Shown here: in pieces, positions 1 through 49,371 of the stretch
Numbering within the stretch: the stretch's first letter is position 1
Layout of the letters: every line of letters starts with the position of its first letter
DNA from: a virus
Taxonomy: Duplodnaviria; Heunggongvirae; Uroviricota; Caudoviricetes
Direction: 5' to 3' (one strand)
Virus record (IMG/VR): IMGVR_UViG_3300039008_000325
Location: 1 to 49,371 of that record
Length of the DNA: 49,371 nucleotides
Translations under genes and position numbers: made by a program
The notes under the pieces: generated by a model
The model's database searches: none
Seen by the model: only the letters and a program-made list of their open reading frames with translations
What the model was told of the DNA's origin: nothing

Positions 1-291
1 TTACTTAGTTAACTCTATTAAATTACTTACTATAAAGTAAGCGTCATTTCCCATCCAATGAACCTTATCAGCTGATGTGAAAGGTATATTGTGAAAATGT
101 TCTTTAATGAATTTTAATTCTTCACCTGAAGCATATACACTAATTGATTGAAATATTTCTATAACATTCTCAGGTGTTATATCCCAATCATCTCTCCAAT
201 TTCTCATATCATCTTCAAACTTTTCCAAATTTTCTAAAAAATAATCTTCATTAAAATCAAATTTTTTATTATATATCCAAATATTCAACAT
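1..291 (-). CDS. hypothetical phage protein
   Basis: 96-aa ORF with GAGGAG SD and an upstream TTGTTT-N16-TATAAT promoter; no family recognised. Confidence 0.8.
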   Translation of the reverse strand: MLNIWIYNKKFDFNEDYFLENLEKFEDDMRNWRDDWDITPENVIEIFQSISVYASGEELKFIKEHFHNIPFTSADKVHWMGNDAYFIVSNLIELTK

Positions 292-316
292 TCAACGACT
301 CCTCTTTATTTGACTT

Positions 317-344
317 ATTATATCTTATATAAAAGGGTAAACAA
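317..344 (-). promoter_or_regulatory. sigma70-like promoter TTGTTT-N16-TATAAT
   Basis: Hexamers read at 344-339 and 322-317; preceded by TAAACTAATA. Confidence 0.6.
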
Positions 345-354
345 TATTAGTTTA

Positions 355-552
355 TTATCCACCCCAATCATATCCTGCTCCACCATCTTTATAGAATTGC
401 CAAAGACCACTTCCACGGTTATATAATTCATCTAATAGTATATCATATGATTGTTTATTTAGACTCCAATCTTGTAAAAAATTAACAATTTGAGATTCAC
501 TTAATTGATCTAAATCATATTCTCTACTATATATTCTTACAGTATTGTACAT
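355..552 (-). CDS. hypothetical protein
   Basis: 65-aa ORF tightly packed with its neighbours. Confidence 0.7.
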   Translation of the reverse strand: MYNTVRIYSREYDLDQLSESQIVNFLQDWSLNKQSYDILLDELYNRGSGLWQFYKDGGAGYDWGG

Positions 553-554
553 TT

Positions 555-1034
555 TTACATCTCCAAAAATCTATCTATTACATTTAAATTATCTAGGAAT
601 CTTTCAAACTCATTTTGTTCATTACCATTTTGCTGATAACAATCTTCACACATATAATAATTATTATATACATCAAAGAACTTTAATTTTTTACCACAAC
701 AAGGACAAACATCACATAGTAGTTCTGCAAAATAGTATTTGAATTTTTTTCTATCACTTGCAATACCTGTAGTAAATATACCATCTTCGCAATGATAGAT
801 ATTAAAACCATAATCATTATTAGGATCATTAAGAATATCTTCATATTCATAAGGGTTATCCCATGGATCAATTGATAGATTTAGCATTGATCTGTTATGA
901 GAATGAATCATATCAGACCAATGGTATGTTATATCTAAGAACTCAACCGTATCAATATTCATATGATTAATATCATTAACTCTTCTGAATATTGCACCTT
1001 CAGTTAGATCTATTTCAGTCCCCTCGATAGCCAT
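555..1034 (-). CDS. hypothetical protein with C-terminal CxxC...CxxC zinc finger
   Basis: VCPCCG...MCEDC motif. Confidence 0.75.
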   Translation of the reverse strand: MAIEGTEIDLTEGAIFRRVNDINHMNIDTVEFLDITYHWSDMIHSHNRSMLNLSIDPWDNPYEYEDILNDPNNDYGFNIYHCEDGIFTTGIASDRKKFKYYFAELLCDVCPCCGKKLKFFDVYNNYYMCEDCYQQNGNEQNEFERFLDNLNVIDRFLEM

Positions 1035-1801
1035 GTTTTAATCCTTTTAAATCTGCTTTGTTTTCTAGGTGAAAAACTATCTACAAATTGACCGTTTTGA
1101 TTAGTAGATATTGAATCATGATAAGCTTTAATTTCTTCCATACTAGCTTCAGGTACTTTAATCTTTCTTTCGATATCTTTACCTTCATCAGCCATTTTAG
1201 AAACCATTTTTTCTAAAGTTAGATCACAATATTCATCTTCCCAATCACCAATATAATAGAATCTATCTAATATATTTTTAGCTCTTGTTAGTTTTGAATT
1301 TTCAATAAATGCACCAAATAAAATAGGATCTTTATCTCTTCTACTTGCATTAATTTCTTTTTCTGTTTTACCTGTGTAATCAGTAAATACTACAAAGTAT
1401 TCATCAAATAGATTTTCTTTCTTTAAATCAATAACTTTATCAGCTATTTCATCAGGAATTTCTCTAGGATAATTCTTAAGTTCAACAATTTTAATTGTTT
1501 TCTTTTCTACCATTTCAATAAATTCTTCTATATCATCTCTATATACAAAAGTATTGACACCATGTTCTAGTAGTCTATGTTCTTTAGTAATTGTATTAAG
1601 AACGAATAAAAGTTTTTCAATAGATTTATCTTGACCTAAAGCAAAAGCTTTATCTAATAAAATCTTTGAATGTTTATATAACTCATTTAAGTAATCTGAA
1701 TCAGTTGTTTGTTTTAAACCTTTTAATTTATCAAAATACACAGATGGTGTAATTGTTTGTTTAATTAGATCAGAATCTAATTTATCTTTTTTCTTATCCA
1801 T
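1010..1801 (-). CDS. conserved-type hypothetical phage protein
   Basis: 263-aa ORF, strong SD GGAGGAGAGGG; no function assigned. Confidence 0.8.
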   Translation of the reverse strand: MDKKKDKLDSDLIKQTITPSVYFDKLKGLKQTTDSDYLNELYKHSKILLDKAFALGQDKSIEKLLFVLNTITKEHRLLEHGVNTFVYRDDIEEFIEMVEKKTIKIVELKNYPREIPDEIADKVIDLKKENLFDEYFVVFTDYTGKTEKEINASRRDKDPILFGAFIENSKLTRAKNILDRFYYIGDWEDEYCDLTLEKMVSKMADEGKDIERKIKVPEASMEEIKAYHDSISTNQNGQFVDSFSPRKQSRFKRIKTWLSRGLK

Positions 1802-1820
1802 TTCCCTCTCCTCCAGAAAT

Positions 1821-2117
1821 TTATAAACTACTACCTATTGCTTCATCTAAAGCTTTTAAATCATTAATTTCATCTTCAAGATCAGTTACTTCTCTTTCAA
1901 GATTTTCTATTTCATCTTGCAGTTTGTTGATTTCATCTTCTTTATCTTCAGATATTTCTTTCTTAGCTTCATCAATACAGTTTTCACAAGGCTCTACTTT
2001 AATTTGAAGATCACCCCAATTATCCAATTCAACTGTAGCTGAAATTGCATCCCCACATTCTTCACAAATGAATTCTAAGCTTTTAGTGTCTGAGAATTTT
2101 CTTTCATTATAACTCAT
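1821..2117 (-). CDS. zinc-ribbon plus coiled-coil protein
   Basis: CEEC...CENC followed by an acidic heptad repeat. Confidence 0.75.
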   Translation of the reverse strand: MSYNERKFSDTKSLEFICEECGDAISATVELDNWGDLQIKVEPCENCIDEAKKEISEDKEDEINKLQDEIENLEREVTDLEDEINDLKALDEAIGSSL

Positions 2118-2127
2118 TATAACTCTC

Positions 2128-2355
2128 CTACATATTTAATGCTGCTTTATAAGTTTCTAAAATTGCTTCTTCTTCAGCAACTTCATCTCTATCTTTCTTT
2201 CTAAGTGCAACGATTCTTTTTAATACTTTTGAATCAAAACCTGAACCTTTAGCTTCAATATAAATCTCTTTAATATCATTAGCAATTTCAGCTTTTTCTT
2301 CTTCTAATCTTTCAATTCTTTCTACTAATTGTAGTAATTGTTCGTTATTAATCAT
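2128..2355 (-). CDS. DUF2312 / GapR-like DNA-binding protein
   Basis: [47 protein letters not shown] closely follows the GapR/DUF2312 pattern. Confidence 0.9.
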
Positions 2356-2365
2356 TATTTCTCTC

Positions 2366-2584
2366 CTACTTTATGACTTTATTATCAATATTATTACAAA
2401 GGTTGGCTGCAAAATAATCAATTCTATCTGCACTATATCCACTAACCTGTTGCTTCAATTTCAATTTATTTTCTTTAGATGATCTAAAATTGTCTATCAT
2501 TTCATTCATAGCAATTTTCTTATTTTCTAAATTTGTTTGTTTCCACACGTTTTGTGCAAAAGATTCTAAATTACCTAGTACCAT
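2366..2584 (-). CDS. hypothetical protein
   Basis: 72-aa ORF with GGAGGAG SD. Confidence 0.75.
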
Positions 2585-2650
2585 ATTTGTTCTCCTCCGT
2601 TTGATAAAAATATGTTATATAATGTAATTTATTATTTCAATTTTAGTTTA

Positions 2651-3013
2651 TTATTTTTCCATAAGTTTTAATAAATTGTTTAGTTTGCTTTTATTAATAC
2701 TTAGGTCCATATTTAAATGTTCACCAATACTGTCATATATTACCGCTTCAGTATCACCTTTTAGATCCACTATAGATATGTACCATTTCCATGAAGAAGG
2801 GTAATCACAACTATCATCTAAATGAAGTTCAGATCTTGGAAAATACATTCGAACATCTTCTAACATCTTTTCCATTACTACTCTTCGTTTTTCTCTTTGT
2901 GATAGAATTTCTTCTTTAATTTTATTATTAAGTACTCTTTCAATTTCACTCTTTTTAGCTTCAACACCTTCAAGCTCTTTAGTTAACTCTTCTTTTATTT
3001 TATTTTTCATCAT
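2651..3013 (-). CDS. hypothetical protein
   Basis: 120-aa ORF with N-terminal coiled coil. Confidence 0.7.
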   Translation of the reverse strand: MMKNKIKEELTKELEGVEAKKSEIERVLNNKIKEEILSQREKRRVVMEKMLEDVRMYFPRSELHLDDSCDYPSSWKWYISIVDLKGDTEAVIYDSIGEHLNMDLSINKSKLNNLLKLMEK

Positions 3014-3070
3014 TTAAATTACTCCAATCATATGATTCTTCATTTTTTATTAGTTAGTAAACATAACATA

Positions 3071-3721
3071 TTACCACCAAGAACTATAAATAACTTTATA
3101 TTCTTTTTCAATTGCTGCTTTTGCTGCTTCAACAAACTCTAAATCATAAGATTTATGACCTAAGTTTCTTTGTTTTAACTCATCACTATCTAAATGTCCA
3201 TTTTCAAATAATGGAAGATTATCATTTTTAATTACATCTTCTAATGTATTTAAATCATCTAAAGATAGTTCTAAATCTACACAATTAAAGTCACCATGAT
3301 TTTTATCACTATTTTCAGATTTTGATAACCAAAGTTCCCCCATATATTTATGTAAACAATGGTGTTTTCTCCAATAAAAGTCTTCACTACAGTTTTCTTG
3401 AATATGAATTGTTTTGAATTTATAGAAATATTGACCAAAATCTTCTACATCATCATATTCTTTATATTTCAACCTTTCAGCTATAATGTAACTGTTTTCA
3501 AAAGTAAGTAAAACTTTTTCACCAACTTTTGGTTGTTTATAATCTCTATCTATAAAATGATAGAATTCACCTTTATTAAGTCTAGAATCTTTATCTAAAT
3601 GAGCATTCTCAATTCTATTTAAAAACCTATCAAATTCAAAGTATCCTCTATGATCCCTATATGTTAATTTTTTAGTATCATAATCTTTATGTTTAAAATA
3701 TGCATATTGATCTAATCCCAT
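3071..3721 (-). CDS. hypothetical phage protein (MGLDQY...YWRKH...YSSWW type)
   Basis: N-terminal MGLDQY, internal YWRKHH and C-terminal YSSWW are a common phage-protein pattern. Confidence 0.8.
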   Translation of the reverse strand: MGLDQYAYFKHKDYDTKKLTYRDHRGYFEFDRFLNRIENAHLDKDSRLNKGEFYHFIDRDYKQPKVGEKVLLTFENSYIIAERLKYKEYDDVEDFGQYFYKFKTIHIQENCSEDFYWRKHHCLHKYMGELWLSKSENSDKNHGDFNCVDLELSLDDLNTLEDVIKNDNLPLFENGHLDSDELKQRNLGHKSYDLEFVEAAKAAIEKEYKVIYSSWW

Positions 3722-3731
3722 TTTACCTCTC

Positions 3732-4883
3732 CTATTTAGTGAATCTCTCTTTTAATTTATTTTCAATTTCTTTCTTACTTCTATTAAAACATATTAATTG
3801 AAGTTCTGCAGGTTTAATTGAAAACTTACCTTTTAACCAACCTATATCAATATTCTTATAGAATATATTAAGATAAGCTTGCAATTCTTTTTTAGTTTTT
3901 ATCTCATCGAGTTTAATTTTTAAATCAACTCTACCCGGTCTTAATAGTGCATCATCTAACTTATTAATATAATTAGTTGTCATGAATACAATTTGACCGT
4001 GTGATGACATTGCACCATCTAATATATTTAATAATGTATGAAATTTGGAATCTACTTTTGTTTTATCTTTTCTGTTTATATTTTCAAACATTGAATCTAT
4101 ATCTTCAAATAAAATAATTTTATTATTGAAATCGTAATCCATAAATGCTTCATTTACGTTTTCACTATTAATAAATATAATATCTCGATTAAATTGAGAA
4201 GCAAGTGTGTGAATAAACGATGTTTTACCTGTTCCTGGAGGTCCATATAATAAGTAATTTCTTTTATATGATAAACCACAAGTATTATATTTATCTTCAT
4301 TATCTAAGAAATGTTTTAAATCACTCTCAATTAAATTATAATTATCAATATTATATAAAGAATGTTTATCACGTTTTTGCTTTTTCAAATGCTTATATTT
4401 AATAATATAGTTAATATAATCACTATCATCTTCTTCTAAATTACTAACAATTTTAATAAGATTCTCTTTAGCTTTATTTGAAAAACATATAACATCATAC
4501 CCATTAACAAATTGTAATTTATCTAATGTCTCATAATATTTAATACCATATAAATAACCATCTATTCTACAGAAACCATATGAATCTGTATTAGTTAAAA
4601 CTCTATTATCTTCACGATCTGATGTATTATGTACTTTTTCATTGTCTTTTTGTAGTTTAAAAGATTTATTAAACACTTTAAACTTATGCTTTAAAATTAA
4701 ATTTCTTAACAACATAACATCTTTATAATTAGTGAAACTATTTATATTAACTCTATAAATGAATCTATTACTTAAAAGACTTCTAATAAAATTTACAATA
4801 GATTTCAAATAAAATACTATTGATCCTGAAGCTGTCAATAGTATTGCTGTTTTTATTGTTTCAACGTTTAATAACTCTCCCAT
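3732..4883 (-). CDS. BCS1-like AAA+ ATPase with N-terminal hydrophobic anchor
   Basis: [16 protein letters not shown] Walker A, ILFEDID Walker B, LLNILDG, LRPGRVD arginine finger; hydrophobic N-terminus. Confidence 0.85.
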
Positions 4884-4885
4884 AA

Positions 4886-5350
4886 TTAATCCTTTAAAAC
4901 TTCTTTTGATTTTACTGCTAGTTTATCAACGATTTCATTGTAATGATTTCCATTATGACCTCTAACCCAATTCCATTTTATATTATGAAGTGTATTGAAG
5001 TTATCTAATTCTATCCATAAATCTTTATTCTTTACTGGTTTAGAAACGTTAGTTTTCCATTCTTTAGTTACCCAACCATTTCTTTTCCAATTATGAATCC
5101 ATTCTTCAATACCTTTTTGAACATATTGCGAATCGGTAAATACTTCTATATCATATATAGGTTCCTTAATAACTCGAATAGTTTGAATAACAGCTTTCAT
5201 TTCCATTCTATTATTAGTTGTAGTATCTTCCGATCCACAAACTCTTTTCACAATTTTATCATTGTGAATAATAATACCAGCATAACCACCATTTCCATTT
5301 GGACTAGATGCACCATCTGTATATACTTGCAATTTAACTCTTTCAGACAT
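4886..5350 (-). CDS. rnhA: ribonuclease HI (bacterial type)
   Basis: [51 protein letters not shown]. Confidence 0.95.
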
Positions 5351-5568
5351 TATGGTTTATTCCATTTCATAAAATATAGTTTATTACCATTGATAGATTT
5401 TCTTTCTCCGTAAGTACCATCTTCTAATATATCTTGTATAATAAAATCTTTTAATCTTTCTTCTACAATGATACATTTAGTAGTACCTTCTAATGAAGAC
5501 ACATAACTACCTACATTATAACCATCTTTCATGATATAAATTTCAGGATTACTTCTATCTTTTCTCAT
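5350..5568 (-). CDS. hypothetical protein
   Basis: 72-aa ORF coupled to rnhA by a TAATG overlap. Confidence 0.7.
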   Translation of the reverse strand: MRKDRSNPEIYIMKDGYNVGSYVSSLEGTTKCIIVEERLKDFIIQDILEDGTYGERKSINGNKLYFMKWNKP

Positions 5569-5569
5569 T

Positions 5570-6124
5570 TTAGCCCTCGTTTACGTTTCCAATAATTATC
5601 CATTCATCTGAACTTTGTAAGTCTTCACCCTCATAACCGAAACCTTCACCCTTCAACCAGAATAAAGGAAATCTATCAGTTGTTGATATATCTTCAATAG
5701 TTGATTCATAAACACATTCTAGATAGTAATCTGTTGATATTTTACAATCAAAAACAGAAGCAGAAATTATTTTTTTAACATCTTGTCTTTTATCTTCAAC
5801 TAAATGTTTGATATATTCAGTTTGTATTTCTTTAGGTAAACTTTCTATATCATTATATTCATTTTCTGTTATATCAACAAAATCTCTTTTTATTTTACGT
5901 AGTTTATCACCAGCATAAATAAGTTTTCCATTCTTATCTTTAATACCTAAACATTGTTCAACAGGAGTAAATCTAACACCTTGTGATTCTTGAGCTTCAA
6001 TATAAGTCCAGAAACCTGATATAAAGTTAAATTCATCACTATATCTATAAGAATTTGTGTTACAATTAAACACCCTAAATTTCATCATTTTATTCATTTC
6101 TCTCTCCATCATGAACATTTCCAA
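5570..6124 (-). CDS. YopX-family protein
   Basis: MKFRVF...EQCLGIKDKNGKLIYAGD...IIGNVNE. Confidence 0.85.
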   Translation of the reverse strand: MEMFMMEREMNKMMKFRVFNCNTNSYRYSDEFNFISGFWTYIEAQESQGVRFTPVEQCLGIKDKNGKLIYAGDKLRKIKRDFVDITENEYNDIESLPKEIQTEYIKHLVEDKRQDVKKIISASVFDCKISTDYYLECVYESTIEDISTTDRFPLFWLKGEGFGYEGEDLQSSDEWIIIGNVNEG

Positions 6125-6545
6125 CTATTTCTATATTATGTTTATTTTCAAAATGAAACCATACTAAAGAAGTTTCTCCAATGAACCAACCACCATCTTG
6201 CCAATTTACAATATAGCTACCAATTATTTCATCGTGATAATTAATTATATCATTTTCGTAAATAAATTTTCCATTCTTATCAGATAAACCTGTGCATTGT
6301 TCAACTTCAAAATTTTCCAAATATATAACACCTTGATCAACATCACCATATTGTTCTATAAATATGAAAAATTCATCATCTGTTAAAAATTCATCTAATT
6401 GTCTTTCTGCGTTATTCATATCAATAAATGGATCACCATATTCAGTTAATCCAACATGATATAAATAAAATTTTTTAATTATATCATCAGTACCATTATT
6501 ATATGTAAATTTAACGAATGTTCTAAACATCAATGTATTGTTCAT
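6090..6545 (-). CDS. YopX-family protein
   Basis: EQCTGLSDKNGKFIYENDII...IEIVGNVHD. Confidence 0.85.
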   Translation of the reverse strand: MNNTLMFRTFVKFTYNNGTDDIIKKFYLYHVGLTEYGDPFIDMNNAERQLDEFLTDDEFFIFIEQYGDVDQGVIYLENFEVEQCTGLSDKNGKFIYENDIINYHDEIIGSYIVNWQDGGWFIGETSLVWFHFENKHNIEIVGNVHDGERNE

Positions 6546-6549
6546 TTGT

Positions 6550-6774
6550 TTAATCCTCTTTTATATTATTTCTCACATTAATAAATGATTCGATTATATT
6601 ATAATAACTAGTTGTATATTCTTTTTCAATTTTGTCAAGAAATGTTTGCTTAGTTTTTTCATTAACTTTATCTAATTCATAATATTTACATATTTCATTT
6701 TGAATATCTTTTTCAACATTATAAAGAGTTAATTCACTTTTAAGTTTTTGTTTTTCTTCTTTTGTTAGTTTCAT
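6550..6774 (-). CDS. hypothetical protein
   Basis: 74-aa ORF with SD. Confidence 0.7.
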   Translation of the reverse strand: MKLTKEEKQKLKSELTLYNVEKDIQNEICKYYELDKVNEKTKQTFLDKIEKEYTTSYYNIIESFINVRNNIKED

Positions 6775-6783
6775 ATTAACTCC

Positions 6784-6978
6784 TTAAAACGGTATTTCAT
6801 CATCTTCATGTATGTAACGAGTTCTATATAATATTACATTATATTTACCTGGTTGAACTTCAATATCATCTGGTTTATCATACTCTTCAGTATAGTGAGT
6901 AGTTTCACTAATATGAACTGGTATGTTAGGATCACATTTTTCTAATTGTTTAATCAATTCTTTAACTGTAATAGTCAT
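6784..6978 (-). CDS. hypothetical protein
   Basis: MTITVKELIKQLEKCDPNIPV, a common small phage protein start. Confidence 0.75.
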   Translation of the reverse strand: MTITVKELIKQLEKCDPNIPVHISETTHYTEEYDKPDDIEVQPGKYNVILYRTRYIHEDDEIPF

Positions 6979-7133
6979 TATAATTCTCCTATATTAAAAT
7001 CTATTGTAATTGTTTGAACTTGCGGTTTAACTGTTACAGGTAATGTTAATGATCCATCTTGATTAATATATGGATCATTAACTTCATAATTACCTTGCTC
7101 AATAGCTAGTACTATTAAATCAAGATCACTCAT
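6978..7133 (-). CDS. small hypothetical protein (51 aa, not in ORF track)
   Basis: MSDLDLIVLAIEQGNYEVNDPYINQDGSLTLPVTVKPQVQTITIDFNIGEL; TAATG overlaps at both ends. Confidence 0.7.
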   Translation of the reverse strand: MSDLDLIVLAIEQGNYEVNDPYINQDGSLTLPVTVKPQVQTITIDFNIGEL

Positions 7134-8002
7134 TACGTTGCCCATTGATTTCCCCAAATTTCTAAATGTAATCTATCTGAGAATTTATAACCTTTCTTTA
7201 AACAAATATCAGCAATTAACTGTTTTGTTTTAACGAAATCTTCTCCATATGTTCCACCCATTGGCATTAAGTAAACCATATCAGGTGTAATATGTAATCC
7301 ATCATCAGCTTCACAATAATCAATAAATTCTTCTACTTCAGCTACATCTTCTTCATTTGAAACTACAAATTTAAAATAACCATTGAAACAACCTTCTATA
7401 ATACCATTGGTAAATTGTTCAATAATTTCTTGTCTCCAAGCTAATTTTCTTGAATTACCTGAACAAGCCATTTTAGGACTTATTGAATAAGTGATAAATA
7501 AATCACATTCAGAACTAATCTCAGGTTTAACAGTGCCATTTGTTTCAAAAGTTACGTTATTTAAATAATGTTTTTCATTTAAAATATTAATAACTTCTTC
7601 CCAAAATTTTTGATGTAATAGTGGTTCACCACCAGTAATTACTAAATGGATATTCTCCATACTATCACCAGGAATGGTATCTATGACGTCTTTAACTAAT
7701 TCCTCAGGAGATTTTTGCGGTGAAAGTTCAGCAAATTCAGGATAAATAGAAGGATAACTATCACAACCTGTTTTTACTAGTGGTAAATCTTTTATATCCT
7801 TTACAGGATTTTTCTTAAATTCTTCAATAATATCTTTAACTTCTGGATTTGTTTTATCTACTTCAAAACAACCTTTACAAAGTCCAAAACCTGGACATCT
7901 TAACGTGCAACCAAATGATCTTACAAATACAGATGGTGTTCCAGTAAATTCACCTTCACCTTGTAAACTGTAAAAACATTCTGATATTCTAACTTTATTC
8001 AT
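7133..8002 (-). CDS. queE: 7-carboxy-7-deazaguanine synthase (radical SAM)
   Basis: ISECFYSLQGEG..G.PSVFVR..GC...C, GCDS, LVITGGEPLL, TFETNG, SISPK, RLH..IWG. Confidence 0.93.
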   Translation of the reverse strand: MNKVRISECFYSLQGEGEFTGTPSVFVRSFGCTLRCPGFGLCKGCFEVDKTNPEVKDIIEEFKKNPVKDIKDLPLVKTGCDSYPSIYPEFAELSPQKSPEELVKDVIDTIPGDSMENIHLVITGGEPLLHQKFWEEVINILNEKHYLNNVTFETNGTVKPEISSECDLFITYSISPKMACSGNSRKLAWRQEIIEQFTNGIIEGCFNGYFKFVVSNEEDVAEVEEFIDYCEADDGLHITPDMVYLMPMGGTYGEDFVKTKQLIADICLKKGYKFSDRLHLEIWGNQWAT

Positions 8003-8061
8003 TCTTATCTCCTCTAATTTATCTCATTATACTACGTATCAATTAAATATACAATATTAGT

Positions 8062-8394
8062 TTATGACCAATAATCATTTATCTTTTCAGTTATTAAATT
8101 TTTAACTTTCATTAATTTATCAGCTTGTTCATCATTAAATAATTTCATATTTTCTACTTGTGAATAAATAGTGTTAATAGTATCACTTGTTAATTTTTCA
8201 ACAGCTACCATTAAATCATTGAAATTAAAATCAATGTTAGAATCTTCTGAAGACACTGTATGAGCACTATTGTATATATCATTTAATTCTTGATTAAGAT
8301 TATTAAAATTTATTATTTCCGAAACTGTTAATTTATTTTCTTTATTTGACATTCTATTTATCCCATGGAAACATAAACCATTCATCTGTTTCAC
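8062..8394 (-). CDS. hypothetical protein
   Basis: 110-aa ORF in track; true start may be internal (MSNKENK). Confidence 0.65.
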   Translation of the reverse strand: MKQMNGLCFHGINRMSNKENKLTVSEIINFNNLNQELNDIYNSAHTVSSEDSNIDFNFNDLMVAVEKLTSDTINTIYSQVENMKLFNDEQADKLMKVKNLITEKINDYWS

Positions 8395-8782
8395 TTCTTT
8401 TCATTAATTTACACATCAAACGTAAATCTAAAACGTTTGTAATTACTTCAGAATTACATATTAATGCAGCCCAATCAAATGTATAATTATGTAAAAATTT
8501 ATTTACTTCTCTATAAGTTTTACCACTATCAATTATATCTTCTACAATTAAACAACGTTTATCATTACTCACTTGTTCTTTAAAATGGTTATCATCATGA
8601 GATTTAAAATCTCTAAACGATATATTTAAAATTTTTAATGGTATTCCTAATTTATAACTTATCATAGTAGCTGGTATAACTCCACCTCTACTAATACCAA
8701 CAATATAATCATATTGTTTTCTATCATTCTTTATTGAATCACAAATATAATTAACATGTTTATCTAATTCTTTCCAATCCAT
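8354..8782 (-). CDS. type I phosphoribosyltransferase (xanthine/guanine PRT-like)
   Basis: IVGISRGGVIPA and PRPP-binding loop LIVEDIIDSGKT. Confidence 0.9.
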   Translation of the reverse strand: MDWKELDKHVNYICDSIKNDRKQYDYIVGISRGGVIPATMISYKLGIPLKILNISFRDFKSHDDNHFKEQVSNDKRCLIVEDIIDSGKTYREVNKFLHNYTFDWAALICNSEVITNVLDLRLMCKLMKRSETDEWFMFPWDK

Positions 8783-8802
8783 ATTTATCTCCTTATTAAT
8801 TG

Positions 8803-8830
8803 ATTATAACATTTTAATTATGTAAAACAA
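8803..8830 (-). promoter_or_regulatory. promoter TTGTTT-N16-TATAAT with TG extension
   Basis: Read directly upstream of the PRTase SD. Confidence 0.6.
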
Positions 8831-8844
8831 ATAATGTTTAAAAG

Positions 8845-8875
8845 GAAATGAGAGAAGATTTACCTCTCTCATTTC
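8845..8875 (-). terminator. intrinsic terminator after queD
   Basis: 11-bp inverted repeat GAAATGAGAGA/TCTCTCATTTC followed by CTTTT on the minus strand. Confidence 0.7.
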
Positions 8876-8910
8876 ACAATTGTCAGAAACTTAATTATTC
8901 AATATGGAAA

Positions 8911-9420
8911 CTATTCTTGCAATGCTGAAGAATAAATTACATCTTCATCATCCCACTTCAATAATTCTAAATCTTCAACAGTAGCTTCTGCATAACCTGT
9001 TGCTGTTTCATGAACCCTAACACATACACATTGTAATGTTTCATCTTCACCATTTTCAAATTTTGTATTCTCAATAATATCTCTGATATTTTTTAAGAAA
9101 AATATTGAATATGCTTCAGCTGATGGACTAAACGGTAATTCAATCCATCTTTCATTTTCTTCTTTCATAAATTTTCTAACACTATCCTTATCTTTATTCC
9201 AGAAATGAATAGAATGATCAAACTTATCAAGAAATGAGTTAACATTACCTTTCATAAGACCAAAGTCATACACCATAAAACCATTATCTAGTTTCTTTTT
9301 AGATTCTAGAAATACTTCTACAATATATGAGTGTCCATGAAATGATCTTGAACATCTAGTACTTGAGCAACCTCTTACAATATGAGCTGCTTCAAATTTA
9401 TATTGCTTTCTTATCTTCAT
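8911..9420 (-). CDS. queD: 6-carboxytetrahydropterin synthase
   Basis: KFEAAHIV..C...C..FHGHSY, MVYDFG, FDH, PSAE, VHETATGYA. Confidence 0.93.
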   Translation of the reverse strand: MKIRKQYKFEAAHIVRGCSSTRCSRSFHGHSYIVEVFLESKKKLDNGFMVYDFGLMKGNVNSFLDKFDHSIHFWNKDKDSVRKFMKEENERWIELPFSPSAEAYSIFFLKNIRDIIENTKFENGEDETLQCVCVRVHETATGYAEATVEDLELLKWDDEDVIYSSALQE

Positions 9421-9465
9421 AATTATTCCTTTTAATTGTTATTAGTTTAAAAATATGTTTATTTC

Positions 9466-10443
9466 TTATTTAAGATTTCTTCCAGCACTTAATACTGATG
9501 TTGCAACAATACCATCACTATGAATAGATTCTTGATTATTAACAACTATTACATAATCATTAATAGATTTATCTAAACTTTCGTTTAATTGTTCAGCAAT
9601 TCTTCTTGAAATATCTTCAACAAATGCTGGTCCACCACCTGTTTCTACAAAACAACCTTCATCATCAAAGTAACCACCCATATAAGATCTTTCAGTTACA
9701 TATTTTTCATCAGGTCTTTTTAAGATTGCAAATGTTGGTGATGAAGCACCACCTTGAGCTATTTCAACAAGATCTTCAATCCACATTGTATCATTAGAAT
9801 CAGTTAATTCAACTGTAATATCAATCATAGATTTTTGATTGTGTGCACCAAAACCAGATCTAATTATTTTATCATATAGTGATTTCTCATTTTCATCACC
9901 AATTCTTAAATTATTTAATCTATATGCTTCAGCTTCAGATATATTATTTTCTAATAAACTCATTTCTTTAGAACAAGGACATAAACTCATTTCTACTGTT
10001 TTAACAGTTAAATAATGTTTAACAATACCTTTTAACATTTTAGTTTCTAATACTACTTGAACAGGTTCATAAGAAGGTATTTTTGTCATTGGTGAATAAC
10101 CTTTGATTAAATAATCAAATTCAGTCTTAACATAAATATCATCTACACCATGTGCTTTATTAAGTTCTTCAGTAAATCTAGTAAGATCTCTAAAACCATC
10201 ACCCATTGATTCTTCATCAACAACTCTATGTAAAGTTCTTGCGATTCTAGACATATTAATACCTTTTGTATTAGCATCTAGAGAACAATATGAACTAATT
10301 GTAGCTGTAACAGTTTGAACATTCTCACCATTTCTTTCTTGTATTTTTAAAGGAAGTTTATTTCCTCTAACACCTACTTTTTCAATAGCTATTTTTGGAA
10401 AACCTTTTGTTTCCTTTTGCATATCTGGTAATTCTCTACTCAT
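9466..10443 (-). CDS. folE2: GTP cyclohydrolase IB (FolE2/MptA type)
   Basis: IEKVGV, KGINMSR, SLCPCSKE, AHNQKS, EKYVTE, FVEDISR, NQESIH. Confidence 0.93.
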   Translation of the reverse strand: MSRELPDMQKETKGFPKIAIEKVGVRGNKLPLKIQERNGENVQTVTATISSYCSLDANTKGINMSRIARTLHRVVDEESMGDGFRDLTRFTEELNKAHGVDDIYVKTEFDYLIKGYSPMTKIPSYEPVQVVLETKMLKGIVKHYLTVKTVEMSLCPCSKEMSLLENNISEAEAYRLNNLRIGDENEKSLYDKIIRSGFGAHNQKSMIDITVELTDSNDTMWIEDLVEIAQGGASSPTFAILKRPDEKYVTERSYMGGYFDDEGCFVETGGGPAFVEDISRRIAEQLNESLDKSINDYVIVVNNQESIHSDGIVATSVLSAGRNLK

Positions 10444-10487
10444 TTATTTTCCCTTTTATTAATATTAATTAATGTTTCATTGATACT

Positions 10488-10515
10488 ATTATATAGAATA
10501 ATGACACTAATTCAA
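10488..10515 (-). promoter_or_regulatory. promoter TTGAAT-N16-TATAAT upstream of folE2
   Basis: Hexamers read directly. Confidence 0.6.
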
Positions 10516-10517
10516 TA

Positions 10518-10694
10518 TTACTTTATTTCTTTCATTTCTCTTAATTTACCAAGAACATGAGTACAACGATCGATACAGATATCACAAACAGCACCTTGAG
10601 GAGCATCACCAATTAAATGTTCTACTTCTGATTTCTTTCTTCCACAAATTAAGCAAAATGCTTCTACTTCTGGTAATTCTAATATTTTACCCAT
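10518..10694 (-). CDS. stand-alone ClpX-type C4 zinc-binding domain protein (58 aa, not in ORF track)
   Basis: MGKILELPEVEAFCLICGRKKSEVEHLIGDAPQGAVCDICIDRCTHVLGKLREMKEIK matches the ClpX ZBD pattern CxxCG...EV..LI......ICxxCI..C; SD AAGGGG. Confidence 0.8.
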   Translation of the reverse strand: MGKILELPEVEAFCLICGRKKSEVEHLIGDAPQGAVCDICIDRCTHVLGKLREMKEIK

Positions 10695-10706
10695 GTTCTT
10701 TCCCCT

Positions 10707-11630
10707 TTATTGTCTCATAGTTTTTTCAGATACTGTAAATACATCTGTAAAAGAAGCTTTACCTAGTAATGATAAGTCATTACATCTAACTGGATTAATA
10801 TCTAATCCACCTCTTCTAGTGTATAAACAAGCTACTAATAATCTATCTGGTTTTAATAAATCAAATAATCTTTTGTAAATACATTCACAAATTTCTTCAT
10901 GGAAATGATTTTCCTTTCTCATAGAAACAATATATTTCATTAATGATTCTGGCGTTACAGTTTTATCACCATCAATAATAATATACACATCACCCCAATC
11001 AGGTTGATTAGTAACTCTACAATTTGATCTTAAAGCATTTGATGTAATTTGTTTAATATCAAAATTATCAACTACTTCTAAAATATTAGGATCTTCATTA
11101 TATTCATCAAAATCTATTGAAGTTACATCTATAATATTTTCAAGTTTAATAAACTCTATACCATCAAAGTTATTAATAACATTATTATCAAAATGTAAGT
11201 GAACTCTAACTGAACCACCAACTGTTTCTTTTAAATCATTTGTAATTCTTGTAATTACTTTACCTTTACATTCATCAACAGTTTTACCTATTTTTTCCAT
11301 ATTAAATGAATTTAAGTAAAGTTTCATAGATTTAGATTCTACAATATTTTTTGAATCAGATGGATAAGACCATTTCAATACACCTGTAATTGGAAATCCA
11401 TTTTCTAATAAACAAGAAAATTCATATGCATTCCAAGTATCAATACCATAAAAAGGTAAATTATCTTCTTCAATTCCATATTGAGTTCTATTTAATTCTC
11501 TAGGAACACCAACTAATAATGTTGAATCAATATGATCTGGTGTTTCATATGGTTTAACAACTGAACCATCTCCTGCACGACCAAGGTGTACACTTGCAAT
11601 ACTTTCAATTTCTTTTTTAATATTTGTCAT
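10707..11630 (-). CDS. queF: 7-cyano-7-deazaguanine reductase (bimodular, E. coli-type QueF)
   Basis: VPRELNR, DTWNAYEFS, IVESKSMKLYLNSFN, RSNCRVTNQPDWG (catalytic Cys/Asp), NHFHEEICE, YTRRGGLDINP. Confidence 0.93.
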   Translation of the reverse strand: MTNIKKEIESIASVHLGRAGDGSVVKPYETPDHIDSTLLVGVPRELNRTQYGIEEDNLPFYGIDTWNAYEFSCLLENGFPITGVLKWSYPSDSKNIVESKSMKLYLNSFNMEKIGKTVDECKGKVITRITNDLKETVGGSVRVHLHFDNNVINNFDGIEFIKLENIIDVTSIDFDEYNEDPNILEVVDNFDIKQITSNALRSNCRVTNQPDWGDVYIIIDGDKTVTPESLMKYIVSMRKENHFHEEICECIYKRLFDLLKPDRLLVACLYTRRGGLDINPVRCNDLSLLGKASFTDVFTVSEKTMRQ

Positions 11631-12192
11631 TATATCTCATTCCTTTTATATAACCTTTTTGTTCAAATTCTGATAAGTTATCAGAATTAATTCTTTTTCT
11701 TTCACCTTGTTTATTTACCACCCATATCTTATTTTTAGTAGCTTTAGATGAAATTTTTCTTCGTTCTTCTTTAGATAAACCATGAAAACCTATTTTATTA
11801 TCACGACACATTAAACCTGCAGCTCTACGATCATAATCTTCTGAGAAAATTCCCAATTTATTATTTTTTGTTGTTCGACCACCTTTTCTACCATTTTCAG
11901 CTTTTTCTTGTGAAGTAAATTTATGAAAACCTTTCTTTTCTCTATAACATTTCTCACCAGATTTTCGTTTTAATTCTAGATATTCATCTACAGGGATTTC
12001 TAATCGTGTTGATATTATTGAAGCTGCAGCATAATCTCCTTGTGACTTATGAATTTTATAATGTTCTTCAATAGTTACAAGTTGTAAATTATCGGGTTCA
12101 TTATTATCACGATTACCATCAATATGATGTATTTCCATACCTTCTGGTATTTCACGATTATTATATTTTTCCCATATTTGTCTGTAGTGCAT
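11617..12192 (-). mobile_element. free-standing HNH homing endonuclease gene
   Basis: EIHHIDGNRDNNEPDNLQLVTIEEHYKIH; C-terminal repeated GFH/GIF basic DNA-binding motifs; own T4-type late promoter. Confidence 0.85.
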
Positions 12193-12225
12193 AATTATAT
12201 TCCTTTCTATTATAAGTTATATAAT

Positions 12226-12233
12226 TATTTATA
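12226..12233 (-). promoter_or_regulatory. T4-type late promoter TATAAATA
   Basis: Exact match about 35 nt upstream of the HNH start. Confidence 0.75.
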
Positions 12234-12258
12234 ATTTACCTACGTGACCCATCTTTAC

Positions 12259-12789
12259 CTAAGTGTGATTAACTATCTCCCTTATTTGTTTAATTCTATC
12301 TTCAACTGAACCTGTAATATAATGAACTTTAATATTAAAATTTTCAATATAACTATCAAATAGTTTTTCTATATCTTTTTGAAAGTCTTTATTAGTACTT
12401 CTAACATTATCATCAACAATTTCAAATTCTGGTTTCAAATAAAACATATAATCATATAATTTATATGTATTTAAAAATATATCAAATGCTGTTTTAAAAA
12501 CATCTACACTGATTTGATTTTTCATATATAAATAGTGTGTGTAAACAATACCATCTAATGAACATCTATCTAATACACATTTTTCATGTTTAGTATTATC
12601 TAAATGAGCATCCATAATTCTTTGTTGTGTTTCATCACCACCAGCTTCATTTATATCAAAACCTTGTCTTTGTAATTTTCTAGTAATTTCTTCTTCGAAA
12701 ACAAAATCATTAAATTTTTCCATAGTTTTTAATTCATTTAATAATGTTGTTTTACCAGTAGAATGTGTACCTGTGAAAGTTAATTTCAT
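12259..12789 (-). CDS. P-loop nucleotide kinase-like protein (AAA_28 / thymidylate-kinase-like)
   Basis: FTGTHSTGKTT, LDRCSLD, YDYMFYL, DDNVR; probable start MKLTF at 12789. Confidence 0.8.
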   Translation of the reverse strand: MKLTFTGTHSTGKTTLLNELKTMEKFNDFVFEEEITRKLQRQGFDINEAGGDETQQRIMDAHLDNTKHEKCVLDRCSLDGIVYTHYLYMKNQISVDVFKTAFDIFLNTYKLYDYMFYLKPEFEIVDDNVRSTNKDFQKDIEKLFDSYIENFNIKVHYITGSVEDRIKQIREIVNHT

Positions 12790-12791
12790 TC

Positions 12792-13241
12792 CTACCCCCA
12801 TAATGTTTGTTTTTTAGTTTCAATATCAAAAATATAATCATAAGTATTAAACTCATTTAACTCTTTTTTATATTCAAACTTATCTTTAAATAATTTATAC
12901 CCGTCAGAATTTTCTTCAGATACAAAATAGAAATTAACATTATTAAATTTAGCTTCTTGATAACAAAGCTCTAATAATTCTTTACCTAAACCTTTACCTC
13001 TATGTGAATCACAAACATGTAAATAATATACTTTCAATTTATCTTTATATTTCTCATCAATAGTGTAAGCTACAAAACCTATTATTTTACCATCTTTTTC
13101 AATAATTGTTGGTTCAAACTTTTCCCAATAACCTCTATCTTCCCATAATGTTAAAAATGTTAACAAAATTGGATCAGTTATATGCTCATTTACATAAGCA
13201 TATAACTTTTCTTTATCTGAAGTTTTTCTAAAACATATCAT
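12792..13241 (-). CDS. GNAT-family N-acetyltransferase
   Basis: IIGFVAY, YLHVCDSHRGKGLGKELL (acetyl-CoA motif A), NSDGYKLF. Confidence 0.88.
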   Translation of the reverse strand: MICFRKTSDKEKLYAYVNEHITDPILLTFLTLWEDRGYWEKFEPTIIEKDGKIIGFVAYTIDEKYKDKLKVYYLHVCDSHRGKGLGKELLELCYQEAKFNNVNFYFVSEENSDGYKLFKDKFEYKKELNEFNTYDYIFDIETKKQTLWG

Positions 13242-14062
13242 TATTTTAACCCTTCTCTAAATTGAGTCGTGTTATAATTTATAAGCTCTTTTTGTTCTTC
13301 AGTCAATTTAAGATTAATTAAATCACAAACCTTAATAGTTGGTTTTGAATCAATACCATTAATTCCATCATATTTAATATCTTTAATACCTGCAATTACT
13401 GGATTAGAAGTGTCTAATGACTCAACATTACTGTTTTCATATAACTCTTTATTTTCAGTAAACTCTTTATAAAAAGAACAACCTAATAAATGATGTGGTT
13501 TATCAAAATTCCAAACTCCATCATTTTGTAATTTTTTAATTAATCTAGGTCTACCTCTATAGAATTGAGCTAATTTATCTTCATTATAAGATTCAGCTTC
13601 TTTACCAATCTCAGAATCATCTTCTTCAAAACATTTTGTATTATAAGATATAGCTATTTTATCAGCATGTTTTGACATAAATTCATAACATCTCTTAAAA
13701 TCTTCATATGTTTCACCTTGAACAACACCAATTCTAATACCTTCTAAATCACTATAATTTTCAACAAAGTTTTTCCAATTATTAATAGTTGCATCAGCAT
13801 CATCTAATACATCTGGAATAATATATTGAGTTGGTTTAGTTTCTCTAACAGCTTGAGCAAATAATTCAGCATCAAAAGCTTCTTCTAATTCAAATATAGA
13901 ATTATCTAATAATACATTTCTACCAGCTTTTACAGCATCAATATAATATTGTTTATATTCAGGAACTTCATCATAAAGGTGAACTAAACCATAATCATAA
14001 TCATTAAATTGTTTAGAATCTTCTAATAGTTCTAGTGGACATTCGTGTGATATTTGTATCAT
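13241..14062 (-). CDS. TGT-fold transglycosylase-like protein (DpdA-like)
   Basis: LLDNSIFE (cf. TGT DSGGF), IIPDV, IGVVQG, KPHHLLG, SLDTS; no TGT zinc-site CxCxxC seen; lies in a que cluster. Confidence 0.75.
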   Translation of the reverse strand: MIQISHECPLELLEDSKQFNDYDYGLVHLYDEVPEYKQYYIDAVKAGRNVLLDNSIFELEEAFDAELFAQAVRETKPTQYIIPDVLDDADATINNWKNFVENYSDLEGIRIGVVQGETYEDFKRCYEFMSKHADKIAISYNTKCFEEDDSEIGKEAESYNEDKLAQFYRGRPRLIKKLQNDGVWNFDKPHHLLGCSFYKEFTENKELYENSNVESLDTSNPVIAGIKDIKYDGINGIDSKPTIKVCDLINLKLTEEQKELINYNTTQFREGLK

Positions 14063-14071
14063 ATTTCTCTC

Positions 14072-14545
14072 CTACTTTTTATCAGAACTTCCAAATCCGT
14101 TTTCACCTCTAACTGAACAATCTTCATATTGTTTCCAATCAGCTTCATTCATATCAAACATTTGAATTACTGGTATTTTATGTGTTTTAACTTGCACACA
14201 TCCTTTACCTTTTTCAATAGTAACATCTTTATCACCAAGATTAAATACTTTGACACCTAAAGGTCCAGTATAACCGTGATCAATAATACCAGGATGCACT
14301 CTTAGATTTTTACCAATACCCATTCCAGATCTTGTAGCAAATTCTAAATACCAACCTTCTGGAATAGCAATTTTTAAACCTACCTCAACCATAGCTGAAC
14401 CACCAGCTGGTATTACAGTATCTTCGATTGCTTTAAGATCGAAACATGCACTTGTTCCTTCATAAGCTACTTCGATATCATAAGCTCTTTCATCAGTTTT
14501 AAACACACCTAATTCAAGGTCAATTTTTTGTACAAATTCTTCCAT
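14072..14545 (-). CDS. dut: trimeric dUTPase
   Basis: SACFDL, ATRSGMG, GIIDHGYTG, RGENGFGSS. Confidence 0.92.
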   Translation of the reverse strand: MEEFVQKIDLELGVFKTDERAYDIEVAYEGTSACFDLKAIEDTVIPAGGSAMVEVGLKIAIPEGWYLEFATRSGMGIGKNLRVHPGIIDHGYTGPLGVKVFNLGDKDVTIEKGKGCVQVKTHKIPVIQMFDMNEADWKQYEDCSVRGENGFGSSDKK

Positions 14546-14557
14546 AAACTCTCTCCT

Positions 14558-15040
14558 CTATCTTATGTTTTGAAATTTATTATTTAAGCCATTATATAGC
14601 ATAAAGTTTTGTTCTTTTAATATTCTATCAAATATTTCTTCATCACCAGGAATCAATTTATCTGCTGGAATATCATATTTATCTTGCCAGAATGGAGTAC
14701 ATTCTTCATTTGGTTCTAATAATTCACCATCGAATTCATTAGTGTAATGAAAATCAACTACCCAATTCTTAGCATTTTCGTTTTCATAATATAACTTACC
14801 AATATCCTGTAATCCAGGAGGTATTATTATACCTGTTTCTTCTCTAACTTCTCTCATACTTGTGTGATAGATATCTTCATCTTCTGGGTCCATTTTACCA
14901 CCTGGACAATTCCAAGTATCTTTAAACTTACCTCTATGGTGCTCAATAAATAGAAATTCATTATCTCTTTCTACAACACAAACAGTTGCTCTGATGAATT
15001 CTTTACCATCAAATACTTCTACTTCATACTCTTTTTGCAT
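14558..15040 (-). CDS. Nudix hydrolase (MutT-like)
   Basis: Nudix box PGGKMDPEDEDIYHTSMREVREETGI. Confidence 0.9.
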   Translation of the reverse strand: MQKEYEVEVFDGKEFIRATVCVVERDNEFLFIEHHRGKFKDTWNCPGGKMDPEDEDIYHTSMREVREETGIIIPPGLQDIGKLYYENENAKNWVVDFHYTNEFDGELLEPNEECTPFWQDKYDIPADKLIPGDEEIFDRILKEQNFMLYNGLNNKFQNIR

Positions 15041-15050
15041 AATTCTCCCC

Positions 15051-15167
15051 TTAAGCTCTATTATGTTCTATTTGAAATCTATAGTGATCTACATTTGAAT
15101 AGTAGTCAACAGCACCATAAATAGTAAATAGTGTTATTATCTGAACTATTATCCAAATAGTTTTCAT
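15051..15167 (-). CDS. small membrane protein (38 aa, not in track)
   Basis: MKTIWIIVQIITLFTIYGAVDYYSNVDHYRFQIEHNRA. Confidence 0.5.
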   Translation of the reverse strand: MKTIWIIVQIITLFTIYGAVDYYSNVDHYRFQIEHNRA

Positions 15168-15183
15168 TACCAATCTTTTCATA

Positions 15184-15792
15184 TTATAATCCAAAATACG
15201 GGTTATTTTTAGTTTCAAATGTATTAATTACAATCATATCACCAAAACCTTCTTCACCAAATATATTAAATAATACGTTTGCATCTAATTTAACACTATC
15301 TTTGAATTTAGTAGATGAAATATTATGATTACCATCTACAAATAATGGTGATAACATATTTCTAAATAAATATAATTTATAGTTATCATACATTATACAA
15401 GCAAATGATCCATCAAAGTTATTAACATTTTCAAAAGATTCTAACATAGAATTATGTATATGATCTGTATCCCAATCTTCTTTAACCGTTTCCATATATT
15501 CATCTTTTAATATACCATTATGCCATAATAAAGATCTACCTATTTGATTAGGATGTACTTTTGAACTACCTGATGTTGGAGCTTGAACATGCCCAACATA
15601 GAAGTATTCTTCATTTTCTCTTAATGAAGGTATTTTATTTTCATTAAATAAACCATCACCTTCAAGTCTAACTTTTGGTGTTAGCTCTTTATCAAATATA
15701 GTAATGGAATATTTACTATTACCTCTATATTGATTTAATTTAGCTAATTCTATAAATTTATCTTTATTTCGACTTGCAAATATTCCACACAT
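15184..15792 (-). CDS. class II (Ntn) glutamine amidotransferase domain protein
   Basis: N-terminal MCGIF, YRG, GHVQAPT, VHP, LWHNGIL, WDT, DGSFA, LFRN. Confidence 0.88.
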   Translation of the reverse strand: MCGIFASRNKDKFIELAKLNQYRGNSKYSITIFDKELTPKVRLEGDGLFNENKIPSLRENEEYFYVGHVQAPTSGSSKVHPNQIGRSLLWHNGILKDEYMETVKEDWDTDHIHNSMLESFENVNNFDGSFACIMYDNYKLYLFRNMLSPLFVDGNHNISSTKFKDSVKLDANVLFNIFGEEGFGDMIVINTFETKNNPYFGL

Positions 15793-15796
15793 AATT

Positions 15797-15964
15797 CTAA
15801 TCCTTCATTGTTAATAATATAGCAAACCATGCCATTAATAATACTGCAATAGCAATTACCCAACCAATCCAAAGTGGACATAATACCCAAATCCATGACC
15901 AGTTAATTACTTTAGTTAATTTCAATACTATAAAAGCTACTGCTAATAATGATGAAAATTTCAT
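15797..15964 (-). CDS. small two-helix membrane protein (55 aa, not in track)
   Basis: LAVAFIVLKLTKVINWSWIWVLCPLWI, a common phage membrane-protein pattern; strong SD. Confidence 0.75.
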   Translation of the reverse strand: MKFSSLLAVAFIVLKLTKVINWSWIWVLCPLWIGWVIAIAVLLMAWFAILLTMKD

Positions 15965-15974
15965 TTCCCCTCTC

Positions 15975-16349
15975 CTATAATTTATTTGTTGTTACTAGTA
16001 TATCACCTTTTAATTGTGATTTCAGTGTTTGTTTTCTAGATATTTCTTCTTCATAGCAACTTATATAATATTTTACATGATTTAAAGACCATTCATTCCA
16101 ACCACCTAAATCATAAAGTGTTGTAATTGATTTAATTTTCTTTTCAAGTTTATCACGTTTAACTTCTTCTTCAGCAATATCTTTATTAATATCTTCTATT
16201 TCACTATCAAGTGATTCAATTTTCATTTTGATATAGGAATCAAATGCTTCTACAGCACTTGCTCTATCAAAACTTGTAACTTCAAATAATAATGTAGATG
16301 AATCTTCTACATAAAAATAAAATGTGTCTCCACTTTTAATATGTTTCAT
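15975..16349 (-). CDS. hypothetical coiled-coil protein
   Basis: 124-aa ORF with AGGAGAGG SD. Confidence 0.75.
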   Translation of the reverse strand: MKHIKSGDTFYFYVEDSSTLLFEVTSFDRASAVEAFDSYIKMKIESLDSEIEDINKDIAEEEVKRDKLEKKIKSITTLYDLGGWNEWSLNHVKYYISCYEEEISRKQTLKSQLKGDILVTTNKL

Positions 16350-16372
16350 AATGACCTCTCCTTAATAAAAAA

Positions 16373-16513
16373 TGTACCTGTGAGTCAACTTGTTTCCGAT
16401 GTTTCTCCTCGCCATTGACTCACTTATCTTAGCATATATGCTCTTCATCTAAGATCCTTTAACTTACTACTTGGGTGAGCAGACTCCCTCAAAGTCCTTC
16501 CATGCAGGGTACA
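16373..16513 (-). ncRNA. candidate structured non-coding RNA between queC and the next gene
   Basis: GC-enriched intergenic stretch; closing stem UGUAC-C-CUG/CAGGUACA plus GGACUU/GAGUCU, AUCUUAG/CUAAGAU and GUGAGUCAA/UUGACUCAC stems; family not recognised. Confidence 0.55.
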
Positions 16514-16530
16514 ACTACATAAAGCTTTTA

Positions 16531-17262
16531 TTAGACTTTCCAGTCTATCTCTATACTATATTTTGCAGTATCTTTTGTTTTTGCTTTCATAAAATTCATT
16601 ATTCTTTCAGCACAACTAGGACACTTTCCACAACTTTCACCTTCTTCATTAGGATTATAACAAGTTAATGTCAAACTATAATCTACTCCTAATTCATTTC
16701 CAATTTCAATTTCATCAGCTTTAGACATATGTTTAAAAGGTGCTTCTAAAGTAATATCATGCATTCTATTTAATCCAGAAACTACATTCATATTAGTTAA
16801 GAAGTCTTCGGTACAATCCCAATATCCATATGAATCATGAACTTGTAATCCTGTAAATACATGAGCACAATTATTTGCTTGAGCAAATGAGAATGCAATA
16901 CTATTTAATATCATATTTCTATATGGTACTTCTGTAACCGGTTGTGGATCACCTAACACTTCTTCAATAGTTGGCATTTCAACATCTGTACCAGATATAT
17001 TTGCACAAACATTTTTAACTACATCTCCTAAGAAACTAATATCAATTAATCTGTGTTGAATACCTAGCTTATCACAAGTCTTCTTTGCTAATTCCAATTC
17101 TATTGATTGTTTTTGCCCATAAAAATATGATAATGCAATTACATTGTCTTTACCATATTTGTTTGCTAATAAATAAGTTAAAATTGTGCTATCTAAACCA
17201 CCAGATAAAACACTTACTACTTTTTTACCTTCTGCTAATACAGGTAATGATACTTTTTCCAT
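16531..17262 (-). CDS. queC: 7-cyano-7-deazaguanine synthase
   Basis: SVLSGGLDS, YGQK..IEL, VPYRNMI, YWDC, TLTCY, CGKCPSCAER; probable start MEKVS at 17262. Confidence 0.95.
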   Translation of the reverse strand: MEKVSLPVLAEGKKVVSVLSGGLDSTILTYLLANKYGKDNVIALSYFYGQKQSIELELAKKTCDKLGIQHRLIDISFLGDVVKNVCANISGTDVEMPTIEEVLGDPQPVTEVPYRNMILNSIAFSFAQANNCAHVFTGLQVHDSYGYWDCTEDFLTNMNVVSGLNRMHDITLEAPFKHMSKADEIEIGNELGVDYSLTLTCYNPNEEGESCGKCPSCAERIMNFMKAKTKDTAKYSIEIDWKV

Positions 17263-17287
17263 ATCCCTCTCCTCTTTATTTTTCACT

Positions 17288-17315
17288 ATTATAATAAAAA
17301 ATAATGTAATTTCAA
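17288..17315 (-). promoter_or_regulatory. promoter TTGAAA-N16-TATAAT upstream of queC
   Basis: Hexamers read directly. Confidence 0.6.
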
Positions 17316-17322
17316 CATTACA

Positions 17323-17511
17323 TTATTTTGATAATTGAATTATTGCTTCAAGATCAGCAATCTTTTCATCTTTAGTTGCTACCAATTGTTTAAGTCCAAT
17401 TTGAGCTTCTAAAGCATTGATTTGACCATCTTTGAACATATTTTCTTCTTTAAGTTTTTCGTTTTCTTCTTTTAGTTGTTTATTTTCTTCTCTTAAATTA
17501 TTATAAAACAT
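17323..17511 (-). CDS. small coiled-coil protein
   Basis: LREENKQLKEENEKLKEEN heptads. Confidence 0.7.
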   Translation of the reverse strand: MFYNNLREENKQLKEENEKLKEENMFKDGQINALEAQIGLKQLVATKDEKIADLEAIIQLSK

Positions 17512-17519
17512 TTTACCTC

Positions 17520-18257
17520 CTATAATACAAATACTTCCATTTTAAAACCTGTTTCTTCCTTCTTATAACCTAATGGATTACATATAACACCGGTATCTTT
17601 CATCATATATTTAATATGATTATGCATATGTCCATGTATCCAAAATTTGTGTTTAGTAATAATATCAGTATCTATTTCTTCAAAGAAAAACTTATTTAGA
17701 TTTTTACCAATATATTTTAAATCACTAGATTTTTCAGAAGGTGCATGATGAGTAACTATTAATGTTTCTTTATCATTAAACTCTTTATTAAATGCTTTTA
17801 TCTTATTTAAAGATTCTTTATGATACACGTTACCTAATTGAACATTCTCTATATAATTAAAATCATTTAATGCTTTAACGTGCATATTATTACTATTATA
17901 TGCTTCAGTCCATAAAGTGCTTCCAAATATATAAATTGACCTATCACCTTTTGTAAACTCATAAATATCATCATCTAATACAATAAAGTTTTCTTTAGAA
18001 TTGATAAATCTATCATCAATATCTCTATTATAGAACTCATGATTACCATAAACAAATATTGTTTTAAATCTTATATCTGATAATGTATCAATAAAATATT
18101 GTAAATTATCATCATCAAATGACTTAACACCAGATACAAGATCTCCAGCTATGAATAAAATATCTATTTCATCAGCTACCTTTTCAATTTCTCGATATGC
18201 TGAATCATAATTACCATGTATATCAGATATAACACTAAACTTGATTTGTTCCTTCAT
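17520..18257 (-). CDS. calcineurin-like metallophosphoesterase
   Basis: SDIHGN, AGDL, GNHEFY, THHAP, WIHGHMH, NPLGY. Confidence 0.9.
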   Translation of the reverse strand: MKEQIKFSVISDIHGNYDSAYREIEKVADEIDILFIAGDLVSGVKSFDDDNLQYFIDTLSDIRFKTIFVYGNHEFYNRDIDDRFINSKENFIVLDDDIYEFTKGDRSIYIFGSTLWTEAYNSNNMHVKALNDFNYIENVQLGNVYHKESLNKIKAFNKEFNDKETLIVTHHAPSEKSSDLKYIGKNLNKFFFEEIDTDIITKHKFWIHGHMHNHIKYMMKDTGVICNPLGYKKEETGFKMEVFVL

Positions 18258-18564
18258 TTTCTCTCTCCACTGCTTTTGTTTCTATTTTAGATAACTCAAC
18301 ATTAAATTGAAGAAACAAATCATAGTAGTCCTTAAATTTATTAAATGTTTTCTTAACAATCGTTTTAGATTCATAAGAACCATCTTCGTATATCTTCAAT
18401 GCTGTAAATTTAGGTTTATTATTTACTACTTCAGAAATAAGCTTATAAGTAGTAATAATATAATCTATATTATTATATTCATTGAAGATATACACTTCGT
18501 TAGAATCATTAATATCTTTATGGATTGGATATAAATTCTCTATGTTAGGTAATTTATTAAACAT
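18235..18564 (-). CDS. hypothetical protein
   Basis: 109-aa ORF in operon. Confidence 0.7.
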   Translation of the reverse strand: MFNKLPNIENLYPIHKDINDSNEVYIFNEYNNIDYIITTYKLISEVVNNKPKFTALKIYEDGSYESKTIVKKTFNKFKDYYDLFLQFNVELSKIETKAVERENEGTNQV

Positions 18565-18565
18565 A

Positions 18566-18802
18566 TTATTTAGCCAATGTATAACAATTCATTGAAGCAC
18601 TAAACGTGTGATATTTACAATCTTTTGATATTCTGTGTTTTGGACACACTGATATATTTGTTTGTGTTTGTAAATATTTTACAGATGTTGCTTCTGCTGT
18701 GAATACTGTTTCGTGACCAGCTTTACATGTAGTAACATATCTAGCTGCATTCGCTGTTGAGCTAACTAAAATAGCTGTAAGTAATATTAATTTTTTCATC
18801 AT
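18566..18802 (-). CDS. small exported Cys-containing protein
   Basis: Signal peptide MKKLILLTAILVSSTANA; four Cys. Confidence 0.7.
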   Translation of the reverse strand: MMKKLILLTAILVSSTANAARYVTTCKAGHETVFTAEATSVKYLQTQTNISVCPKHRISKDCKYHTFSASMNCYTLAK

Positions 18803-18807
18803 AAATC

Positions 18808-18975
18808 CTAATTTAATGTTGAGATTGCTTTCTTAATTAATTTTATTTCTTCTTTAGAAAGTGTATACCATCTGTCTAGAAAGTCTAGAAATGATTGTTC
18901 ACTTGGCCATTCTCCATCTATATATTTTTTAATTTCTTCTTTAATATCTTTTGGTAATTGTACTTGTATAGTCAT
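18808..18975 (-). CDS. small hypothetical protein (55 aa, not in track)
   Basis: MTIQVQLPKDIKEEIKKYIDGEWPSEQ...; AGGAGAG SD. Confidence 0.65.
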   Translation of the reverse strand: MTIQVQLPKDIKEEIKKYIDGEWPSEQSFLDFLDRWYTLSKEEIKLIKKAISTLN

Positions 18976-18983
18976 GTTCTCTC

Positions 18984-19205
18984 CTATTTCATATTTTTTA
19001 AAAAATTAACGATATCATCTTGTGAAGTAATTAAGTTATCACCATCTAAAATAGCTGGTAAAGTTCTTAATTGTGCAGGTATTTCTACATCACCAGGAGA
19101 ATCCATATCAACTATTTGAAGTTTTTTTAATTCTTCAGCATGCATATGCTTAATTGAAGAACATTTACTGCACCAGACAGCTGTAAAAAATAATGGTTTA
19201 TCCAT
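18984..19205 (-). CDS. thioredoxin/glutaredoxin-like protein
   Basis: FFTAVWCSKCSSIK and LPAI (cis-Pro) motif. Confidence 0.8.
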   Translation of the reverse strand: MDKPLFFTAVWCSKCSSIKHMHAEELKKLQIVDMDSPGDVEIPAQLRTLPAILDGDNLITSQDDIVNFLKNMK

Positions 19206-19272
19206 TCCTTTTTCCTTTCCTTTTTAGTTATTCACCAGAATAGTTATTAGATAACTACTCCAGAAAATACCT

Positions 19273-19899
19273 TTAATCTTCCATTAAGAATATATGATTA
19301 CCAATGATTGCTTCAACAGTCATTTTTTTATTCCATTTTGGATTAACTTTCTTAGTATGATAATGCAATGATCGCATTTTATATTTATAGTTGTTATGTA
19401 TTGTATTATAAGCAATTGTATTAGCTAATTTCCAAGCTTTTTTATCTTTAATATGCCATTTATCAGAACCTTTTTTAAGTGTCCATGAAAATTGTTTATG
19501 TGCTCTAACAACATCACAAGGATTGTTTGCCCATCTTTCTGAAAAAACCCTGTTCATTGTTACTTGTGCTACAGCAACTTGACCTTCAACAGATTCACTT
19601 CTAGCTTCATGATATATATTATATGCTAAACAAGAACAATGAATATCTTCTTCACATTTAGGTTTAATTTTACCAGGTAAAGTAACTAAATCTTTTGAAC
19701 AAACAACTTCACCATCCTCAATTCTAATTAGTGGATCTTGATATTTAGTTTGTAGATATTGTTGCGTAACTCTATCTGCATTAATCTTATATTCATCGCT
19801 ATTTATACAACGATCTTTAAATGTGAAATTATTAATCGCAATTAATATTGTACTAGTAAATAATATACCAGCTAGACTAGTTTTTAGATTGTTTTTCAT
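19273..19899 (-). CDS. SleB-like cell wall hydrolase (Hydrolase_2)
   Basis: CLAYNIYHEARSES..GQ.AVAQV..NRV, QFSW, HYH....P.W, IGNHIF; N-terminal anchor. Confidence 0.9.
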   Translation of the reverse strand: MKNNLKTSLAGILFTSTILIAINNFTFKDRCINSDEYKINADRVTQQYLQTKYQDPLIRIEDGEVVCSKDLVTLPGKIKPKCEEDIHCSCLAYNIYHEARSESVEGQVAVAQVTMNRVFSERWANNPCDVVRAHKQFSWTLKKGSDKWHIKDKKAWKLANTIAYNTIHNNYKYKMRSLHYHTKKVNPKWNKKMTVEAIIGNHIFLMED

Positions 19900-19923
19900 T
19901 ATAATTCTCCTCTTAATACATAT

Positions 19924-19952
19924 ATTATATGATATTTTGAAGTATAAATCAA
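19924..19952 (-). promoter_or_regulatory. early-type promoter TTGATT-N17-TATAAT
   Basis: Hexamers read directly; same consensus recurs at 20491-20519, 22012-22040, 22898-22926, 23251-23279, 27643-27671. Confidence 0.7.
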
Positions 19953-20465
19953 CTACTTTCCAAATTTATTTTTCTCTTTTAAATCATATGTTGTTTCAAG
20001 ACGAAAACCAGCACGTAAGAAGTCTTCTATTGATTCATTCACAGATATAAATTTTCTTAATACTTTATGTTTATTTTTAACACTATCACTATTATTTTCT
20101 TTAAGTGTGATATAAGGTCTAAGACTATTAGAAACTAATTCTTCTCTAGCTTTACTTGAGAATGATTGATGAAAATAAACAACAGGGTATTTATCACCTT
20201 TTCCTTCTAAATGTAGTGATTTTATACCGAAAGAAGCGGTATCATTTGAACGAATATAAAAATCATTAGCTATTGATAAACATACATTATTACCTTTTTC
20301 AATTTGTACCATTTTACCATCTTTATCTGGATGTGTTCCCCAGTTAATTTTATTAATTATAACAGTTAAAATACCATCTTTACGATGCATTGTACCTTCT
20401 AATAAAGTACATTTTCTACCATTAATATCTACACCATAATTTTTTTCTTTTGTTTTATTACCCAC
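19953..20465 (-). CDS. hypothetical protein
   Basis: 170-aa ORF, GTG start with AGGAGAG SD. Confidence 0.75.
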   Translation of the reverse strand: MGNKTKEKNYGVDINGRKCTLLEGTMHRKDGILTVIINKINWGTHPDKDGKMVQIEKGNNVCLSIANDFYIRSNDTASFGIKSLHLEGKGDKYPVVYFHQSFSSKAREELVSNSLRPYITLKENNSDSVKNKHKVLRKFISVNESIEDFLRAGFRLETTYDLKEKNKFGK

Positions 20466-20490
20466 GATAACTCTCCTTTTTATTTACCTA

Positions 20491-20519
20491 AGTATAATTA
20501 TAATAAAATTTAAAATCAA
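20491..20519 (-). promoter_or_regulatory. early-type promoter TTGATT-N17-TATACT
   Basis: Hexamers read directly. Confidence 0.65.
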
Positions 20520-20547
20520 TATTTGTTATAAAATTTATGTGATTAAA

Positions 20548-20572
20548 ATGGTGTGCTTTTTACACACACCAT
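20548..20572 (-). terminator. putative intrinsic terminator
   Basis: ATGGTGTG/CACACCAT stem then TTT on the minus strand. Confidence 0.55.
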
Positions 20573-20582
20573 TCATATCAAG

Positions 20583-20900
20583 TTATTTGTAATGACTATT
20601 CATGATTCTTGCTTCATTCTCATCTAAACATAATAGTTTCCAACTGACATTCTTTCTAATTTCACCACTTGGAAATTCTATTTTGCAAACATGTTCGTTG
20701 AAATCAATTACTTTAACCAATTCAATTGTATGTACGTAATATCTTTCTAATTGTTTCTTTTGTTGTTTTCTCCTATAAAATGTAAAAGGTTCCTTACATC
20801 TTTTACAATAACCACCAATCTGAATGGGAGTTGACCATCGATCTATGAACAATTTACAATGTGCACAGCTCTCTTTACTTTTGTCATTACAACTCATCAT
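20583..20900 (-). CDS. hypothetical Cys-rich protein
   Basis: CAHC...CKRC motifs. Confidence 0.7.
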   Translation of the reverse strand: MMSCNDKSKESCAHCKLFIDRWSTPIQIGGYCKRCKEPFTFYRRKQQKKQLERYYVHTIELVKVIDFNEHVCKIEFPSGEIRKNVSWKLLCLDENEARIMNSHYK

Positions 20901-21087
20901 CCTTGTGTTGATTAGCTTCTTGTTCAGTTGGATAACATCTATCCTTACTTACCGGAAACTGTGTTTCACACAACAAATTTGTTACAAAATATGTACTATT
21001 AGTTTCTGATTTTATTACACAAGGTAATACTGAACCATTTACTACAGCAAAAATCTTCTGTTTTCTTTTACTTTCTTGATTTTCCAT
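20887..21087 (-). CDS. hypothetical protein
   Basis: 66-aa ORF. Confidence 0.6.
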   Translation of the reverse strand: MENQESKRKQKIFAVVNGSVLPCVIKSETNSTYFVTNLLCETQFPVSKDRCYPTEQEANQHKDDEL

Positions 21088-21132
21088 ATTTAAAAATATT
21101 TAAGAGGTTTAAAAATAAACATTAATTCTTAA

Positions 21133-21321
21133 TTAACTTTTTTCCATTTGATTCATTTTACTTTGAAGTAAAATAATATGTTGTTGATTATCTTGTCTTT
21201 CTTTATATTCAGCAAATTCTGACACAGTAATATCATTACCATATATTAACTTTGCTTGGTATAGATCAGCTTCAAAATCTTCTTTGACACTGTATTTATA
21301 TTTTCCAACTTGATATCCCAT
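21133..21321 (-). CDS. hypothetical protein
   Basis: 62-aa ORF with GGAGAG SD. Confidence 0.7.
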   Translation of the reverse strand: MGYQVGKYKYSVKEDFEADLYQAKLIYGNDITVSEFAEYKERQDNQQHIILLQSKMNQMEKS

Positions 21322-21343
21322 AGAACTCTCCCTTTAACTTAAC

Positions 21344-21367
21344 AGATAAGAGCACAAACTCTTATCT
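21344..21367 (-). terminator. putative terminator hairpin
   Basis: 9-bp AGATAAGAG/CTCTTATCT stem. Confidence 0.5.
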
Positions 21368-21373
21368 CTTAAA

Positions 21374-21676
21374 TTAAACTTTTACACATTTCCAATTAAA
21401 TACTTTCTTTTTGTCACGCTTCGAACTGAGAATAATTAATAGCTGAGATGGTTCAATAAACTTCTTGCTATAAATTTTAAGTATCTTTTTAATACTTTCT
21501 TTATATATTTTCAAATTCTCAACATAAAATCTCAATTGTTTTAGATTATTACGTTTCCATTTATCAGCTCGTCTATTAAATAGACAATTAGCGTGTTGCT
21601 CGTAAATTAAGTAAGTTGAAATGTACACTTTCAACATTTCCATGTTGACTTTGTTCTGCTTCTTCTTTGCTTTCAT
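21374..21676 (-). CDS. hypothetical basic protein
   Basis: 100-aa ORF, weak SD. Confidence 0.5.
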   Translation of the reverse strand: MKAKKKQNKVNMEMLKVYISTYLIYEQHANCLFNRRADKWKRNNLKQLRFYVENLKIYKESIKKILKIYSKKFIEPSQLLIILSSKRDKKKVFNWKCVKV

Positions 21677-21710
21677 ACTGCTTAGTTTTAGATTTAAAAA
21701 TAGTGATATA

Positions 21711-21992
21711 TTAGTCTTGATCTTCCCTTTTAACTAATTCAATATCAAGATCAAGTATCTTATTATGTAAATTACATTGTTGTATACATTTATTAAAATT
21801 TGTGAATATCTCGTGTGATTGATATACTATATCATTTGAACATTGATATTGTGCATAAATACCATTGTTTGATAATACTATATGTATTTCTCGAATTTGG
21901 ACTCTTTCTGGATATGCAATTGGTGTTGTATTATGAACCCATACATTTTGACCAATTTCATAATCTAAATCTTTTTTCCATTTATCTTCCAT
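21711..21992 (-). CDS. hypothetical protein
   Basis: 93-aa ORF downstream of a TTGATT-N17-TATAAT promoter. Confidence 0.75.
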   Translation of the reverse strand: MEDKWKKDLDYEIGQNVWVHNTTPIAYPERVQIREIHIVLSNNGIYAQYQCSNDIVYQSHEIFTNFNKCIQQCNLHNKILDLDIELVKREDQD

Positions 21993-22011
21993 TGTTGTTC
22001 TCCCTAATCAT

Positions 22012-22040
22012 ATTATATAATACACCATATATTAAATCAA
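22012..22040 (-). promoter_or_regulatory. early-type promoter TTGATT-N17-TATAAT
   Basis: Hexamers read directly. Confidence 0.7.
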
Positions 22041-22092
22041 ATAAAGATTATAATATATGGTGTATCCTCTCCATCCTTAACTTCATAACAAG

Positions 22093-22278
22093 CTAACTTA
22101 ATAATTTTACTATTTCAGCTGAACAAGGTATCACCTTTTTAAATTTATTTTCAACTAAAATTTTTGGTAACTCTACAGATCTTACTATTCCACAAAATGA
22201 AAACATTTTATCTGTAACAATTACTTCACTACCTACGATAATTTTATTAGAATTATCAGGTTCATTCTTGTCGGTCAT
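22093..22278 (-). CDS. hypothetical KOW/SH3-like small protein
   Basis: IIVGSEVIV...GIVRSV pattern. Confidence 0.55.
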   Translation of the reverse strand: MTDKNEPDNSNKIIVGSEVIVTDKMFSFCGIVRSVELPKILVENKFKKVIPCSAEIVKLLS

Positions 22279-22303
22279 AATAGTTTGATTTAGTTTAAAT
22301 TAT

Positions 22304-22867
22304 TTAGTGTTGATTTATATGTATAGCATTAAAAGCTATAATAAATTTCTTTAAGTTCTCTAACTTAGCACCTTCATTAGATGTGTAGCCATCACCACCA
22401 TCATCCCATATATTGAATTCTATTATATCTAAATTATCATAATCATCTTTAACTAGATTTTTTAATTTAGCTTCAGTAAACTTATCAATTGTTTCTTTTA
22501 ATAGATCTTCAGGTATGTCACGATTTTCATCATACCAAGGACAAAATCTATAATACACTTTACTATGTATTAAACTTTTTAATTCATCAATACTAGGTTT
22601 TTCAGCATTTTTCATTAGATTAAATAAAATCTCTGCAGCTCTTTCACATGTAATATATGAATTTGGATCTGCTTTGATTTCTTCTAATGGTCTTTTATCC
22701 CATTTCTTACTATAATCTTCTTTTAAATAATTATAGAAATATTTCTTTTTACCAAAAAGTTCACGTTGTAATTCTTTTACAGATGAAGGTCTTGGATTAT
22801 TTTTATCAAATGTAATAATAAAACTACTTGAGCTACTATTACTTACAAAACCGTTTCTTTTTTTCAT
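22304..22867 (-). CDS. phage protein with N-terminal RxGFVSNSSSSSF motif
   Basis: MKKRNGFVSNSSSSSFII. Confidence 0.8.
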   Translation of the reverse strand: MKKRNGFVSNSSSSSFIITFDKNNPRPSSVKELQRELFGKKKYFYNYLKEDYSKKWDKRPLEEIKADPNSYITCERAAEILFNLMKNAEKPSIDELKSLIHSKVYYRFCPWYDENRDIPEDLLKETIDKFTEAKLKNLVKDDYDNLDIIEFNIWDDGGDGYTSNEGAKLENLKKFIIAFNAIHINQH

Positions 22868-22929
22868 AATACACCTCGTAATATTGTTAACGTAAATATT
22901 TTACAATATTAAATTTATATAATCAAGAA

Positions 22930-23211
22930 CTAAAAGCATTTAGATAATTCTGGTAATAACTCTTTATTTGTTTTGTAGTTTTCCCAGAAGAATTGTGTAG
23001 TTTTTGGTTCTGATTCCATATCTTCAAAATTCAATACAGCAAAACCTTCTTCACCAATTTTTCCAATTACATAAAACCCATCTGATTCAGGTTTTAAAAT
23101 TGTTGCTGATGTAGCATCTCCAAGCTCTCTGATTTCTTTCCAAGATATTAAGTTATAAATAAATTCCCTTTTAACGTCTAAAAGGATTGAGTCTAATTTT
23201 TTAGATTTCAT
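22930..23211 (-). CDS. hypothetical protein
   Basis: Probable start MKSKK at 23211 (SD GAGG); the longer track start runs through the promoter. Confidence 0.7.
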   Translation of the reverse strand: MKSKKLDSILLDVKREFIYNLISWKEIRELGDATSATILKPESDGFYVIGKIGEEGFAVLNFEDMESEPKTTQFFWENYKTNKELLPELSKCF

Positions 23212-23250
23212 AATTCCTCTCCTATAAATGATTTCCTTTTCTATACACAT

Positions 23251-23279
23251 ATTATAGTATATTTTTAGGGGGGAATCAA
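23251..23279 (-). promoter_or_regulatory. early-type promoter TTGATT-N17-TATAAT (cassette repeated at 40858-40892)
   Basis: 30/35-nt identity with 40858-40892. Confidence 0.7.
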
Positions 23280-23323
23280 CCATGAAACAAAACTTTTTTT
23301 CCTTATTTTTATAACTTGTTGAG

Positions 23324-23653
23324 TTATCTATACTTTCTTATGACTTTATTTTTACGATTTATCTTTAATTCTTTTAAACAACCACAAGGTGTGCTATGAT
23401 AATCTTCGATACAATCACCAGTAATAAATTCATATTGATCTTCATACCAGGTAGTTACACTGATAGCAAGCCCATATATTTTATCAATTTCATCATAAGT
23501 AACTATATCAACAACTTCAGCACTTAATTTAAATCCATTAGATTGTAAAAATTGTTCAACTTTTTCTAGTTCTTCTTGAGATTCTATAGTAAATATATAA
23601 TCATCTTCAACAAATTTTTTCTTCCAGTTAAATACTTTATTCATCATGAACAT
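23324..23653 (-). CDS. hypothetical protein
   Basis: 109-aa ORF. Confidence 0.65.
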   Translation of the reverse strand: MFMMNKVFNWKKKFVEDDYIFTIESQEELEKVEQFLQSNGFKLSAEVVDIVTYDEIDKIYGLAISVTTWYEDQYEFITGDCIEDYHSTPCGCLKELKINRKNKVIRKYR

Positions 23654-24038
23654 TTCCTATGATTTCAATTTCATAATCATCTAACCATCTAAGTAATGTG
23701 CAATCATAATCTTCATCATTAACATCGATTTCACCAAAAGGACCAATTTCAGATTCAGTATACCACATATCATCTGGAACAAAATTACCATCTTCATCTA
23801 AAGATTCATAATGTTGACCTCTTACTTTGTCACCTTCATATATTAAAGTACCACTAATATCAGTTCTACCTGTACAAGGTTCTTCAATAACATCATTTCT
23901 ATCTATTTCTAGAACATGAAAACCTGCACCATATTCAAACGGTTCTAATGCAAATAGACTACCATCATCTCTTTTACATATGTTTGTTAAATATTGTTTA
24001 CTTATTTTTCCCCAATATCTTGATTTATATCTACTCAT
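23637..24038 (-). CDS. YopX-family protein
   Basis: EPCTGRTDISGTLIYEGDKV...IEIIGNVHD. Confidence 0.85.
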   Translation of the reverse strand: MSRYKSRYWGKISKQYLTNICKRDDGSLFALEPFEYGAGFHVLEIDRNDVIEEPCTGRTDISGTLIYEGDKVRGQHYESLDEDGNFVPDDMWYTESEIGPFGEIDVNDEDYDCTLLRWLDDYEIEIIGNVHDE

Positions 24039-24210
24039 AGTAACTCTCCTTTACTATTAAATAACCTTTTCCATCGCAATGTGGACATATTTGTTTACTT
24101 TCTTCTAGACCAAGTAAATCACCAAATAAAATGAAAGGAGCTTCTATAATACTTTCATAATTTCTGATGTAACCTTTACCTTTACATCTTTCACATCTTA
24201 ACACAGCCAT
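24031..24210 (-). CDS. stand-alone DnaJ-type zinc-finger mini-protein (59 aa, not in track)
   Basis: CERCKGKG...CPHCDGKG, two CxxCxGxG repeats; GAGG SD. Confidence 0.75.
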   Translation of the reverse strand: MAVLRCERCKGKGYIRNYESIIEAPFILFGDLLGLEESKQICPHCDGKGYLIVKESYYE

Positions 24211-24221
24211 GAAAACCTCAC

Positions 24222-24440
24222 TTACACTTGAAATCCTTCAGGATATACTGTTTCCATTGGTGTATAATCTTCAGGTGCTTTCTGACCACAATTCTCACAT
24301 TTGATATTTGGAATAACATTGTTATGAAAGTATGCATCATCATAAGCTCCTAATAATTTTTGTTCATGTCCACAATGTTCACAAACTAAATTTGCATCGA
24401 AATCTCTTCTATATTGTTGTGTTTTATTTTTAATTTTCAT
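24222..24440 (-). CDS. zinc-ribbon protein
   Basis: CEHCG...CENCG. Confidence 0.75.
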   Translation of the reverse strand: MKIKNKTQQYRRDFDANLVCEHCGHEQKLLGAYDDAYFHNNVIPNIKCENCGQKAPEDYTPMETVYPEGFQV

Positions 24441-24460
24441 GACTCTCTCCTCATAATAAA

Positions 24461-24748
24461 TTATTTTAATGCATCATGTATTTTACATTCACATTCATTT
24501 GAATACATATCTAAACCCCAAGCTTGACATTTTCTACTACCTCTTCTCATATAAGATTCAGTGTATTTAATATAACCAGCATTTACAATAAGTTCTTTAC
24601 CTTCACAATTTATAATCAATTTCTTACCATTTTGTGGTAATATTTCTTCTTTATTTTGATTACCCATTACACTAAACGCTGCTATATTTGCATTGCAATC
24701 AAAATTAATTGTTAGGCAAGCTATTGTTAATAAAACTATTTTTTTCAT
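24461..24748 (-). CDS. small exported protein
   Basis: N-terminal signal-like MKKIVLLTIACLTI. Confidence 0.65.
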   Translation of the reverse strand: MKKIVLLTIACLTINFDCNANIAAFSVMGNQNKEEILPQNGKKLIINCEGKELIVNAGYIKYTESYMRRGSRKCQAWGLDMYSNECECKIHDALK

Positions 24749-24749
24749 T

Positions 24750-25043
24750 TTAATTCTCCTTTAACACTTTTAACACTGCTTCTTTTATTTTATCTTTTTG
24801 TTCTCGCTTTTTTAAATCAGGTTTATAAAATTTATGAATTCTTTCTTTTTCAGTTTTAAAAAATTCTTGTATTTCAGTTAATTTAGTATCTAAATCAAAA
24901 TAATAATAACAATCACGTGAAAAATCGCCGCAATAATATGTTTTTAATTTCTTTTTAAGTATACAATCAACGATATTAACTCTTTCAAAAGTTAATTCAT
25001 ATTCATTATCTATGTAACAACTAATTCTAATATACTTTTTCAT
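24750..25043 (-). CDS. hypothetical protein
   Basis: 97-aa ORF, coupled. Confidence 0.7.
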   Translation of the reverse strand: MKKYIRISCYIDNEYELTFERVNIVDCILKKKLKTYYCGDFSRDCYYYFDLDTKLTEIQEFFKTEKERIHKFYKPDLKKREQKDKIKEAVLKVLKEN

Positions 25044-25321
25044 TATTTCTCTCCTTTTAAACGTGGTATTAAATATTGTTTTTCATCATACGTCATTCTC
25101 TGTTTGGTATATATTATTGCACATGGATTTGTGCCAAGAAGCTCACGTATTTTTGACTTTGATATATTATTTTTAGTACGAAATTCTTCAAACTCTCTAA
25201 AGTAATCATGTTCTTTAAGTTCAGTACCGAAAACATTATTTACTCTTTTTTTGAATTTACGTAATTTTTCTACTTCAGATTCAAGTCGATTTATTCGTTC
25301 AGCTAATAATTGTATATTCAT
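25043..25321 (-). CDS. hypothetical protein
   Basis: 92-aa ORF, coupled. Confidence 0.7.
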   Translation of the reverse strand: MNIQLLAERINRLESEVEKLRKFKKRVNNVFGTELKEHDYFREFEEFRTKNNISKSKIRELLGTNPCAIIYTKQRMTYDEKQYLIPRLKGEK

Positions 25322-25331
25322 ATTAACCTTC

Positions 25332-26591
25332 CTATGTTAAATCTTCTATTCTTGTTCTTTGTGCAGTGTAGTTTTGATAGTTATCTATCTGATGTTTTCC
25401 ATATACTGCAAATACATGCTCACCATCTTCACAAACACTTTTTACAATACCAATTTCTTCTTGAGGTGTACCTTCTTTATAAGTAACTAAGTCACCTTCT
25501 TTTAAATTATGTTTTATTTCCACTTCACATATATTATATAATGGACAATTTCTACATTTTACTTCTGAATCATATTCTGTATTTAATAATTCATTTGTAA
25601 ACTTTAATGTTTTCTCATTATTCCAAATATCTTCAACAAAATTATCACATTCTAATACTGATAAACCTTCTTCCCATCCAGGTACTCCCTCTGAGAATGA
25701 ACAAGGATAAAAATCGCCATCTGTATTAATATATGAACTAAATAATGCACTTTCACAAGGTTCAACGTAATCAACAATTTCATCATATCTTTCTGGATAT
25801 AATTCTTTGATAGCTTTTAAGAATCTTTCAGCTCCACAACTATCAAATCCAAAATTAATTTTACTTTCAACTAGTTTCTTTACAACTAATTTATATTTTT
25901 CATCTGATAATACATTAAATTTTTCACCTCTACCTTTTTGTTTTAAAGATAGCAATACAATTGCATTTAATTTAGCTAATCTAGGATCTTCTTGAATATC
26001 ATCTATTGTTTCCATAATTTGATCAAACGTAGTTGAAGCAACTAATTGATGTATATTTACTTGATCCATTCCAGTGTCTGTTAATCTTTTAACTGAATCA
26101 TAACACCAATTTTTATTATGATATCTAGATACTGCACAAGCACCACATTTATCATGAATCTTTTGAGCTACTTCTTCTGTAATATTAGCTACTGTTAGAT
26201 TAGGAATAATACCTTTTTCTCTAGTGTAATCAAATATTTTCCACATATCTGGATTAGATGTACAAGTTGCATCTACACCAAATGCTATTTGAGTTACCGT
26301 TTTAGGTAATTTATCTGCAATAGTTTTATATGTTTCAAATGACATATAATTACCATTCATAGTGTTTGATTTATAACAGAATGGACATGGAACACCAGCT
26401 GGACCATTACATATAGTTGTTATTTCAATATCTGCAATTAATGGACCATATTTAGAACAAGTCGGATCTTCATCTTTAGTTCTACCCCAAGTTTCCATAT
26501 AACCTGTTATTTTATCAAAATTCCAATTGATTTCTTCTGATCTGAATATTTTGAATTTTTCTGTTTCTATTAACTTAGCTTTCATTTTCAT
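25332..26591 (-). CDS. radical SAM protein with SPASM/twitch-like domain
   Basis: DIEITTICNGPAGVPCPFCY (CX7CX2C), YINTDGDFYPCSF, CRNCPLY. Confidence 0.85.
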   Translation of the reverse strand: MKMKAKLIETEKFKIFRSEEINWNFDKITGYMETWGRTKDEDPTCSKYGPLIADIEITTICNGPAGVPCPFCYKSNTMNGNYMSFETYKTIADKLPKTVTQIAFGVDATCTSNPDMWKIFDYTREKGIIPNLTVANITEEVAQKIHDKCGACAVSRYHNKNWCYDSVKRLTDTGMDQVNIHQLVASTTFDQIMETIDDIQEDPRLAKLNAIVLLSLKQKGRGEKFNVLSDEKYKLVVKKLVESKINFGFDSCGAERFLKAIKELYPERYDEIVDYVEPCESALFSSYINTDGDFYPCSFSEGVPGWEEGLSVLECDNFVEDIWNNEKTLKFTNELLNTEYDSEVKCRNCPLYNICEVEIKHNLKEGDLVTYKEGTPQEEIGIVKSVCEDGEHVFAVYGKHQIDNYQNYTAQRTRIEDLT

Positions 26592-26769
26592 TTTCCTCCA
26601 AATTAAATGTTAATTTCTCATAAAATAACAATAATGAATATACCCATAGTGTTCTAAAATGTATATAACATAATAATATTATCCACATTAGTATTAGATT
26701 TCTATACATGTTTTCATTTAATTGTCGATTTATTGTATCGATTTGATCTTGTATTTCTTTATTTTCCAT
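26575..26769 (-). CDS. small membrane protein
   Basis: Hydrophobic central segment. Confidence 0.6.
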   Translation of the reverse strand: MENKEIQDQIDTINRQLNENMYRNLILMWIILLCYIHFRTLWVYSLLLFYEKLTFNLEENENES

Positions 26770-27106
26770 TTGTAAATAACCATAATATTGTTCTTATACC
26801 TGTAAATATATAATGATTATTATACTGATGTAAATCTACACACATAGTGCTATGTTCATGATTATGTTTTAATGTATAATCAAGTTCTAATGCAAATTTA
26901 TCTATAGTACATTCTACATCAGCTAATTTAGTATTCCATTTTAATATAATACTATCATCCGTAATTTTAATATTATCAGGTTCTGATGCATACTTATTTA
27001 AAAGTGTAGTAAATATTTCAATATTAACGATTGTTTCTGGTGATAAAGTTTTGGATAGTTCTAAATTTTCTTCATAAAATTTAGTCATATATTCTGTTAA
27101 TTTCAT
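26759..27106 (-). CDS. hypothetical protein
   Basis: 115-aa ORF with GGAGAGG SD. Confidence 0.75.
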   Translation of the reverse strand: MKLTEYMTKFYEENLELSKTLSPETIVNIEIFTTLLNKYASEPDNIKITDDSIILKWNTKLADVECTIDKFALELDYTLKHNHEHSTMCVDLHQYNNHYIFTGIRTILWLFTNGK

Positions 27107-27126
27107 AAACCTCTCCCAATTTTAAT

Positions 27127-27264
27127 TTATTTGAACATATTAATAATTGATGCAAATAATGCTCCAAAAATTGATAAAAATATTACACAACCTATTACCA
27201 CAATAACAAATTTAATAATACCAACCCATATATCCATAAAAAATTCATAAAGTCTAGTTATCAT
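27127..27264 (-). CDS. small membrane protein (45 aa, not in track)
   Basis: MITRLYEFFMDIWVGIIKFVIVVIGCVIFLSIFGALFASIINMFK; GGAGG SD. Confidence 0.65.
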   Translation of the reverse strand: MITRLYEFFMDIWVGIIKFVIVVIGCVIFLSIFGALFASIINMFK

Positions 27265-27276
27265 AATGACCTCCTA

Positions 27277-27603
27277 TTAGTGAAATTTCATCACTCTTTT
27301 TTGTTTGTATTGTATATAATCACGTTGAACACTATCAATATAATTATAATATTCTTCAGCATTTATAAATGTTATTTGACAAGGAACACTTGACGAAAAT
27401 CTCACAATTTCTTTCTTATAATATCTATCTGAATATAATATAGTGCCAGTGTTATCTGTTTTTACAGCAGGTACAATTTTTACAAAATTATTATAATTAC
27501 ATGATACTTTATATTGTGGTATTACTTGCTTTGGTGTTTCTGTTGCATTTGAATATGATGGAGTTAATATTCCAATCAAAGCTACTAAAAAAATCTTTTT
27601 CAT
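27277..27603 (-). CDS. exported hypothetical protein
   Basis: Signal peptide MKKIFLVALIGILTPSYSNA. Confidence 0.75.
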   Translation of the reverse strand: MKKIFLVALIGILTPSYSNATETPKQVIPQYKVSCNYNNFVKIVPAVKTDNTGTILYSDRYYKKEIVRFSSSVPCQITFINAEEYYNYIDSVQRDYIQYKQKRVMKFH

Positions 27604-27679
27604 TTTAATAATTCCTTTTGTTGTTTCTTTTAATATAAATGTAATATACTATAATTTTAGGTATTAATCAACTGAAAAA

Positions 27680-27845
27680 CAAAAAAAGTGCTCAACTTAT
27701 ATGTATTAGGTAAGTTGAGCTATATTAAAAGACTTAAAAGGATATTAAGTGATATCTAACTATATACATAAATACATTACTCTTTAGCAGTATATAATTA
27801 AACTTATTGTTTTGTCAAACAATGAATGTATTTCTATTCTATAAT
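27680..27845 (-). ncRNA. candidate small RNA B
   Basis: TTGATT-N17-TATTCT at 27877-27849; stems AAAUACAUU/AAUGUAUUU and AUUGUUU/AAACAAU; ends in a 10-bp GCUCAACUUA/UAAGUUGAGC hairpin plus U-run; no credible ORF. Confidence 0.5.
27690..27720 (-). terminator. intrinsic terminator
   Basis: 10-bp stem followed by ACTTTTTTT. Confidence 0.75.
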
Positions 27846-27879
27846 ATAAGAATATATTCTTATTTTTGAAAAATCAAGT

Positions 27880-28025
27880 AAAAAATAACCCAACACGCAT
27901 ATATTAGACGGTTGGGTGGGAAAGGAGGAGAGGGGAGAAGATAATAACTAGCCTAAATATATTGTTTCTAACAGATAGCTATCAATCTCTGAAATGAATT
28001 TATTATCTTAATATTGAAATTCATA
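27880..28025 (-). ncRNA. candidate small RNA A with anti-SD tract
   Basis: TTGATT-N16-TAATAT at 28059-28032; CUUCUCCCCUCUCCUCCUUUCCC at 27940-27918; ACCCAAC/GUUGGGU hairpin plus U-run. Confidence 0.55.
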
Positions 28026-28062
28026 AATATAATATTACTATAAAGAAATAATAAATCAACTA

Positions 28063-28095
28063 AAAAAGGAGAAAAAATTAACTTTTCTCCTTTTT
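28063..28095. terminator. bidirectional-type intrinsic terminator after the TerD-domain gene
   Basis: AAAAAGGAGAAAA/TTTTCTCCTTTTT 13-bp inverted repeat. Confidence 0.8.
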
Positions 28096-28117
28096 ATCAA
28101 TAAATCTGTAAGTTTGA

Positions 28118-30328
28118 TTACATTAAATTTCCTAAAATATAATCAACATCTGTAGGTTTTATATCACCTTCTTCTAGTCCAAAACAGATATCTGCTTCTT
28201 CCCTATCTTCAGTGAATATTGACTTCTTTTGACCTTCCACATTTAATTTAACTAAATCAAATAGTTTTAATTTCTTTAAATTAGCGAATGAAGCTGCAAC
28301 TTCAGAATCATTTAATCTAGAATTACTTGCATTGATTCCAGGAAAATTACCTCTACCAGAATAATCAACCCAAATATATTCCATTGTCTTCATATCAATA
28401 ATAACAGATATATTATTATTTGAATTAGATTCTAAGATTACTTTTTCTTTTACTGTTTTAGGTTCAAATATTTCACCTGATTTTAAATCATTTCTCAACA
28501 TGAATCCGCAATAAGCTTCACCACCATTTTCATGAATAAATCTAAATGATTGACCAGTGTATACTTTGTTAGTAATCACAACATATCTATATCTCTTATC
28601 TTTATATTGTTCAGTTTCTTTTAACTTTGCAATATCAATATCAACATATTCTGCTGCTCCAGATGGTGCATTTGTAATATCTCCAGACATTGCTGTGTAT
28701 TCTCCAGATCTTTGATTATAATAAGCACAAGATTCAATTAATTTAAAATCTTCATCTAAGAAAGATGCACTTAAATCAATATCGACTCTTTCTGTGTCTG
28801 TATTTTTCCAATATACAAAACCTCTGACAACATTTTTATCTTCAGGTATTTTAAATCTACTACCTCTAGGTAAATTAGCTCTTTGAGTACTGTTTGAAAA
28901 TGGAACATAAACACCTTCTAAAGCTGGATCAAAGTAAACTTTACCAAAACCTTCTTTTTCTTGGAATCTTGTTTTTAATTCATTTTCACAAGCTATTTGA
29001 ATTCTTTCTAGAATACCAGCTACACCAAATATACCACCCCAATTTAACATATCTTTATTTCTTTTAACAAAGATTTTTTCACAACCTCTGATGAAATATG
29101 TATTATTATCAATATATGTACATCTAGTGTAAAGATCTAATAAACATTTTGTTGAAACATCACCAATAACACCTTTGAAGACATCTAAACAACTTCCATT
29201 ATTAATAGTTAAGTTAACAATATGTCTTGCTAGTTCAGTTGGTTTTTCTGATAATATTCTAGCAGCATCTAAATATTCACCTTTTTCTAGATTCATTTCA
29301 TATAAAGTGTTATTAGTAACAAATTTCATACTATTATAAACACAATCAAATACTTTATTTACATTTCTAAATTGTTTATAGCGTCTTACATGCCACTTTT
29401 CATTAATTCTTTTCCATCTGTTTCTATGATTCAACATATCATTCATATGTTTCTCATATGAAACTTCTAATAATACTTCTAATCTATTTAAGAATTTTCT
29501 TATTATAGGTCTTTTTATATTAACGAATTTAGTGTTTTCTATTAATGTAGTATCTCCATCACTCATATATGTATATAATTTTAATATATCAGTAGGTGAT
29601 CTTAATTCATTAAATGTTCTATTTTCATATCTTTCAGCTTTTAAAAATTCATTAATTACAAATAATTTAGTATCTTTATTAACCATACTTTCGAACAACT
29701 CATTTAATTCATTACCATTGAATGGCATATGAGTTGTAGATAATAAATAATCCTTAACATAATGTTTTTGATTATCATTTAATGATAATGAAGATTTTAG
29801 TAAGTTCTTCATAGAATCAATATAATCAGCAAAAGAAGCGTACTCAATAACCTTTGGTTTATAGTTACCAATTAATGGGAATCTTGTTTTTATTTCTTGT
29901 GTAATTTCAAGTTTTGCATTAAGAAAATATGTTGCAAGATAACTCATATATTGAGTGTAATATAGTTGTGATTCTTGCATAGTCAATACATCTTCAGGAA
30001 AGTTTTCCCACATAGGTTTATATTTAGCACCTGATTTTCTTTTAATTTCTTCATCTAAGAATTTATGGATTTTTTTAATATTATAAAATGATTTAGATAA
30101 GTCATTTATAATTGTATTTGATAATGTGTAACCATAGTGTTCAAGATACTTTAATAAAGCAGCTATTTCCCAAGCTCTTTCTTTTGTTATTTTTAGATCT
30201 TCATCAGAATTACTTTGTAATATGTCCATGTTATGTTTATCATTATCAGTATATTTTGTACCTGAATCAATAAATTGCATATGATCTAATTTTAATTTTT
30301 CTCTAAATAAATATTCATTAATTAACAT
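28118..30328 (-). CDS. large helical N-terminal domain + C-terminal TerD-like domain protein
   Basis: C-terminal YWKN...RVDIDLSA...SGDITNAPSGAAEYVDID is TerD-like; N-terminal ~480 aa helical (SPTDILK, RWKRINE, KPTELAR); TROVE-like identity is only inferred. Confidence 0.8.
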   Translation of the reverse strand: MLINEYLFREKLKLDHMQFIDSGTKYTDNDKHNMDILQSNSDEDLKITKERAWEIAALLKYLEHYGYTLSNTIINDLSKSFYNIKKIHKFLDEEIKRKSGAKYKPMWENFPEDVLTMQESQLYYTQYMSYLATYFLNAKLEITQEIKTRFPLIGNYKPKVIEYASFADYIDSMKNLLKSSLSLNDNQKHYVKDYLLSTTHMPFNGNELNELFESMVNKDTKLFVINEFLKAERYENRTFNELRSPTDILKLYTYMSDGDTTLIENTKFVNIKRPIIRKFLNRLEVLLEVSYEKHMNDMLNHRNRWKRINEKWHVRRYKQFRNVNKVFDCVYNSMKFVTNNTLYEMNLEKGEYLDAARILSEKPTELARHIVNLTINNGSCLDVFKGVIGDVSTKCLLDLYTRCTYIDNNTYFIRGCEKIFVKRNKDMLNWGGIFGVAGILERIQIACENELKTRFQEKEGFGKVYFDPALEGVYVPFSNSTQRANLPRGSRFKIPEDKNVVRGFVYWKNTDTERVDIDLSASFLDEDFKLIESCAYYNQRSGEYTAMSGDITNAPSGAAEYVDIDIAKLKETEQYKDKRYRYVVITNKVYTGQSFRFIHENGGEAYCGFMLRNDLKSGEIFEPKTVKEKVILESNSNNNISVIIDMKTMEYIWVDYSGRGNFPGINASNSRLNDSEVAASFANLKKLKLFDLVKLNVEGQKKSIFTEDREEADICFGLEEGDIKPTDVDYILGNLM

Positions 30329-30354
30329 TTTAACTCTCCTTTATATAATGTTAA

Positions 30355-30502
30355 TGTGATAATTGAGATCAGTATATCTTAGCTGCTCTACCAAACTGAG
30401 CTACTTCCCCATAGTAAAAATAATATGGTGGGGAAGGATGGAATTGAACCACCGACACGCTACTTTCACGTAACAGATGAAGGAACCAATCTCATATTCA
30501 CA
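30355..30502 (-). ncRNA. Y-RNA-like (YrlA-type) RNA with permuted tRNA-like domain, module 3
   Basis: Terminal stem UGUGA-AUA-UGAGAUUGGU / ACUGAUCUCA..UAUCACA enclosing T-arm GGUGG-UUCAAUU-CCAUC, acceptor CUUCCCC-ACCA, 15-nt linker, GGGGAAG and D-arm AGCUCAGUUUGGUAGAGC. Confidence 0.75.
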
Positions 30503-30508
30503 AATGTT

Positions 30509-30533
30509 GAAACCTGAGAGCGACTCAGGTTTC
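30509..30533. other. spacer hairpin between Y-like modules
   Basis: 10-bp GAAACCTGAG/CTCAGGTTTC stem. Confidence 0.65.
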
Positions 30534-30538
30534 TTTTC

Positions 30539-30614
30539 GTTGTATGATTATAATCAGTAATTTACTATTGTCCTGATAATTGTGTTTATGAAGGAACCAA
30601 TTATATATTACAAC
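30539..30614 (-). ncRNA. Y-RNA-like module 2
   Basis: GUUGUA/UACAAC and AUAAUUGGU/ACUGAUUAU stems; shares AUUGGUUCCUUCAU with module 3. Confidence 0.6.
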
Positions 30615-30620
30615 TTACTC

Positions 30621-30719
30621 AATACAGATTTTAATATGTGATGATTATTTCCACTAAGTTAATTTGTTTAAAAGACAAAGATTCTAGAAGGAAGTAAAAA
30701 TATATTCACAATCTGTATT
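30621..30719 (-). ncRNA. Y-RNA-like module 1
   Basis: 10-bp AAUACAGAUU/AAUCUGUAUU stem, GUGA/UCAC, shared UGUGAAUAU and UUCCUUC motifs. Confidence 0.6.
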
Positions 30720-30728
30720 ACCCTTTTT

Positions 30729-30756
30729 ATTATATAGAAAAAATATTTTAATTCAA
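30729..30756 (-). promoter_or_regulatory. promoter TTGAAT-N16-TATAAT driving the RNA array
   Basis: Predicted start falls a few nt before module 1. Confidence 0.65.
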
Positions 30757-30770
30757 CTATATATTATTTT

Positions 30771-31325
30771 TTATCTATAGTGTACACCATCTTTAATTAC
30801 ACTCTTACATCTACTAGCATATCTCCAGTTATAAGGTTGTTGAACTAAGACAAATCTATGACCATAATTTTTTATTTCATTAGGATTATCTTCAATAATT
30901 AAATGATATCTAGAATAATCCTTTTGATCATCCATATCACAGAATTTAATCATGCAAGGATATTTATCTAATTCCATATATTTCTCTAAAAATTTTCTTT
31001 TAGATGTTCTATGTTTTACAGGTGTCTTAGTATAAAATGTTACAAATAGTTGATTACGACTTACCTTATGAAAATTAATTAAATCTCTCTTAATAAGTTC
31101 TCCATTTTCAGATAGTACTAAATCATCATAGAATGTTTCATCATTTTCAAAATCATCCCAGAATGTATCTAGAAATTCTTGATCATAACCATGCTTTTTT
31201 AACACATCTGTTATTTTATATTCATCAACATCTTCTGGTGTTATAGATAATTTTTTATGTTTGAAATATTTTTCAGCTATCTCAACTAATACTCCATCGA
31301 CGTCAATTGCTATATTAAAAAGCAT
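30771..31325 (-). CDS. HAD-family 5'(3')-deoxyribonucleotidase-like protein
   Basis: IAIDVDGVL, YTKTP, IIEDNP, QPYN. Confidence 0.8.
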   Translation of the reverse strand: MLFNIAIDVDGVLVEIAEKYFKHKKLSITPEDVDEYKITDVLKKHGYDQEFLDTFWDDFENDETFYDDLVLSENGELIKRDLINFHKVSRNQLFVTFYTKTPVKHRTSKRKFLEKYMELDKYPCMIKFCDMDDQKDYSRYHLIIEDNPNEIKNYGHRFVLVQQPYNWRYASRCKSVIKDGVHYR

Positions 31326-31335
31326 GATTACTCTC

Positions 31336-33111
31336 CTATAATTTTGTTATTTCACTAAATCCTTGTGAATTCTGAACTATTTGAAATACATTATCAAAGT
31401 ACTCTTCTTTAAGATTTCTATGACTTATGATAAATATATTTAAGTTCTCTTGTTCATTTAATATCTTTAATAAGTTTTCAACACCTTCATTATCTAAACC
31501 TGCATCTAATATTTCATCTACAAATATTAAATTAGTTGATACTGAGTTATTGATCTTACCAATATATAACCAAGATAACAATAGTGATAAATCAATTCTT
31601 TGTTTTTGTCCAAAAGATAAACTATTATAATTTGTTTCTCTTCCTTCTCTAACAATCTTATCATCGAATACACTATTTAATTCAAATACACAATCCAATC
31701 CCAATTTATTTACATAATAATTAGTTCTTTCATTAATAATATCCACATATTTATTAATAATAGTTGCTTTAATACCTTTATCAGATAAATAAGCTGACAT
31801 TTTCTTCATAATATCAATTTTTTCTTGCAATTCAACTTTTGTTTTCTTATAATTTTCAGCTTCTAAATTATATTGTGCTACTTTTTCTTTATATTCAGCA
31901 ATACTAGCTTCTTCAGTATTGTCAGAATTATTAGCTGATTTAAGAGTTTCAATTTCATTAATTACAGAAATAATTGATTGTTCTTGTAATGTAATCTTTG
32001 TTTGAATTGTTCTTTGTGTAGAATTAAATGATTCAATCTTACGAGTTAACTCAATATTAATTTCTGTTTCTTTATTAATATCTTCTAATCTATCATTAAC
32101 TTTTTGAATATCACCTGTCAGTGTTTGAATATCACTAGTATTTTTAGAAAGAATATTATCTTTATAGTTAGTGTCAATTACTTGATGACAAGTTGGACAT
32201 GTTTCATTATTAGCTAAGAAATCATTTTGTTTTACTAACATACTCTTTTCACTGTTTTTAGTAGCTAATATAGTATTACCTTTTTGTTTTCTTTCATTTA
32301 AAACATTAACAGCTTCTCTTATAGTATTAATATCGGTATCAATAATATCAGCATTATCAGTCTTACATTGTTCTAAAGATGCTTTTAATTCAACTTCCGT
32401 TTCTCTAAGACTAACTAATCTAGATTCTATTTGTTTAATTTCTTCATCTCTCATATTCTCTTTAAGTTTTTTACTATCTAATATTAATTGAGTTTTATCA
32501 ATAATACTAGAGTAATCTTCTATTCTATTGTTTAGAGTGTTTAGAGAATTAGTAGTATCTTGAAAAGATTTATTTACTTTACTAGTGAGATCTTTTAGTT
32601 TAACGTTTAATTCTGATAATAAGTCCAATGATAGAATACTTTCAACTAAAGATCTTCTTTCTGGAGCACTTAAATCTAAGAATTTTGAATATTTAGAATT
32701 TAATAATATCATTTGTAAAAATGTTTTTTCATCAATCTTAATAATATCCATTAAACGTTTTTGATATAAAGCAACACTAGATTCTTGATCAATTAATTTA
32801 CCATTTTCATATATTTCAAATGTATCTGGTTTAATACCTCTAATTACTTTATAATCTTTTCCATTTGCTATGAAATCTAATTCAGTGTAAAGTTGTTTTT
32901 TATTTTTATTATTAATAATATCAGCTTTTTTAATTTTTCCAATAGCTTTACCAAATAAGTTAAAATATAAACTTTCTTGAATACTAGATTTACCCATTCC
33001 GTTTGTACCAACGATTAAGTTTGTACCACCATCTGAAAGATTAATTTCAGATAAAGTATTTCCATAACTTTTAAAGTTCTTAAATTTTAAAGTTTTAAAT
33101 GTTATTCTCAT
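31336..33111 (-). CDS. gp46: T4 gp46-like recombination endonuclease ATPase (SbcC/Rad50)
   Basis: FKNFKSYGN, GTNGMGKS, CPTC zinc hook, LSFGQKQRIDL, FVDEILD. Confidence 0.93.
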   Translation of the reverse strand: MRITFKTLKFKNFKSYGNTLSEINLSDGGTNLIVGTNGMGKSSIQESLYFNLFGKAIGKIKKADIINNKNKKQLYTELDFIANGKDYKVIRGIKPDTFEIYENGKLIDQESSVALYQKRLMDIIKIDEKTFLQMILLNSKYSKFLDLSAPERRSLVESILSLDLLSELNVKLKDLTSKVNKSFQDTTNSLNTLNNRIEDYSSIIDKTQLILDSKKLKENMRDEEIKQIESRLVSLRETEVELKASLEQCKTDNADIIDTDINTIREAVNVLNERKQKGNTILATKNSEKSMLVKQNDFLANNETCPTCHQVIDTNYKDNILSKNTSDIQTLTGDIQKVNDRLEDINKETEINIELTRKIESFNSTQRTIQTKITLQEQSIISVINEIETLKSANNSDNTEEASIAEYKEKVAQYNLEAENYKKTKVELQEKIDIMKKMSAYLSDKGIKATIINKYVDIINERTNYYVNKLGLDCVFELNSVFDDKIVREGRETNYNSLSFGQKQRIDLSLLLSWLYIGKINNSVSTNLIFVDEILDAGLDNEGVENLLKILNEQENLNIFIISHRNLKEEYFDNVFQIVQNSQGFSEITKL

Positions 33112-33494
33112 AATAATCCCATCTCTCTTCTTACTTTTAATTTATCTTTGATCTCATTATATTGTTCTATTGACATAAGTTTCAAGTATTGTTTAGATAT
33201 ATTTTCATTAACTTTATAATAATCTGAAATATCCTCTAACATCTTATCTTCATCTTTTTTAACTTTAAATTTACAGAAGTAACTTTTTTCCGGAATAATA
33301 TCTTTCAAAAAGTTATAATGTTGTTCATCTGTTATTTGATATTGAGTTATTTCTTCAATAATCTCAATAATCTCATGAAAATTTGAAAAATAACTATTAA
33401 TCATAGTTTGACTGTAAGCTTTTTTGAAACTAGGATCCCAATCACATTTAAATTGCGTGATATTTTTTATAATATCAAAAATGTTTAGTTTCAT
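33108..33494 (-). CDS. gp62: clamp loader small subunit (gp62-like)
   Basis: IFDIIKNI...YSQTMINSYFS...HYNFL; directly follows gp44. Confidence 0.75.
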   Translation of the reverse strand: MKLNIFDIIKNITQFKCDWDPSFKKAYSQTMINSYFSNFHEIIEIIEEITQYQITDEQHYNFLKDIIPEKSYFCKFKVKKDEDKMLEDISDYYKVNENISKQYLKLMSIEQYNEIKDKLKVRREMGLL

Positions 33495-33504
33495 TTTAAT
33501 CTCC

Positions 33505-34440
33505 TTACCAATCTGACATAATTTCAGTTAAACAAGCTAATAATGATATCTCTTTATTACCTACAATACTTCTATTCTCATATTTACTTATAATTAATAT
33601 AATTGATATTTTTAATTTAGATGTTTCTGCAATTTCTTTATATAATACATCATATAAATCTTTATAAACTCTAGTGTTAAAACTATTATTTCTTACCCAT
33701 TCTTTAATCATTTTATAATTTTTAGATTTAATATAATCAACAATCGGTGCATATAAAGATTCTTTTGTTTCAGAAATATACTCATTAACTCTACCAGTTG
33801 CATTATATATTTCTTGCAACTTAGATATGATTGATCTAATATCTGGAAATGCATCTTGTATTATATTAGTAACAGTTCTTTTATCATAATCAATGTTAGA
33901 TTGTTCTAATATATTAAACATTCTTTTTTGAATATTTTTTGCAATTACCAATCTTTCATCAAATTTAATATTAAAATCTATAATTGGACATCTTGAAATT
34001 AAAGGTTCAATTATTCTTTCTTTATAGTTACAAGTTAAAATGAAACTACAATTATTATGAAATTGCTCTATCATACCTCTTAAAGCTGGCATTGCAGAAT
34101 TAATTGTTAAATAATCAGCTTCATCAATAATAATAACTTTCTTCTTTCCATTAAAAGATTGTGTCATACAGAATGTCTCTACTTTATTTCTTAACATGTC
34201 GATTCCATTTTCTTTAGAACCATTTAAGAAAAGATGTTCACGATCTAACACTTTAACTAGTAACTTAGCTATAGTTGTTTTTCCTGAACCTGGTTGACTA
34301 CTATATAATGTCATATTAGGTATATTATCAGTTTTGATCATATTATCAAATTTTGATCTTAAACTATCTGATATTACTACATCTTCTAATTTCGTTGGTC
34401 TCCAACGTTCTGCCCAAATTTCTTCATTAACTAAAGACAT
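33505..34440 (-). CDS. gp44: clamp loader large subunit (gp44-like)
   Basis: WAERWRP, PGSGKTT, IIIDEAD, FILTCNY, PLISRC, PDIR. Confidence 0.93.
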   Translation of the reverse strand: MSLVNEEIWAERWRPTKLEDVVISDSLRSKFDNMIKTDNIPNMTLYSSQPGSGKTTIAKLLVKVLDREHLFLNGSKENGIDMLRNKVETFCMTQSFNGKKKVIIIDEADYLTINSAMPALRGMIEQFHNNCSFILTCNYKERIIEPLISRCPIIDFNIKFDERLVIAKNIQKRMFNILEQSNIDYDKRTVTNIIQDAFPDIRSIISKLQEIYNATGRVNEYISETKESLYAPIVDYIKSKNYKMIKEWVRNNSFNTRVYKDLYDVLYKEIAETSKLKISIILIISKYENRSIVGNKEISLLACLTEIMSDW

Positions 34441-34458
34441 TCTATTTTCCTCACTTTC

Positions 34459-34662
34459 TTATAAACAAAGTAATAATACAATAAGTAATCTTACTATTGG
34501 ATCTACTATTTTTAATCTTAATTTATCTACAGTATTACGTGGCACACTTGATAATAACAAATCAATAGTAATAAAAAATAATACTACTATTGATGATGCT
34601 ATTACTGTTATCGGTGCCATATATATTGCTAAATAATATAATATATATTGGTATGGTAACAT
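34459..34662 (-). CDS. possible small membrane protein
   Basis: Hydrophobic 67-aa ORF. Confidence 0.55.
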   Translation of the reverse strand: MLPYQYILYYLAIYMAPITVIASSIVVLFFITIDLLLSSVPRNTVDKLRLKIVDPIVRLLIVLLLCL

Positions 34663-34663
34663 A

Positions 34664-35056
34664 TTAATCTCCTAAGTCCAACTTATGTTTTGTAGCTTCG
34701 TTTTCATTTGCGTTTGTTTCTTCATCTAATAAATTAGGATTATTTTTTAACGCTGTAATTACTGAATATTGACCATAAGCTGCACCTTCTGAAAATGCTT
34801 TTAATACATCTTCACCTACAGAATATACTTCTTTATCTACATCAGCTTCATCAAGTAATTCATCAATCATCAATTGTTTCTTATCACCATCAGTGTCAAC
34901 GATATTCATTGAATGATAAACAACACCAAACGGGTTTTCTATATTTTGTTCTTTTAAAATTCCAATTGATATTAGTATATGTTTTTCACCAACATTTTGT
35001 AATTTTTGAAACACTGGTGTTAATAATTTACCCATATCTACTTTTTTCTCTGTCAT
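34664..35056 (-). CDS. hypothetical acidic protein
   Basis: 130-aa ORF with GAGG SD. Confidence 0.75.
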   Translation of the reverse strand: MTEKKVDMGKLLTPVFQKLQNVGEKHILISIGILKEQNIENPFGVVYHSMNIVDTDGDKKQLMIDELLDEADVDKEVYSVGEDVLKAFSEGAAYGQYSVITALKNNPNLLDEETNANENEATKHKLDLGD

Positions 35057-35071
35057 GTTTTTTCCTCTCTT

Positions 35072-36133
35072 TTAATCTAATACAGTTAATTCTGCTTCTT
35101 GATCTAATTGTTCTTCCATATCATATACAGTATCATTTTGATTACCGTAATTGAAGTTTTGTTTTACCCAATAATTTATTTTTTCTAAAATTTCAGGTGT
35201 AAAATATTTTTCAGGTTCTCTATAAATTGCTTTACTTTGAGCTTTTGCATCATGTCCTTCAAATTGTACCCATGATCCAGATTTTTTAGCTACACCAGCT
35301 TCAATCGCAAACTCAATCATACCACTCCATTTTTCTAAACCTTTTTCATATGTATTTGTAATAACAACTACTTGATTTTCTTTTGATAACCTTGATTTAA
35401 ATGTCTTACATCTAATGTTAGATCCAATCACATCTAATCCAGATTTATGTTTTGATTTAGTCATAGTTAATATTAAATTAGGGAAATATTTAACACCATT
35501 TCCACCTGAAATAGCTTTTTCATAACCCATGCCACCAATATTTTCATATACATGACCACAAGTAATTAAACAAACATTCTTTTCACCTGCAAGATAAGTC
35601 ATATTTCTAATTAAAGCATTTGTTTCTTGAGCTTTAGTCATATCTTTTTTATCATTTCTATTTCTAATATCATCTATTTCTTTCTTAGAAACCATTGCAC
35701 CAATTGAATCAACAACAATACAAAGTTGTGGACTGGTTTTACCTTCTTCAATTGAATCCATAATTTCAATTAAATCTTGTTTTAATGCATGTATTTCATT
35801 CGTATGAGAAATAATACATCTATCAGTATCTAAACCTCTTTTTTCTAAATCATCCATAGTTATTGCATGTTCAGTATCTACATAATAAAGAAGTGCATCT
35901 TCATATTTTTGTAAAAATTGATGACCAGCATTAATCGCTAATAATGATTTACCAACAGAACTTTCTGCAGCTAAATGTGTTAATCCACCTGTTCTGAAAC
36001 CACCAAAGATATCTCCAGATATAAGTGCATTTAAAGTAAAACAACCAGAATCAAAGAATTCATAATTTTGATAAACTTTACCACCTTCAATCTTCTTAAT
36101 CGTCTTTAATAATTTATTTTTGTCCATTGACAT
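35072..36133 (-). CDS. uvsX: UvsX/RecA-like recombinase
   Basis: DSGCFTLNALISG, AAESSVGKS, YVDTE, VVDSIG, DMTKA, SGGNG, KSRL. Confidence 0.93.
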   Translation of the reverse strand: MSMDKNKLLKTIKKIEGGKVYQNYEFFDSGCFTLNALISGDIFGGFRTGGLTHLAAESSVGKSLLAINAGHQFLQKYEDALLYYVDTEHAITMDDLEKRGLDTDRCIISHTNEIHALKQDLIEIMDSIEEGKTSPQLCIVVDSIGAMVSKKEIDDIRNRNDKKDMTKAQETNALIRNMTYLAGEKNVCLITCGHVYENIGGMGYEKAISGGNGVKYFPNLILTMTKSKHKSGLDVIGSNIRCKTFKSRLSKENQVVVITNTYEKGLEKWSGMIEFAIEAGVAKKSGSWVQFEGHDAKAQSKAIYREPEKYFTPEILEKINYWVKQNFNYGNQNDTVYDMEEQLDQEAELTVLD

Positions 36134-36386
36134 ACTCCTCTTTTAATCTTTCAATTATGTTTATATGATTACATTCAATAATCATTATTTTATCGAAATA
36201 TTTTATGTAAATATATTCTTCACAGTTTTCAATAATGATATTCTCTTTATCAAATTTGGAAAGAATAATATAACTCTTTAATATATCCCAAACCTCTTGC
36301 TCTGATTCTATTATTTGACATTGATTCAGATCAAGAATTCCGCTATTAATCTCCCATAAAATCATATTAAATACCCTTTTTCTCAC
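36114..36386 (-). CDS. hypothetical protein
   Basis: 90-aa ORF; probable start MILWE. Confidence 0.6.
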   Translation of the reverse strand: MRKRVFNMILWEINSGILDLNQCQIIESEQEVWDILKSYIILSKFDKENIIIENCEEYIYIKYFDKIMIIECNHINIIERLKEEYVNGQK

Positions 36387-37035
36387 TCATATAATATTGC
36401 ATTAAGCTAGTGTTAATATTTAATATTGTTTGTCTTTCTAATACAAGTAAGTTAATATTATACATATTTTTCTCAGGATGTACTTTTAAAACATCATCCA
36501 TTAAATATTCTGAAGATAATTCAACATTAGTATCACCAAATTCTTCTTCATATATTACATTACTTAAATCATCAATTAATTGTAGTACTATAGTTTGAGC
36601 TCTAGTTATAAATTTAAATGTTGTACAATTAAATTGATTTGCAATCTTTGTAATATTTTTAAATTTATCTGATTCAATACTAATACAAACTTCTTCTAAT
36701 TTATTTAATTTATCAAAGTCTATATTATCTTTTCTATAGTTAGTTTTTAAAATTTGTAAATCACCAATCAAATATTTAATTTTTTGTTTATCATTTTTAA
36801 TAACAAAATTATTATTTTGAATAGTTAAATCATATTCAGGTATAAAATCTAAAGTTTTAATAAACTTTTTAATATCATATAACCCCATTGCTTCTTGAAA
36901 ATTATCTTCAATATCAAAGTAACATAAAATACCAGCATTATAAACATGTTGTTTTTTTCCTGGTACAAGTACTATATTATTAGATAACGAAGCTATATAA
37001 TCTAACTTAGTGATTGTATCTTCTAAAATTTTCAT
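36367..37035 (-). CDS. gp45: sliding clamp (gp45-like), divergent
   Basis: N-terminus TITKLDYIASLSNNIVLVPG and GLYDIKKF resemble gp45; ~220 aa; near gp44/62. Confidence 0.7.
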   Translation of the reverse strand: MKILEDTITKLDYIASLSNNIVLVPGKKQHVYNAGILCYFDIEDNFQEAMGLYDIKKFIKTLDFIPEYDLTIQNNNFVIKNDKQKIKYLIGDLQILKTNYRKDNIDFDKLNKLEEVCISIESDKFKNITKIANQFNCTTFKFITRAQTIVLQLIDDLSNVIYEEEFGDTNVELSSEYLMDDVLKVHPEKNMYNINLLVLERQTILNINTSLMQYYMSEKKGI

Positions 37036-37061
37036 TTCATTTCCCTCTCTTAATTTATAAT

Positions 37062-37090
37062 ATTATATTCTTATTTTTAATGTTATTCAA
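37062..37090 (-). promoter_or_regulatory. promoter TTGAAT-N17-TATAAT
   Basis: Hexamers read directly. Confidence 0.65.
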
Positions 37091-37100
37091 TTTTACATTA

Positions 37101-38450
37101 TTAGAATGTAATATTAGAATTTTGATGTTGTCCTACGTTACTAATAACATGACTAACTCTATCTGAGTTTTGATTTAAATTTATGTTAACACCATCATCA
37201 AATACTTTTGCCATAGCTTTATCTACATTTAATAAGAATGAACTATTAGAAACCATACTATTATATCTATTTTTAATTTGTTGACATCTAATTTCACCTC
37301 TACCTCTTAATTCATCATCTTCAATTAGACCTATCATTAAGTCACATGTTTGAGATAAACCGTAAGATTCAGCTACATCTGTAGTACCAACTGAACTTGA
37401 TTGTGCACCTTGTCTATTTAACTGTTGAGCTGTTAAAATAGGAATATCTAAAATTTGACCTAAACCTCTCAATTCTTCAGCAATCTTCTTACCTTTTTCA
37501 TATAAACTAGCTGGTTCAGCTCCATTAGTAGTCATAATACCAATATAATCTACTAATAAAATATCAACTTTTTGACCAATCTCGTTTTCTATGTTTGTAA
37601 TTAAATTCTTAATATCATTTGCACAAGCAGTACCAGTAGGATACTCTTCAATTCTTAAATAATTATTTTTATGTTGAACATCTAGTTTTAGTTTCATTTT
37701 TTCAACTTTATCTAAACCTAAATCTTTCAAATCATTTTGAGGTATGTTAAATTTAGCAGCATCAATTCTTTTTGAAATTTCTGCTGGATCCATTTCTAAT
37801 GTTACATATACAGTATTTAAACCTTTTTCATAGTAATGTTTTGCAAAATTACATAGAAATAATGATTTACCTACACCTGTTCCAGATAATACAGCATTAA
37901 GAGTTTTCTTTTTAACTCCACCATCTGTCATATCATTTAATTGTTTAATTGGAAAAGAAAACTGCTCTTCTACTTTTTTATAATCTTCAAAACGCTCAAT
38001 CATATTTTCTGCATAATCATAACCTGTTGTTTCATCAAAGTTAATATTTAATGCATCTTCCATAATTTCTAAATAGTTATATTGATTAGAATTTCCTGAA
38101 CTTTGTAACTCTATACATTTTCCGATTGCTTGTTCAATTCTATATTCTTTAATATGTTTTTGAGTTTTTTCACGTAACCATTCATCACTATAATCATTAG
38201 GATTATATTTTTGATTTAATATCTTACTAATATCTTGAATAAGAGAGTCATCAATTTTAATATCTTCTATAACTTCAGTTTTAATCTCAGATATTGACGG
38301 TTTCTTATCATATTTATTATTATATAACAAGATTTTATTCATTATTACTTTAAAAGCATCATCAAATGATGATGGATCTACTTTATAAATATATTTATTG
38401 TAATATGTTCCGTTATTTAATAAATTCAATATTATATCGTTTTGTATCAT
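37101..38450 (-). CDS. gp41: replicative helicase (gp41/DnaB-like)
   Basis: SGTGVGKSL, VTLEM, VDYIGI, EELRGL, TAQQLNR, AESYGL, KNRY. Confidence 0.95.
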   Translation of the reverse strand: MIQNDIILNLLNNGTYYNKYIYKVDPSSFDDAFKVIMNKILLYNNKYDKKPSISEIKTEVIEDIKIDDSLIQDISKILNQKYNPNDYSDEWLREKTQKHIKEYRIEQAIGKCIELQSSGNSNQYNYLEIMEDALNINFDETTGYDYAENMIERFEDYKKVEEQFSFPIKQLNDMTDGGVKKKTLNAVLSGTGVGKSLFLCNFAKHYYEKGLNTVYVTLEMDPAEISKRIDAAKFNIPQNDLKDLGLDKVEKMKLKLDVQHKNNYLRIEEYPTGTACANDIKNLITNIENEIGQKVDILLVDYIGIMTTNGAEPASLYEKGKKIAEELRGLGQILDIPILTAQQLNRQGAQSSSVGTTDVAESYGLSQTCDLMIGLIEDDELRGRGEIRCQQIKNRYNSMVSNSSFLLNVDKAMAKVFDDGVNINLNQNSDRVSHVISNVGQHQNSNITF

Positions 38451-38472
38451 TTATTACCCCTATTATTGTGAG

Positions 38473-38500
38473 TATTTGGGGAGAATTAACTCCCCAAATA
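38473..38500 (-). terminator. terminator after gp32
   Basis: 11-bp TATTTGGGGAG/CTCCCCAAATA stem. Confidence 0.7.
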
Positions 38501-38502
38501 AG

Positions 38503-39447
38503 TTAAAAGTCAGGACTGAATCCACCTGTTTCATCATCTTCTACTGTCCAACCACGGTTAGGTTGTGCACTAGGAGTTGCATCTTGTCTCACATGTGTTT
38601 GATTTGATGCTGGTGTTGGAGTGTCAAAACTTGGTATTTCATCATCAATAGGTGCTGGTGTTGGTTCAACATTTTCAGTTCTTACTTGAGTTTGAACTGG
38701 AGCATTGTTACCAATTTTAATAGCACTTAATACATCTCTTACTCTATCCATATTTGCTTTATCAAAAGTCGCTTCATCACGCCATTCATTTAAATCATAT
38801 GTTTTATTAAGAATACCTTCGATTACACCTGCGTTTTTAGATTCATTTTCTCTTGCACCATCAATACTTGTATAATCTCTTACGAAATATGAACTATCGT
38901 AATTATAAGTATTTCTTTTGATACATTTTAAAACAAAATCTTTACCATCAATGATATCAAATGCATCTGCATATGTTTCATCTGTTTCTGACAATATTTG
39001 ATAAATTGTTTTTGACATTTTATAAAGAAAAACTTTTCCATTATTTTCTGGGTTTTCTTTATCATCAATCACAAGTATATTAGTATAATAATAATCATTA
39101 GCAAATAATTGATTATTCTTACAAATATTTGTTGCTTCTTCTTTTGGTAAATTTTCATATGCTTCTTTAGCTTTATCACAAACAGGACACTGTTTTTTAA
39201 TTGATTTTTGCTTACAAAGACATGATGCAATACCTTTACTAGTCTTTACAAAATGTTCAAAAACTTGAATAGTTTTATCTTCTTGTAAAGTTGGTAAGAA
39301 ACGAATTAATGCTTCACCTCTACCTGTTGTTTCGTTTAATTTAAGCTTCCAGAATCTTGGATCTGCATATGATTTAGGTGCAATTTCTTGACCTGCTGCT
39401 TTAACTCTTTCTGCTTTTTTCTTTCTATATGAATCTATATCTAACAT
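38503..39447 (-). CDS. gp32: single-stranded DNA-binding protein (gp32-like)
   Basis: DPRFWKL...ALIRFLP, C....CPVC zinc site, YYTNILVIDD.ENPENNGKVFLYK, NYDSS, acidic tail. Confidence 0.93.
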   Translation of the reverse strand: MLDIDSYRKKKAERVKAAGQEIAPKSYADPRFWKLKLNETTGRGEALIRFLPTLQEDKTIQVFEHFVKTSKGIASCLCKQKSIKKQCPVCDKAKEAYENLPKEEATNICKNNQLFANDYYYTNILVIDDKENPENNGKVFLYKMSKTIYQILSETDETYADAFDIIDGKDFVLKCIKRNTYNYDSSYFVRDYTSIDGARENESKNAGVIEGILNKTYDLNEWRDEATFDKANMDRVRDVLSAIKIGNNAPVQTQVRTENVEPTPAPIDDEIPSFDTPTPASNQTHVRQDATPSAQPNRGWTVEDDETGGFSPDF

Positions 39448-39887
39448 TATTTAGTACCTCTTTTTTTCTTTACTGCTGATTTGTTAGCTGTTTTTTTCGT
39501 TTTAGTAGTTTTCACTACCGGTTTAGTATCTACTTTTTTAGTAGATTTTTTTGCAACTTTTTTCTTAGCTGCAGTTTTCTTCTTAGCAGGTCTTCCAGAC
39601 TTTTTAGTTGGATTCTCTATTAAGAAAAACTCGTCTTCATATGTGAAGTTAATTTTATCTGATGTAAAAAATGGTGATTTAATCCATGATTTGAAACTTT
39701 CCGTAGATATTAATTTACCTTTTGTATTATACGTTTTATATTTAGTTCTCAATAATAATGTATTTTCACACACTTTAAATGTTTTTGCATCTACTACTTT
39801 ACCTGATAAACCTGTAAATTCTTTACTAAATCTACCCATGTAGTGTTTTTTATTTTTATTAAATGTTTTTCTTGAAATGATTTTCAT
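39447..39887 (-). CDS. basic protein with histone-H1-like Lys/Ala/Thr-rich tail
   Basis: KKSGRPAKKKTAAKKKVAKKSTKK...; TAATG-coupled to gp32. Confidence 0.75.
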   Translation of the reverse strand: MKIISRKTFNKNKKHYMGRFSKEFTGLSGKVVDAKTFKVCENTLLLRTKYKTYNTKGKLISTESFKSWIKSPFFTSDKINFTYEDEFFLIENPTKKSGRPAKKKTAAKKKVAKKSTKKVDTKPVVKTTKTKKTANKSAVKKKRGTK

Positions 39888-40001
39888 TTTGACTCTCCTA
39901 TTAATTAAAACATTTTTAAATCATTTTTTTCCTTGATTTAAAATATAAACGTATTATAATAACTAGCTTTTTAATTTATAGAAAAGTTTATTAAATAGAA
40001 A

Positions 40002-40025
40002 AGAGATGTAATTACTTACATCTCT
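40002..40025 (-). terminator. intrinsic terminator
   Basis: 10-bp AGAGATGTAA/TTACATCTCT stem then TTT. Confidence 0.65.
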
Positions 40026-40057
40026 CATAGGTTATTTAATGATATACTATGTTTTAA

Positions 40058-40831
40058 TTAGCAACTTAATATCATCTCTGATAATTTCTTCTCTTCAGAA
40101 GGTGTAAAATATTTTAGAGTTATATTACCTGGATTAGTGTAATCAAATATATTAATCTTTTCACTAATAATTTTTGGACTAATATTAAGTCTAGCTCCAA
40201 GAAGTTTTTCCAATCTAGTTTTTAAACGTTTAGTATTTGCTTCTAGATTTTCCTTATCTTGCTTTTCTTTTTCCAATTTTTCTTTTAGTGTTTTCAAACG
40301 TTGTTCAGCTAATTTTCTAACTTGAAAATGAATGTGATATTGTTTATCTTTTGGATCATAAAGTTCACGATCAACCTTTTGAAATTCAAATTCGAAATAA
40401 CATTCTCCAATAATATTTTTCCAATAACTAGTATCAATTGTGATTTCATTAATATATCTATCTTTTAGATATTGAAAATAAGCATCTGGATCTACACATT
40501 TGATATATTGAGATATTAATGCTGCTGTTAATTCATCATATTTACCTGATATATTTGATTTAAAACCTCCATTATTAATTGAACCTTTAATAAATTCAGA
40601 TGGCAATTTTGAACGTTCTGATATTGTGAACTTATTATAATATTCATCTCTTTTATCTTTAGTTATATTAATAATAGGATTATAATTATTAGATTTATGA
40701 CATACTCCGAAATATGGACTAGTGTAACCTTTACAATTATATTCATCATTTAGATATAATCCATTAGCATCTACGTTATATTTCACAGTATATTGGTCGC
40801 TATTAAATAGCGGTTCGTTTCTTTTTTTCAT
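40058..40831 (-). CDS. hypothetical protein
   Basis: 257-aa ORF with its own promoter cassette. Confidence 0.75.
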   Translation of the reverse strand: MKKRNEPLFNSDQYTVKYNVDANGLYLNDEYNCKGYTSPYFGVCHKSNNYNPIINITKDKRDEYYNKFTISERSKLPSEFIKGSINNGGFKSNISGKYDELTAALISQYIKCVDPDAYFQYLKDRYINEITIDTSYWKNIIGECYFEFEFQKVDRELYDPKDKQYHIHFQVRKLAEQRLKTLKEKLEKEKQDKENLEANTKRLKTRLEKLLGARLNISPKIISEKINIFDYTNPGNITLKYFTPSEEKKLSEMILSC

Positions 40832-40860
40832 AGTTAGGTTCCTCTCCTCTTTATAACCAT

Positions 40861-40889
40861 AATATAGTATAATTTAAGGTGGGAATCTA
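40861..40889 (-). promoter_or_regulatory. promoter TAGATT-N17-TATATT (repeat of the 23248-23282 cassette)
   Basis: Direct alignment by eye. Confidence 0.6.
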
Positions 40890-40909
40890 CCAAAAAAATA
40901 GAAAGAAAA

Positions 40910-41431
40910 TTACTTTCTTTCTATTTTACTTTTAAAAATATCTTTATATGATTGAAAAAACTGATGAAATTCAAACACTAAATATTTTACATTATTACGA
41001 TTATATACAGTATAATTAATATCTTCAGTTAAATAATCATTATCAAAAGGTACTACTATATAGATTCCCTTTCTATTAATTTTAAATATTATACAATGTC
41101 TATGAGATTCCATATTTGATGTTTCTACATCATGTTCATTTTGACCTAACCATTTATCTAATGTTTTATTATCTGTTAATAAACCATGAAATAAGAAATC
41201 TTTATAAGCTTTACATTCTACAGCAATTTCAAATTCAGAAGGTGGTATTAAATCACCTCTTGTTAAAAGCTCTTGTTCAGCTGACAATCTTTCTTTTCTA
41301 AATGAATTAGATGCTCCTGTAATTGCTCCTGAATTAGGAACTCTTTCCCAATTACCACCTAAATATTTTCCAAGTAAGTTACAAGTTTCTCTTTCAAAAC
41401 TATTACCTTTACTTTTATTTTTATTAACCAT
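40910..41431 (-). CDS. PD-(D/E)XK nuclease, Holliday-junction resolvase-like
   Basis: KSKGNSFERE, RVPNSGA, GDL, VECKAY. Confidence 0.8.
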   Translation of the reverse strand: MVNKNKSKGNSFERETCNLLGKYLGGNWERVPNSGAITGASNSFRKERLSAEQELLTRGDLIPPSEFEIAVECKAYKDFLFHGLLTDNKTLDKWLGQNEHDVETSNMESHRHCIIFKINRKGIYIVVPFDNDYLTEDINYTVYNRNNVKYLVFEFHQFFQSYKDIFKSKIERK

Positions 41432-42665
41432 GTATTAAATCCAATATCTTAATATCTTCTAGTTTACCTTCATTAACTGTAAATAGTGTTTGACTAATTT
41501 CATTTGAAAATACTCCTAAACCTGCAGCATATTCATTAACACCTACTAATGAAGCATTACAAATTAATTTACGTTTATTTAAAGATAAAACATTAAAATT
41601 GTGATAATGTCCAACACAAGCAACATCAAAATCCATTTCGAAATCTTTTAATTCATTTGCCATTGTATTAACATTTTTCATAGTTCTTAAACCTTTAACA
41701 CCTCTAAGAGAAATATCTCCGTGCATTAATAATAGTTTAAGACCTGCAACTTCCTCTACAATAAAGAATGAATTAGGCACTTCTACTTCGATATTATTAA
41801 AATTACTATTATGTTCTTTTAACGTGTCAATAGCAGATTTAATATAATGACCTAAAATATATTCTAGTGAAGTTTCTACCTTATCTTTAAATCTTTTTTC
41901 TTTTGTTAATCTAGAGTGATTGCCCACTATATTGATAAATTTAACTTTTTCTTGTATTTGAGATAAGTTAATTAATTCTTTAATTATAATATCACCAACT
42001 CTGATTACAGCTTCTGTATCTTTTATTTCATTTGATTGAGATAATTCATCATGTATGCTACCAGAAATTTGATCACCTAAACCAACAATTGTTGTTTTAT
42101 TGATTTGATTCTCAATTAAATAATCACTATGCATTTTAAAAATTTGTTCAATTCTTTCATCTGCAGTTGCAACATCATATACATTCATAAAGTTTAATGC
42201 ATTAGGAATAACAACTTCACCATAATGCCAATCTGAAATTAATAATACAGCTTCTTTATCTGTCTTTTTAGGTTTAATAGTTTTTGTTTTATATGATTTA
42301 AGTTTAGTGCTGAACTTTTTCTTAACACTTTCTTTTAATATTTCATTAAACTTACCATTAAACTCAATTAATTGATCATTTTGTCTTTTAAATTCTTTAG
42401 CAGATGCTTTAGATTTAATAGTTGCAAATGAATTAGAAATGATTTGTTTTTCTTCCTTTTCATTTAAATATGATCTTATTTTATTTTTCATATTAGAGTA
42501 TGAACCAAATTCCTTTTCAATTTCATAAACTGAATAAGCGTTTACATCATTTTTAGTTGCTACTCTATAGGTATCTCTATTACATACCTCTCCCTCATTA
42601 TGTTCTTTTGAAATATCAAGAACATAATTAATTATGTTTAGTTCTTTAGATGTTAATTTCATCAT
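41424..42665 (-). CDS. metallophosphoesterase with N-terminal extension
   Basis: ISDWHYGE, LGDQISG.IH, GNHSR, HGD, GHYH, NASLVG..EY. Confidence 0.85.
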   Translation of the reverse strand: MMKLTSKELNIINYVLDISKEHNEGEVCNRDTYRVATKNDVNAYSVYEIEKEFGSYSNMKNKIRSYLNEKEEKQIISNSFATIKSKASAKEFKRQNDQLIEFNGKFNEILKESVKKKFSTKLKSYKTKTIKPKKTDKEAVLLISDWHYGEVVIPNALNFMNVYDVATADERIEQIFKMHSDYLIENQINKTTIVGLGDQISGSIHDELSQSNEIKDTEAVIRVGDIIIKELINLSQIQEKVKFINIVGNHSRLTKEKRFKDKVETSLEYILGHYIKSAIDTLKEHNSNFNNIEVEVPNSFFIVEEVAGLKLLLMHGDISLRGVKGLRTMKNVNTMANELKDFEMDFDVACVGHYHNFNVLSLNKRKLICNASLVGVNEYAAGLGVFSNEISQTLFTVNEGKLEDIKILDLIHG

Positions 42666-42958
42666 TATACCTTATTTTTGAAATCAGCCTGAGAAGGTCG
42701 GTTTAATAACTTTTTCCTACTTTCAATATATTCTTGTGGCCAATATTTTTGTTTATTATATGATTTATCATCATAGACCTTACCATCTGTATGATCTAAT
42801 GTTGATTCATTAGGTACCCATCTTAATGTACCCTCTTCGCATTTTTCACAAATACCTTTCCCGAAGCCATCATTAAGTGGATAAATATCAAATTTTTCAT
42901 TTAACGTTCTGTATATTATATGTGAACATTTATCACATTTAAACTTTTGATTATTCAC
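42665..42958 (-). CDS. zinc-ribbon protein (FmdB-like)
   Basis: KCDKC...CEKC; late promoter upstream. Confidence 0.7.
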   Translation of the reverse strand: MNNQKFKCDKCSHIIYRTLNEKFDIYPLNDGFGKGICEKCEEGTLRWVPNESTLDHTDGKVYDDKSYNKQKYWPQEYIESRKKLLNRPSQADFKNKV

Positions 42959-43002
42959 GGAATTCTCCTAATTTTAATTTTTTAGTTGATTTACTATAAA
43001 AG

Positions 43003-43010
43003 TATTTATA
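43003..43010 (-). promoter_or_regulatory. T4-type late promoter TATAAATA
   Basis: Exact match in an intergenic region. Confidence 0.65.
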
Positions 43011-43121
43011 TAATATATTTATTCCTACAGTAATTATAAAAGATTACTACTTTCATATTAAATTTAAAATTTAATTTACCCATAATGACGATCTTTAAAT
43101 TAATAAAGATCGTCGTTTCTT

Positions 43122-43736
43122 TTATTGTGGTGGACCAGAAGGTGTTCCTGGTGCATTACAAATATGTGTATGAGCATTAAATAATATTCCACCAATCACA
43201 GCTGATTGAGCAATTACTGGAGATAATGTTGATGTTCCTAGAACACTTAAATCACCTGTAACATCAACAGTCTTTTTACATTCAACAGATTCATTACATA
43301 TTAATTTATCATTAATAATAACTTCACTAAATGATGTAATTTCTAATTTATTATCTTCAGTTAATGTAACTGAACCGCCATCAGGTAAAGACATTTGATA
43401 TTTATTATCACTCATTGTAATCTTTACACCACTTGGATGTGTAAATTCATAATTATTAGTATCTTCTAATTCACCGATATCACTATCAGATGGAATACAG
43501 TGAGTTACTAACCATGTTTGATGAAAATCAAAAGCTTCAACTAAAACATTACTACCAATTTGTAAGTTATGATGTTTTAATCCTATTCCTTTTGTTAATG
43601 AAGTTTCAGGTGAATGTGCTACTTGAGCCCAAGGTAAGTTTTGACCTTCAATTACACCTTCAACTTTTATTTGAACTCTCCCTTTTTTTTCTGGATCTGT
43701 TATATTAGTTACAACAGCCCTATATCTATTTTCCAT
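43122..43736 (-). CDS. baseplate spike protein (gp5 N-terminal OB-fold / gpV-like)
   Basis: RAVV....DPEKKGRVQIKV, PWA, GSNVLV; beta-helical repeats; terminal HTH (HxH) metal site and PSGPP. Confidence 0.85.
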   Translation of the reverse strand: MENRYRAVVTNITDPEKKGRVQIKVEGVIEGQNLPWAQVAHSPETSLTKGIGLKHHNLQIGSNVLVEAFDFHQTWLVTHCIPSDSDIGELEDTNNYEFTHPSGVKITMSDNKYQMSLPDGGSVTLTEDNKLEITSFSEVIINDKLICNESVECKKTVDVTGDLSVLGTSTLSPVIAQSAVIGGILFNAHTHICNAPGTPSGPPQ

Positions 43737-44754
43737 TCCTTAATACCTCTAATAATTTAATTAATCGCTCACTATCTTCATCTTTAGATAGTACTTCGAT
43801 TATGACGTCTTCTATTTGATAATTAACACTATCATTATCTTCTAATTCTAGTTTTACTTTATTAGTGTCAATCACAGATAGTTTTTCTACATCTAATGAA
43901 TTAACTTTTTCAAGTACTTCATCTGACATTGAATCTTGTGTAACAATTTTAATATTTTTACAATTTTGTATTTCATTAATATCTATTTCTCTATTATTAC
44001 TATCAAAGAATTTATCTTCTTTAAATGTAATTTGTTCAAAATATCTATTATTATTATTCCATATCTCTGCTAATTCCTCATCTTGATTTTGAGTATCTAA
44101 AACAAAATAACTTTTTTCATCATTGAAATCTACCCAAGTTAATTCATATGGTGCTCCAGTATAGATAACATTATCACTATTAAGATCTATTGATTTTGTA
44201 TGATAATGTCCTGAGAAAACATATTTAAAATCTGAGAAAGTTGATCTTGTAATTTTTTCTTCACATGAAGATTTTCTATGTTTATCATATGAATAACCTG
44301 TAAACTCAAAGTGTCCAAAACAATATTTACAATTACTTAAATTAGCTTGTTTAACAGCTTCTAAAACACTTTGTTTATTTTCATCATTAATCCAAGGAAC
44401 AAATAACATACCATTCTTAATAGTTGGATCAATATGAATAGAAATATTATCATATTGTTCTAAGAACACTAAAGAATTATATCTATTAGTGTTCTTATAT
44501 AATACATCATGATTACCGCACAGTATATCAATTGGATAGTCTATAAATAGGTTAAATACATCTTTAGCAAAATACATAGTATCAATATTCATAGATTTTC
44601 TATTATCAAAAATATCACCTAAGAATATAATTCTATCTATATTATCTCTTTTTAAATCTGATTGTAATTGTTTAAAAAATTTCATTTGATAATCTTTAAA
44701 CAATTTATTATCACTTACACCAAGATGTAAATCCCCTATTATAGCATATTTCAT
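43726..44754 (-). CDS. gp47: T4 gp47-like recombination nuclease (SbcD/Mre11)
   Basis: IGDLHLG, LGDIFDNRK, GNHD, FVPWI, GHFE, SGHYH, YTGAP. Confidence 0.92.
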   Translation of the reverse strand: MKYAIIGDLHLGVSDNKLFKDYQMKFFKQLQSDLKRDNIDRIIFLGDIFDNRKSMNIDTMYFAKDVFNLFIDYPIDILCGNHDVLYKNTNRYNSLVFLEQYDNISIHIDPTIKNGMLFVPWINDENKQSVLEAVKQANLSNCKYCFGHFEFTGYSYDKHRKSSCEEKITRSTFSDFKYVFSGHYHTKSIDLNSDNVIYTGAPYELTWVDFNDEKSYFVLDTQNQDEELAEIWNNNNRYFEQITFKEDKFFDSNNREIDINEIQNCKNIKIVTQDSMSDEVLEKVNSLDVEKLSVIDTNKVKLELEDNDSVNYQIEDVIIEVLSKDEDSERLIKLLEVLRNGK

Positions 44755-44757
44755 TTA

Positions 44758-46356
44758 TTATTCCTCTTTTAAATCATCTGGAATTACAACATTTACAACT
44801 ACATCTGTAGTTAATAATTCACCTGTAACAGATATTGCTGATTCCAATGATGTTAATATAACCTTTACAGGATCAATAATACCATTTTCAAATAGGTTTT
44901 CAATTGACGTTTTAAATACATCTACACTGTAATTGTGATCACTTGTTTCTTTATATTTATCTAATACTTTTTCGATATAATACTTTACATCTAATCCAGC
45001 ATTAGTTAAAATTTGTTTGAAAGGTGTTTGAATTGCATTGTAAATAATTTTTTCACCATCACTATTATTATCATTTATAAGTTGTTTAGAAACATGTAAT
45101 AATGCTCTTCCACCACCTACAACGATACCTTTTTCTTTAGCAGATCTAACTGCACCTAAAGCATCATCAACTCTATCTTGTCTTTCTTTTTGTTCAATTT
45201 CTGTTCTACCAGCTACTGATATAACACCAACTTTACAAGATAATCTATTTAATCTCTTTTGTAATTGATCAAGATCATAAGCGTGTGTTGTTTGACCTAT
45301 TTGATTTTTAATCTTATCAGTTAAAGCGTTTAGAGCATCTTTATTACTTTCTTTATCTGTAATAATAATACTGTTTTTAAGAGTAGTTTCAATTAACTTA
45401 GCTGTACCAATATGTTTATCAGTAATACTTTCTAATGTATCACCAACTTGAGGATCAATCACTTCACAACCACATAATACAGATAAATCTTCCATATTAG
45501 CTCTTACACTTAATTGTGTTCCAGTTAATTGAACAACATTTACATTTAAGTTAACAGCTTTCTTATTCTTTAATAGATTATCAACAGCTGTTTGACTAAT
45601 ATTTGTTGTAAATATAGTTAAAGCTTGACCTGTCGTCATACAATTTTCTAATAAAGCTTCTAAAGGTTGTAGTGAATTAATTGGTGCTAATGTTAATAAA
45701 ACATGACCATTTTTATATTCACCTTTACCTTGTGACCAATTAGTGGTAAAGTGTTCTGAAATGTGACCATTATCTAATTGATACCCATCAATTACTTTAT
45801 AGCTAGTTTCACCATCAAGAGCTGCTTCTATTGTAATCGGAGAACTGTCATCTACAGCACTAAACGCATCAGCAACCACTTTACCTAGTTCTTTATCATT
45901 GTTAGCAGATACTTTAGCAACATTAAAGATTTGTTCTTGTGTTGTTACTTCAGTTTTAATCTTATCTAATTCTTCAACGATTTTATTATATGCATCATCA
46001 AGTTCATTCTTTAGATCTCTAACATTTTTATTTTCTTTCATTTGTTTTAACGCTTCAGTGTAAATACCTTGAGCTAAAACTGTTGCAGTTGTTGTACCAT
46101 CTCCAGTTGTATCTGCGGCTCTTGATGCAACACTTTTAATTAATTGTGCACCGATATTTTCGATAGGATCTTTTAATTCAATAGCTTTAGCAACTGAAAC
46201 ACCATCCTTTGTAGAAACATGTCCATATGGAAGTTTTAACATTACATTTTTACCTGATGGTCCTAATGTTGTTTTAACTGTATTAGATATTTTATCAATA
46301 CCTTTCTTTAATGTTTCTTGTGGTTGAAATTTAATATCACTATATACTTTAGCCAT
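44758..46356 (-). CDS. groEL: phage chaperonin GroEL-like
   Basis: TLGPSGKNV, TKDGVSVA, GDGTTTA, RVDDAL, GGG, IIDP.KV. Confidence 0.95.
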   Translation of the reverse strand: MAKVYSDIKFQPQETLKKGIDKISNTVKTTLGPSGKNVMLKLPYGHVSTKDGVSVAKAIELKDPIENIGAQLIKSVASRAADTTGDGTTTATVLAQGIYTEALKQMKENKNVRDLKNELDDAYNKIVEELDKIKTEVTTQEQIFNVAKVSANNDKELGKVVADAFSAVDDSSPITIEAALDGETSYKVIDGYQLDNGHISEHFTTNWSQGKGEYKNGHVLLTLAPINSLQPLEALLENCMTTGQALTIFTTNISQTAVDNLLKNKKAVNLNVNVVQLTGTQLSVRANMEDLSVLCGCEVIDPQVGDTLESITDKHIGTAKLIETTLKNSIIITDKESNKDALNALTDKIKNQIGQTTHAYDLDQLQKRLNRLSCKVGVISVAGRTEIEQKERQDRVDDALGAVRSAKEKGIVVGGGRALLHVSKQLINDNNSDGEKIIYNAIQTPFKQILTNAGLDVKYYIEKVLDKYKETSDHNYSVDVFKTSIENLFENGIIDPVKVILTSLESAISVTGELLTTDVVVNVVIPDDLKEE

Positions 46357-46600
46357 TGTTTTTCCCTTCGTTTAACGTTACTTCTTCTCTTGAGTAATAT
46401 AGTATGTTATCAATATGTACTAACTTAACTTCTGCGTTAGATACAATGTTATTACTATTAAAGAATACTATATCACCTTTCTTGTATGCATCTGCATCGT
46501 TTAAAGCTACTCCAGATTTTATTGCTGCACCTAGATTTAATTTATTTACAGATGTATTTTCTAATATATTTACTATTACATATTTTTCTGATCTTAACAT
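46349..46600 (-). CDS. groES: divergent GroES-like co-chaperonin
   Basis: 83 aa overlapping groEL start; KKGDIVFF...LVHIDNIL resembles the Cpn10 beta-barrel; short mobile loop. Confidence 0.6.
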   Translation of the reverse strand: MLRSEKYVIVNILENTSVNKLNLGAAIKSGVALNDADAYKKGDIVFFNSNNIVSNAEVKLVHIDNILYYSREEVTLNEGKNNG

Positions 46601-46612
46601 TTTGTTCTCCTT

Positions 46613-47308
46613 TTAAAAATATTTAAATAAAATAATGTTTTTATTTAAGGTATTTTTACCTACTTTTTCTTTTGTTGTTAAATTATCGAAAAAATCTAAT
46701 ATTGATTTCTTCCCATTTAATTTTAAATCTTGTAATTTATTTACATGATCTTTTATTAATTTTTTCTTAATACTATTACAACCCATAATCTTTGTACCTT
46801 TAAAACTAAGATTACCTTCATATATTGTAATATTATGATCTTTAGTGTTGAAACCTATTAACATTTTACATTTAAGACATTTTCTTAAATCTAATGGTTT
46901 TAAGTTTTCATAACTATAATTACGAACTTTGACTCTTTTAATAATTGTTTCTGGTCTATGATTTGTAATTCTGATTTTTTTAGATTTAGTAAAATTATTT
47001 TCAAATATATTTAGAGCTTTTAAAAGTTCTTCTATTCTTTCACTATAATGTTTAGCATTAATATGACCTAAACCTTCAATTAGTTGTTCTTCTAAATCGG
47101 TTCTATCTTTTTTATTCTTTGATTTAGCTTGAATATATTCTTTAGCTTCCTCTTCTACTCTTTTAAAATGTCTAATAATAAATTCTGCGTGATCTTTTGT
47201 TTCTACAACACTATTAAGTACTATATCAAAATCTTTTTTTGTTTTTGACATTAACATATTTTCTAAAATATCTATAACATCAAATTCAAAGTACGTTTTT
47301 TTAGCCAT
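46613..47308 (-). CDS. hypothetical basic protein
   Basis: 231-aa ORF with SD; no function assigned. Confidence 0.75.
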   Translation of the reverse strand: MAKKTYFEFDVIDILENMLMSKTKKDFDIVLNSVVETKDHAEFIIRHFKRVEEEAKEYIQAKSKNKKDRTDLEEQLIEGLGHINAKHYSERIEELLKALNIFENNFTKSKKIRITNHRPETIIKRVKVRNYSYENLKPLDLRKCLKCKMLIGFNTKDHNITIYEGNLSFKGTKIMGCNSIKKKLIKDHVNKLQDLKLNGKKSILDFFDNLTTKEKVGKNTLNKNIILFKYF

Positions 47309-48300
47309 TTTTCTATCTCCATTTTACCTTTAAGTCCAATAACTGGTTTCTTCATTATAAAAGTATTTATATTTTTATAAGTAGTTAAGTAATTATTAAT
47401 ATCTTTTGATTGTACATTTTCCCAAATAAACAATTTATAACCTTTATTGAGTGTAGTTTTCATATGATTAATGATATCTTTATTATTCTTTTCATTATCA
47501 AAAATAAAAACACAATTTTCTTTAAACTCTTCTAGAAAATCATAGTTAATAGTTGCACCGCACATTGCTATTGCATTAGGTAAACTTGCAGCATCAAAAA
47601 CACCTTCACAAACATAAAAAGTTTTATTGATATCTAACTGCTCTAATCCCCAAATCTTATAATCTATCTCTTTATTTATTTTAACAGTAATATATCTTAA
47701 ATTACCTTCTAAAAATCTAAACTGAAATGCATATAATTCTCCACTAAATGAAAAAAATGGAATAATTATTGCACTGTTATTATTATATTTCAATTTATCA
47801 TATTCTTTAATATTAATATCTTTTAAGAATTTACCTACATTAGAAACATATCTAAAATCTTTATATTTAGATTTATCAATAAGTCTACCTTTAATATAGT
47901 TTTCACCAGGTGTATTACTTATATCTAAAGAATATTGTTTGATATTTTCATAAGATAAATTCTTATTAATATTATTAATTGGTTCAGCTTGTATAGGTTT
48001 ATTAACGTTTATATTACTACGTTTATATAGAAATTTTTCATATAGATAATCTTTGAAATGTTCTGAAGCATTATCTTTTATAAATCTTGCTAAGTTAGTA
48101 GTTTTATCACAGTTAAAACATTTCATGATTGTCAAACTAGCATCACTTTTATGTTGCAATAACCAAGCTCTTTTCTTATCTTTATTTTTAGTAGAATCTC
48201 CACAATATGGGCACCTAAAATTAGCTTTATCACCATTCCATGTAAAATTTTCTAGTGAATGACTTATACGATTAATAAATGATTTATCAGTATTATTCAT
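47272..48300 (-). CDS. gp61: DNA primase (gp61-like)
   Basis: NFRCPYCGDS..N..K.R, CFNC, IIIPF, VCEGVFDA, FIFDNE, KDIN; probable start MNNTD at 48300. Confidence 0.92.
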   Translation of the reverse strand: MNNTDKSFINRISHSLENFTWNGDKANFRCPYCGDSTKNKDKKRAWLLQHKSDASLTIMKCFNCDKTTNLARFIKDNASEHFKDYLYEKFLYKRSNINVNKPIQAEPINNINKNLSYENIKQYSLDISNTPGENYIKGRLIDKSKYKDFRYVSNVGKFLKDINIKEYDKLKYNNNSAIIIPFFSFSGELYAFQFRFLEGNLRYITVKINKEIDYKIWGLEQLDINKTFYVCEGVFDAASLPNAIAMCGATINYDFLEEFKENCVFIFDNEKNNKDIINHMKTTLNKGYKLFIWENVQSKDINNYLTTYKNINTFIMKKPVIGLKGKMEIEKWLKKRTLNLML

Positions 48301-48304
48301 GATA

Positions 48305-48922
48305 TTACCTATATTTACAATTATCAAAATGCCATCTACTCATATTACCTTTATTAGTACTTTGAGTGTTGCAATGTGGACATTTTATGATTGGTTTATT
48401 TTCTTGCCATTTCTTAGCAGCAATACTCATTTTTAATTTTGTTTCTTTTGAATGTCTTTTACCTTTATGTGATATAGATTTTTTCAACTTTGTAAATTTA
48501 GATTCTATTTTACCTAAATTACCTTTTCTAATCTTATCCTTAGTTTCTAAACTATGATGTTTACCCTTCATATTAGGTTTTCTATTTTTAGCTGATACAC
48601 TCATTTTTTCTATAGTTGTTTTACTAAAGCTACATTCATTACCACCTAATCTATAATTTTGACAAAATTCATCATCAATATTTTTTAATATATAATATTC
48701 TTCAAACTTATTTAACTCTTCTAAATTATCACAATACTCTAATATTTCTCTTTTGAAAATATTATTGAATTCTTCTTTATATTTCTTTTTCGACTCTTGA
48801 ATATATAAACCTGAACCCATATAACCATCTTCTATATTATCAGTTCTATGTTGACCTATATAAAATCTATTAGATTTAGTATTTGTTACTTTATAAATGA
48901 TATAATATTTCTTATCTTTCAT
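48305..48922 (-). mobile_element. free-standing GIY-YIG (Seg-like) homing endonuclease gene
   Basis: YIIYKVTN...FYIGQH, GYMGSG, REIL..C; NUMOD3-like HSLETK/HSKETK; C-terminal CPHC...RWH..NC. Confidence 0.88.
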
Positions 48923-48925
48923 TTT

Positions 48926-49014
48926 CTCTTGCCTTAAAATGGAGAAAGCTCATAATTAACCGGCAAGAGAATTATGAGCTTTCATATTAAATAATTTAGC
49001 TTGCCGGCTATAAT
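48926..49014 (-). promoter_or_regulatory. structured leader (hairpin/pseudoknot switch) of the GIY-YIG gene
   Basis: 13-bp stem 48945-48957/48970-48982; its loop is complementary both to 49000-49009 and to 48926-48933 next to the start codon. Confidence 0.65.
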
Positions 49015-49022
49015 TATTTATA
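49015..49022 (-). promoter_or_regulatory. T4-type late promoter TATAAATA
   Basis: Exact match just after the uvsY stop. Confidence 0.75.
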
Positions 49023-49030
49023 AATATTCA

Positions 49031-49371
49031 TTATCCACCTGTCATTTGCCTATAAGTAATGATATTTTTAATATCAGATCCTCTAAACTTAAAAGTATTA
49101 ATTGCTGTTTCAACCATTTTTAATAAAGATTTCTCAGCTTCAAATTTATCTTTTATTTCAGCAAATTTTTCATTTACTTCTATTGCAACTTCTACATCTT
49201 TTTTATCTAATAATAAATTAAATTTTTCAGTATAACCTAAAGTTTTTAAATCTTTATCACTAATAACACCAGTATAATAATATTTTAATAGAAGTTTAAT
49301 TTTCTTTATTTGTCTTTCAAGATGAAGTAAATTACCTGATATAGTATAAAATTGATCTAATAATTCTGGTA
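49031..49371 (-). CDS. uvsY: UvsY-like recombination mediator (5' part outside window; not in track)
   Basis: ...KYYYTG...LLDKKD...AINTFKFRGSDIKNIITYRQMTGG* resembles the UvsY C-terminus. Confidence 0.7.
   Translation of the reverse strand, partial: PELLDQFYTISGNLLHLERQIKKIKLLLKYYYTGVISDKDLKTLGYTEKFNLLLDKKDVEVAIEVNEKFAEIKDKFEAEKSLLKMVETAINTFKFRGSDIKNIITYRQMTGG

Follow-up and report, generated by a model that had tools for sequence, protein, structure and literature searches.

A DpdA3 gene cluster in an uncultured T4-like phage and a possible nucleotide-level route to guanine replacement

The route by which phages achieve 100% replacement of the guanines in their DNA is an open question. The published model is a post-replicative base exchange by DpdA3, whose activity could not be shown, and DpdA3 failed when assayed in E. 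coli under conditions where DNA modification by DpdA1 is seen (PMC10516641). This failure is the expected outcome if DpdA3 requires partner genes. A route through a modified dGTP had earlier been suggested for Campylobacter phages (PMC6884629).

We analysed a window of 49,371 nucleotides (IMG/VR record IMGVR_UViG_3300039008_000325), whose source is an uncultured T4-like phage of the PolB type, and compared it with the described systems. Phage immuto_2-6A (DpdN/fdPreQ1 type) shares with it the gene order DpdA3–acyltransferase–kinase–QueF, the PRTase family and a full preQ1 pathway. However, immuto_2-6A has DpdN, FolE1, a MazG/PRA-PH protein and PolA, whereas this phage has a GNAT protein, FolE2, a trimeric Dut together with a Nudix hydrolase, and a T4-like PolB. 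In CP220 (Campylobacter Firehammervirus, dADG), the kinase also lies directly downstream of DpdA3, and the Dut, which adjoins a second AAA_28 kinase, is of the same clade. CP220 differs in that its genes are dispersed, its pathway ends before preQ1 and it has no Nudix. The DpdA1 and DpdA2 systems (phage 9g, Vibrio phage nt-1) have the TGT fold, the Que pathway and often a PRTase, and nt-1 has a Gat gene beside QueC, but these DNA-acting enzymes give only partial substitution (0.1–30%; PMC10516641) and none of 124 loci of these systems carries, within 3 kb, the kinase described below.

A further likeness is offered by the PurZ0 Z-genome phages Wayne, Ghobes and Hiyaa, in which a dUTPase-fold enzyme, DutZ, converts dGTP to dGMP, thus supplying the purine dNMP and removing the canonical dNTP, and DmtZ, a natural dNMP base-transferase, swaps the base on the dNMP (PMC12884076), as in the pathway proposed here. 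They differ in that A and not G is replaced, DmtZ has an NDT fold and not a TGT fold, and DutZ belongs to a separate clade.

Layout of the que cluster

All the named open reading frames of the cluster were present, and all lie on the minus strand. The first-pass annotation had placed a PRTase, a kinase, a dUTPase and a Nudix hydrolase among the que genes; we found these reading frames and their domains, interleaved with QueE, QueD, FolE2, QueF, a Gat-like protein and QueC. The radical SAM protein QueE (CDG synthase; 7133–8002) matched the QueE TIGR models below cut-off (E 6e-15 to 2e-12). QueD (8911–9420; TIGR03367, E 6e-17), the GTP cyclohydrolase FolE2 (9466–10443; NF010200, E 2e-56) and the preQ0 synthase QueC (16531–17286; PF06508, E 7e-56; TIGR00364 over cut-off) were also identified. 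The gene at 10707–11630 encodes a bimodular NADPH-dependent QueF (preQ0 to preQ1), with PF14819 and PF14489 over cut-off and TIGR03138 at E 2e-70. The class II glutamine-amidotransferase-like (Gat-like) protein lies at 15184–15792, and its homologue in nt-1 adjoins QueC. An HNH endonuclease (11617–12192; PF13392, E 3e-14), inserted between the kinase and QueF, is a passenger. This gene, DpdA3 and the GNAT gene had been overlooked in the first-pass annotation.

DpdA3 and the replacement base

The guanine transglycosylase DpdA3 (13241–14062), a TGT-fold TIM barrel, is full length, with 44% identity to the DpdA3 of immuto_2-6A and 42% to that of CP220, and its HMM matches CGPG_00065 of phiST (3e-20). 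Its AF2 model (pLDDT 92.5) has as best structural matches archaeosine TGT (Z 17.7, rmsd 2.9, 232 residues aligned) and DpdA 7ui4 (Z 17.3). Residues D53, D84 and D217 show no variation across 108 sequences, their placement in TGT-like motifs being judged by eye. Comparison of the DpdA3 and DpdA1 profiles by hhalign gave no alignment, net charge and pI did not separate DpdA3 from DpdA1 and DpdA2 (medians −3.4, −2.8 and −1.2 per 100 aa), and a CxCxxC zinc motif was found in none of the three groups. G replacement was complete (100%) in each of the three DpdA3 phages for which it has been measured (PMC10516641). Given the presence of DpdA3, it is therefore very likely that all guanine in the DNA of this phage is replaced by a modified base, and the earlier proposal of complete replacement is supported in this way.

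A GNAT acetyltransferase (12792–13241) lies where relatives encode the DpdN formyltransferase, and may thus be a preQ1 acetylase. We consider acetyl-preQ1 the candidate base, at slightly better than even odds. It is also conceivable, at rather less than even odds, that the GNAT acts on another target and the base is plain dPreQ1, or dG+ or dADG made through Gat and QueC. The phage does encode the Gat-like protein, and the DNA of nt-1, where a homologue of this protein occurs, contains dPreQ0, dADG and dG+. A more remote GNAT homologue was located outside any Que cluster, and locus L369 encodes DpdN as well as a GNAT fusion. However, each of the four closest GNAT homologues adjoins DpdA3 and the kinase or separates the two, and in three of these cases QueF is a neighbour as well. 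Moreover, DpdN was found in none of the fetched flanks of nine GNAT loci, and no PF00551 (DpdN) protein in the genome record (77% complete).

The DpdA3-linked kinase and the level of base exchange

The P-loop nucleoside/nucleotide kinase (12259–12801; PF13521 (AAA_28), E 3e-18; phrog_2107) has the NadR-RNK/TMPK/dNK fold class. We observed this kinase within 3 kb of DpdA3 in 88 of 96 loci (18 of 23 clusters at 70% identity), and near none of the 68 DpdA1 loci, mostly of one lineage, or the 56 DpdA2 loci (0/124 within the same distance). A search of 50,697 phage records with the kinase retrieved exactly the same 18 as the search with DpdA3, with the two genes adjacent in each. The linkage is kept across PolA, PolB and PolC phages. 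In phiST a different P-loop kinase directly adjoins DpdA3. No kinase was found in the fetched flanks of loci L041, L119, L132 and L141, all of which are fragments. The genome record also encodes a gp1-like dNMP kinase and NDK, so that candidate genes for a kinase route to the modified dNTP are present. The earlier proposal of a dedicated kinase is supported, the gene occurring with DpdA3 and not with DpdA1 or DpdA2. This linkage suggests a pre-replicative route and carries the main argument for it.

The best explanation overall, to which we assign a probability of just under 0.6, is that preQ1 is made from GTP and essentially all G is replaced at the nucleotide level; the base would be exchanged while the nucleotide is still free, ahead of replication. 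What we observed directly are the identities and folds of the genes, their linkage and the controls for it, and from these we infer the substrates and the order of steps. preQ1 would be made from GTP through FolE2, QueD, QueE, QueC with Gat, and QueF. dGTP would be converted to dGMP by a pyrophosphatase, for which the dUTPase-fold protein is the likeliest candidate and the Nudix hydrolase a possible helper; this step would both deplete the canonical substrate and supply DpdA3. DpdA3 would then exchange guanine for preQ1 on dGMP (or deoxyguanosine), and the GNAT may acetylate the aminomethyl group, either ahead of incorporation or once the base is in DNA. The DpdA3-linked kinase, the gp1-like dNMP kinase and NDK would raise the product to the triphosphate for incorporation by the ordinary family B polymerase, and the PRTase would salvage the displaced guanine into GMP and GTP. 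If right, this would be a TGT-fold enzyme working on a free nucleotide; it would also bring the 7-deazaguanine bases of DNA to nine and point to an enzyme that could meet the expected need of dG-free phages for a dGTPase. The joint reading, with DpdA3 acting on free dGMP, a Dut-fold dGTPase feeding it, a dedicated kinase after it and N-acetyl-preQ1 for every G, is unlikely to be correct in all its parts.

A post-replicative exchange is possible, though we regard it as less probable. DpdA3 would act on DNA that has already been replicated and exchange all of its G, the kinase would salvage modified nucleosides or nucleotides from DNA turnover, the PRTase would recycle guanine, and the dUTPase and Nudix would be ordinary house-cleaning enzymes. 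Besides being the published model, it is consistent with the TGT/DpdA fold retained by DpdA3, with the nearest folds of the kinase, which are NadR nucleoside kinases and hence salvage enzymes, and with the five recognisable motifs of the dUTPase. The immuto-like phages and phiST, which lack PF00692, have instead a MazG-like protein, a relative of which cleaves dUTP (PMC5122711). On the other hand, a salvage kinase that the phage could do without is not expected to accompany DpdA3 in ∼92% of its loci while being absent from all 124 DpdA1/2 loci, and the DNA-acting DpdA1 and DpdA2 reach at most ∼30% substitution. Phages whose DNA is fully substituted with hmC, hmU, dU or Z make the change at the nucleotide level, which also counts against a post-replicative exchange. 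In its favour, dADG phosphates were reportedly not detected by Crippen (2019) in CP220-type infections. The ADG nucleoside, by contrast, has been detected in such infections (PMC10516641).

Other nucleotide-pool genes and the polymerase

Besides the trimeric dUTPase-fold protein (14072–14545; PF00692, E 4e-17), the genome record (77% complete) has no other PF00692 protein. At E<1e-12, matches to this protein were confined to dG-free Campylobacter phages, Hiyaa-type Streptomyces phages and one Mollivirus, and the Hiyaa copy lies two genes from PurZ. In the tree it groups with the Duts of CP220, CP30A and other DpdA3-linked loci (97/95), outside the DutZ sequences, which form their own clade (100/98). 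A reverse look-up located members of the window protein's clade in Que clusters, and L168–L170 carry them as fusions with the kinase. The Asp-Arg of motif 4 is replaced (GKGxxQ) across the subfamily, but many generic phage Duts likewise lack the motif 4 Arg, and the window protein had no residue signature for purines. This missing signature, the place outside the DutZ clade and the lack of a second PF00692 protein count against the nucleotide-level model. On the clade it shares with dG-free phages, the fusions to the kinase and the dGTP hydrolysis by DutZ of the same fold, we tentatively put it forward, at somewhat less than an even chance, as the dGTP-to-dGMP pyrophosphatase, and as a better dGTPase candidate than the Nudix hydrolase. 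No single dGTPase family was common to all DpdA3 loci, a further point against the model. On the joint reading above, the inosine-DNA Fletcherviruses would use this Dut clade as well. An HD-AAA_33 protein beside the CP220 DpdA3, considered as a DatZ analogue, was rejected, as a single locus among the first 82 carried it and its look-alike in this genome is far from the cluster. CP30A gp012, a 'dehydrogenase' near its Dut considered as a GMP reductase, had no Pfam or PDB match.

The Nudix hydrolase (14558–15040; PF00293, E 2e-13) is MutT/MTH1-like and hence likely purine-dNTP directed. It was found in 1 of 96 DpdA3 loci, namely this one, and no PF00293 protein was found in CP220, immuto_2-6A or phiST. 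It is thus an accessory, non-conserved gene, and a part as the conserved dGTPase is not supported. The PRTase (8354–8782; PF00156, E 2e-15, over cut-off) has the type I fold with a PRPP-binding motif; its best PDB matches are Gpt and purine PRTases, and it aligns to 1vdm, Sulfolobus GpT and E. coli XGPRT. As PRTases also accompany DpdA1 (24 of 68 loci, with cases of fusion to FolE) and DpdA2 (18 of 56), the enzyme probably recycles guanine released by the exchange and the entry role proposed for it earlier is not supported. The PRTase version of the route originally proposed, in which preQ0 or preQ1 is joined to PRPP by the PRTase, reduction and phosphorylation of the ribonucleotide follow, and dGTP is destroyed by the Nudix, two genes from DpdA3, is very improbable even though CP220, phiST and immuto_2-6A encode homologous PRTases, since it leaves DpdA3 without a function, lacks its Nudix in these three measured phages, and several DpdA3 clusters (L164, L166, L168, L169) have no PRTase in their flanks. 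The comparison leaves a small testable set, DpdA3, the kinase and the Dut-fold enzyme, with the PRTase and Nudix removed as decoys.

The gene proposed to encode a HAD deoxynucleotidase (30771–31325, minus strand) is a genuine reading frame with an N-terminal DxDGV motif, but a role in the pathway is not supported: its NT5C match is below threshold (E 0.008), a PDB search gave no match, and it lies unlinked, ∼13 kb beyond the cluster, beside a gp46/SMC-like gene. A homologue search in other DpdA3 genomes, run with no positive control, was empty.

Inspection of the polymerase pocket had also been suggested. PolB (130847–133450 of the genome record) best matches cyanophage gp43 (34–38%), and its motifs A and B appeared ordinary by eye. 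As 7-deazaguanines do not inhibit polymerases, the pocket is not decisive and is unlikely to be informative on the pre-replicative route. A promoter scan gave chance-level results. AT-only and G-containing palindromes showed no clear contrast in avoidance; CATG and GATC were under-represented.

The DpdA3 gene and probable complete replacement of guanine

The record holding the window (its bases 1-49,371) is T4-like, 137.7 kb long and of 26% GC, with an estimated completeness of 77%. The top matches of its family B polymerase (130847-133450 of the whole record) are cyanophage gp43 proteins (34-38%), with no close cultured relative. In the reading direction, the cluster runs QueC ... Gat, Nudix, Dut, DpdA3, GNAT, kinase, HNH, QueF, FolE2, QueD, PRTase, QueE. 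The PRTase (8354-8782), kinase (12259-12801), dUTPase-fold (Dut, 14072-14545) and Nudix (14558-15040) genes thus sit where the first-pass annotation had placed them, among QueE, QueD, FolE2, QueF, a Gat-like gene and QueC.

That annotation proposed a possibly complete replacement of guanine but missed the central gene, an ORF at 13241-14062. This ORF has no Pfam match. It shares 44% identity with a Flavobacterium phage immuto_2-6A protein that is annotated as a DNA guanine transglycosylase and 42% with the CP220 protein, and the best matches of its structure model (pLDDT 92.5) are TGTs (archaeosine TGT, Z 17.7; DpdA, Z 17.3). We observed that D53, D84 and D217 are invariant in 108 homologues; read by eye, they would match the TGT catalytic residues. 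The ORF is DpdA3. Guanine is fully replaced in the measured DpdA3 phages CP220, phiST and immuto_2-6A (PMC10516641). Complete replacement is well supported because of this family membership, and would hold for the window phage with a probability of about 0.85.

Other DpdA3 genes vary in form. About one in ten of the top homologues is fused to the formyltransferase DpdN (P0030, P0043, P0050, P0074 and others; locus L370). At L202 (3474-4295) the gene is called as two ORFs of 113 and 137 aa, which may reflect an assembly error, a frameshift or a split gene. At L396 (6075-7785) a DUF5591 protein comes next after it, and the flank contains two QueC genes and lacks QueF; full replacement by another base may occur there. 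A scan of 185,579 prokaryote genomes returned DpdA3 in 10 MAG contigs only (L369-L378), probably phage sequence in bins.

The linked kinase and the route of replacement

Two mechanisms have been proposed for complete replacement: post-replicative insertion, in the study of the measured phages, and a modified-dGTP route, mentioned as proposed for Campylobacter phages (PMC6884629). The kinase invoked in the first-pass annotation proved to be real evidence for the nucleotide-level route, as it tracks DpdA3. Counting only loci with a 3 kb flank on both sides, in a sample where DpdA3 loci are rich in immuto-like phages and DpdA1 loci are nearly one lineage, it lies within 3 kb of the gene at 88 of 96 DpdA3 loci and at none of 124 loci of the DNA-acting relatives (0/68 DpdA1, 0/56 DpdA2). 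Clustered at 70% identity, 18 of 23 DpdA3 clusters have the kinase nearby, or 20 of 23 if any small P-loop protein is counted. A tblastn search with the kinase hit 18 of 50,697 phage records, exactly those that DpdA3 hits, the two genes adjoining every time, and the link is present across PolA, PolB and PolC phages. In four fragmentary DpdA3 loci, no kinase was seen. In phiST, a different P-loop kinase directly adjoins DpdA3, where an unknown gene had been stated.

The nearest fold is NadR ribosylnicotinamide kinase (Z 17.8), followed by thymidylate and deoxyguanosine kinases (Z 14.9), and therefore the substrate may be either a nucleoside or a monophosphate. From motifs, the record also encodes a gp1-like dNMP kinase (79982-80518) and an NDK (85751-86191). 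A DpdA3-kinase-Dut cluster of a PolC phage is present in L395 and L397; the L395 Dut gene translates only if TGA is read as Trp.

Against the nucleotide-level route, Crippen in 2019 reportedly detected no dADG phosphates in infected cells. The main counter-evidence also includes the published post-replicative model, in a paper where DpdA3 activity could not be demonstrated in E. coli and the word "kinase" is absent (PMC10516641). On balance we favour complete, nucleotide-level replacement, but with the parts reassigned: DpdA3 would fix the base, the Dut-fold protein would be the better dGTP sink, and the PRTase would act in salvage.

Candidate dGTP sinks and the PRTase

Dut matches in phage records (E<1e-12) comprised 52 Campylobacter phages covering both dG-free genera, five Hiyaa-type Streptomyces phages and one Mollivirus. 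In Fletcherviruses, all dG is replaced by dI (PMC13091555). The Hiyaa copy lies two genes away from PurZ. DutZ proteins of such Z-genome phages turn both dGTP and dATP into monophosphates and remain active as dUTPases, and DmtZ exchanges bases on a dNMP (PMC12884076). In the Dut tree, the window protein joined CP220, CP30A and DpdA3-linked Duts (97/95), with DutZ apart (100/98); DutZ is therefore a precedent and not the family of the window protein.

Among 82 viral Dut loci, genes of the Que pathway flank each of the six closest ones, which represent about three lineages; the remaining 76 showed QueD in one, a kinase in one and DpdA3 in none. By reverse look-up, two members of the subfamily both fell within DpdA3-kinase-Que clusters. 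L168-L170 carry Dut and the kinase as one fusion, and the CP220 Dut comes after a second kinase that belongs to the DpdA3-linked family. Three points count against a dGTPase reading: the window Dut is the only PF00692 gene in the record, no purine-specific residue could be found in it, and phages without Dut carry a MazG-like protein, which could be a dUTPase or a MazZ-like dGTPase. Its dGTPase activity is possible, at slightly below even odds. In Campylobacter phage CP30A, whose DNA contains inosine, an unclassified 422-aa "dehydrogenase" without Pfam or PDB match lies two genes from the Dut-clade gene (L381, 2332-4438) and is a candidate for the dI pathway.

The PRTase, once proposed as one of two enzymes that might fix the base, does not separate the models, as it also accompanies the other transglycosylases (within 3 kb at 55/96 DpdA3, 24/68 DpdA1 and 18/56 DpdA2 loci). 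It is Gpt-like and encoded in all three measured phages. Each swap by any transglycosylase frees one guanine, so that salvage back to GTP is its simplest role. Its apparent fusion to FolE in DpdA1 phages (L310, L315, L337, L362) suggests that the freed guanine is channelled into the pathway again. Immediately after the PRTase lies an orphan ORF of about 96 aa (8062-8352) without Pfam match; with its listed GTG start (8394) it overlaps the PRTase, and there is an ATG past the PRTase stop. In the stretch 8790-8870, a hairpin resembling a terminator follows QueD and a sigma70-like promoter precedes the PRTase; they suggest separate transcription, in a promoter scan that was overall at chance level.

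The HAD gene (30771-31325), taken earlier for a deoxynucleotidase, has the DxDGV motif, but its NT5C match is sub-threshold and its neighbours are replication genes. No homologue was present in the first 82 loci fetched, almost all DpdA3 loci, and we regard the gene as incidental to the pathway. The Nudix protein resembles MutT/MTH1 and may therefore have weak dGTPase activity. It cannot serve as a general sink for dGTP and is incidental, being present at one of 96 DpdA3 loci (the window's own) and in none of CP220, immuto_2-6A and phiST, with no full-length phage homologue found.

GNAT and the identity of the base

As QueF is bimodular, preQ1 is expected. In immuto-type phages, whose DNA contains formyl-dPreQ1, DpdN is placed between DpdA3 and the kinase; in the window, the GNAT gene (12792-13241) occupies this slot, and the record has no formyltransferase. 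Each of the four closest GNAT homologues has DpdA3 and the kinase as neighbours, and three also have QueF; a more distant one does not lie in a Que cluster, and DpdN occurs together with a GNAT fusion at one locus. The base would be acetyl-dPreQ1 by a narrow preference; the word "acetyl" is absent from PMC10516641. The window thus holds a DpdA3 cluster, with a probable new acyl variant.

Three immuto-like loci (L067, L069 and L080; L069 6918-8812) carry a 508-aa FkbH-like/GNAT fusion and a glyoxalase-like gene in place of DpdN, possibly for another acyl group on preQ1. In L169 and L170 (L169 10797-13167), a FolD-like gene adjoins DpdN and the kinase-Dut fusion, plausibly as formyl-THF supply.

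Over the whole record, CATG (z -10.6) and GATC (z -8.3) are much rarer than expected, though its DNA is predicted to be G-modified. The phage also encodes, as read from the sequences, a GroEL (window 44758-46356) and a ribonucleotide reductase of the anaerobic type together with its activase (70248-73610 of the record).

Follow-up and report, generated by a model that had tools for sequence, protein, structure and literature searches.

DNA is known to carry eight natural 7-deazaguanine derivatives, N-methyl and N-formyl preQ1 among them. DpdA3 has been proposed as a base-inserting subfamily of transglycosylases whose phages exhibit complete replacement of guanine; its activity has never been reconstituted, and attempts in E. 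coli were unsuccessful (Cui et al., 2023, PMC10516641). In Flavobacterium phage immuto, fdPreQ1 takes the place of all guanine, and DpdN has been proposed to formylate preQ1 or dPreQ1 (Cui et al., 2023, PMC10516641), while in Campylobacter phage CP220 the replacement is also complete and the final base is 7-amido-7-deazaguanine (dADG; PMC10516641). Another enzyme that tailors the aminomethyl nitrogen of preQ1 comes from Cellulophaga phage phiSM and Vibrio phage VH7D, namely the dPreQ1 methyltransferase DpdM (Cui et al., 2023, PMC10516641). In the thymidine-derived bases, a GNAT protein, gp48 of phage PaMx11, N-acetylates 5-aminomethyl-dU in DNA, yielding 5-AcNmdU (Lee et al., 2021, PMC8989533). 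Our literature search found no paper describing an acetylated preQ1 base, in keeping with the original prediction, in which such a base was not known to have a description.

Here, we analysed a stretch of 49,371 nucleotides from a large, uncultured phage of the Caudoviricetes (positions 1 to 49,371 of IMG/VR record IMGVR_UViG_3300039008_000325; hereafter the window). On its minus strand, genes for a DpdA3-family protein of TGT fold, a GNAT acyltransferase and an AAA_28 P-loop kinase are tightly packed and surrounded by a full FolE2/QueD/QueE/QueC/QueF set on the same strand (Table 1). This is a known gene set for guanine replacement, in which the GNAT tailoring variant is the new part. Based on the sequence comparisons presented below, we think it rather likely that the locus encodes a DpdA3-type guanine-replacement system whose tailoring enzyme has been exchanged for a non-orthologous one, and in which the GNAT would N-acetylate the aminomethyl group of preQ1, giving 7-(acetylamino)methyl-7-deazaguanine in virion DNA.

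Table 1. Predicted features of the module and its surroundings in the window, with the matches on which each assignment is based.
Feature	Position	Strand	Basis
QueE-like radical SAM protein, 7-carboxy-7-deazaguanine synthase	7133..8002	-	weak Fer4_12 and Radical_SAM Pfam matches
Phosphoribosyltransferase-like protein	8354..8782	-	PF00156 2e-15
QueD, 6-carboxytetrahydropterin synthase	8911..9420	-	PF01242 6e-21; phrog_2389
FolE2, GTP cyclohydrolase IB	9466..10443	-	PF02649 7.5e-61
QueF, bimodular NADPH-dependent preQ0 reductase	10707..11630	-	PF14819 5.9e-30 and PF14489 8.5e-21
HNH homing-type endonuclease	11617..12192	-	PF13392 3e-14
AAA_28 (NadR ribosylnicotinamide-kinase-like) P-loop kinase	12259..12789	-	PF13521 3e-18; phrog_2107 'thymidylate kinase' 1e-30
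GNAT N-acyltransferase, 149 aa; proposed preQ1 aminomethyl N-acetyltransferase	12792..13241	-	PF00583 2.9e-11
DpdA3-family 7-deazaguanine transglycosylase, 273 aa	13241..14062	-	homology to immuto/CP220 proteins; TGT fold
Trimeric dUTPase-family dNTP pyrophosphatase	14072..14545	-	PF00692 4e-17; PDB dUTPases 1e-18
NUDIX hydrolase	14558..15040	-	PF00293 1.8e-13; 12 nt upstream of the dUTPase gene
Ntn (Cys2) glutamine-amidotransferase-like protein, near QueC	15184..15792	-	phrog_12378 1e-46; weak GlmS-type amidotransferase match
QueC, preQ0 synthase	16531..17286	-	PF06508 6.6e-56

The original prediction described a TGT-fold gene coupled to a GNAT gene by TAATG, a GNAT stop lying 2 nt before a kinase start, and a complete folE2-queD-queE-queC-queF set in which QueF keeps its catalytic Cys, and each of these readings held. 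The TAA stop of the 273-aa ORF overlaps the ATG of the 149-aa ORF, and the TAG stop of the latter (12794-12792) is followed by 'GA' and then by the ATG at 12789. We assign this ATG as the kinase start since the homologues also start there in the alignment (MKI/MKL); an in-frame ATG upstream of it, at 12801, is probably not used. All five pathway genes were identified by profile or homology; the QueE-like protein is homologous to the genes in the QueE position of immuto and of the loci L003, L004, L009 and L012. QueF, which shares 37% identity with its E. coli counterpart, has both domains, aligns Cys204 with the catalytic E. coli Cys190 and keeps the motif ESKSMKLYLNSF (read as ESKSMKLY against E(S/L)K(S/A)hK(L/Y)(Y/F/W)), and we therefore classify it from its sequence as a bimodular (type II) preQ0 reductase.

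The gene order in the window is DpdA3, GNAT, kinase, HNH insert and QueF. The stop of the HNH gene overlaps the QueF start by 14 nt, whereas in relatives the kinase and QueF genes are directly adjacent or overlapping. The phosphoribosyltransferase-like protein has homologues in the immuto cluster, L014 and the DpdN-type loci L021, L024 and L026, and in the GNAT-type locus L009 a homologue of the Ntn-amidotransferase-like protein is encoded immediately upstream of QueC. The dUTPase-family gene sits 9 nt upstream of DpdA3; elsewhere, L003 has such a gene next to the AAA_28 kinase or fused with it, L004 has one next to the kinase, and L014 and L099 also carry one. We rejected the idea that it encodes an obviously retargeted dGTPase: the protein matches canonical trimeric dUTPases, with the five motifs kept (as judged by eye), and its specificity is thus not callable from sequence. 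A scan of positions 10400-17600 for promoters and terminators gave no more sites than shuffled sequence and no terminator on the coding strand within the cluster; the missing internal terminator is compatible with co-transcription but proves nothing. A megablast search of phages with the 8.4-kb cluster gave no match.

The DpdA-like nature of the TGT-fold gene, also part of the original prediction, is supported by homology and modelled structure. Judged against the proteins named by Cui et al. (2023), i.e., those of the immuto, CP220 and phiST lineage, its product is assigned to the DpdA3 subfamily: it shares 44% identity with immuto 'DpdA' across 99% of the protein (tblastn; phmmer 4e-62) and 42% with CP220 gp056 (tblastn; phmmer 2e-51), matches phrog_19058 at 3e-52 and has 2366 relatives. 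Pfam gave no match to the 273-aa protein. Since a profile search against PDB sequences returned chance matches only, the fold was examined by structure prediction. In the AF2 model (pLDDT 88.8, pTM 0.88) the protein is predicted to adopt a TGT-type (beta/alpha)8 barrel, and the top 50 Foldseek matches in the PDB were all tRNA-guanine transglycosylases (E to 1.2e-8, probability 1.0, TM about 0.6). The barrel is minimal, about 100 residues below E. coli TGT in length, and the protein is acidic (pI 4.58, net charge -23). The invariant motifs LLDNS, VVQG, KPHHLLGC and DTSNP are present, and D53 (LLDNS), Q115 (VVQG), G194 (HHLLGC) and D217 (DTSNP) are invariant among 20 family members. An hhalign comparison with E. 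coli TGT, at a probability of only 3%, placed VVQG on IIQG, KPHHLLG on KPRYLMG and D217 on the Asp of FDCVMP.

Both the AAA_28 kinase and a dUTPase-family pyrophosphatase are constant partners of DpdA3, which the kinase adjoins in CP220, in immuto and in about 70 of 80 IMG/VR loci (the best 80 of 581); a PDB sequence search with the kinase gave no match. The resemblance to immuto extends over the DpdA3 subfamily, the kinase and QueF in the same order, the preQ0/preQ1 pathway, the phosphoribosyltransferase-like gene and a tailoring acyltransferase between DpdA3 and kinase. In immuto the order is DpdA3, a small ORF, DpdN (YP_010114479), AAA_28 kinase and QueF; in L006, the closest examined relative with QueF (53% identity in DpdA3, 56% in the kinase and 45% in QueF), it is DpdA3, DpdN, kinase and QueF. 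The GNAT of the window thus holds the slot that DpdN has in immuto, L006 and metagenomic relatives. Unlike immuto, the window has an HNH gene at the kinase-QueF junction, and the NUDIX, dUTPase and Ntn-amidotransferase-like genes lie in the same operon-like block. The main difference is the tailoring enzyme, a GNAT (PF00583) here and a PurN-like formyltransferase (PF00551) in immuto; this implies that the donor is an acyl-CoA instead of a folate, and the predicted product carries acetyl where that of immuto carries formyl. CP220 resembles the window in its DpdA3 and in the AAA_28 kinase directly after it, but it has neither an acyltransferase nor QueF, and hence no amine to cap.

The GNAT itself looks competent, judging from its model and conserved residues. 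It scores 44.1 bits against PF00583 (cut-off 20.7), and the AF2 model (pLDDT 94) has a canonical GNAT fold whose top PDB matches are all GNATs (TM about 0.7), generic matches at about 15% identity. Motif A (Q/R-x-x-G-x-G/A), the pyrophosphate loop for acetyl-CoA, reads R80-G-K-G-L-G85, with minor variation across the family. The aromatic and acidic residues F29, W33, Y38, W39, Y72, Y73, E130, F131 and D135 are invariant in the family, and in the model they would fall on the secondary-structure elements from which GNATs usually build the acceptor site. In GNATs, a Tyr often serves as the general acid; this position is Phe in the close GNAT clade, which counts against our main reading. The 137.7-kb record contains exactly one GNAT and, at an estimated 77% completeness, no PF00551 formyltransferase. 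As the protein lacks a Formyl_trans_N domain, we classify it as a DpdN analogue by position and not as a member of the DpdN family. Its own family is rare, with 36 of 1.84 billion cluster representatives at E<=1e-3. A word-indexed search for close relatives recovered the protein itself only, tblastn against 50,697 phage records gave no match, and IMG/VR pattern scans with the GNAT alignments gave no relatives.

According to the original prediction, a GNAT that was not conserved beside dpdA-like genes in relatives would have spoken against acetylation. We found a dedicated GNAT clade in DpdA3/kinase/QueF modules of other lineages. Nine lineages, the window and eight others, keep a GNAT in such a module, in two gene orders, and all close members with readable context sit in the module (P0130 and P0128, on contigs too short to show neighbours, are outside this count). 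GNAT lies between DpdA3 and kinase in L017, with QueF directly downstream, and in L099, with QueF downstream beyond a 295-aa ORF; a very divergent GNAT takes the same place in L097, and L009 reads GatL, QueC, QueE, DpdA3, GNAT and kinase. The order is DpdA3, kinase, GNAT and QueF in L010 and L011/L012, and GNAT, kinase and QueF in L013. In L014, a kinase-GNAT fusion adjoins QueF; there is no DpdA3 within 7 kb, and a 309-aa gene adjoining QueF is no recognisable DpdA. All but one of the nine lineages show QueF, the exception being L009, whose contig ends before QueF could appear, and DpdN was seen in none of them. Seven of the module GNATs group in a single clade (support 81/82), and their divergence keeps pace with that of DpdA3, kinase and QueF (36-51% vs. 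36-48%); the DpdA3 proteins that accompany them branch at two to three different points of the DpdA3 tree. The translational coupling of DpdA3 and GNAT is kept as well (TAATG here, TTGA in L017, GTGA in L099). The arrangement recurs in independent metagenomic lineages and is thus beyond chance.

The wider GNAT family is not exclusive to the module, since the more distant P0127 (37% identity, L100) belongs to a T4-like phage without deazaguanine genes within 7 kb. In another distant member, P0140, from a thymidine-hypermodification cluster, the GNAT is joined to a 5-hmdU DNA kinase to give a fused gp48-gp49-type protein; viral-contig scans with P0147 and P0150 for contexts of the clade on the P0140 side gave no match. 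Like our protein, PaMx11 gp48 is a small phage GNAT encoded beside a P-loop kinase; it acetylates a primary aminomethyl group that points into the major groove, as is proposed here. However, its base is a pyrimidine (the 5-position of dU) and not a 7-deazapurine, its neighbouring 5-hmdU DNA kinase shares no more than the P-loop with AAA_28, and it acts on DNA, whereas the GNAT here may act on the free base, on a nucleotide or on DNA. The two GNATs are similar only across an 80-column GNAT core (hhalign probability 92%; phmmer 18 bits), and this similarity together with the 7-deazaguanine context indicates that the GNAT of the window is not of the gp48-type family; gp48 serves here as a chemical precedent only. 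DpdM differs from the GNAT in being a methyltransferase of another fold that is associated with another DpdA subfamily and with low modification levels (Cui et al., 2023, Table 1).

Taken together, these comparisons support the acetyl-preQ1 interpretation, since the TGT-fold protein is assigned to DpdA3, the GNAT sits in the DpdN slot, no formyltransferase was found in the record and the GNAT clade is conserved in modules; all predictions of the original reading that can be checked computationally came out as it required. FolE2, QueD, QueE and QueC would make preQ0, which QueF would reduce to preQ1 with its primary aminomethyl group, and DpdA3 would exchange guanine for the deazapurine, as homology suggests. 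The GNAT may then do the job of DpdN in immuto-type phages, using acetyl-CoA to N-acetylate the aminomethyl group, so that 2'-deoxy-7-(acetylamino)methyl-7-deazaguanosine would replace dG in virion DNA. The nucleoside is expected at an [M+H]+ near 338.15, as against 296.1 for dPreQ1 and 324.1 for fdPreQ1, and its uncharged, bulky substituent in the major groove would shield the DNA against restriction, as is the case in related phages.

The group transferred and its fate need separate consideration. With another acyl group (propionyl, malonyl, succinyl or aminoacyl) the same enzyme would produce a different N-acyl-preQ1, to which all the module-context evidence applies equally, and the donor specificity is unconstrained because fold searches yield generic matches only. 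We nevertheless hold this to be unlikely: no acyl-CoA-forming gene is seen in the cluster, and acetyl-CoA is the donor for most small single-domain GNATs with an R-x-x-G-x-G loop. Moreover, the one characterised phage DNA-base GNAT, PaMx11 gp48, transfers acetyl (PMC8989533). The acetyl group might also be transient, masking the charged amine for acceptance of the nucleotide by kinase and polymerase, or keeping preQ1 from host TGT and riboswitches, and be removed later to leave plain dPreQ1 in the virion. The kinase-GNAT fusion would fit acetylation at the small-molecule stage beside phosphorylation, yet the 137.7-kb record has no match to the deacetylase/amidohydrolase families PF01546, PF02585, PF00850 and PF01979, most QueF-type modules work without an acyltransferase, and formyl stays on DNA in the analogous immuto system (PMC10516641); we consider such a temporary role quite improbable.

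No sequence feature singles out the acceptor atom, and the GNAT could also modify another amine in the pathway or nucleotide pool, such as the exocyclic amine (N2) of the deazapurine or an amino group of some further intermediate; NAT10, which forms ac4C, sets a precedent for exocyclic acetylation of a nucleobase (cited in PMC8989533). We give this very little credence, given that QueF accompanies the GNAT in eight of nine lineages, that no GNAT was seen in the examined QueF-less DpdA3 modules (CP220, L003 and L004), that the GNAT takes the slot of DpdN, whose product is an N-formylated aminomethyl group (PMC10516641), and that chemical reasoning favours the primary alkyl amine, which far exceeds the other sites in nucleophilicity. 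A chance neighbour of nucleotide-metabolism genes that acetylates proteins or small molecules (e.g., a RimI-like enzyme or a factor of host takeover) is likewise very unlikely. N-terminal and ribosomal-protein acetyltransferases are indeed among its top sequence and structure matches, and P0127 lies outside any deazaguanine cluster. Against this, the PDB matches remain at the generic GNAT level, nine lineages keep the gene in the module, DpdN never appears alongside it, its start overlaps the DpdA3 stop here and in two other lineages, and in one case the GNAT and the module kinase form a single fused protein.

In the preferred reading, N-acetylation of the preQ1 aminomethyl group, the enzyme might act on the free base, on a (deoxy)nucleoside or nucleotide yet to be polymerised, or on preQ1 residues within the DNA, and we see the nucleotide-level and DNA-level possibilities as about evenly balanced. 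About 62 of 72 IMG/VR DpdA3-kinase-QueF loci (from the best 80 of 581) have no acyltransferase, hence capping would be optional and the bare amine is apparently tolerated. In the current published view, the DpdA3 module would act on finished DNA, and the original prediction implicitly assumed as much for DpdA. A bolder and, in our opinion, doubtful scenario is that, in this phage and in eight or more further uncultured lineages, 7-(acetylamino)methyl-7-deazaguanine made by a dedicated GNAT subfamily stands in for most or all genomic guanine, the module working on (deoxy)nucleosides or nucleotides in free form ahead of replication. The pyrophosphatase would then supply the substrate, DpdA3 would swap the base, the GNAT would cap the amine, the AAA_28 kinase would rephosphorylate the product and the polymerase would incorporate it. 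Natural fusions of DpdA3 to DpdN (P0031, P0044 and others), of the kinase to GNAT (P0131) and of the kinase to dUTPase (L003) bear on whether DpdA3 systems, the only ones giving 100% replacement, act before or after replication.

If the proposed chemistry is true, the N-acetyl form would be a new natural DNA base, and the GNATs a new enzyme family acting on the preQ1 amine. One tailoring slot would then be filled by unrelated enzymes drawing on different cofactor pools, folate or acetyl-CoA, and such slot-swapping parallels the combinatorial tailoring in thymidine hypermodification. Bases of this kind are relevant to resistance against restriction enzymes and CRISPR, to sequencing artefacts in viromes and to nuclease-resistant DNA tools.

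Comparison with related loci indicates that the GNAT gene of the window occupies the slot held elsewhere by the gene for the proposed preQ1 formyltransferase DpdN. In the Flavobacterium phage immuto, the genes run DpdA3, small ORF, PurN-like formyltransferase (YP_010114479), AAA_28 kinase and QueF; YP_010114479 is DpdN, proposed to convert preQ1 or dPreQ1 to formyl-preQ1, and all G in immuto DNA is replaced by the formylated base, fdPreQ1 (PMC10516641). The closest QueF-bearing relative among those examined, locus L006, has the order DpdA3, DpdN, kinase, QueF, and its DpdA3, kinase and QueF are 53%, 56% and 45% identical to those of the window, from which it differs in just two respects: in the window, the GNAT stands in place of DpdN, and an HNH endonuclease gene precedes QueF. 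The 137.7-kb IMG/VR virus record, whose first 49 kb are the window and whose completeness is estimated at 77%, contains exactly one GNAT and no PF00551 gene. Kinase and QueF directly adjoin in nearly all relatives, so the HNH gene, whose 3' end overlaps the beginning of QueF by 14 nt, resembles a homing endonuclease inserted into the module.

The AT content of the window is very high (G+C approximately 26%), and nearly all of its genes lie on the minus strand. The replication genes are of the large T4-like type (UvsX, DnaB, primase, gp46/47-like SbcCD, GroEL). The gene arrangement originally read from the sequence was borne out: FolE2, QueD, QueE, QueC and QueF all surround the trio of DpdA3, GNAT and kinase, the DpdA3 TAA overlaps the GNAT ATG as TAATG (at loci L017 and L099, too, the DpdA3 stop overlaps the GNAT start), and the GNAT TAG lies 2 nt before the kinase ATG at 12789, the Met at which homologues also begin. 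QueF indeed keeps its catalytic Cys, the residue aligned with Cys190 of E. coli QueF, together with the QueF motif (identity 37%). The base composition of the GNAT gene matches that of its neighbours.

Genes of the module and its surroundings in the window
Feature	Position	Strand	Remarks
QueE-like radical SAM	7133-8002	-	downstream side
Phosphoribosyltransferase-like	8354-8782	-	PF00156
QueD	8911-9420	-	downstream side
FolE2	9466-10443	-	downstream side
QueF	10707-11630	-	downstream side of module
HNH endonuclease	11617-12192	-	PF13392; between AAA_28 kinase and QueF
AAA_28 P-loop kinase	12259-12789	-	start Met same as in homologues
GNAT, 149 aa	12792-13241	-	PF00583; TAG stop
DpdA3-family protein, 273 aa	13241-14062	-	TAA stop
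dUTPase-family gene	14072-14545	-	upstream of DpdA3 gene, gap 9 nt
NUDIX gene	14558-15040	-	upstream of dUTPase-family gene, gap 12 nt
Ntn (Cys2) glutamine-amidotransferase-like, stand-alone	15184-15792	-	phrog_12378; near QueC
QueC	16531-17286	-	upstream side of module

Two accessory genes recur elsewhere. The PF00156 gene has conserved counterparts in the immuto cluster, L014 and several DpdN-type IMG/VR loci, and a homologue of the Ntn amidotransferase-like protein lies directly upstream of QueC in a GNAT-type locus (L009:313-975); this protein may supply QueC with ammonia, or it may be a sign of a G+-like branch next to QueF.

The TGT fold proposed for the 273-aa protein, which has no Pfam match in a profile search, is supported by an AlphaFold2 model built from 20 relatives (pLDDT 88.8), for which every one of the 50 top-ranked PDB matches is a tRNA-guanine transglycosylase. 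The protein is 44% identical to the 'DpdA' of immuto and 42% identical to gp056 of CP220, which define the DpdA3 subfamily as set out by Cui et al. 2023 (PMC10516641). The family-invariant motifs LLDNS, VVQG, KPHHLLGC and DTSNP can be plausibly matched to motifs of TGT, the nucleophile Asp among them, although the profile alignment that pairs them is of low confidence. Compared with the 375 aa of E. coli TGT, the protein lacks approximately 100 residues, and it is strongly acidic (pI 4.6, net charge -23). The 149-aa protein is a GNAT (PF00583 at 2.9e-11; model pLDDT 94, canonical fold) with the acyl-CoA loop R-G-K-G-L-G, and the third protein is a member of AAA_28, which also includes the NadR ribosylnicotinamide kinase domain.

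The GNAT family is tiny: of 1.84 billion cluster representatives searched in full with HMMER, 36 matched at E<=1e-3, of which 10 reached E<=1e-10. Across every reachable context, a GNAT was kept in a module of this type in nine lineages including the window; QueF was seen in eight of them (the contig of the ninth, L009, ends too early to tell) and DpdN in none of the nine. The order is DpdA3, GNAT, kinase, QueF in L017 (P0124); the same with a 295-aa ORF before QueF, within a full pathway cluster, in L099 (P0125); DpdA3, kinase, GNAT, QueF in L010 (P0123) and L011/L012; and GNAT, kinase, QueF in L013. L009 (P0122, 55% identity) has GatL and QueC, then further on QueE, DpdA3, GNAT and kinase up to the contig end. 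In L014/L015 (P0131, 332 aa), kinase and GNAT are fused in one polypeptide directly followed by QueF, and in the IMG/VR locus L097 a very divergent 183-aa GNAT (6804-7355; PF00583 22.9 bits, family HMM 3e-5) lies between DpdA3 and kinase. Seven of the module GNATs group in a single, moderately supported clade (81/82), and their divergence parallels that of the genes beside them; the DpdA3 partners of the clade fall at two to three separate positions in the DpdA3 tree, beside DpdN-type and QueF-less relatives. A counter-example is the more distant P0127 (37% identity): it comes from a T4-like phage, and no deazaguanine gene lies within 7 kb of it. P0130 and P0137 differ in their domain architectures.

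Individual loci showed further peculiarities. The L009 DpdA3 gene (3474-4295) is split into ORFs of 113 and 137 aa, which could reflect a frameshift, misassembly or gene decay. The 456-aa QueE-like radical SAM gene of L099 (2206-3576) has a LAGLIDADG_3 match, which suggests an intein or homing-endonuclease insertion. The ORFs adjoining QueF in L099 (8042-8926, 295 aa) and L014 (8914-9840, 309 aa) have no counterpart in the window module and no significant Pfam match.

Among the 80 best IMG/VR DpdA3 loci, approximately 62 have DpdA3, kinase and QueF in immediate succession, without intervening genes; DpdN fills the slot in nine and the divergent GNAT in one. The L097 GNAT was missed by phmmer with the window GNAT as query, and other such occupants of the slot may have gone unnoticed in loci counted as lacking an acyltransferase. 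The QueF-less modules of Campylobacter phage CP220, L003 and L004 contain no acyltransferase. In five IMG/VR loci (L033, L073, L081, L085, L087), DpdA3 has another kind of genomic setting: neither kinase nor QueF lies within approximately 6 kb, and the flanking genes, among them a conserved ORF of approximately 685 aa, are oppositely oriented. The picture is one of a constant core of DpdA3 and AAA_28 kinase, often with a dNTP pyrophosphatase, and of a QueF branch in which the amine stays unmodified, receives a formyl group from DpdN or, as we predict here, is acylated by a GNAT.

Homology shows the putative products of the module to comprise a pathway to preQ1, a base-exchange enzyme (DpdA3) and an acyl-CoA-dependent N-acyltransferase (the GNAT). 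The acceptor would be the aminomethyl nitrogen of preQ1, on three grounds: the GNAT fills the slot of DpdN, it is linked to QueF, and this nitrogen alone is a good nucleophile; acylation of another amine is disfavoured by the same GNAT-QueF link. Small GNATs typically use acetyl-CoA, hence the donor would be acetyl-CoA; nothing constrains donor choice, and a different acyl donor is possible. A direct chemical precedent is PaMx11 gp48, a GNAT encoded beside a P-loop kinase that acetylates 5-aminomethyl-dU in DNA to 5-AcNmdU (PMC8989533). Its homology to the window GNAT is limited to the GNAT core, and we therefore regard it as a precedent and not as a family member. A distant family member, P0140 (L103:8001-9242), combines a GNAT and a 5-hmdU DNA kinase domain in one protein, a fused version of the gp48-gp49 pair, and lies within a thymidine-hypermodification cluster with an amino-acid:DNA transferase (PF18724 AADT), HMUDK_hel (PF18723) and a ThyA-like gene; this cluster also has a PolA with a UDG domain. 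Both the kinase fusion and the conservation of the module context contradict a reading of the GNAT as an unrelated protein acetyltransferase. The acetyl group might possibly be transient; against this, the 137.7-kb record has no match to four common deacetylase/amidohydrolase families, and in immuto the formyl group is retained on the DNA.

Whether preQ1 would be acetylated as a nucleotide or within DNA is close to evenly balanced. DNA-level acetylation, about as probable as its alternative, has the gp48 precedent and the published view of the DpdA family: Cui et al. 2023 regard DpdA insertion as post-replicative, although their DpdA3 attempts did not work (PMC10516641). The nucleotide-level route, with similar chances, is favoured by the constancy of the kinase, the presence of pyrophosphatases and a PRTase, the short and very acidic DpdA3, 100% replacement in DpdA3 phages only, and a report, cited in PMC10516641, of the ADG nucleoside in cells infected with CP220. 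It is also favoured by a chain of fusions, namely DpdA3~PF00551 formyltransferase (DpdN) proteins of 434-461 aa in many clusters (P0031, P0044, P0051, P0075 and others), the kinase~GNAT protein and a 329-aa AAA_28 kinase~dUTPase protein (L003:6931-7920), which together hint that DpdA3 systems act on nucleotides rather than on finished DNA.

In the literature searched, DpdA3 and fdPreQ1 are mentioned in Cui et al. 2023 (PMC10516641) only, where the word 'acetyl' is absent, and DpdN yielded no other 7-deazaguanine paper. DpdA together with 'acetyltransferase' returned only unrelated papers, no paper combined deazaguanine, preQ1, phage and GNAT, and no name for acetyl-preQ1 was found, in keeping with the original view of this base as undescribed. 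The type of system is known; its novelty lies in a specific, readily testable prediction, namely that acetyl-preQ1 occurs as a new natural base in DNA, which would be a natural extension of methyl- and formyl-preQ1 and is still worth testing.

What the first reader, a model, noticed from the sequence alone, without database searches (positions are those of the whole stretch)
28118..30756. Tandem Y-RNA-like array upstream of a helical+TerD protein: candidate non-canonical Ro60-like RNP
Seen: a promoter is followed by three self-closing stem modules (30719-30621, 30614-30539, 30502-30355) sharing UGU(G)AAUAU, a single-stranded UUCCUUC and a complementary 3' arm; the last module ends about 27 nt before the start of the 736-aa gene. 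Known: bacterial Y RNAs are encoded next to Ro60/Rsr (TROVE + vWA) genes, have a bulged terminal helix, and YrlA types carry a tRNA-like domain. Inference: this protein is a Ro60-like partner with TerD in place of vWA, forming a phage RNA-repair, RNA-decay or anti-defence ribonucleoprotein with several RNA cofactors.
Basis: partly seen in the sequence, partly recalled or inferred. Interest (0 to 1): 0.88.

Follow-up and report, generated by a model that had tools for sequence, protein, structure and literature searches.

The report
Phage Y-RNA-like array with TerD protein
Three small folded RNAs, one a tRNA look-alike, sit in front of an unnamed 736-residue phage protein (a helical part whose shape resembles Ro60, plus a TerD domain), and the same RNA-protein pairing recurs in hundreds of phages and bacteria, pointing to an undescribed cousin of the Ro60/Y-RNA particle.

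Summary
A covariance model built only from other genomes finds exactly three hits in the 49-kb window: 30712-30635, 30613-30540 and 30504-30353 (minus strand). They lie between a promoter-like site and the 736-aa gene, which ends in an intrinsic terminator. Module 3 carries a YrlA-type permuted tRNA mimic (Rfam YrlA, 37.8 bits, below the curated cut-off) with a 7-bp acceptor stem and an encoded ACCA.

The same RNA handle flanks homologues in 65 of 66 phage loci and 78 of 80 bacterial loci. All 367 hits lie on the gene's strand, and the stems covary strongly. No other neighbour is conserved, and the genomes checked have no canonical Ro60.

The best reading is a Ro60/Y-RNA-like ribonucleoprotein with TerD in place of vWA. 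Binding and function remain untested. Neither Rfam 15, Pfam nor the searched literature describes it. This scan has reported the same system before on other DNA (at least 32 notes).

The parts
30729..30756 (-). Sigma-70-like promoter candidate (TTGAAT-16-TATAAT) just upstream of module 1
   Evidence: It matches 10 of 12 positions. This is weak evidence, because such sites are common in this AT-rich region (9 found, 6.1 expected).
30621..30719 (-). RNA module 1. The handle core is 30635-30712, with an extra outer closing stem. Its cargo is a small hairpin.
   Evidence: R1 covariance model 35.8 bits, E 2.8e-8. Self-closing fold, z -2.36.
30540..30613 (-). RNA module 2. It has the handle and a short variable cargo.
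   Evidence: R1 26.3 bits, E 2e-5. Fold z -2.02. The inner stem covaries with that of module 3.
30509..30533 (.). G+C-rich hairpin between modules 2 and 3. The scan calls it terminator-like only on the plus strand.
   Evidence: Its role is unknown; it could be a processing or pause element.
30353..30504 (-). RNA module 3. The handle carries a 106-nt cargo.
   Evidence: R1 17.8 bits, E 0.007. Rfam YrlA RF02553 37.8 bits, E 1.1e-6, model positions 1-114. Fold z -3.44.
30385..30453 (-). Permuted tRNA-like domain inside module 3. Its parts are the T arm (30453-30437), the acceptor 3' strand CUUCCCC (30436-30430), ACCA (30429-30426), a loop running to 30411, the acceptor 5' strand GGGGAAG (30410-30404) and the D arm (30401-30385).
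   Evidence: Sequence read. Alignments to YrlA and permuted tmRNA. 7 of 7 acceptor pairs plus NCCA. ARAGORN calls no tRNA here.
28118..30328 (-). 736-aa protein P0001. It is preceded by the Shine-Dalgarno sequence AAAGGAGAG.
   Evidence: ORF. No Pfam family; PHROG 33734, function unknown. 2141 cluster representatives at E<=1e-3. AF2 model pLDDT 88, pTM 0.86.
28895..29827 (-). Helical repeat domain (residues 168-478) whose best solved-structure neighbour is Ro60.
28286..28852 (-). TerD-fold domain (residues 493-681).
28063..28095 (-). Intrinsic terminator 23 nt after the stop codon.
   Evidence: 14-bp stem followed by a U tract, against 0.1 such sites expected in shuffles.

Best explanation
The region 30756-28063 (minus strand) is one transcription unit for a ribonucleoprotein built on the plan of Ro60 with its Y RNAs.

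The three upstream RNAs share a conserved 'handle': an outer stem, a small internal loop, an 8-bp inner stem, and an invariant pyrimidine strand UUCCUUC. Each handle carries a different 'cargo': two small hairpins and one tRNA mimic.

I infer that the 736-aa protein binds the handle with its helical, Ro60-shaped domain. A metal- or ligand-binding TerD domain sits where Ro60 has its vWA domain. I also infer that the cargos recruit or mimic other partners. The tRNA-like cargo is expected to be recognised by tRNA enzymes. Its 7-bp acceptor stem and encoded ACCA make it a likely RNase P substrate, as shown experimentally for M. smegmatis YrlA.

The most likely role is handling of structured RNA or tRNA (quality control, decay or protection) during infection.

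What is shown: the RNA structures, their family membership, the domain folds, and the conserved RNA-gene linkage. What is inferred: direct binding, RNA processing and the biological role.
For: 1. A model built from other genomes picks out only these three modules in the window.
2. The handle structure covaries. 90.7 % of cells pair, against 51.6 % in shuffles and 39-48 % with slid partners. The outer stem was not used to select the sequences, and its columns 4-82 and 5-81 pair in 92 and 95 of 97 sequences, using all four Watson-Crick pair types.
3. Linkage is tight. There are 240 hits in 65 of 66 non-redundant phage loci and 127 hits in 78 of 80 bacterial loci. Every hit is on the gene's strand, and nearly all abut the gene.
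4. No protein-coding neighbour is conserved across the 80 bacterial loci.
5. No TROVE protein was found in this phage record or in 5 bacterial genomes that carry the gene.
6. Cargos carrying tRNA-like parts recur. There are 22 distinct self-closed permuted tRNA mimics (5 of them with NCCA), and T-loop-like motifs occur in 14 % of phage cargos and 6.6 % of bacterial cargos, against 0.8 % background. Module 3 matches YrlA at E 1e-6.
8. Divergent proteins travel with divergent handles. Examples are this window, Weasels2 (15.8-20.2 bits) and a RING-bearing sister protein with a module 60 nt upstream.
9. For canonical Y RNAs, Chen et al. 2014 (PMC4201824) show Ro60 binding, the tRNA-like module and RNase P/CCA processing.
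Against: - No sequence method links the protein to TROVE.
- Foldseek finds no Ro60 in PDB or Swiss-Prot models.
- The handle lacks the published YrlA Ro-binding motif GNCGAAN0-1G.
- The YrlA score is below Rfam's curated cut-off (37.8 against 69).
- Here the RNAs lie in the gene's own 5' leader, so a purely cis-acting role cannot be excluded for this locus alone.
- No expression or binding data exist.
- In this phage the 18 tRNA genes lie 34 kb away on the other strand, so the tRNA link seen in other phages is not local here.
Confidence: 0.65

Rival explanations
1. The modules are cis-acting leader elements. The protein, or another factor, binds its own 5' UTR to control translation or stability of the mRNA. 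The anti-Shine-Dalgarno-like UUCCUUC could, for example, mask the AAAGGAGAG ribosome-binding site. No free RNP would form.
For: In the window all three modules lie between a promoter-like site and the start codon, and the last one ends 24 nt before the ATG. UCCUU is complementary to the AAGGA of the ribosome-binding site (read from the sequence). In many bacterial loci one or two modules sit directly upstream of the gene.
Against: In many loci the modules lie downstream of the stop codon, or on both sides of the gene, in arrays of up to 8 interleaved with tRNA genes. The cargos include complete tRNA mimics with CCA. The motif is equally conserved in phyla with very different Shine-Dalgarno usage (the point about Shine-Dalgarno usage is background knowledge).
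Confidence: 0.12
2. The protein-RNA partnership is real, but the protein is not related to Ro60. Its helical domain belongs with the RING-linked SCO0854/MXAN_6230 and EH-signature-like nucleic-acid-binding proteins, and the particle works differently. The RNAs might act as guides, sensors or decoys coupled to TerD ligand signalling.
For: NCBIfam NF041916 (RING_SCO0854) matches at 218 bits for P0001 and 325-461 bits for four homologues. Atlas and AFDB neighbours are RING, TerD and 'ZorC EH domain' entries with TM 0.6-0.77. A true RING-family member has the same RNA upstream. TROVE is undetectable by sequence. ZorC binds nucleic acid through its EH domain (PMC11946911).
Against: In the wide structural search, solved Ro60 chains outrank every other chain for the helical domain, and ZorC was not among the top 50. 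The YrlA-type cargo is otherwise known only beside Ro60 (PMC4201824). The 'ZorC EH' label is an automatic annotation, and Pfam EH_Signature matches 0 of 62 members.
Confidence: 0.18
3. The RNAs act on their own, as tRNA-like decoys, processing signals or small regulatory RNAs, and only share a transcription unit with the gene. There is no physical complex.
For: No binding data exist. In phages the modules are embedded in tRNA arrays (47 of 83 loci; 198 tRNA and tmRNA genes, all co-oriented with the gene).
Against: The RNA is the only neighbour conserved across 78 of 80 bacterial loci from many phyla, where tRNA genes are not nearby (3 of 80). Handle variants track protein divergence.
Confidence: 0.05

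Closest known systems
Bacterial and phage Ro60 (Rsr) with YrlA/YrlB Y RNAs (Rfam RF02553; Chen et al. 2014, PMC4201824)
   Same: One to several small RNAs are encoded beside, and co-oriented with, a large RNA-binding protein. A closing helix with an internal loop or bulge serves as the presumed protein site. The effector module carries a T arm, a loop-closed acceptor stem and a D arm in the same permuted order. A second, hairpin-type RNA is present (like YrlB). The 7-bp acceptor stem is as in M. smegmatis YrlA, which RNase P cleaves. The helical domain is the best structural match to Ro60.
   Different: There is no TROVE signature by any sequence method. TerD replaces vWA/MIDAS. There are about 167 extra N-terminal residues. 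The handle motif (GGCUAU...CUUCCUUCU...UAG...RNUUUCC; in this window UGAAUAU...UUCCUUC...AAUYAUCA) is unlike GNCGAAN0-1G. The YrlA score is below the curated cut-off. Phage arrays reach up to 8 RNAs.
Thermus phage phiLo Ro60 (PDB 9l5y; PMC12135203)
   Different: phiLo Ro60 is reported as a homologue with the canonical doughnut shape. The aligned residues are 12 % identical, and P0001 has a TerD domain.
MXAN_6230/SCO0854 family RING domain-containing proteins (NCBIfam NF041916; Pfam Prok-RING_4)
   Same: They share the helical and TerD core (P0001 residues 331-703 match profile positions 381-756). One true member (L173) also has a handle RNA 60 nt upstream on the same strand.
   Different: P0001 has no RING finger and scores 218 bits against a cut-off of 600. 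No function is published for that family in the library searched.
TerD-domain tellurite-resistance proteins (PF02342; PDB 2qz7, 2kxt, 3ibz)
   Different: Classical TerD proteins are single-domain proteins of about 190 aa in ter operons and have no known RNA partner.
Two-piece (permuted) tmRNA (Rfam RF04321)
   Same: The gene order is permuted: T arm, acceptor 3' strand with CCA, an intervening loop, then the acceptor 5' strand (24.9-bit partial match).
   Different: There is no tag reading frame, no pseudoknots and no G3:U70 pair. Only the tRNA-like part matches, and the score is below the cut-off.

Membership tests
Ro60 / TROVE (PF05731) | TROVE domain detectable by sequence profile | tested here: not met
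   Pfam finds no hit for P0001 at E<=10 and 0 of 62 family members at E<=1. hhalign of A1 against a 16-sequence TROVE alignment gives probability 0.13 %. The family HMM against PDB sequences gives no Ro60.
Ro60 / TROVE (PF05731) | Ring of HEAT-like helical repeats | tested here: inconclusive
Ro60 / TROVE (PF05731) | C-terminal vWA domain with a MIDAS site | tested here: not met
Ro60 / TROVE (PF05731) | Adjacent, co-oriented Y RNA gene(s), at least one with a tRNA-like module | tested here: met
YrlA (Rfam RF02553) | Score at or above the curated cut-off (69 bits) | tested here: not met
   37.8 bits, E 1.1e-6, full model 1-114. Relatives in other loci score 26-40 bits.
YrlA (Rfam RF02553) | T arm, loop-closed acceptor stem and D arm inserted in a closing helix | tested here: met
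   Alignment, coordinates checked, fold.
YrlA (Rfam RF02553) | Ro-binding 5' strand motif GNCGAAN0-1G (PMC4201824) | tested here: not met
   The handles read UGUGAAUAU or UGUAAUAU here and GGCUAU in the wider family.
Handle-cargo RNA family defined here (model R1) | Outer stem, 4-nt/5-nt internal loop, 8-bp inner stem, CUUCCUUCU strand and 3' RNUUUCC | tested here: met
   All three modules are full-length hits to a model that did not include them. The window's copies are a divergent subtype in which the GG/CC pair and CUAU are replaced. No family of Rfam 15 reached E 0.1 on the plain handle modules of 19 loci; the only matches on modules are weak YrlA hits on those with a tRNA-like cargo.
TerD (PF02342) | TerD fold or profile match | tested here: met
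RING_SCO0854 (NF041916) | Score at or above 600 bits, and an N-terminal RING finger | tested here: not met
   218 bits, covering only profile positions 381-756. No RING domain was found by Pfam.
tRNA gene | Canonical cloverleaf with an anticodon arm | tested here: not met
   ARAGORN finds no tRNA in the window. The domain order is permuted and there is no anticodon arm.

The most novel reading that the evidence does not exclude
This is a widespread, undescribed class of ribonucleoprotein in bacteria and large phages that did not descend from TROVE. A TerD-domain protein reads a universal RNA handle and displays interchangeable cargos. In phages the arrays have expanded, and some cargos, including the one here, would be cut by RNase P into two-piece, CCA-ended tRNA mimics. 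Those mimics would act on tRNA-directed host immunity or on translation, as decoys, sensors or recruiters, rather than in Ro60-style RNA decay.
Probability: 0.3. Interest if true: 0.9.

Novelty: new variant of a known kind. Interest (0 to 1): 0.8.

Why it matters
Ro60/Y RNA is the only known RNP of this design, and its bacterial roles are still poorly understood. This would be a second family built in parallel. It is far more common in large phages and is also present in many bacterial phyla. It has a defined RNA handle, swappable cargos and a TerD module in place of vWA. It would explain many unannotated intergenic RNA arrays beside phage tRNA clusters and give 'TerD family' proteins an RNA partner. 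It also offers a compact two-component system for studying how tRNA mimics are used in phage-host conflict. The locus is small enough to test directly.

Tried and rejected
- blastn of the locus against phage records found no match.
- Foldseek of the N-terminal domain against PDB and Swiss-Prot models gave only non-significant TPR/HEAT rows and no Ro60.
- The family HMM against PDB sequences found nothing.
- hhalign against a TROVE alignment gave probability 0.13 %. That alignment was shallow: mostly mycobacterial Rsr plus six divergent actinobacterial ORFs.
- Pfam found no TROVE, EH_Signature or DUF4132 match in 62 members.
- The AFDB top hit is labelled 'ZorC EH domain'. I treated this as an automatic label, because solved ZorC was not among the top 50 rows of the wide structural search.
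- A search for conserved protein neighbours in 80 bacterial loci found none beyond within-genus synteny.
- Listeria phage P100 is a relative of CKA15, for which abundant ncRNAs upstream of an HHpred Rsr-like gene were reported (PMC12282133). It has no homologue of this protein and no handle RNA, so that case is a different protein family.
- The word-index protein search for P0001 gave only 3 hits, named 'TerD family protein'.
- The model R1 found no module in the 514-nt gap downstream of the gene.
- Complex prediction was not used. Two copies of the protein exceed its size limit, and its chain fields list only proteins and ligands, not RNA.
Full report
**Setting.** The window is the first 49 kb of a 137.7-kb IMG/VR virus record (26 % G+C, CheckV completeness 77 %). 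The finding covers a 736-aa ORF on the minus strand (28118-30328) and the 442-nt intergenic region upstream of it. Neighbouring genes on the same strand are a clamp-loader-like AAA+ protein, an SbcC-like protein and a possible NT5C-like nucleotidase (below Pfam's cut-off) upstream, and a radical-SAM/SPASM protein downstream.

- The intergenic RNA folds far better than shuffles (z -3.75), into three self-closing modules plus one G+C-rich hairpin.
- Each module folded alone gives the described closing stem (z -2.36, -2.02, -3.44).
- All three share the same layout: 5' arm, AUAU, an 8-bp variable stem, UUCCUUC, cargo, the complementary strand, AAUCA or AAUUA, and the 3' arm.
- Modules 2 and 3 differ by compensatory changes in the inner stem.
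- A promoter-like site (30756-30729) precedes module 1. This is weak evidence in AT-rich DNA.
- An intrinsic terminator (28095-28063) follows the stop codon.
- The RNAs and the gene therefore look like one transcription unit.

**Module 3 is a YrlA-type tRNA mimic.**
- It matches Rfam YrlA over the whole model at 37.8 bits, E 1e-6. This is below the curated cut-off of 69 bits.
- The matched part is a permuted tRNA: T arm (GGUGG-UUCAAUU-CCAUC), acceptor 3' strand CUUCCCC, ACCA, a 15-nt loop, acceptor 5' strand GGGGAAG, UA, and D arm GCUC-AGUUUGGUA-GAGC.
- ARAGORN calls no tRNA in the window.
- Chen et al. 2014 showed that M. smegmatis YrlA, the one YrlA with a 7-bp acceptor stem, is cut by RNase P and receives CCA in vivo (PMC4201824).
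- The window's element has the same 7-bp stem and already encodes ACCA, so the same processing is a concrete prediction.

**The protein.**
- P0001 matches no Pfam family. It matches PHROG 33734, of unknown function.
- It belongs to a large family: 2141 representatives of 50 %-identity clusters at E<=1e-3, mostly about 700 aa long. NCBI names members 'TerD family protein'.
- With a 77-sequence alignment, AlphaFold2 gives a confident model (pLDDT 88, pTM 0.86).

**Evidence against a Ro60 relationship.**
- Foldseek finds no Ro60 in PDB or Swiss-Prot models.
- The family HMM finds nothing in PDB sequences.
- hhalign against a TROVE alignment gives probability 0.13 %.
- No family member matches Pfam TROVE.
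- I conclude that the fold resembles Ro60 more than anything else solved, but common descent is not shown.
- The nearest predicted structures and the nearest curated model are RING-bearing SCO0854/MXAN_6230 proteins, which share the helical and TerD core.

**The RNA-protein pairing is general.** I collected 80 phage or viral loci and 80 bacterial loci encoding homologues.
- A simple pattern (GGCYAY, 4-14 nt, UYCUUC) occurs 227 times on the gene's strand and 4 times on the other strand in the viral loci. In the bacterial loci the counts are 122 and 3. The occurrences cluster just before or just after the gene.
- An alignment of 97 distinct modules shows a 7-bp outer stem ending in an invariant GG/CC pair, then CUAU opposite RNUUU, an 8-bp inner stem, an invariant CUUCCUUCU, a variable cargo, and UAG.
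- Pairing is 90.7 %, against 51.6 % in shuffles and 39-48 % when partners are slid.
- The inner stem was used to pick the sequences. The outer stem was not, and it still pairs in 92-95 of 97 sequences at its two innermost variable positions, using all four Watson-Crick types.
- The covariance model R1 built from this alignment finds 240 hits in 65 of 66 non-redundant phage loci and 127 hits in 78 of 80 bacterial loci. All 367 hits are on the gene's strand.
- The hits include the named phage Xoo-sp13 and record MT835874. With filters off, Rhodococcus phage Weasels2 also scores; its four downstream modules use a variant handle, and one carries a tRNA mimic.
- R1 had never seen the window, yet it ranks the window's three modules first, second and third with nothing else significant. 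It finds no further copy in the whole 137.7-kb record.

**What the comparison adds.**
- In bacteria the unit is minimal: the gene plus one or two RNAs. No other neighbour is conserved, and tRNA genes are nearby in only 3 of 80 loci.
- Five such bacterial genomes, and this phage record, have no TROVE protein. The Y-like RNAs therefore cannot be serving a canonical Ro60 there.
- In phages the arrays grow to as many as 8 modules and sit inside tRNA clusters. 47 of 83 loci have tRNA or tmRNA genes nearby, and all 198 of those genes are co-oriented with the gene.
- Cargos are enriched for tRNA parts. T-loop-like motifs occur in 14 % of phage cargos against 0.8 % background. There are 22 distinct complete permuted tRNA mimics. 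Five of them, including this window's, carry NCCA after the acceptor strand and have long loops; the rest are closed by 3-17-nt loops.
- In this phage the 18 tRNA genes lie at 64-70 kb on the other strand, so the locus stands alone.
- A true member of the RING-bearing sister family also has a handle RNA 60 nt upstream. The RNA therefore goes with the helical and TerD core, not with the N-terminus.

**Mechanism (inferred).**
- By analogy with Ro60, the two helices and the internal loop of the handle would be the protein-binding site. The invariant single-stranded CUUCCUUCU would be either a further contact or a strand that enters a central cavity.
- The cargo would be the effector module.
- TerD takes the place of the metal-binding vWA domain. 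The acidic residues kept invariant across the family (D516, D518, D550, E560, D563) fit a metal or ligand site.
- The window's copies score lower with R1 (18-36 bits, against 40-70 typical) and replace GGCUAU...UUUCC by UGAAUAU...AAUYAUCA. P0001 is only 27-34 % identical to its relatives. This fits co-divergence of RNA and protein, which I did not test formally.

**Prior knowledge.**
- No family of Rfam 15 reached E 0.1 on the plain handle modules of 19 loci, and none reached E 10 on the window's modules 1 and 2. The only matches on modules are weak YrlA hits on those with a tRNA-like cargo.
- Full-text searches combining TerD, Y RNA, TROVE, tRNA-like and structured ncRNA terms found no description of the pairing.
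- The jumbo-phage survey of Iyer et al. mentions TROVE proteins and standalone TerD genes separately and does not link them (PMC7824862).
- A Listeria phage study proposed Y RNAs upstream of an HHpred Rsr-like gene (PMC12282133). The related phage P100 has neither this protein family nor the handle.
- This scan's own notebook holds at least 32 earlier notes of the same system on other genomes. They agree with what I tested here but are not independent evidence.

**Verdict.** It is plausible but unproven for the Ro60 fold, and untested for function. I class this as a new variant of a known kind (the Ro60/Y-RNA design) that may prove to be an independent class.

Noticed in passing
window 27890-27945 (minus strand): A striking C-rich polypyrimidine tract (UCUUCUCCCCUCUCCUCCUUUCCCACCCAAC) followed by a hairpin and a U run. 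It lies in a 514-nt gene-free gap downstream of the terminator, in a 26 % G+C genome, and is anti-Shine-Dalgarno-like. R1 does not match it.
   Followed up: no
window 30509-30533: A 10-bp G+C-rich hairpin lies between modules 2 and 3. The scan calls it a terminator only on the plus strand, where no gene converges. It may be a processing or pause site within the RNA array.
   Followed up: partly
G000 64454-70228 (outside the window): A cluster of 18 tRNA genes on the plus strand of the same phage record, 34 kb from the RNP locus.
   Followed up: partly
L173:4119-4186 (minus strand), beside the gene at L173:1501-4059: A bona fide MXAN_6230/SCO0854 RING-domain protein (1138 bits) in an actinobacterial genome has a handle RNA 60 nt upstream. 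The same contig also encodes a TROVE protein about 60 kb away (L170).
   Followed up: partly
L031:1900-1970: A skipping-rope RNA (RF02924, 48.3 bits, above its cut-off) lies next to a tRNA and the handle array in a phage locus.
   Followed up: no
L001:808-1108, L050:1286-1599, L063:4855-5214: Phage-encoded tmRNA genes lie within the same tRNA/handle-RNA clusters that flank homologues of the protein.
   Followed up: no
L070:5690-5766, L073:1585-1663 and 5241-5315: ARAGORN calls 'tRNA-Pyl' genes in two phage loci. These may be amber-suppressor tRNAs, which would hint at stop-codon recoding in those phages.
   Followed up: no
L002:4390-4760 (Rhodococcus phage Weasels2, downstream of gp266): Four tandem modules use a variant handle (AGGnUUAAG...UUACUUC...CGCUCACC), and the third carries a permuted tRNA mimic. 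The record leaves this 390-nt gap unannotated.
   Followed up: partly
window 25332-26591 and 31336-34440 (minus strand): Context genes: a radical-SAM/SPASM protein (PHROG 7293), an SbcC-like ATPase and a clamp-loader-like AAA+ protein. The RNP locus therefore lies in a DNA-metabolism region.
   Followed up: partly

What the first reader, a model, noticed from the sequence alone, without database searches (positions are those of the whole stretch)
30380..30475. Circularly permuted tRNA-like element that keeps an encoded CCA inside its acceptor loop
Seen: the 3' tRNA half (GUUAC-GUGAAA-GUAGC hairpin, variable GUGUC, T-arm with UUCAAUU, CUUCCCC-A-CCA) precedes the 5' half (GGGGAAG, UA, D-arm GCUC-AGUUUGGUA-GAGC, A-GCUA), joined by a 15-nt AU-rich linker. 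The GAA in the hairpin loop hints at tRNA-Phe ancestry. Inference: cleaving the linker (RNase P plus a 3' nuclease) would expose a chargeable CCA end, so it could be a tRNA mimic/decoy for anticodon nucleases, a permuted tRNA matured by ligation, or a recently derived YrlA.
Basis: partly seen in the sequence, partly recalled or inferred. Interest (0 to 1): 0.72.

Follow-up and report, generated by a model that had tools for sequence, protein, structure and literature searches.

The report
tRNA-mimic Y-like RNA beside Ro60-like protein
The "inside-out tRNA" is real: it is the tRNA-shaped part of one of three small folded RNAs in front of a phage gene for a Ro60-shaped protein, and it still carries the CCA tail and spacer expected if such RNAs arose from two neighbouring tRNA genes.

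Summary
T-arm, CUUCCCC-A-CCA, a 15-nt AU linker, GGGGAAG and the D-arm are all present, and ARAGORN calls the re-permuted sequence a cloverleaf with a defective 6-nt anticodon loop.

The element is part of a larger RNA (30355-30502). Two covarying stems (P1, P2), an internal loop and a UCCUUC(A/U) motif form a "handle" that carries the tRNA mimic. Two handle-only copies lie upstream (30539-30614, 30624-30716). All three precede a 736-aa gene whose predicted helical domain is closest to Ro60 and whose C-terminus is a TerD fold.

A covariance model built here finds the RNA in about 74 of 80 phage loci and 66 of 80 bacterial loci that encode this protein. At those thresholds every hit in those loci is on the gene's strand.

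Rfam YrlA matches only below threshold. The Rsr-binding motif and a TROVE sequence match are absent. So this works like a Ro60/Y RNA pair but is not a member.

NCCA starts 8 of 36 acceptor loops (0.7 expected). The window has the longest loop. RNase P opening of the loop is plausible, with M. smegmatis YrlA as precedent, but untested.

The scan met this family before on other DNA. I found no published description.

The parts
30355..30502 (-). Module 3: complete Y-like RNA, consisting of the handle (P1, internal loop, P2, UCCUUCAU) plus the tRNA-like cargo.
   Evidence: Model R1 scores 104 bits, E 5e-20, over 30344-30510. The unconstrained MFE recovers P1, P2, T-arm and acceptor stem. Rfam YrlA scores 37.8 bits across the full model.
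30498..30502 (-). P1 5' strand UGUGA, which pairs with UCACA at 30355-30359.
   Evidence: Family helix 1: 95% of cells paired and 4 of 5 pairs change on both sides. The window carries A-U where the family has G-C at columns 17/198.
30485..30494 (-). P2 5' strand UGAGAUUGGU, which pairs with ACUGAUCUCA at 30364-30373 (10 bp).
   Evidence: MFE folds. Family helix 2: all 7 pairs covary.
30477..30484 (-). Conserved single-stranded motif UCCUUCAU (family consensus UCCUUCUA).
   Evidence: Columns are invariant or nearly invariant in A2. The 14-mer ATTGGTTCCTTCAT occurs twice exactly in this spacer, and 7 matches with up to 2 mismatches occur in the window against 0.94 expected.
30459..30474 (-). Anticodon-arm-like hairpin GUUAC-GUGAAA-GUAGC (6-nt loop). 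Its 3' strand UAGC (30459-30462) can pair instead with GCUA at 30380-30383.
   Evidence: The long-range alternative is family helix 3, with all 4 pairs covarying.
30437..30453 (-). T-arm GGUGG-UUCAAUU-CCAUC.
   Evidence: family helix 4, 99% paired.
30430..30436 (-). Acceptor 3' strand CUUCCCC.
   Evidence: Forms 7 bp with 30404-30410. Family helix 5: all 7 pairs covary, 98% paired.
30426..30429 (-). Encoded discriminator A plus CCA at the start of the acceptor loop.
   Evidence: NCCA starts 8 of 36 family loops against 0.72 expected, P 5e-7.
30411..30425 (-). 15-nt AU-rich linker. The predicted (untested) RNase P site lies between U30411 and G30410.
   Evidence: Sequence. The full 19-nt loop is the longest in the sample. 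The cleavage site is inferred from the M. smegmatis YrlA precedent.
30404..30410 (-). Acceptor 5' strand GGGGAAG.
30385..30401 (-). D-arm GCUC-AGUUUGGUA-GAGC, with G18 G19.
   Evidence: family helix 6, 100% paired.
30539..30614 (-). Module 2: handle-only RNA (P1 GUUGUA/UACAAC, P2 around AUAAUUGGU/ACUGAUUAU, motif UCCUUCAU).
   Evidence: R1 scores 17.5 bits, E 0.001 within the 501-nt region with filters off, with P1 and P2 in register. The MFE fold agrees. It carries an exact copy of the 14-mer. This is the weakest of the three modules.
30624..30716 (-). Module 1: handle-only RNA (outer stem ACAGAUU/AAUCUGU, P1 UGUGA/UCACA, P2 AUUUUUACU/AGUGGAAAU, motif UCCUUCUA).
   Evidence: R1 scores 28.6 bits, E 3e-6 in the local search and 0.004 across all loci. 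MFE fold.
30509..30533 (.). 10-bp GC-rich hairpin between modules 2 and 3. It scores as a terminator only on the + strand.
   Evidence: Its role is unknown.
30729..30756 (-). Sigma-70-like promoter match (TTGAAT-16-TATAAT) just upstream of module 1.
   Evidence: This is a consensus match only and is not enriched over shuffles.
28118..30328 (-). 736-aa protein with a Ro60-like helical domain and a TerD-fold C-terminal domain; the presumed protein partner. Its Shine-Dalgarno sequence (30334-30341) lies 13 nt after the end of P1.
   Evidence: ORF. No Pfam hit. 2,141 representative homologs. AlphaFold pLDDT 83.8. TerD Z 16.2. Ro60 entries are the top three matches, Z 8.7-10.2.

Best explanation
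The element is the tRNA-shaped 'cargo' of a Y-RNA-like non-coding RNA. Three such RNAs are encoded in tandem in the 442-nt spacer upstream of a 736-aa gene in a T4-like phage. All share a 'handle': stem P1, an internal loop (AUA(U) opposite AUUA/AAUCA), stem P2 and a single-stranded UCCUUC(A/U). In the third RNA the handle carries a circularly permuted tRNA body with T-arm, closed 7-bp acceptor stem and D-arm.

Shown here:
- The fold is conserved and covaries.
- The RNA family sits beside this protein family, on its strand, in phages and in bacteria of many phyla.
- The protein's helical domain is structurally closest to Ro60, and its C-terminus is a TerD fold.

Inferred, about 0.8: the protein binds the handles, as Ro60 binds the Y RNA stem, and the tRNA-like cargo recruits or mimics substrates of tRNA-handling proteins. 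The context is tRNA surveillance or repair: the phage has 18 tRNAs and an RtcB ligase, and relatives place the locus inside tRNA clusters next to RtcB or a tRNA nucleotidyltransferase.

Inferred, about 0.45: this copy has every canonical bacterial RNase P determinant (7-bp acceptor stacked on a 5-bp T stem, G+1:C72, U at -1, A73-CCA). RNase P would therefore cut between U30411 and G30410, and exonucleases would trim the AU linker back to the encoded CCA. The result would be a two-piece RNA held together by the acceptor stem and the handle.

Inferred, about 0.6: the ACCA, the spacer-length linker and the intact anticodon arm are leftovers of an origin from a head-to-tail tRNA pair. This can be true whether or not they still function.
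For: Sequence and re-permutation test.

Rfam YrlA matches end to end at E 1e-6.

Alignment A2 (26 elements, six helices): 95.2% of cells paired; 28 of 32 pairs change on both sides; covariation 0.776 vs 0.183 in shuffles (0 of 500 reach it) and at most 0.141 when slid. P1, P2 and the anticodon-stem mimic were not used to pick the sequences.

Model R1: 220 hits in 85 sources, all on the protein's strand, with the window at 104 bits. 80 hits in 80 bacterial loci, all on the gene's strand. All three window modules match in register.

Protein: 2,141 representatives; model pLDDT 83.8; TerD Z 16.2. With the helical domain folded alone, the top 3 of 48,161 chains are the three Ro60 entries (Z 10.2, 9.8, 8.7; 243-261 residues aligned), and the next hit is Z 6.8 with 98 aligned.

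Context: homologs sit in tRNA clusters next to RtcB or a tRNA nucleotidyltransferase. The window's own genome has 18 tRNAs and an RtcB.

NCCA enrichment: 8 of 36 loops vs 0.72 expected, P 5e-7; 5 of the 7 loops of 10 nt or more have it.

Precedents: M. smegmatis YrlA is cut by RNase P and ends in CCA (PMC4201824). The dimeric-tRNA origin model is in 10.1101/312249.
Against: - There are no expression, binding or processing data. Adjacency and strand do not prove a complex.
- The Ro60 match is fold-level only: 10-13% identity and Z about 10, in a range where helical repeats can match by chance. TROVE is not detected by sequence, Foldseek did not list Ro60, and ring closure was not examined.
- The handle has no Rsr-binding motif.
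- CCA is not needed by the family. Lineages with the same acceptor sequence have short loops without it (L029 AAAAAU vs L070 ACCAUUUUUCC; L039 ACUCAU vs the window). It may therefore be a leftover.
- The T, acceptor and D helices were part of my selection filter, so their pairing statistics are inflated.
- Module 2 is weak (17.5 bits).
- The RNAs end 27 nt before the start codon, so a role as an mRNA leader is not excluded.
Confidence: 0.8

Rival explanations
1. The RNA is a closed, never-cleaved tRNA mimic. It works as most YrlA RNAs do, with the acceptor stem capped by its loop. The ACCA and linker are only an evolutionary leftover of the tRNA-pair origin and are on their way to being lost.
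For: Most family members have 3-8-nt loops without CCA. Lineages sharing the same acceptor strand occur with and without CCA. Most YrlA RNAs are thought to stay closed (10.1101/312249).
Against: NCCA is strongly enriched at the exact tRNA position in elements with eight different acceptor stems, including very short loops (ACCAC, ACCAU) where a spacer relic would already be gone. This copy has all RNase P determinants, and M. smegmatis YrlA with a 7-bp stem is cleaved.
Confidence: 0.4
2. The three modules are cis-acting leader elements of the 736-aa gene's mRNA, for example autoregulatory binding sites or processing and stability signals, and not free small RNAs.
For: They lie in the 5' spacer. 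The last stem ends 13 nt before the Shine-Dalgarno sequence. A promoter-like site lies upstream of module 1.
Against: In many related loci the same RNAs lie downstream of the gene (hits at about 4500-5400), which a 5' leader cannot explain. YrlA and YrlB are likewise cut from one precursor next to rsr. Both roles could coexist.
Confidence: 0.12
3. The tRNA-like part is a decoy or sensor for host tRNA-targeting nucleases (anticodon nucleases or acceptor-end nucleases). It either draws them away from phage and host tRNAs or reports damage to the Ro-like protein.
For: The phage setting, the tRNA clusters and the RtcB ligase in this genome and in relatives. An anticodon-arm-like hairpin with U-GAA-A is kept in this copy.
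Against: There is no direct evidence. The loop has 6 nt. Most family members have no anticodon hairpin at all, and many modules carry no tRNA part. Bacterial loci usually carry only a handle-only RNA.
Confidence: 0.1
4. It is a functionless remnant of a tandem tRNA duplication whose outer halves were deleted.
For: The order 3' half, CCA, spacer, 5' half is what a tRNA-tRNA junction gives. Ordinary adjacent tRNAs match the same simple pattern and even model R1.
Against: The element is embedded in the conserved, covarying P1/P2 handle (104 bits), sits on the gene's strand beside the partner gene as in about 74 of 80 phage loci, and has all tRNA tertiary-pair nucleotides intact.
Confidence: 0.03
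5. It is a true circularly permuted tRNA gene (as in Cyanidioschyzon) or a two-piece tmRNA that matures into a translating RNA.
For: The re-permuted sequence is called a tRNA by ARAGORN. There is a weak Rfam tmRNA_permuted match over the T-arm, acceptor and CCA (24.9 bits).
Against: The anticodon loop has 6 nt with no assignable anticodon. tmRNA_permuted falls below its gathering score of 47, and ARAGORN finds no tmRNA. The ends are held in a handle shared with cargo-less RNAs. No bacterial splicing-endonuclease pathway is known (10.1101/312249).
Confidence: 0.02

Closest known systems
YrlA / YrlB Y RNAs with Ro60 (Rsr) of bacteria and phages (Rfam RF02553; Chen et al. 2014, PMC4201824; Wang et al. 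2018, 10.1101/312249)
   Same: - A tRNA-like domain with the T-arm 5' of the D-arm and a loop-closed acceptor stem, set on a stem formed by the RNA's two ends.
- Several RNAs in tandem, with and without the tRNA-like part, next to the protein gene.
- The partner protein has a Ro60-like predicted fold.
- Linkage to RtcB and to tRNAs.
- M. smegmatis YrlA also has a 7-bp acceptor stem, is cut by RNase P and ends in CCA.
   Different: - The Rfam score is 37.8 against a gathering score of 69.
- The basal stem is a different handle (GGCUAU / AAUUUCC internal loop plus UCCUUCUA) without the GNCGAA(N)G Rsr site.
- The protein has no detectable TROVE sequence, is about 200 aa longer, and carries a TerD domain where Ro60 has vWA.
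- Here the CCA is encoded, whereas in M. smegmatis the CA is added after cleavage.
Two-piece (circularly permuted) tmRNA genes of alpha- and beta-proteobacteria and cyanobacteria (Rfam RF04321, RF01850)
   Same: The gene order T-arm, 3' acceptor strand, encoded CCA, intervening loop, 5' acceptor strand. The loop is removed by RNase P and 3' trimming to give two base-paired pieces.
   Different: There is no tag reading frame and there are no pseudoknots. A full D-arm is present. The Rfam scores are far below threshold. ARAGORN finds no tmRNA.
Circularly permuted tRNA genes of Cyanidioschyzon merolae and some archaea
   Same: The 3' half precedes the 5' half, and the acceptor stem is first a closed loop that is opened by RNase P or RNase Z.
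   Different: Those mature through a circular intermediate into decoding tRNAs. Here the anticodon loop is defective and the ends are fixed in a conserved protein-associated handle.
NCBIfam NF041916, MXAN_6230/SCO0854 family RING domain-containing protein
   Same: It shares the C-terminal two thirds with the 736-aa protein (E 2e-64, residues 331-703).
   Different: The window protein scores 218 bits against a cut-off of 600. The match starts only at profile position 381 of 842, so it gives no evidence for the N-terminal part that names that family. No function is known for either.

Membership tests
YrlA (Rfam RF02553) | tRNA-like module with the T-arm before the D-arm, a loop-closed acceptor stem, and ends paired in a basal stem | tested here: met
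YrlA (Rfam RF02553) | Score at or above the curated gathering score (69 bits) | tested here: not met
   37.8 bits, E 1e-6. Nothing at gathering threshold anywhere in the window.
YrlA (Rfam RF02553) | Rsr-binding motif GNCGAAN0-1G in the 5' strand of the basal stem (PMC4201824) | tested here: not met
   There is no CGAA anywhere in 30355-30510 (sequence). The conserved motifs are instead UCCUUC(A/U) and, in relatives, GGCUAU / AAUUUCC.
YrlA (Rfam RF02553) | Encoded within a few kb of a TROVE-domain (Rsr) gene | tested here: not met
   No TROVE in the 137.7-kb record, in the neighbouring ORFs, or in 48 family members. The record is only 77% complete.
Ro60 / Rsr (TROVE + vWA) | Sequence match to Pfam TROVE PF05731 | tested here: not met
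Ro60 / Rsr (TROVE + vWA) | Helical-repeat domain with the Ro60 fold | tested here: met
   With the domain folded alone, the top 3 of 48,161 chains are 9l5y_B (Z 10.2, 252 aligned), 2nvo_A (Z 9.8, 261) and 1yvp_A (Z 8.7, 243); the next is Z 6.8 with 98 aligned. The same three appear with the full model. Caveats: Z is in the range where helical repeats can match by chance; ring closure was not examined; Foldseek did not list Ro60.
Ro60 / Rsr (TROVE + vWA) | C-terminal vWA domain with a MIDAS site | tested here: not met
   The C-terminal domain is a TerD fold: 2qz7_B Z 16.2, 2kxt Z 13.3; Foldseek probability 1.0; Pfam TerD in 8 of 48 members.
Ro60 / Rsr (TROVE + vWA) | Binds its Y RNA through the conserved stem | not testable with these tools
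   Needs binding assays.
Handle-and-cargo RNA with Ro60-like/TerD protein (apparently undescribed; defined here by model R1 and protein alignment A1) | P1, internal loop, P2 and UCCUUC(U/A) handle, supported by covariation | tested here: met
   Window modules score 104, 28.6 and 17.5 bits.
Handle-and-cargo RNA with Ro60-like/TerD protein (apparently undescribed; defined here by model R1 and protein alignment A1) | Encoded next to, and on the strand of, a ~700-aa helical + TerD protein gene | tested here: met
Circularly permuted tRNA gene maturing to a decoding tRNA | The re-permuted sequence gives a canonical cloverleaf | tested here: met
   ARAGORN, 76 nt
Circularly permuted tRNA gene maturing to a decoding tRNA | A 7-nt anticodon loop with an assignable anticodon | tested here: not met
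   The loop is 6 nt (GUGAAA) and ARAGORN reports '(ga)'.
Two-piece tmRNA | Rfam or ARAGORN tmRNA call and a tag reading frame | tested here: not met
   tmRNA_permuted scores 24.9 bits against a gathering score of 47. ARAGORN finds none.

The most novel reading that the evidence does not exclude
RNase P opens the acceptor loop and the linker is trimmed to the encoded CCA. The result is a two-piece, tRNA-ended (possibly aminoacylatable or CCA-repairable) RNA that stays clamped by its handle on a Ro60-like/TerD ring. The phage uses this particle to sense, absorb or repair damage done to tRNA ends by host defences, together with its RtcB ligase. The window copy would also be a living intermediate of the proposed birth of Y RNAs from dimeric tRNA transcripts.
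Probability: 0.2. Interest if true: 0.88.

Novelty: new variant of a known kind. Interest (0 to 1): 0.74.

Why it matters
Ro60 with its Y RNAs is a conserved RNA-surveillance particle, and its bacterial roles and the reason for its tRNA mimicry are still open.

This locus belongs to a second, sequence-unrelated-looking pairing of a Ro60-shaped protein (with TerD in place of vWA) with tRNA-mimicking RNAs on a different handle. The pairing is widespread in large phages and in bacteria of many phyla. I could not find it in Rfam 15, in Pfam, or in the literature held here.

It gives an independent system for asking what the tRNA-like domain is for.

The window copy adds something specific. It keeps a full acceptor stem, discriminator plus CCA, a spacer-length linker and an anticodon arm. 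That is the anatomy predicted by the dimeric-tRNA origin model of Y RNAs. It is also the best candidate in the sample for RNase P opening, so both the origin model and the processing question become directly testable.

Tried and rejected
- Megablast of the locus against phage records gave no match.
- A single-protein scan of viral contigs gave no match; the alignment-based scan was needed.
- An exact-pattern scan for T-loop...CCA...D-arm found only ordinary adjacent tRNA genes, which were kept as controls.
- Rfam at gathering threshold found nothing in the window and only tRNAs, tmRNAs and one skipping-rope RNA in 16 related loci.
- Foldseek on the full-length model showed TerD but not Ro60. 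The neurotoxin rows there have TM below 0.1 and are noise.
- A profile search of PDB sequences found nothing meaningful.
- TROVE was not found by sequence.
- tRNA-Phe ancestry: the re-permuted body is closest to Met, Lys, Pro and Asn tRNAs of these loci, and the sample held only 3 Phe tRNAs, so it is neither supported nor excluded. The element is not a copy of the phage's own tRNA-Phe.
- The R1 hit at genome 65487-65646 is a tRNA-His / next-tRNA junction without a handle, a false positive by construction.
- No CCA-adding enzyme was found in the 77%-complete record.
- Literature searches for the protein-RNA pair returned nothing relevant. The library lacks most subscription journals.
Full report
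**Observation.**
The window has no ARAGORN tRNA and no Rfam hit at gathering threshold.
- GUUAC-GUGAAA-GUAGC (30459-30474) and variable GUGUC;
- T-arm GGUGG-UUCAAUU-CCAUC (30437-30453);
- CUUCCCC (30430-30436), A-CCA (30426-30429) and a 15-nt AU linker (30411-30425);
- GGGGAAG (30404-30410), UA, D-arm GCUC-AGUUUGGUA-GAGC (30385-30401), A, and GCUA (30380-30383).

The nucleotides that hold a tRNA together are all present: U8, A14, G15/C48, G18 G19, G46, and U54 U55 C56 A58. This is read directly from the sequence against standard tRNA numbering.

When the two halves are re-joined in tRNA order, ARAGORN calls a 76-nt cloverleaf, 'tRNA-?(Ser|Phe)(ga)', with a 6-nt anticodon loop.

**The element is part of a larger RNA.**
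A permissive Rfam scan matches the YrlA model end to end (37.8 bits, E 1e-6, 30353-30476), well below its gathering score of 69.

The unconstrained fold of the surrounding sequence closes the ends with a 10-bp stem, UGAGAUUGGU/ACUGAUCUCA (P2), and a further 5-bp stem, UGUGA/UCACA (P1). The RNA therefore spans 30355-30502.

The 14-mer ATTGGTTCCTTCAT occurs twice in the spacer, and a related UCCUUCUA lies further upstream. Around each copy the sequence folds into the same P1, internal loop and P2 arrangement. The 442-nt spacer thus holds three tandem modules:
- M1, 30624-30716;
- M2, 30539-30614;
- M3, 30355-30502. Only M3 carries the tRNA-like body.

**Neighbourhood.**
The window is the first 49 kb of a 137.7-kb IMG/VR virus record with 26% G+C. 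The surrounding genes are those of a distant T4-like phage: clamp loader, UvsX/RecA, and a gp46-like SbcC about 32% identical to cyanophage gp46.

Thirteen nucleotides after P1 comes the Shine-Dalgarno sequence of a 736-aa ORF (28118-30328) that has no Pfam domain.

Elsewhere the record has 18 tRNA genes, all with encoded CCA among the 14 printed, and an RtcB ligase. No TROVE protein and no CCA-adding enzyme were found. The record is 77% complete.

**The protein.**
An exhaustive phmmer search finds 2,141 representatives of about 700 aa.

The AlphaFold model is confident (pLDDT 83.8, pTM 0.81). The C-terminal domain is a TerD fold: Foldseek probability 1.0, and 2qz7_B at Z 16.2.

For the full model, the best non-TerD matches among 48,161 PDB representatives are three Ro60 entries, each aligned over 311-316 residues.

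I then folded the helical domain alone (pLDDT 83.8). The top three chains were exactly the three Ro60 representatives:
- Thermus phage phiLo Ro60, Z 10.2, 252 aligned;
- D. radiodurans Rsr, Z 9.8, 261 aligned;
- Xenopus Ro, Z 8.7, 243 aligned.

The next hit was Z 6.8 with 98 aligned.

Sequence identity is 10-13%. TROVE is not detectable in any of 48 members, while TerD is detectable in 8. NCBIfam relates the C-terminal two thirds to NF041916, an uncharacterised 'RING domain-containing' family.

I read this as a Ro60-like fold with TerD in place of vWA. Homology to Ro60 is plausible but not shown, and whether the helical domain closes into a ring was not examined.

**The RNA-protein pairing recurs.**
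The annotated phage homologs (Weasels2 gp266, RpAliso gene 9) sit in tRNA clusters next to RtcB or a tRNA nucleotidyltransferase. RpAliso has the same permuted element with ACCA in its loop just upstream of the gene.

From 80 viral loci, a purpose-built detector found 34 permuted elements in 29 loci. All lay on the protein's strand and none overlapped an ARAGORN tRNA. Their flanks share GGCUAU-N-UC(A/U)UCCUUCUA upstream and AUAG...AAUUUCC downstream.

An alignment of 26 elements with flanks (A2) supports six helices. 95.2% of cells are paired and 28 of 32 pairs change on both sides. The covariation score is 0.776, against 0.183 in shuffles (0 of 500 reach it) and at most 0.141 for slid partners.

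The T, acceptor and D helices were part of my filter, so their statistics are inflated. P1, P2 and the anticodon-stem mimic were not, and they covary at 4 of 5, 7 of 7 and 4 of 4 pairs.

The covariance model R1 gives these results:
- 220 hits at E <= 0.01 in 85 sources, every one on the protein's strand.
- About 47 hits are full-length with a tRNA-like cargo. The rest are 75-130-nt handle-only RNAs.
- By my count of the table, about 74 of the 80 viral loci have a hit.
- The window scores 104 bits (E 5e-20).
- With filters off, M1 scores 28.6 bits and M2 scores 17.5 bits, with P1 and P2 in register.

In 80 bacterial loci from many phyla, 66 have a hit at E <= 0.001, again always on the gene's strand. 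This is usually one handle-only RNA directly next to the gene, and cargo versions are rare.

No Rfam family at gathering threshold covers these RNAs.

**The CCA.**
Among 38 distinct cargo elements, 8 of the 36 loops of at least 4 nt begin with NCCA, against 0.72 expected from loop composition (P 5e-7). CCA occurs at only 2 of 161 other loop offsets.

The eight have different acceptor stems. NCCA loops are longer (P 0.005), and 5 of the 7 loops of 10 nt or more have it. The window's 19-nt loop is the longest.

CCA is not essential to the family. The same acceptor lineage occurs with ACCAUUUUUCC (L070) and AAAAAU (L029), and the window's CUUCCCC strand recurs in L039 with ACUCAU.

Two readings fit, and they are not exclusive.

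- *Relic.* Wang et al. (10.1101/312249), citing Sim and Wolin 2018, propose that YrlA-type RNAs arose from dimeric tRNA transcripts. The window copy has the predicted anatomy: the anticodon arm, T-arm, 3' acceptor strand and CCA of 'tRNA 1'; a 15-nt linker within the 2-17-nt range of this phage's own inter-tRNA spacers; and the 5' acceptor strand, D-arm and first anticodon-stem strand of 'tRNA 2'. Cargo D-arms of several tRNA types in the family suggest repeated capture.

- *Function.* M. smegmatis YrlA, the one YrlA with a 7-bp acceptor stem, is cut by RNase P in vitro and in vivo, and its 5' piece ends in CCA (PMC4201824). The window copy has the canonical bacterial RNase P determinants as I know them from the RNase P literature: a 12-bp acceptor/T stack, G+1:C72, U at -1, and A73-CCA. 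I therefore predict cleavage between U30411 and G30410 followed by trimming to the CCA. A cofold of the two predicted pieces keeps the architecture.

Nothing here shows that cleavage occurs. I put it at about 0.45.

**Two folds of GUAGC.**
In the family consensus the strand before the variable loop pairs with the strand after the D-arm, as in YrlA. That fold would give a complete cloverleaf permuted at position 26/27. A few relatives (L064a, L086a, L005) show a similar hairpin. Which fold is used cannot be decided here.

**Comparison and verdict.**
The locus works like Ro60/YrlA-YrlB in these respects: tandem RNAs with a shared protein-side stem, one carrying a closed-acceptor tRNA mimic, next to a Ro60-shaped protein, and linked to RtcB and tRNAs.

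It fails the membership tests for YrlA: score below gathering, no GNCGAA(N)G motif, no TROVE gene. It also fails those for Ro60: no TROVE match, and TerD in place of vWA.

It is not a decoding permuted tRNA (6-nt loop) and not a two-piece tmRNA.

tRNA-Phe ancestry has no specific support.

The scan's notebook shows the same RNA-protein family was reported before on other DNA, in at least 51 genomes. I reached the same reading before looking, and I re-tested it here. Those notes are not independent evidence.

I found no published description in the held library.

I classify it as a new variant of a known kind. What this window adds is the encoded CCA with the longest, spacer-like loop.

Noticed in passing
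window 30509-30533: A 10-bp GC-rich hairpin sits between RNA modules 2 and 3. It scores as an intrinsic terminator only on the + strand, where no gene is nearby. On the RNA strand it lacks a U-tail. It may be a processing or stability element.
   Followed up: partly
own genome C1:84333-85421 (outside the window): An RtcB RNA ligase gene (394-aa frame, Pfam 291 + 106 bits) lies in the same phage. It echoes the rsr-yrlBA-rtcBA linkage of Salmonella.
   Followed up: partly
own genome C1:~65586-65625 (L177:1590-1640): Right after tRNA-His there is a 5' tRNA half (AGGACUU-GUA-GCUC-AGGUGGUUA-GAGC-A-CUAGACUGAU...) that ARAGORN does not call. It is followed by AT-rich sequence and an ATG. It may be a truncated or intron/ORF-interrupted tRNA gene.
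   Followed up: no
L007:2156-2377 (Ruegeria phage RpAliso, OR257569.1): A permuted (two-piece) tmRNA gene, 129.5 bits, is not in the record's feature table. It lies just upstream of two permuted tRNA-like Y-like RNAs and the Ro60-like/TerD gene.
   Followed up: partly
L004:808-1108 and L056:1286-1599: Standard tmRNA genes occur in phage contigs within 1-2 kb of the Ro60-like/TerD gene. tmRNA, tRNAs and these RNAs often travel together.
   Followed up: no
L061:6835-6901: A skipping-rope RNA (Rfam RF02924, 44.3 bits, above its gathering score of 36.7) lies directly after a tRNA in a related phage locus.
   Followed up: no
window 25332-26591 (-): A 419-aa protein with a SPASM iron-sulfur domain (phrog_7293; radical-SAM-like) lies 1.5 kb downstream of the Ro60-like gene.
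   Followed up: no
window 28118-30328 (-), residues 331-703: The protein is related to NCBIfam NF041916, 'MXAN_6230/SCO0854 family RING domain-containing protein' (E 2e-64, below cut-off). This suggests RING-fused cousins of this family exist in Myxococcus and Streptomyces.
   Followed up: no
L103:1993-2293, L104:4496-4646, L160:4557-4703: These are the only bacterial-genome loci in the sample with tRNA-like cargo versions of the RNA. All other bacterial loci have handle-only RNAs, so the tRNA mimic looks like a mainly phage-side elaboration.
   Followed up: partly
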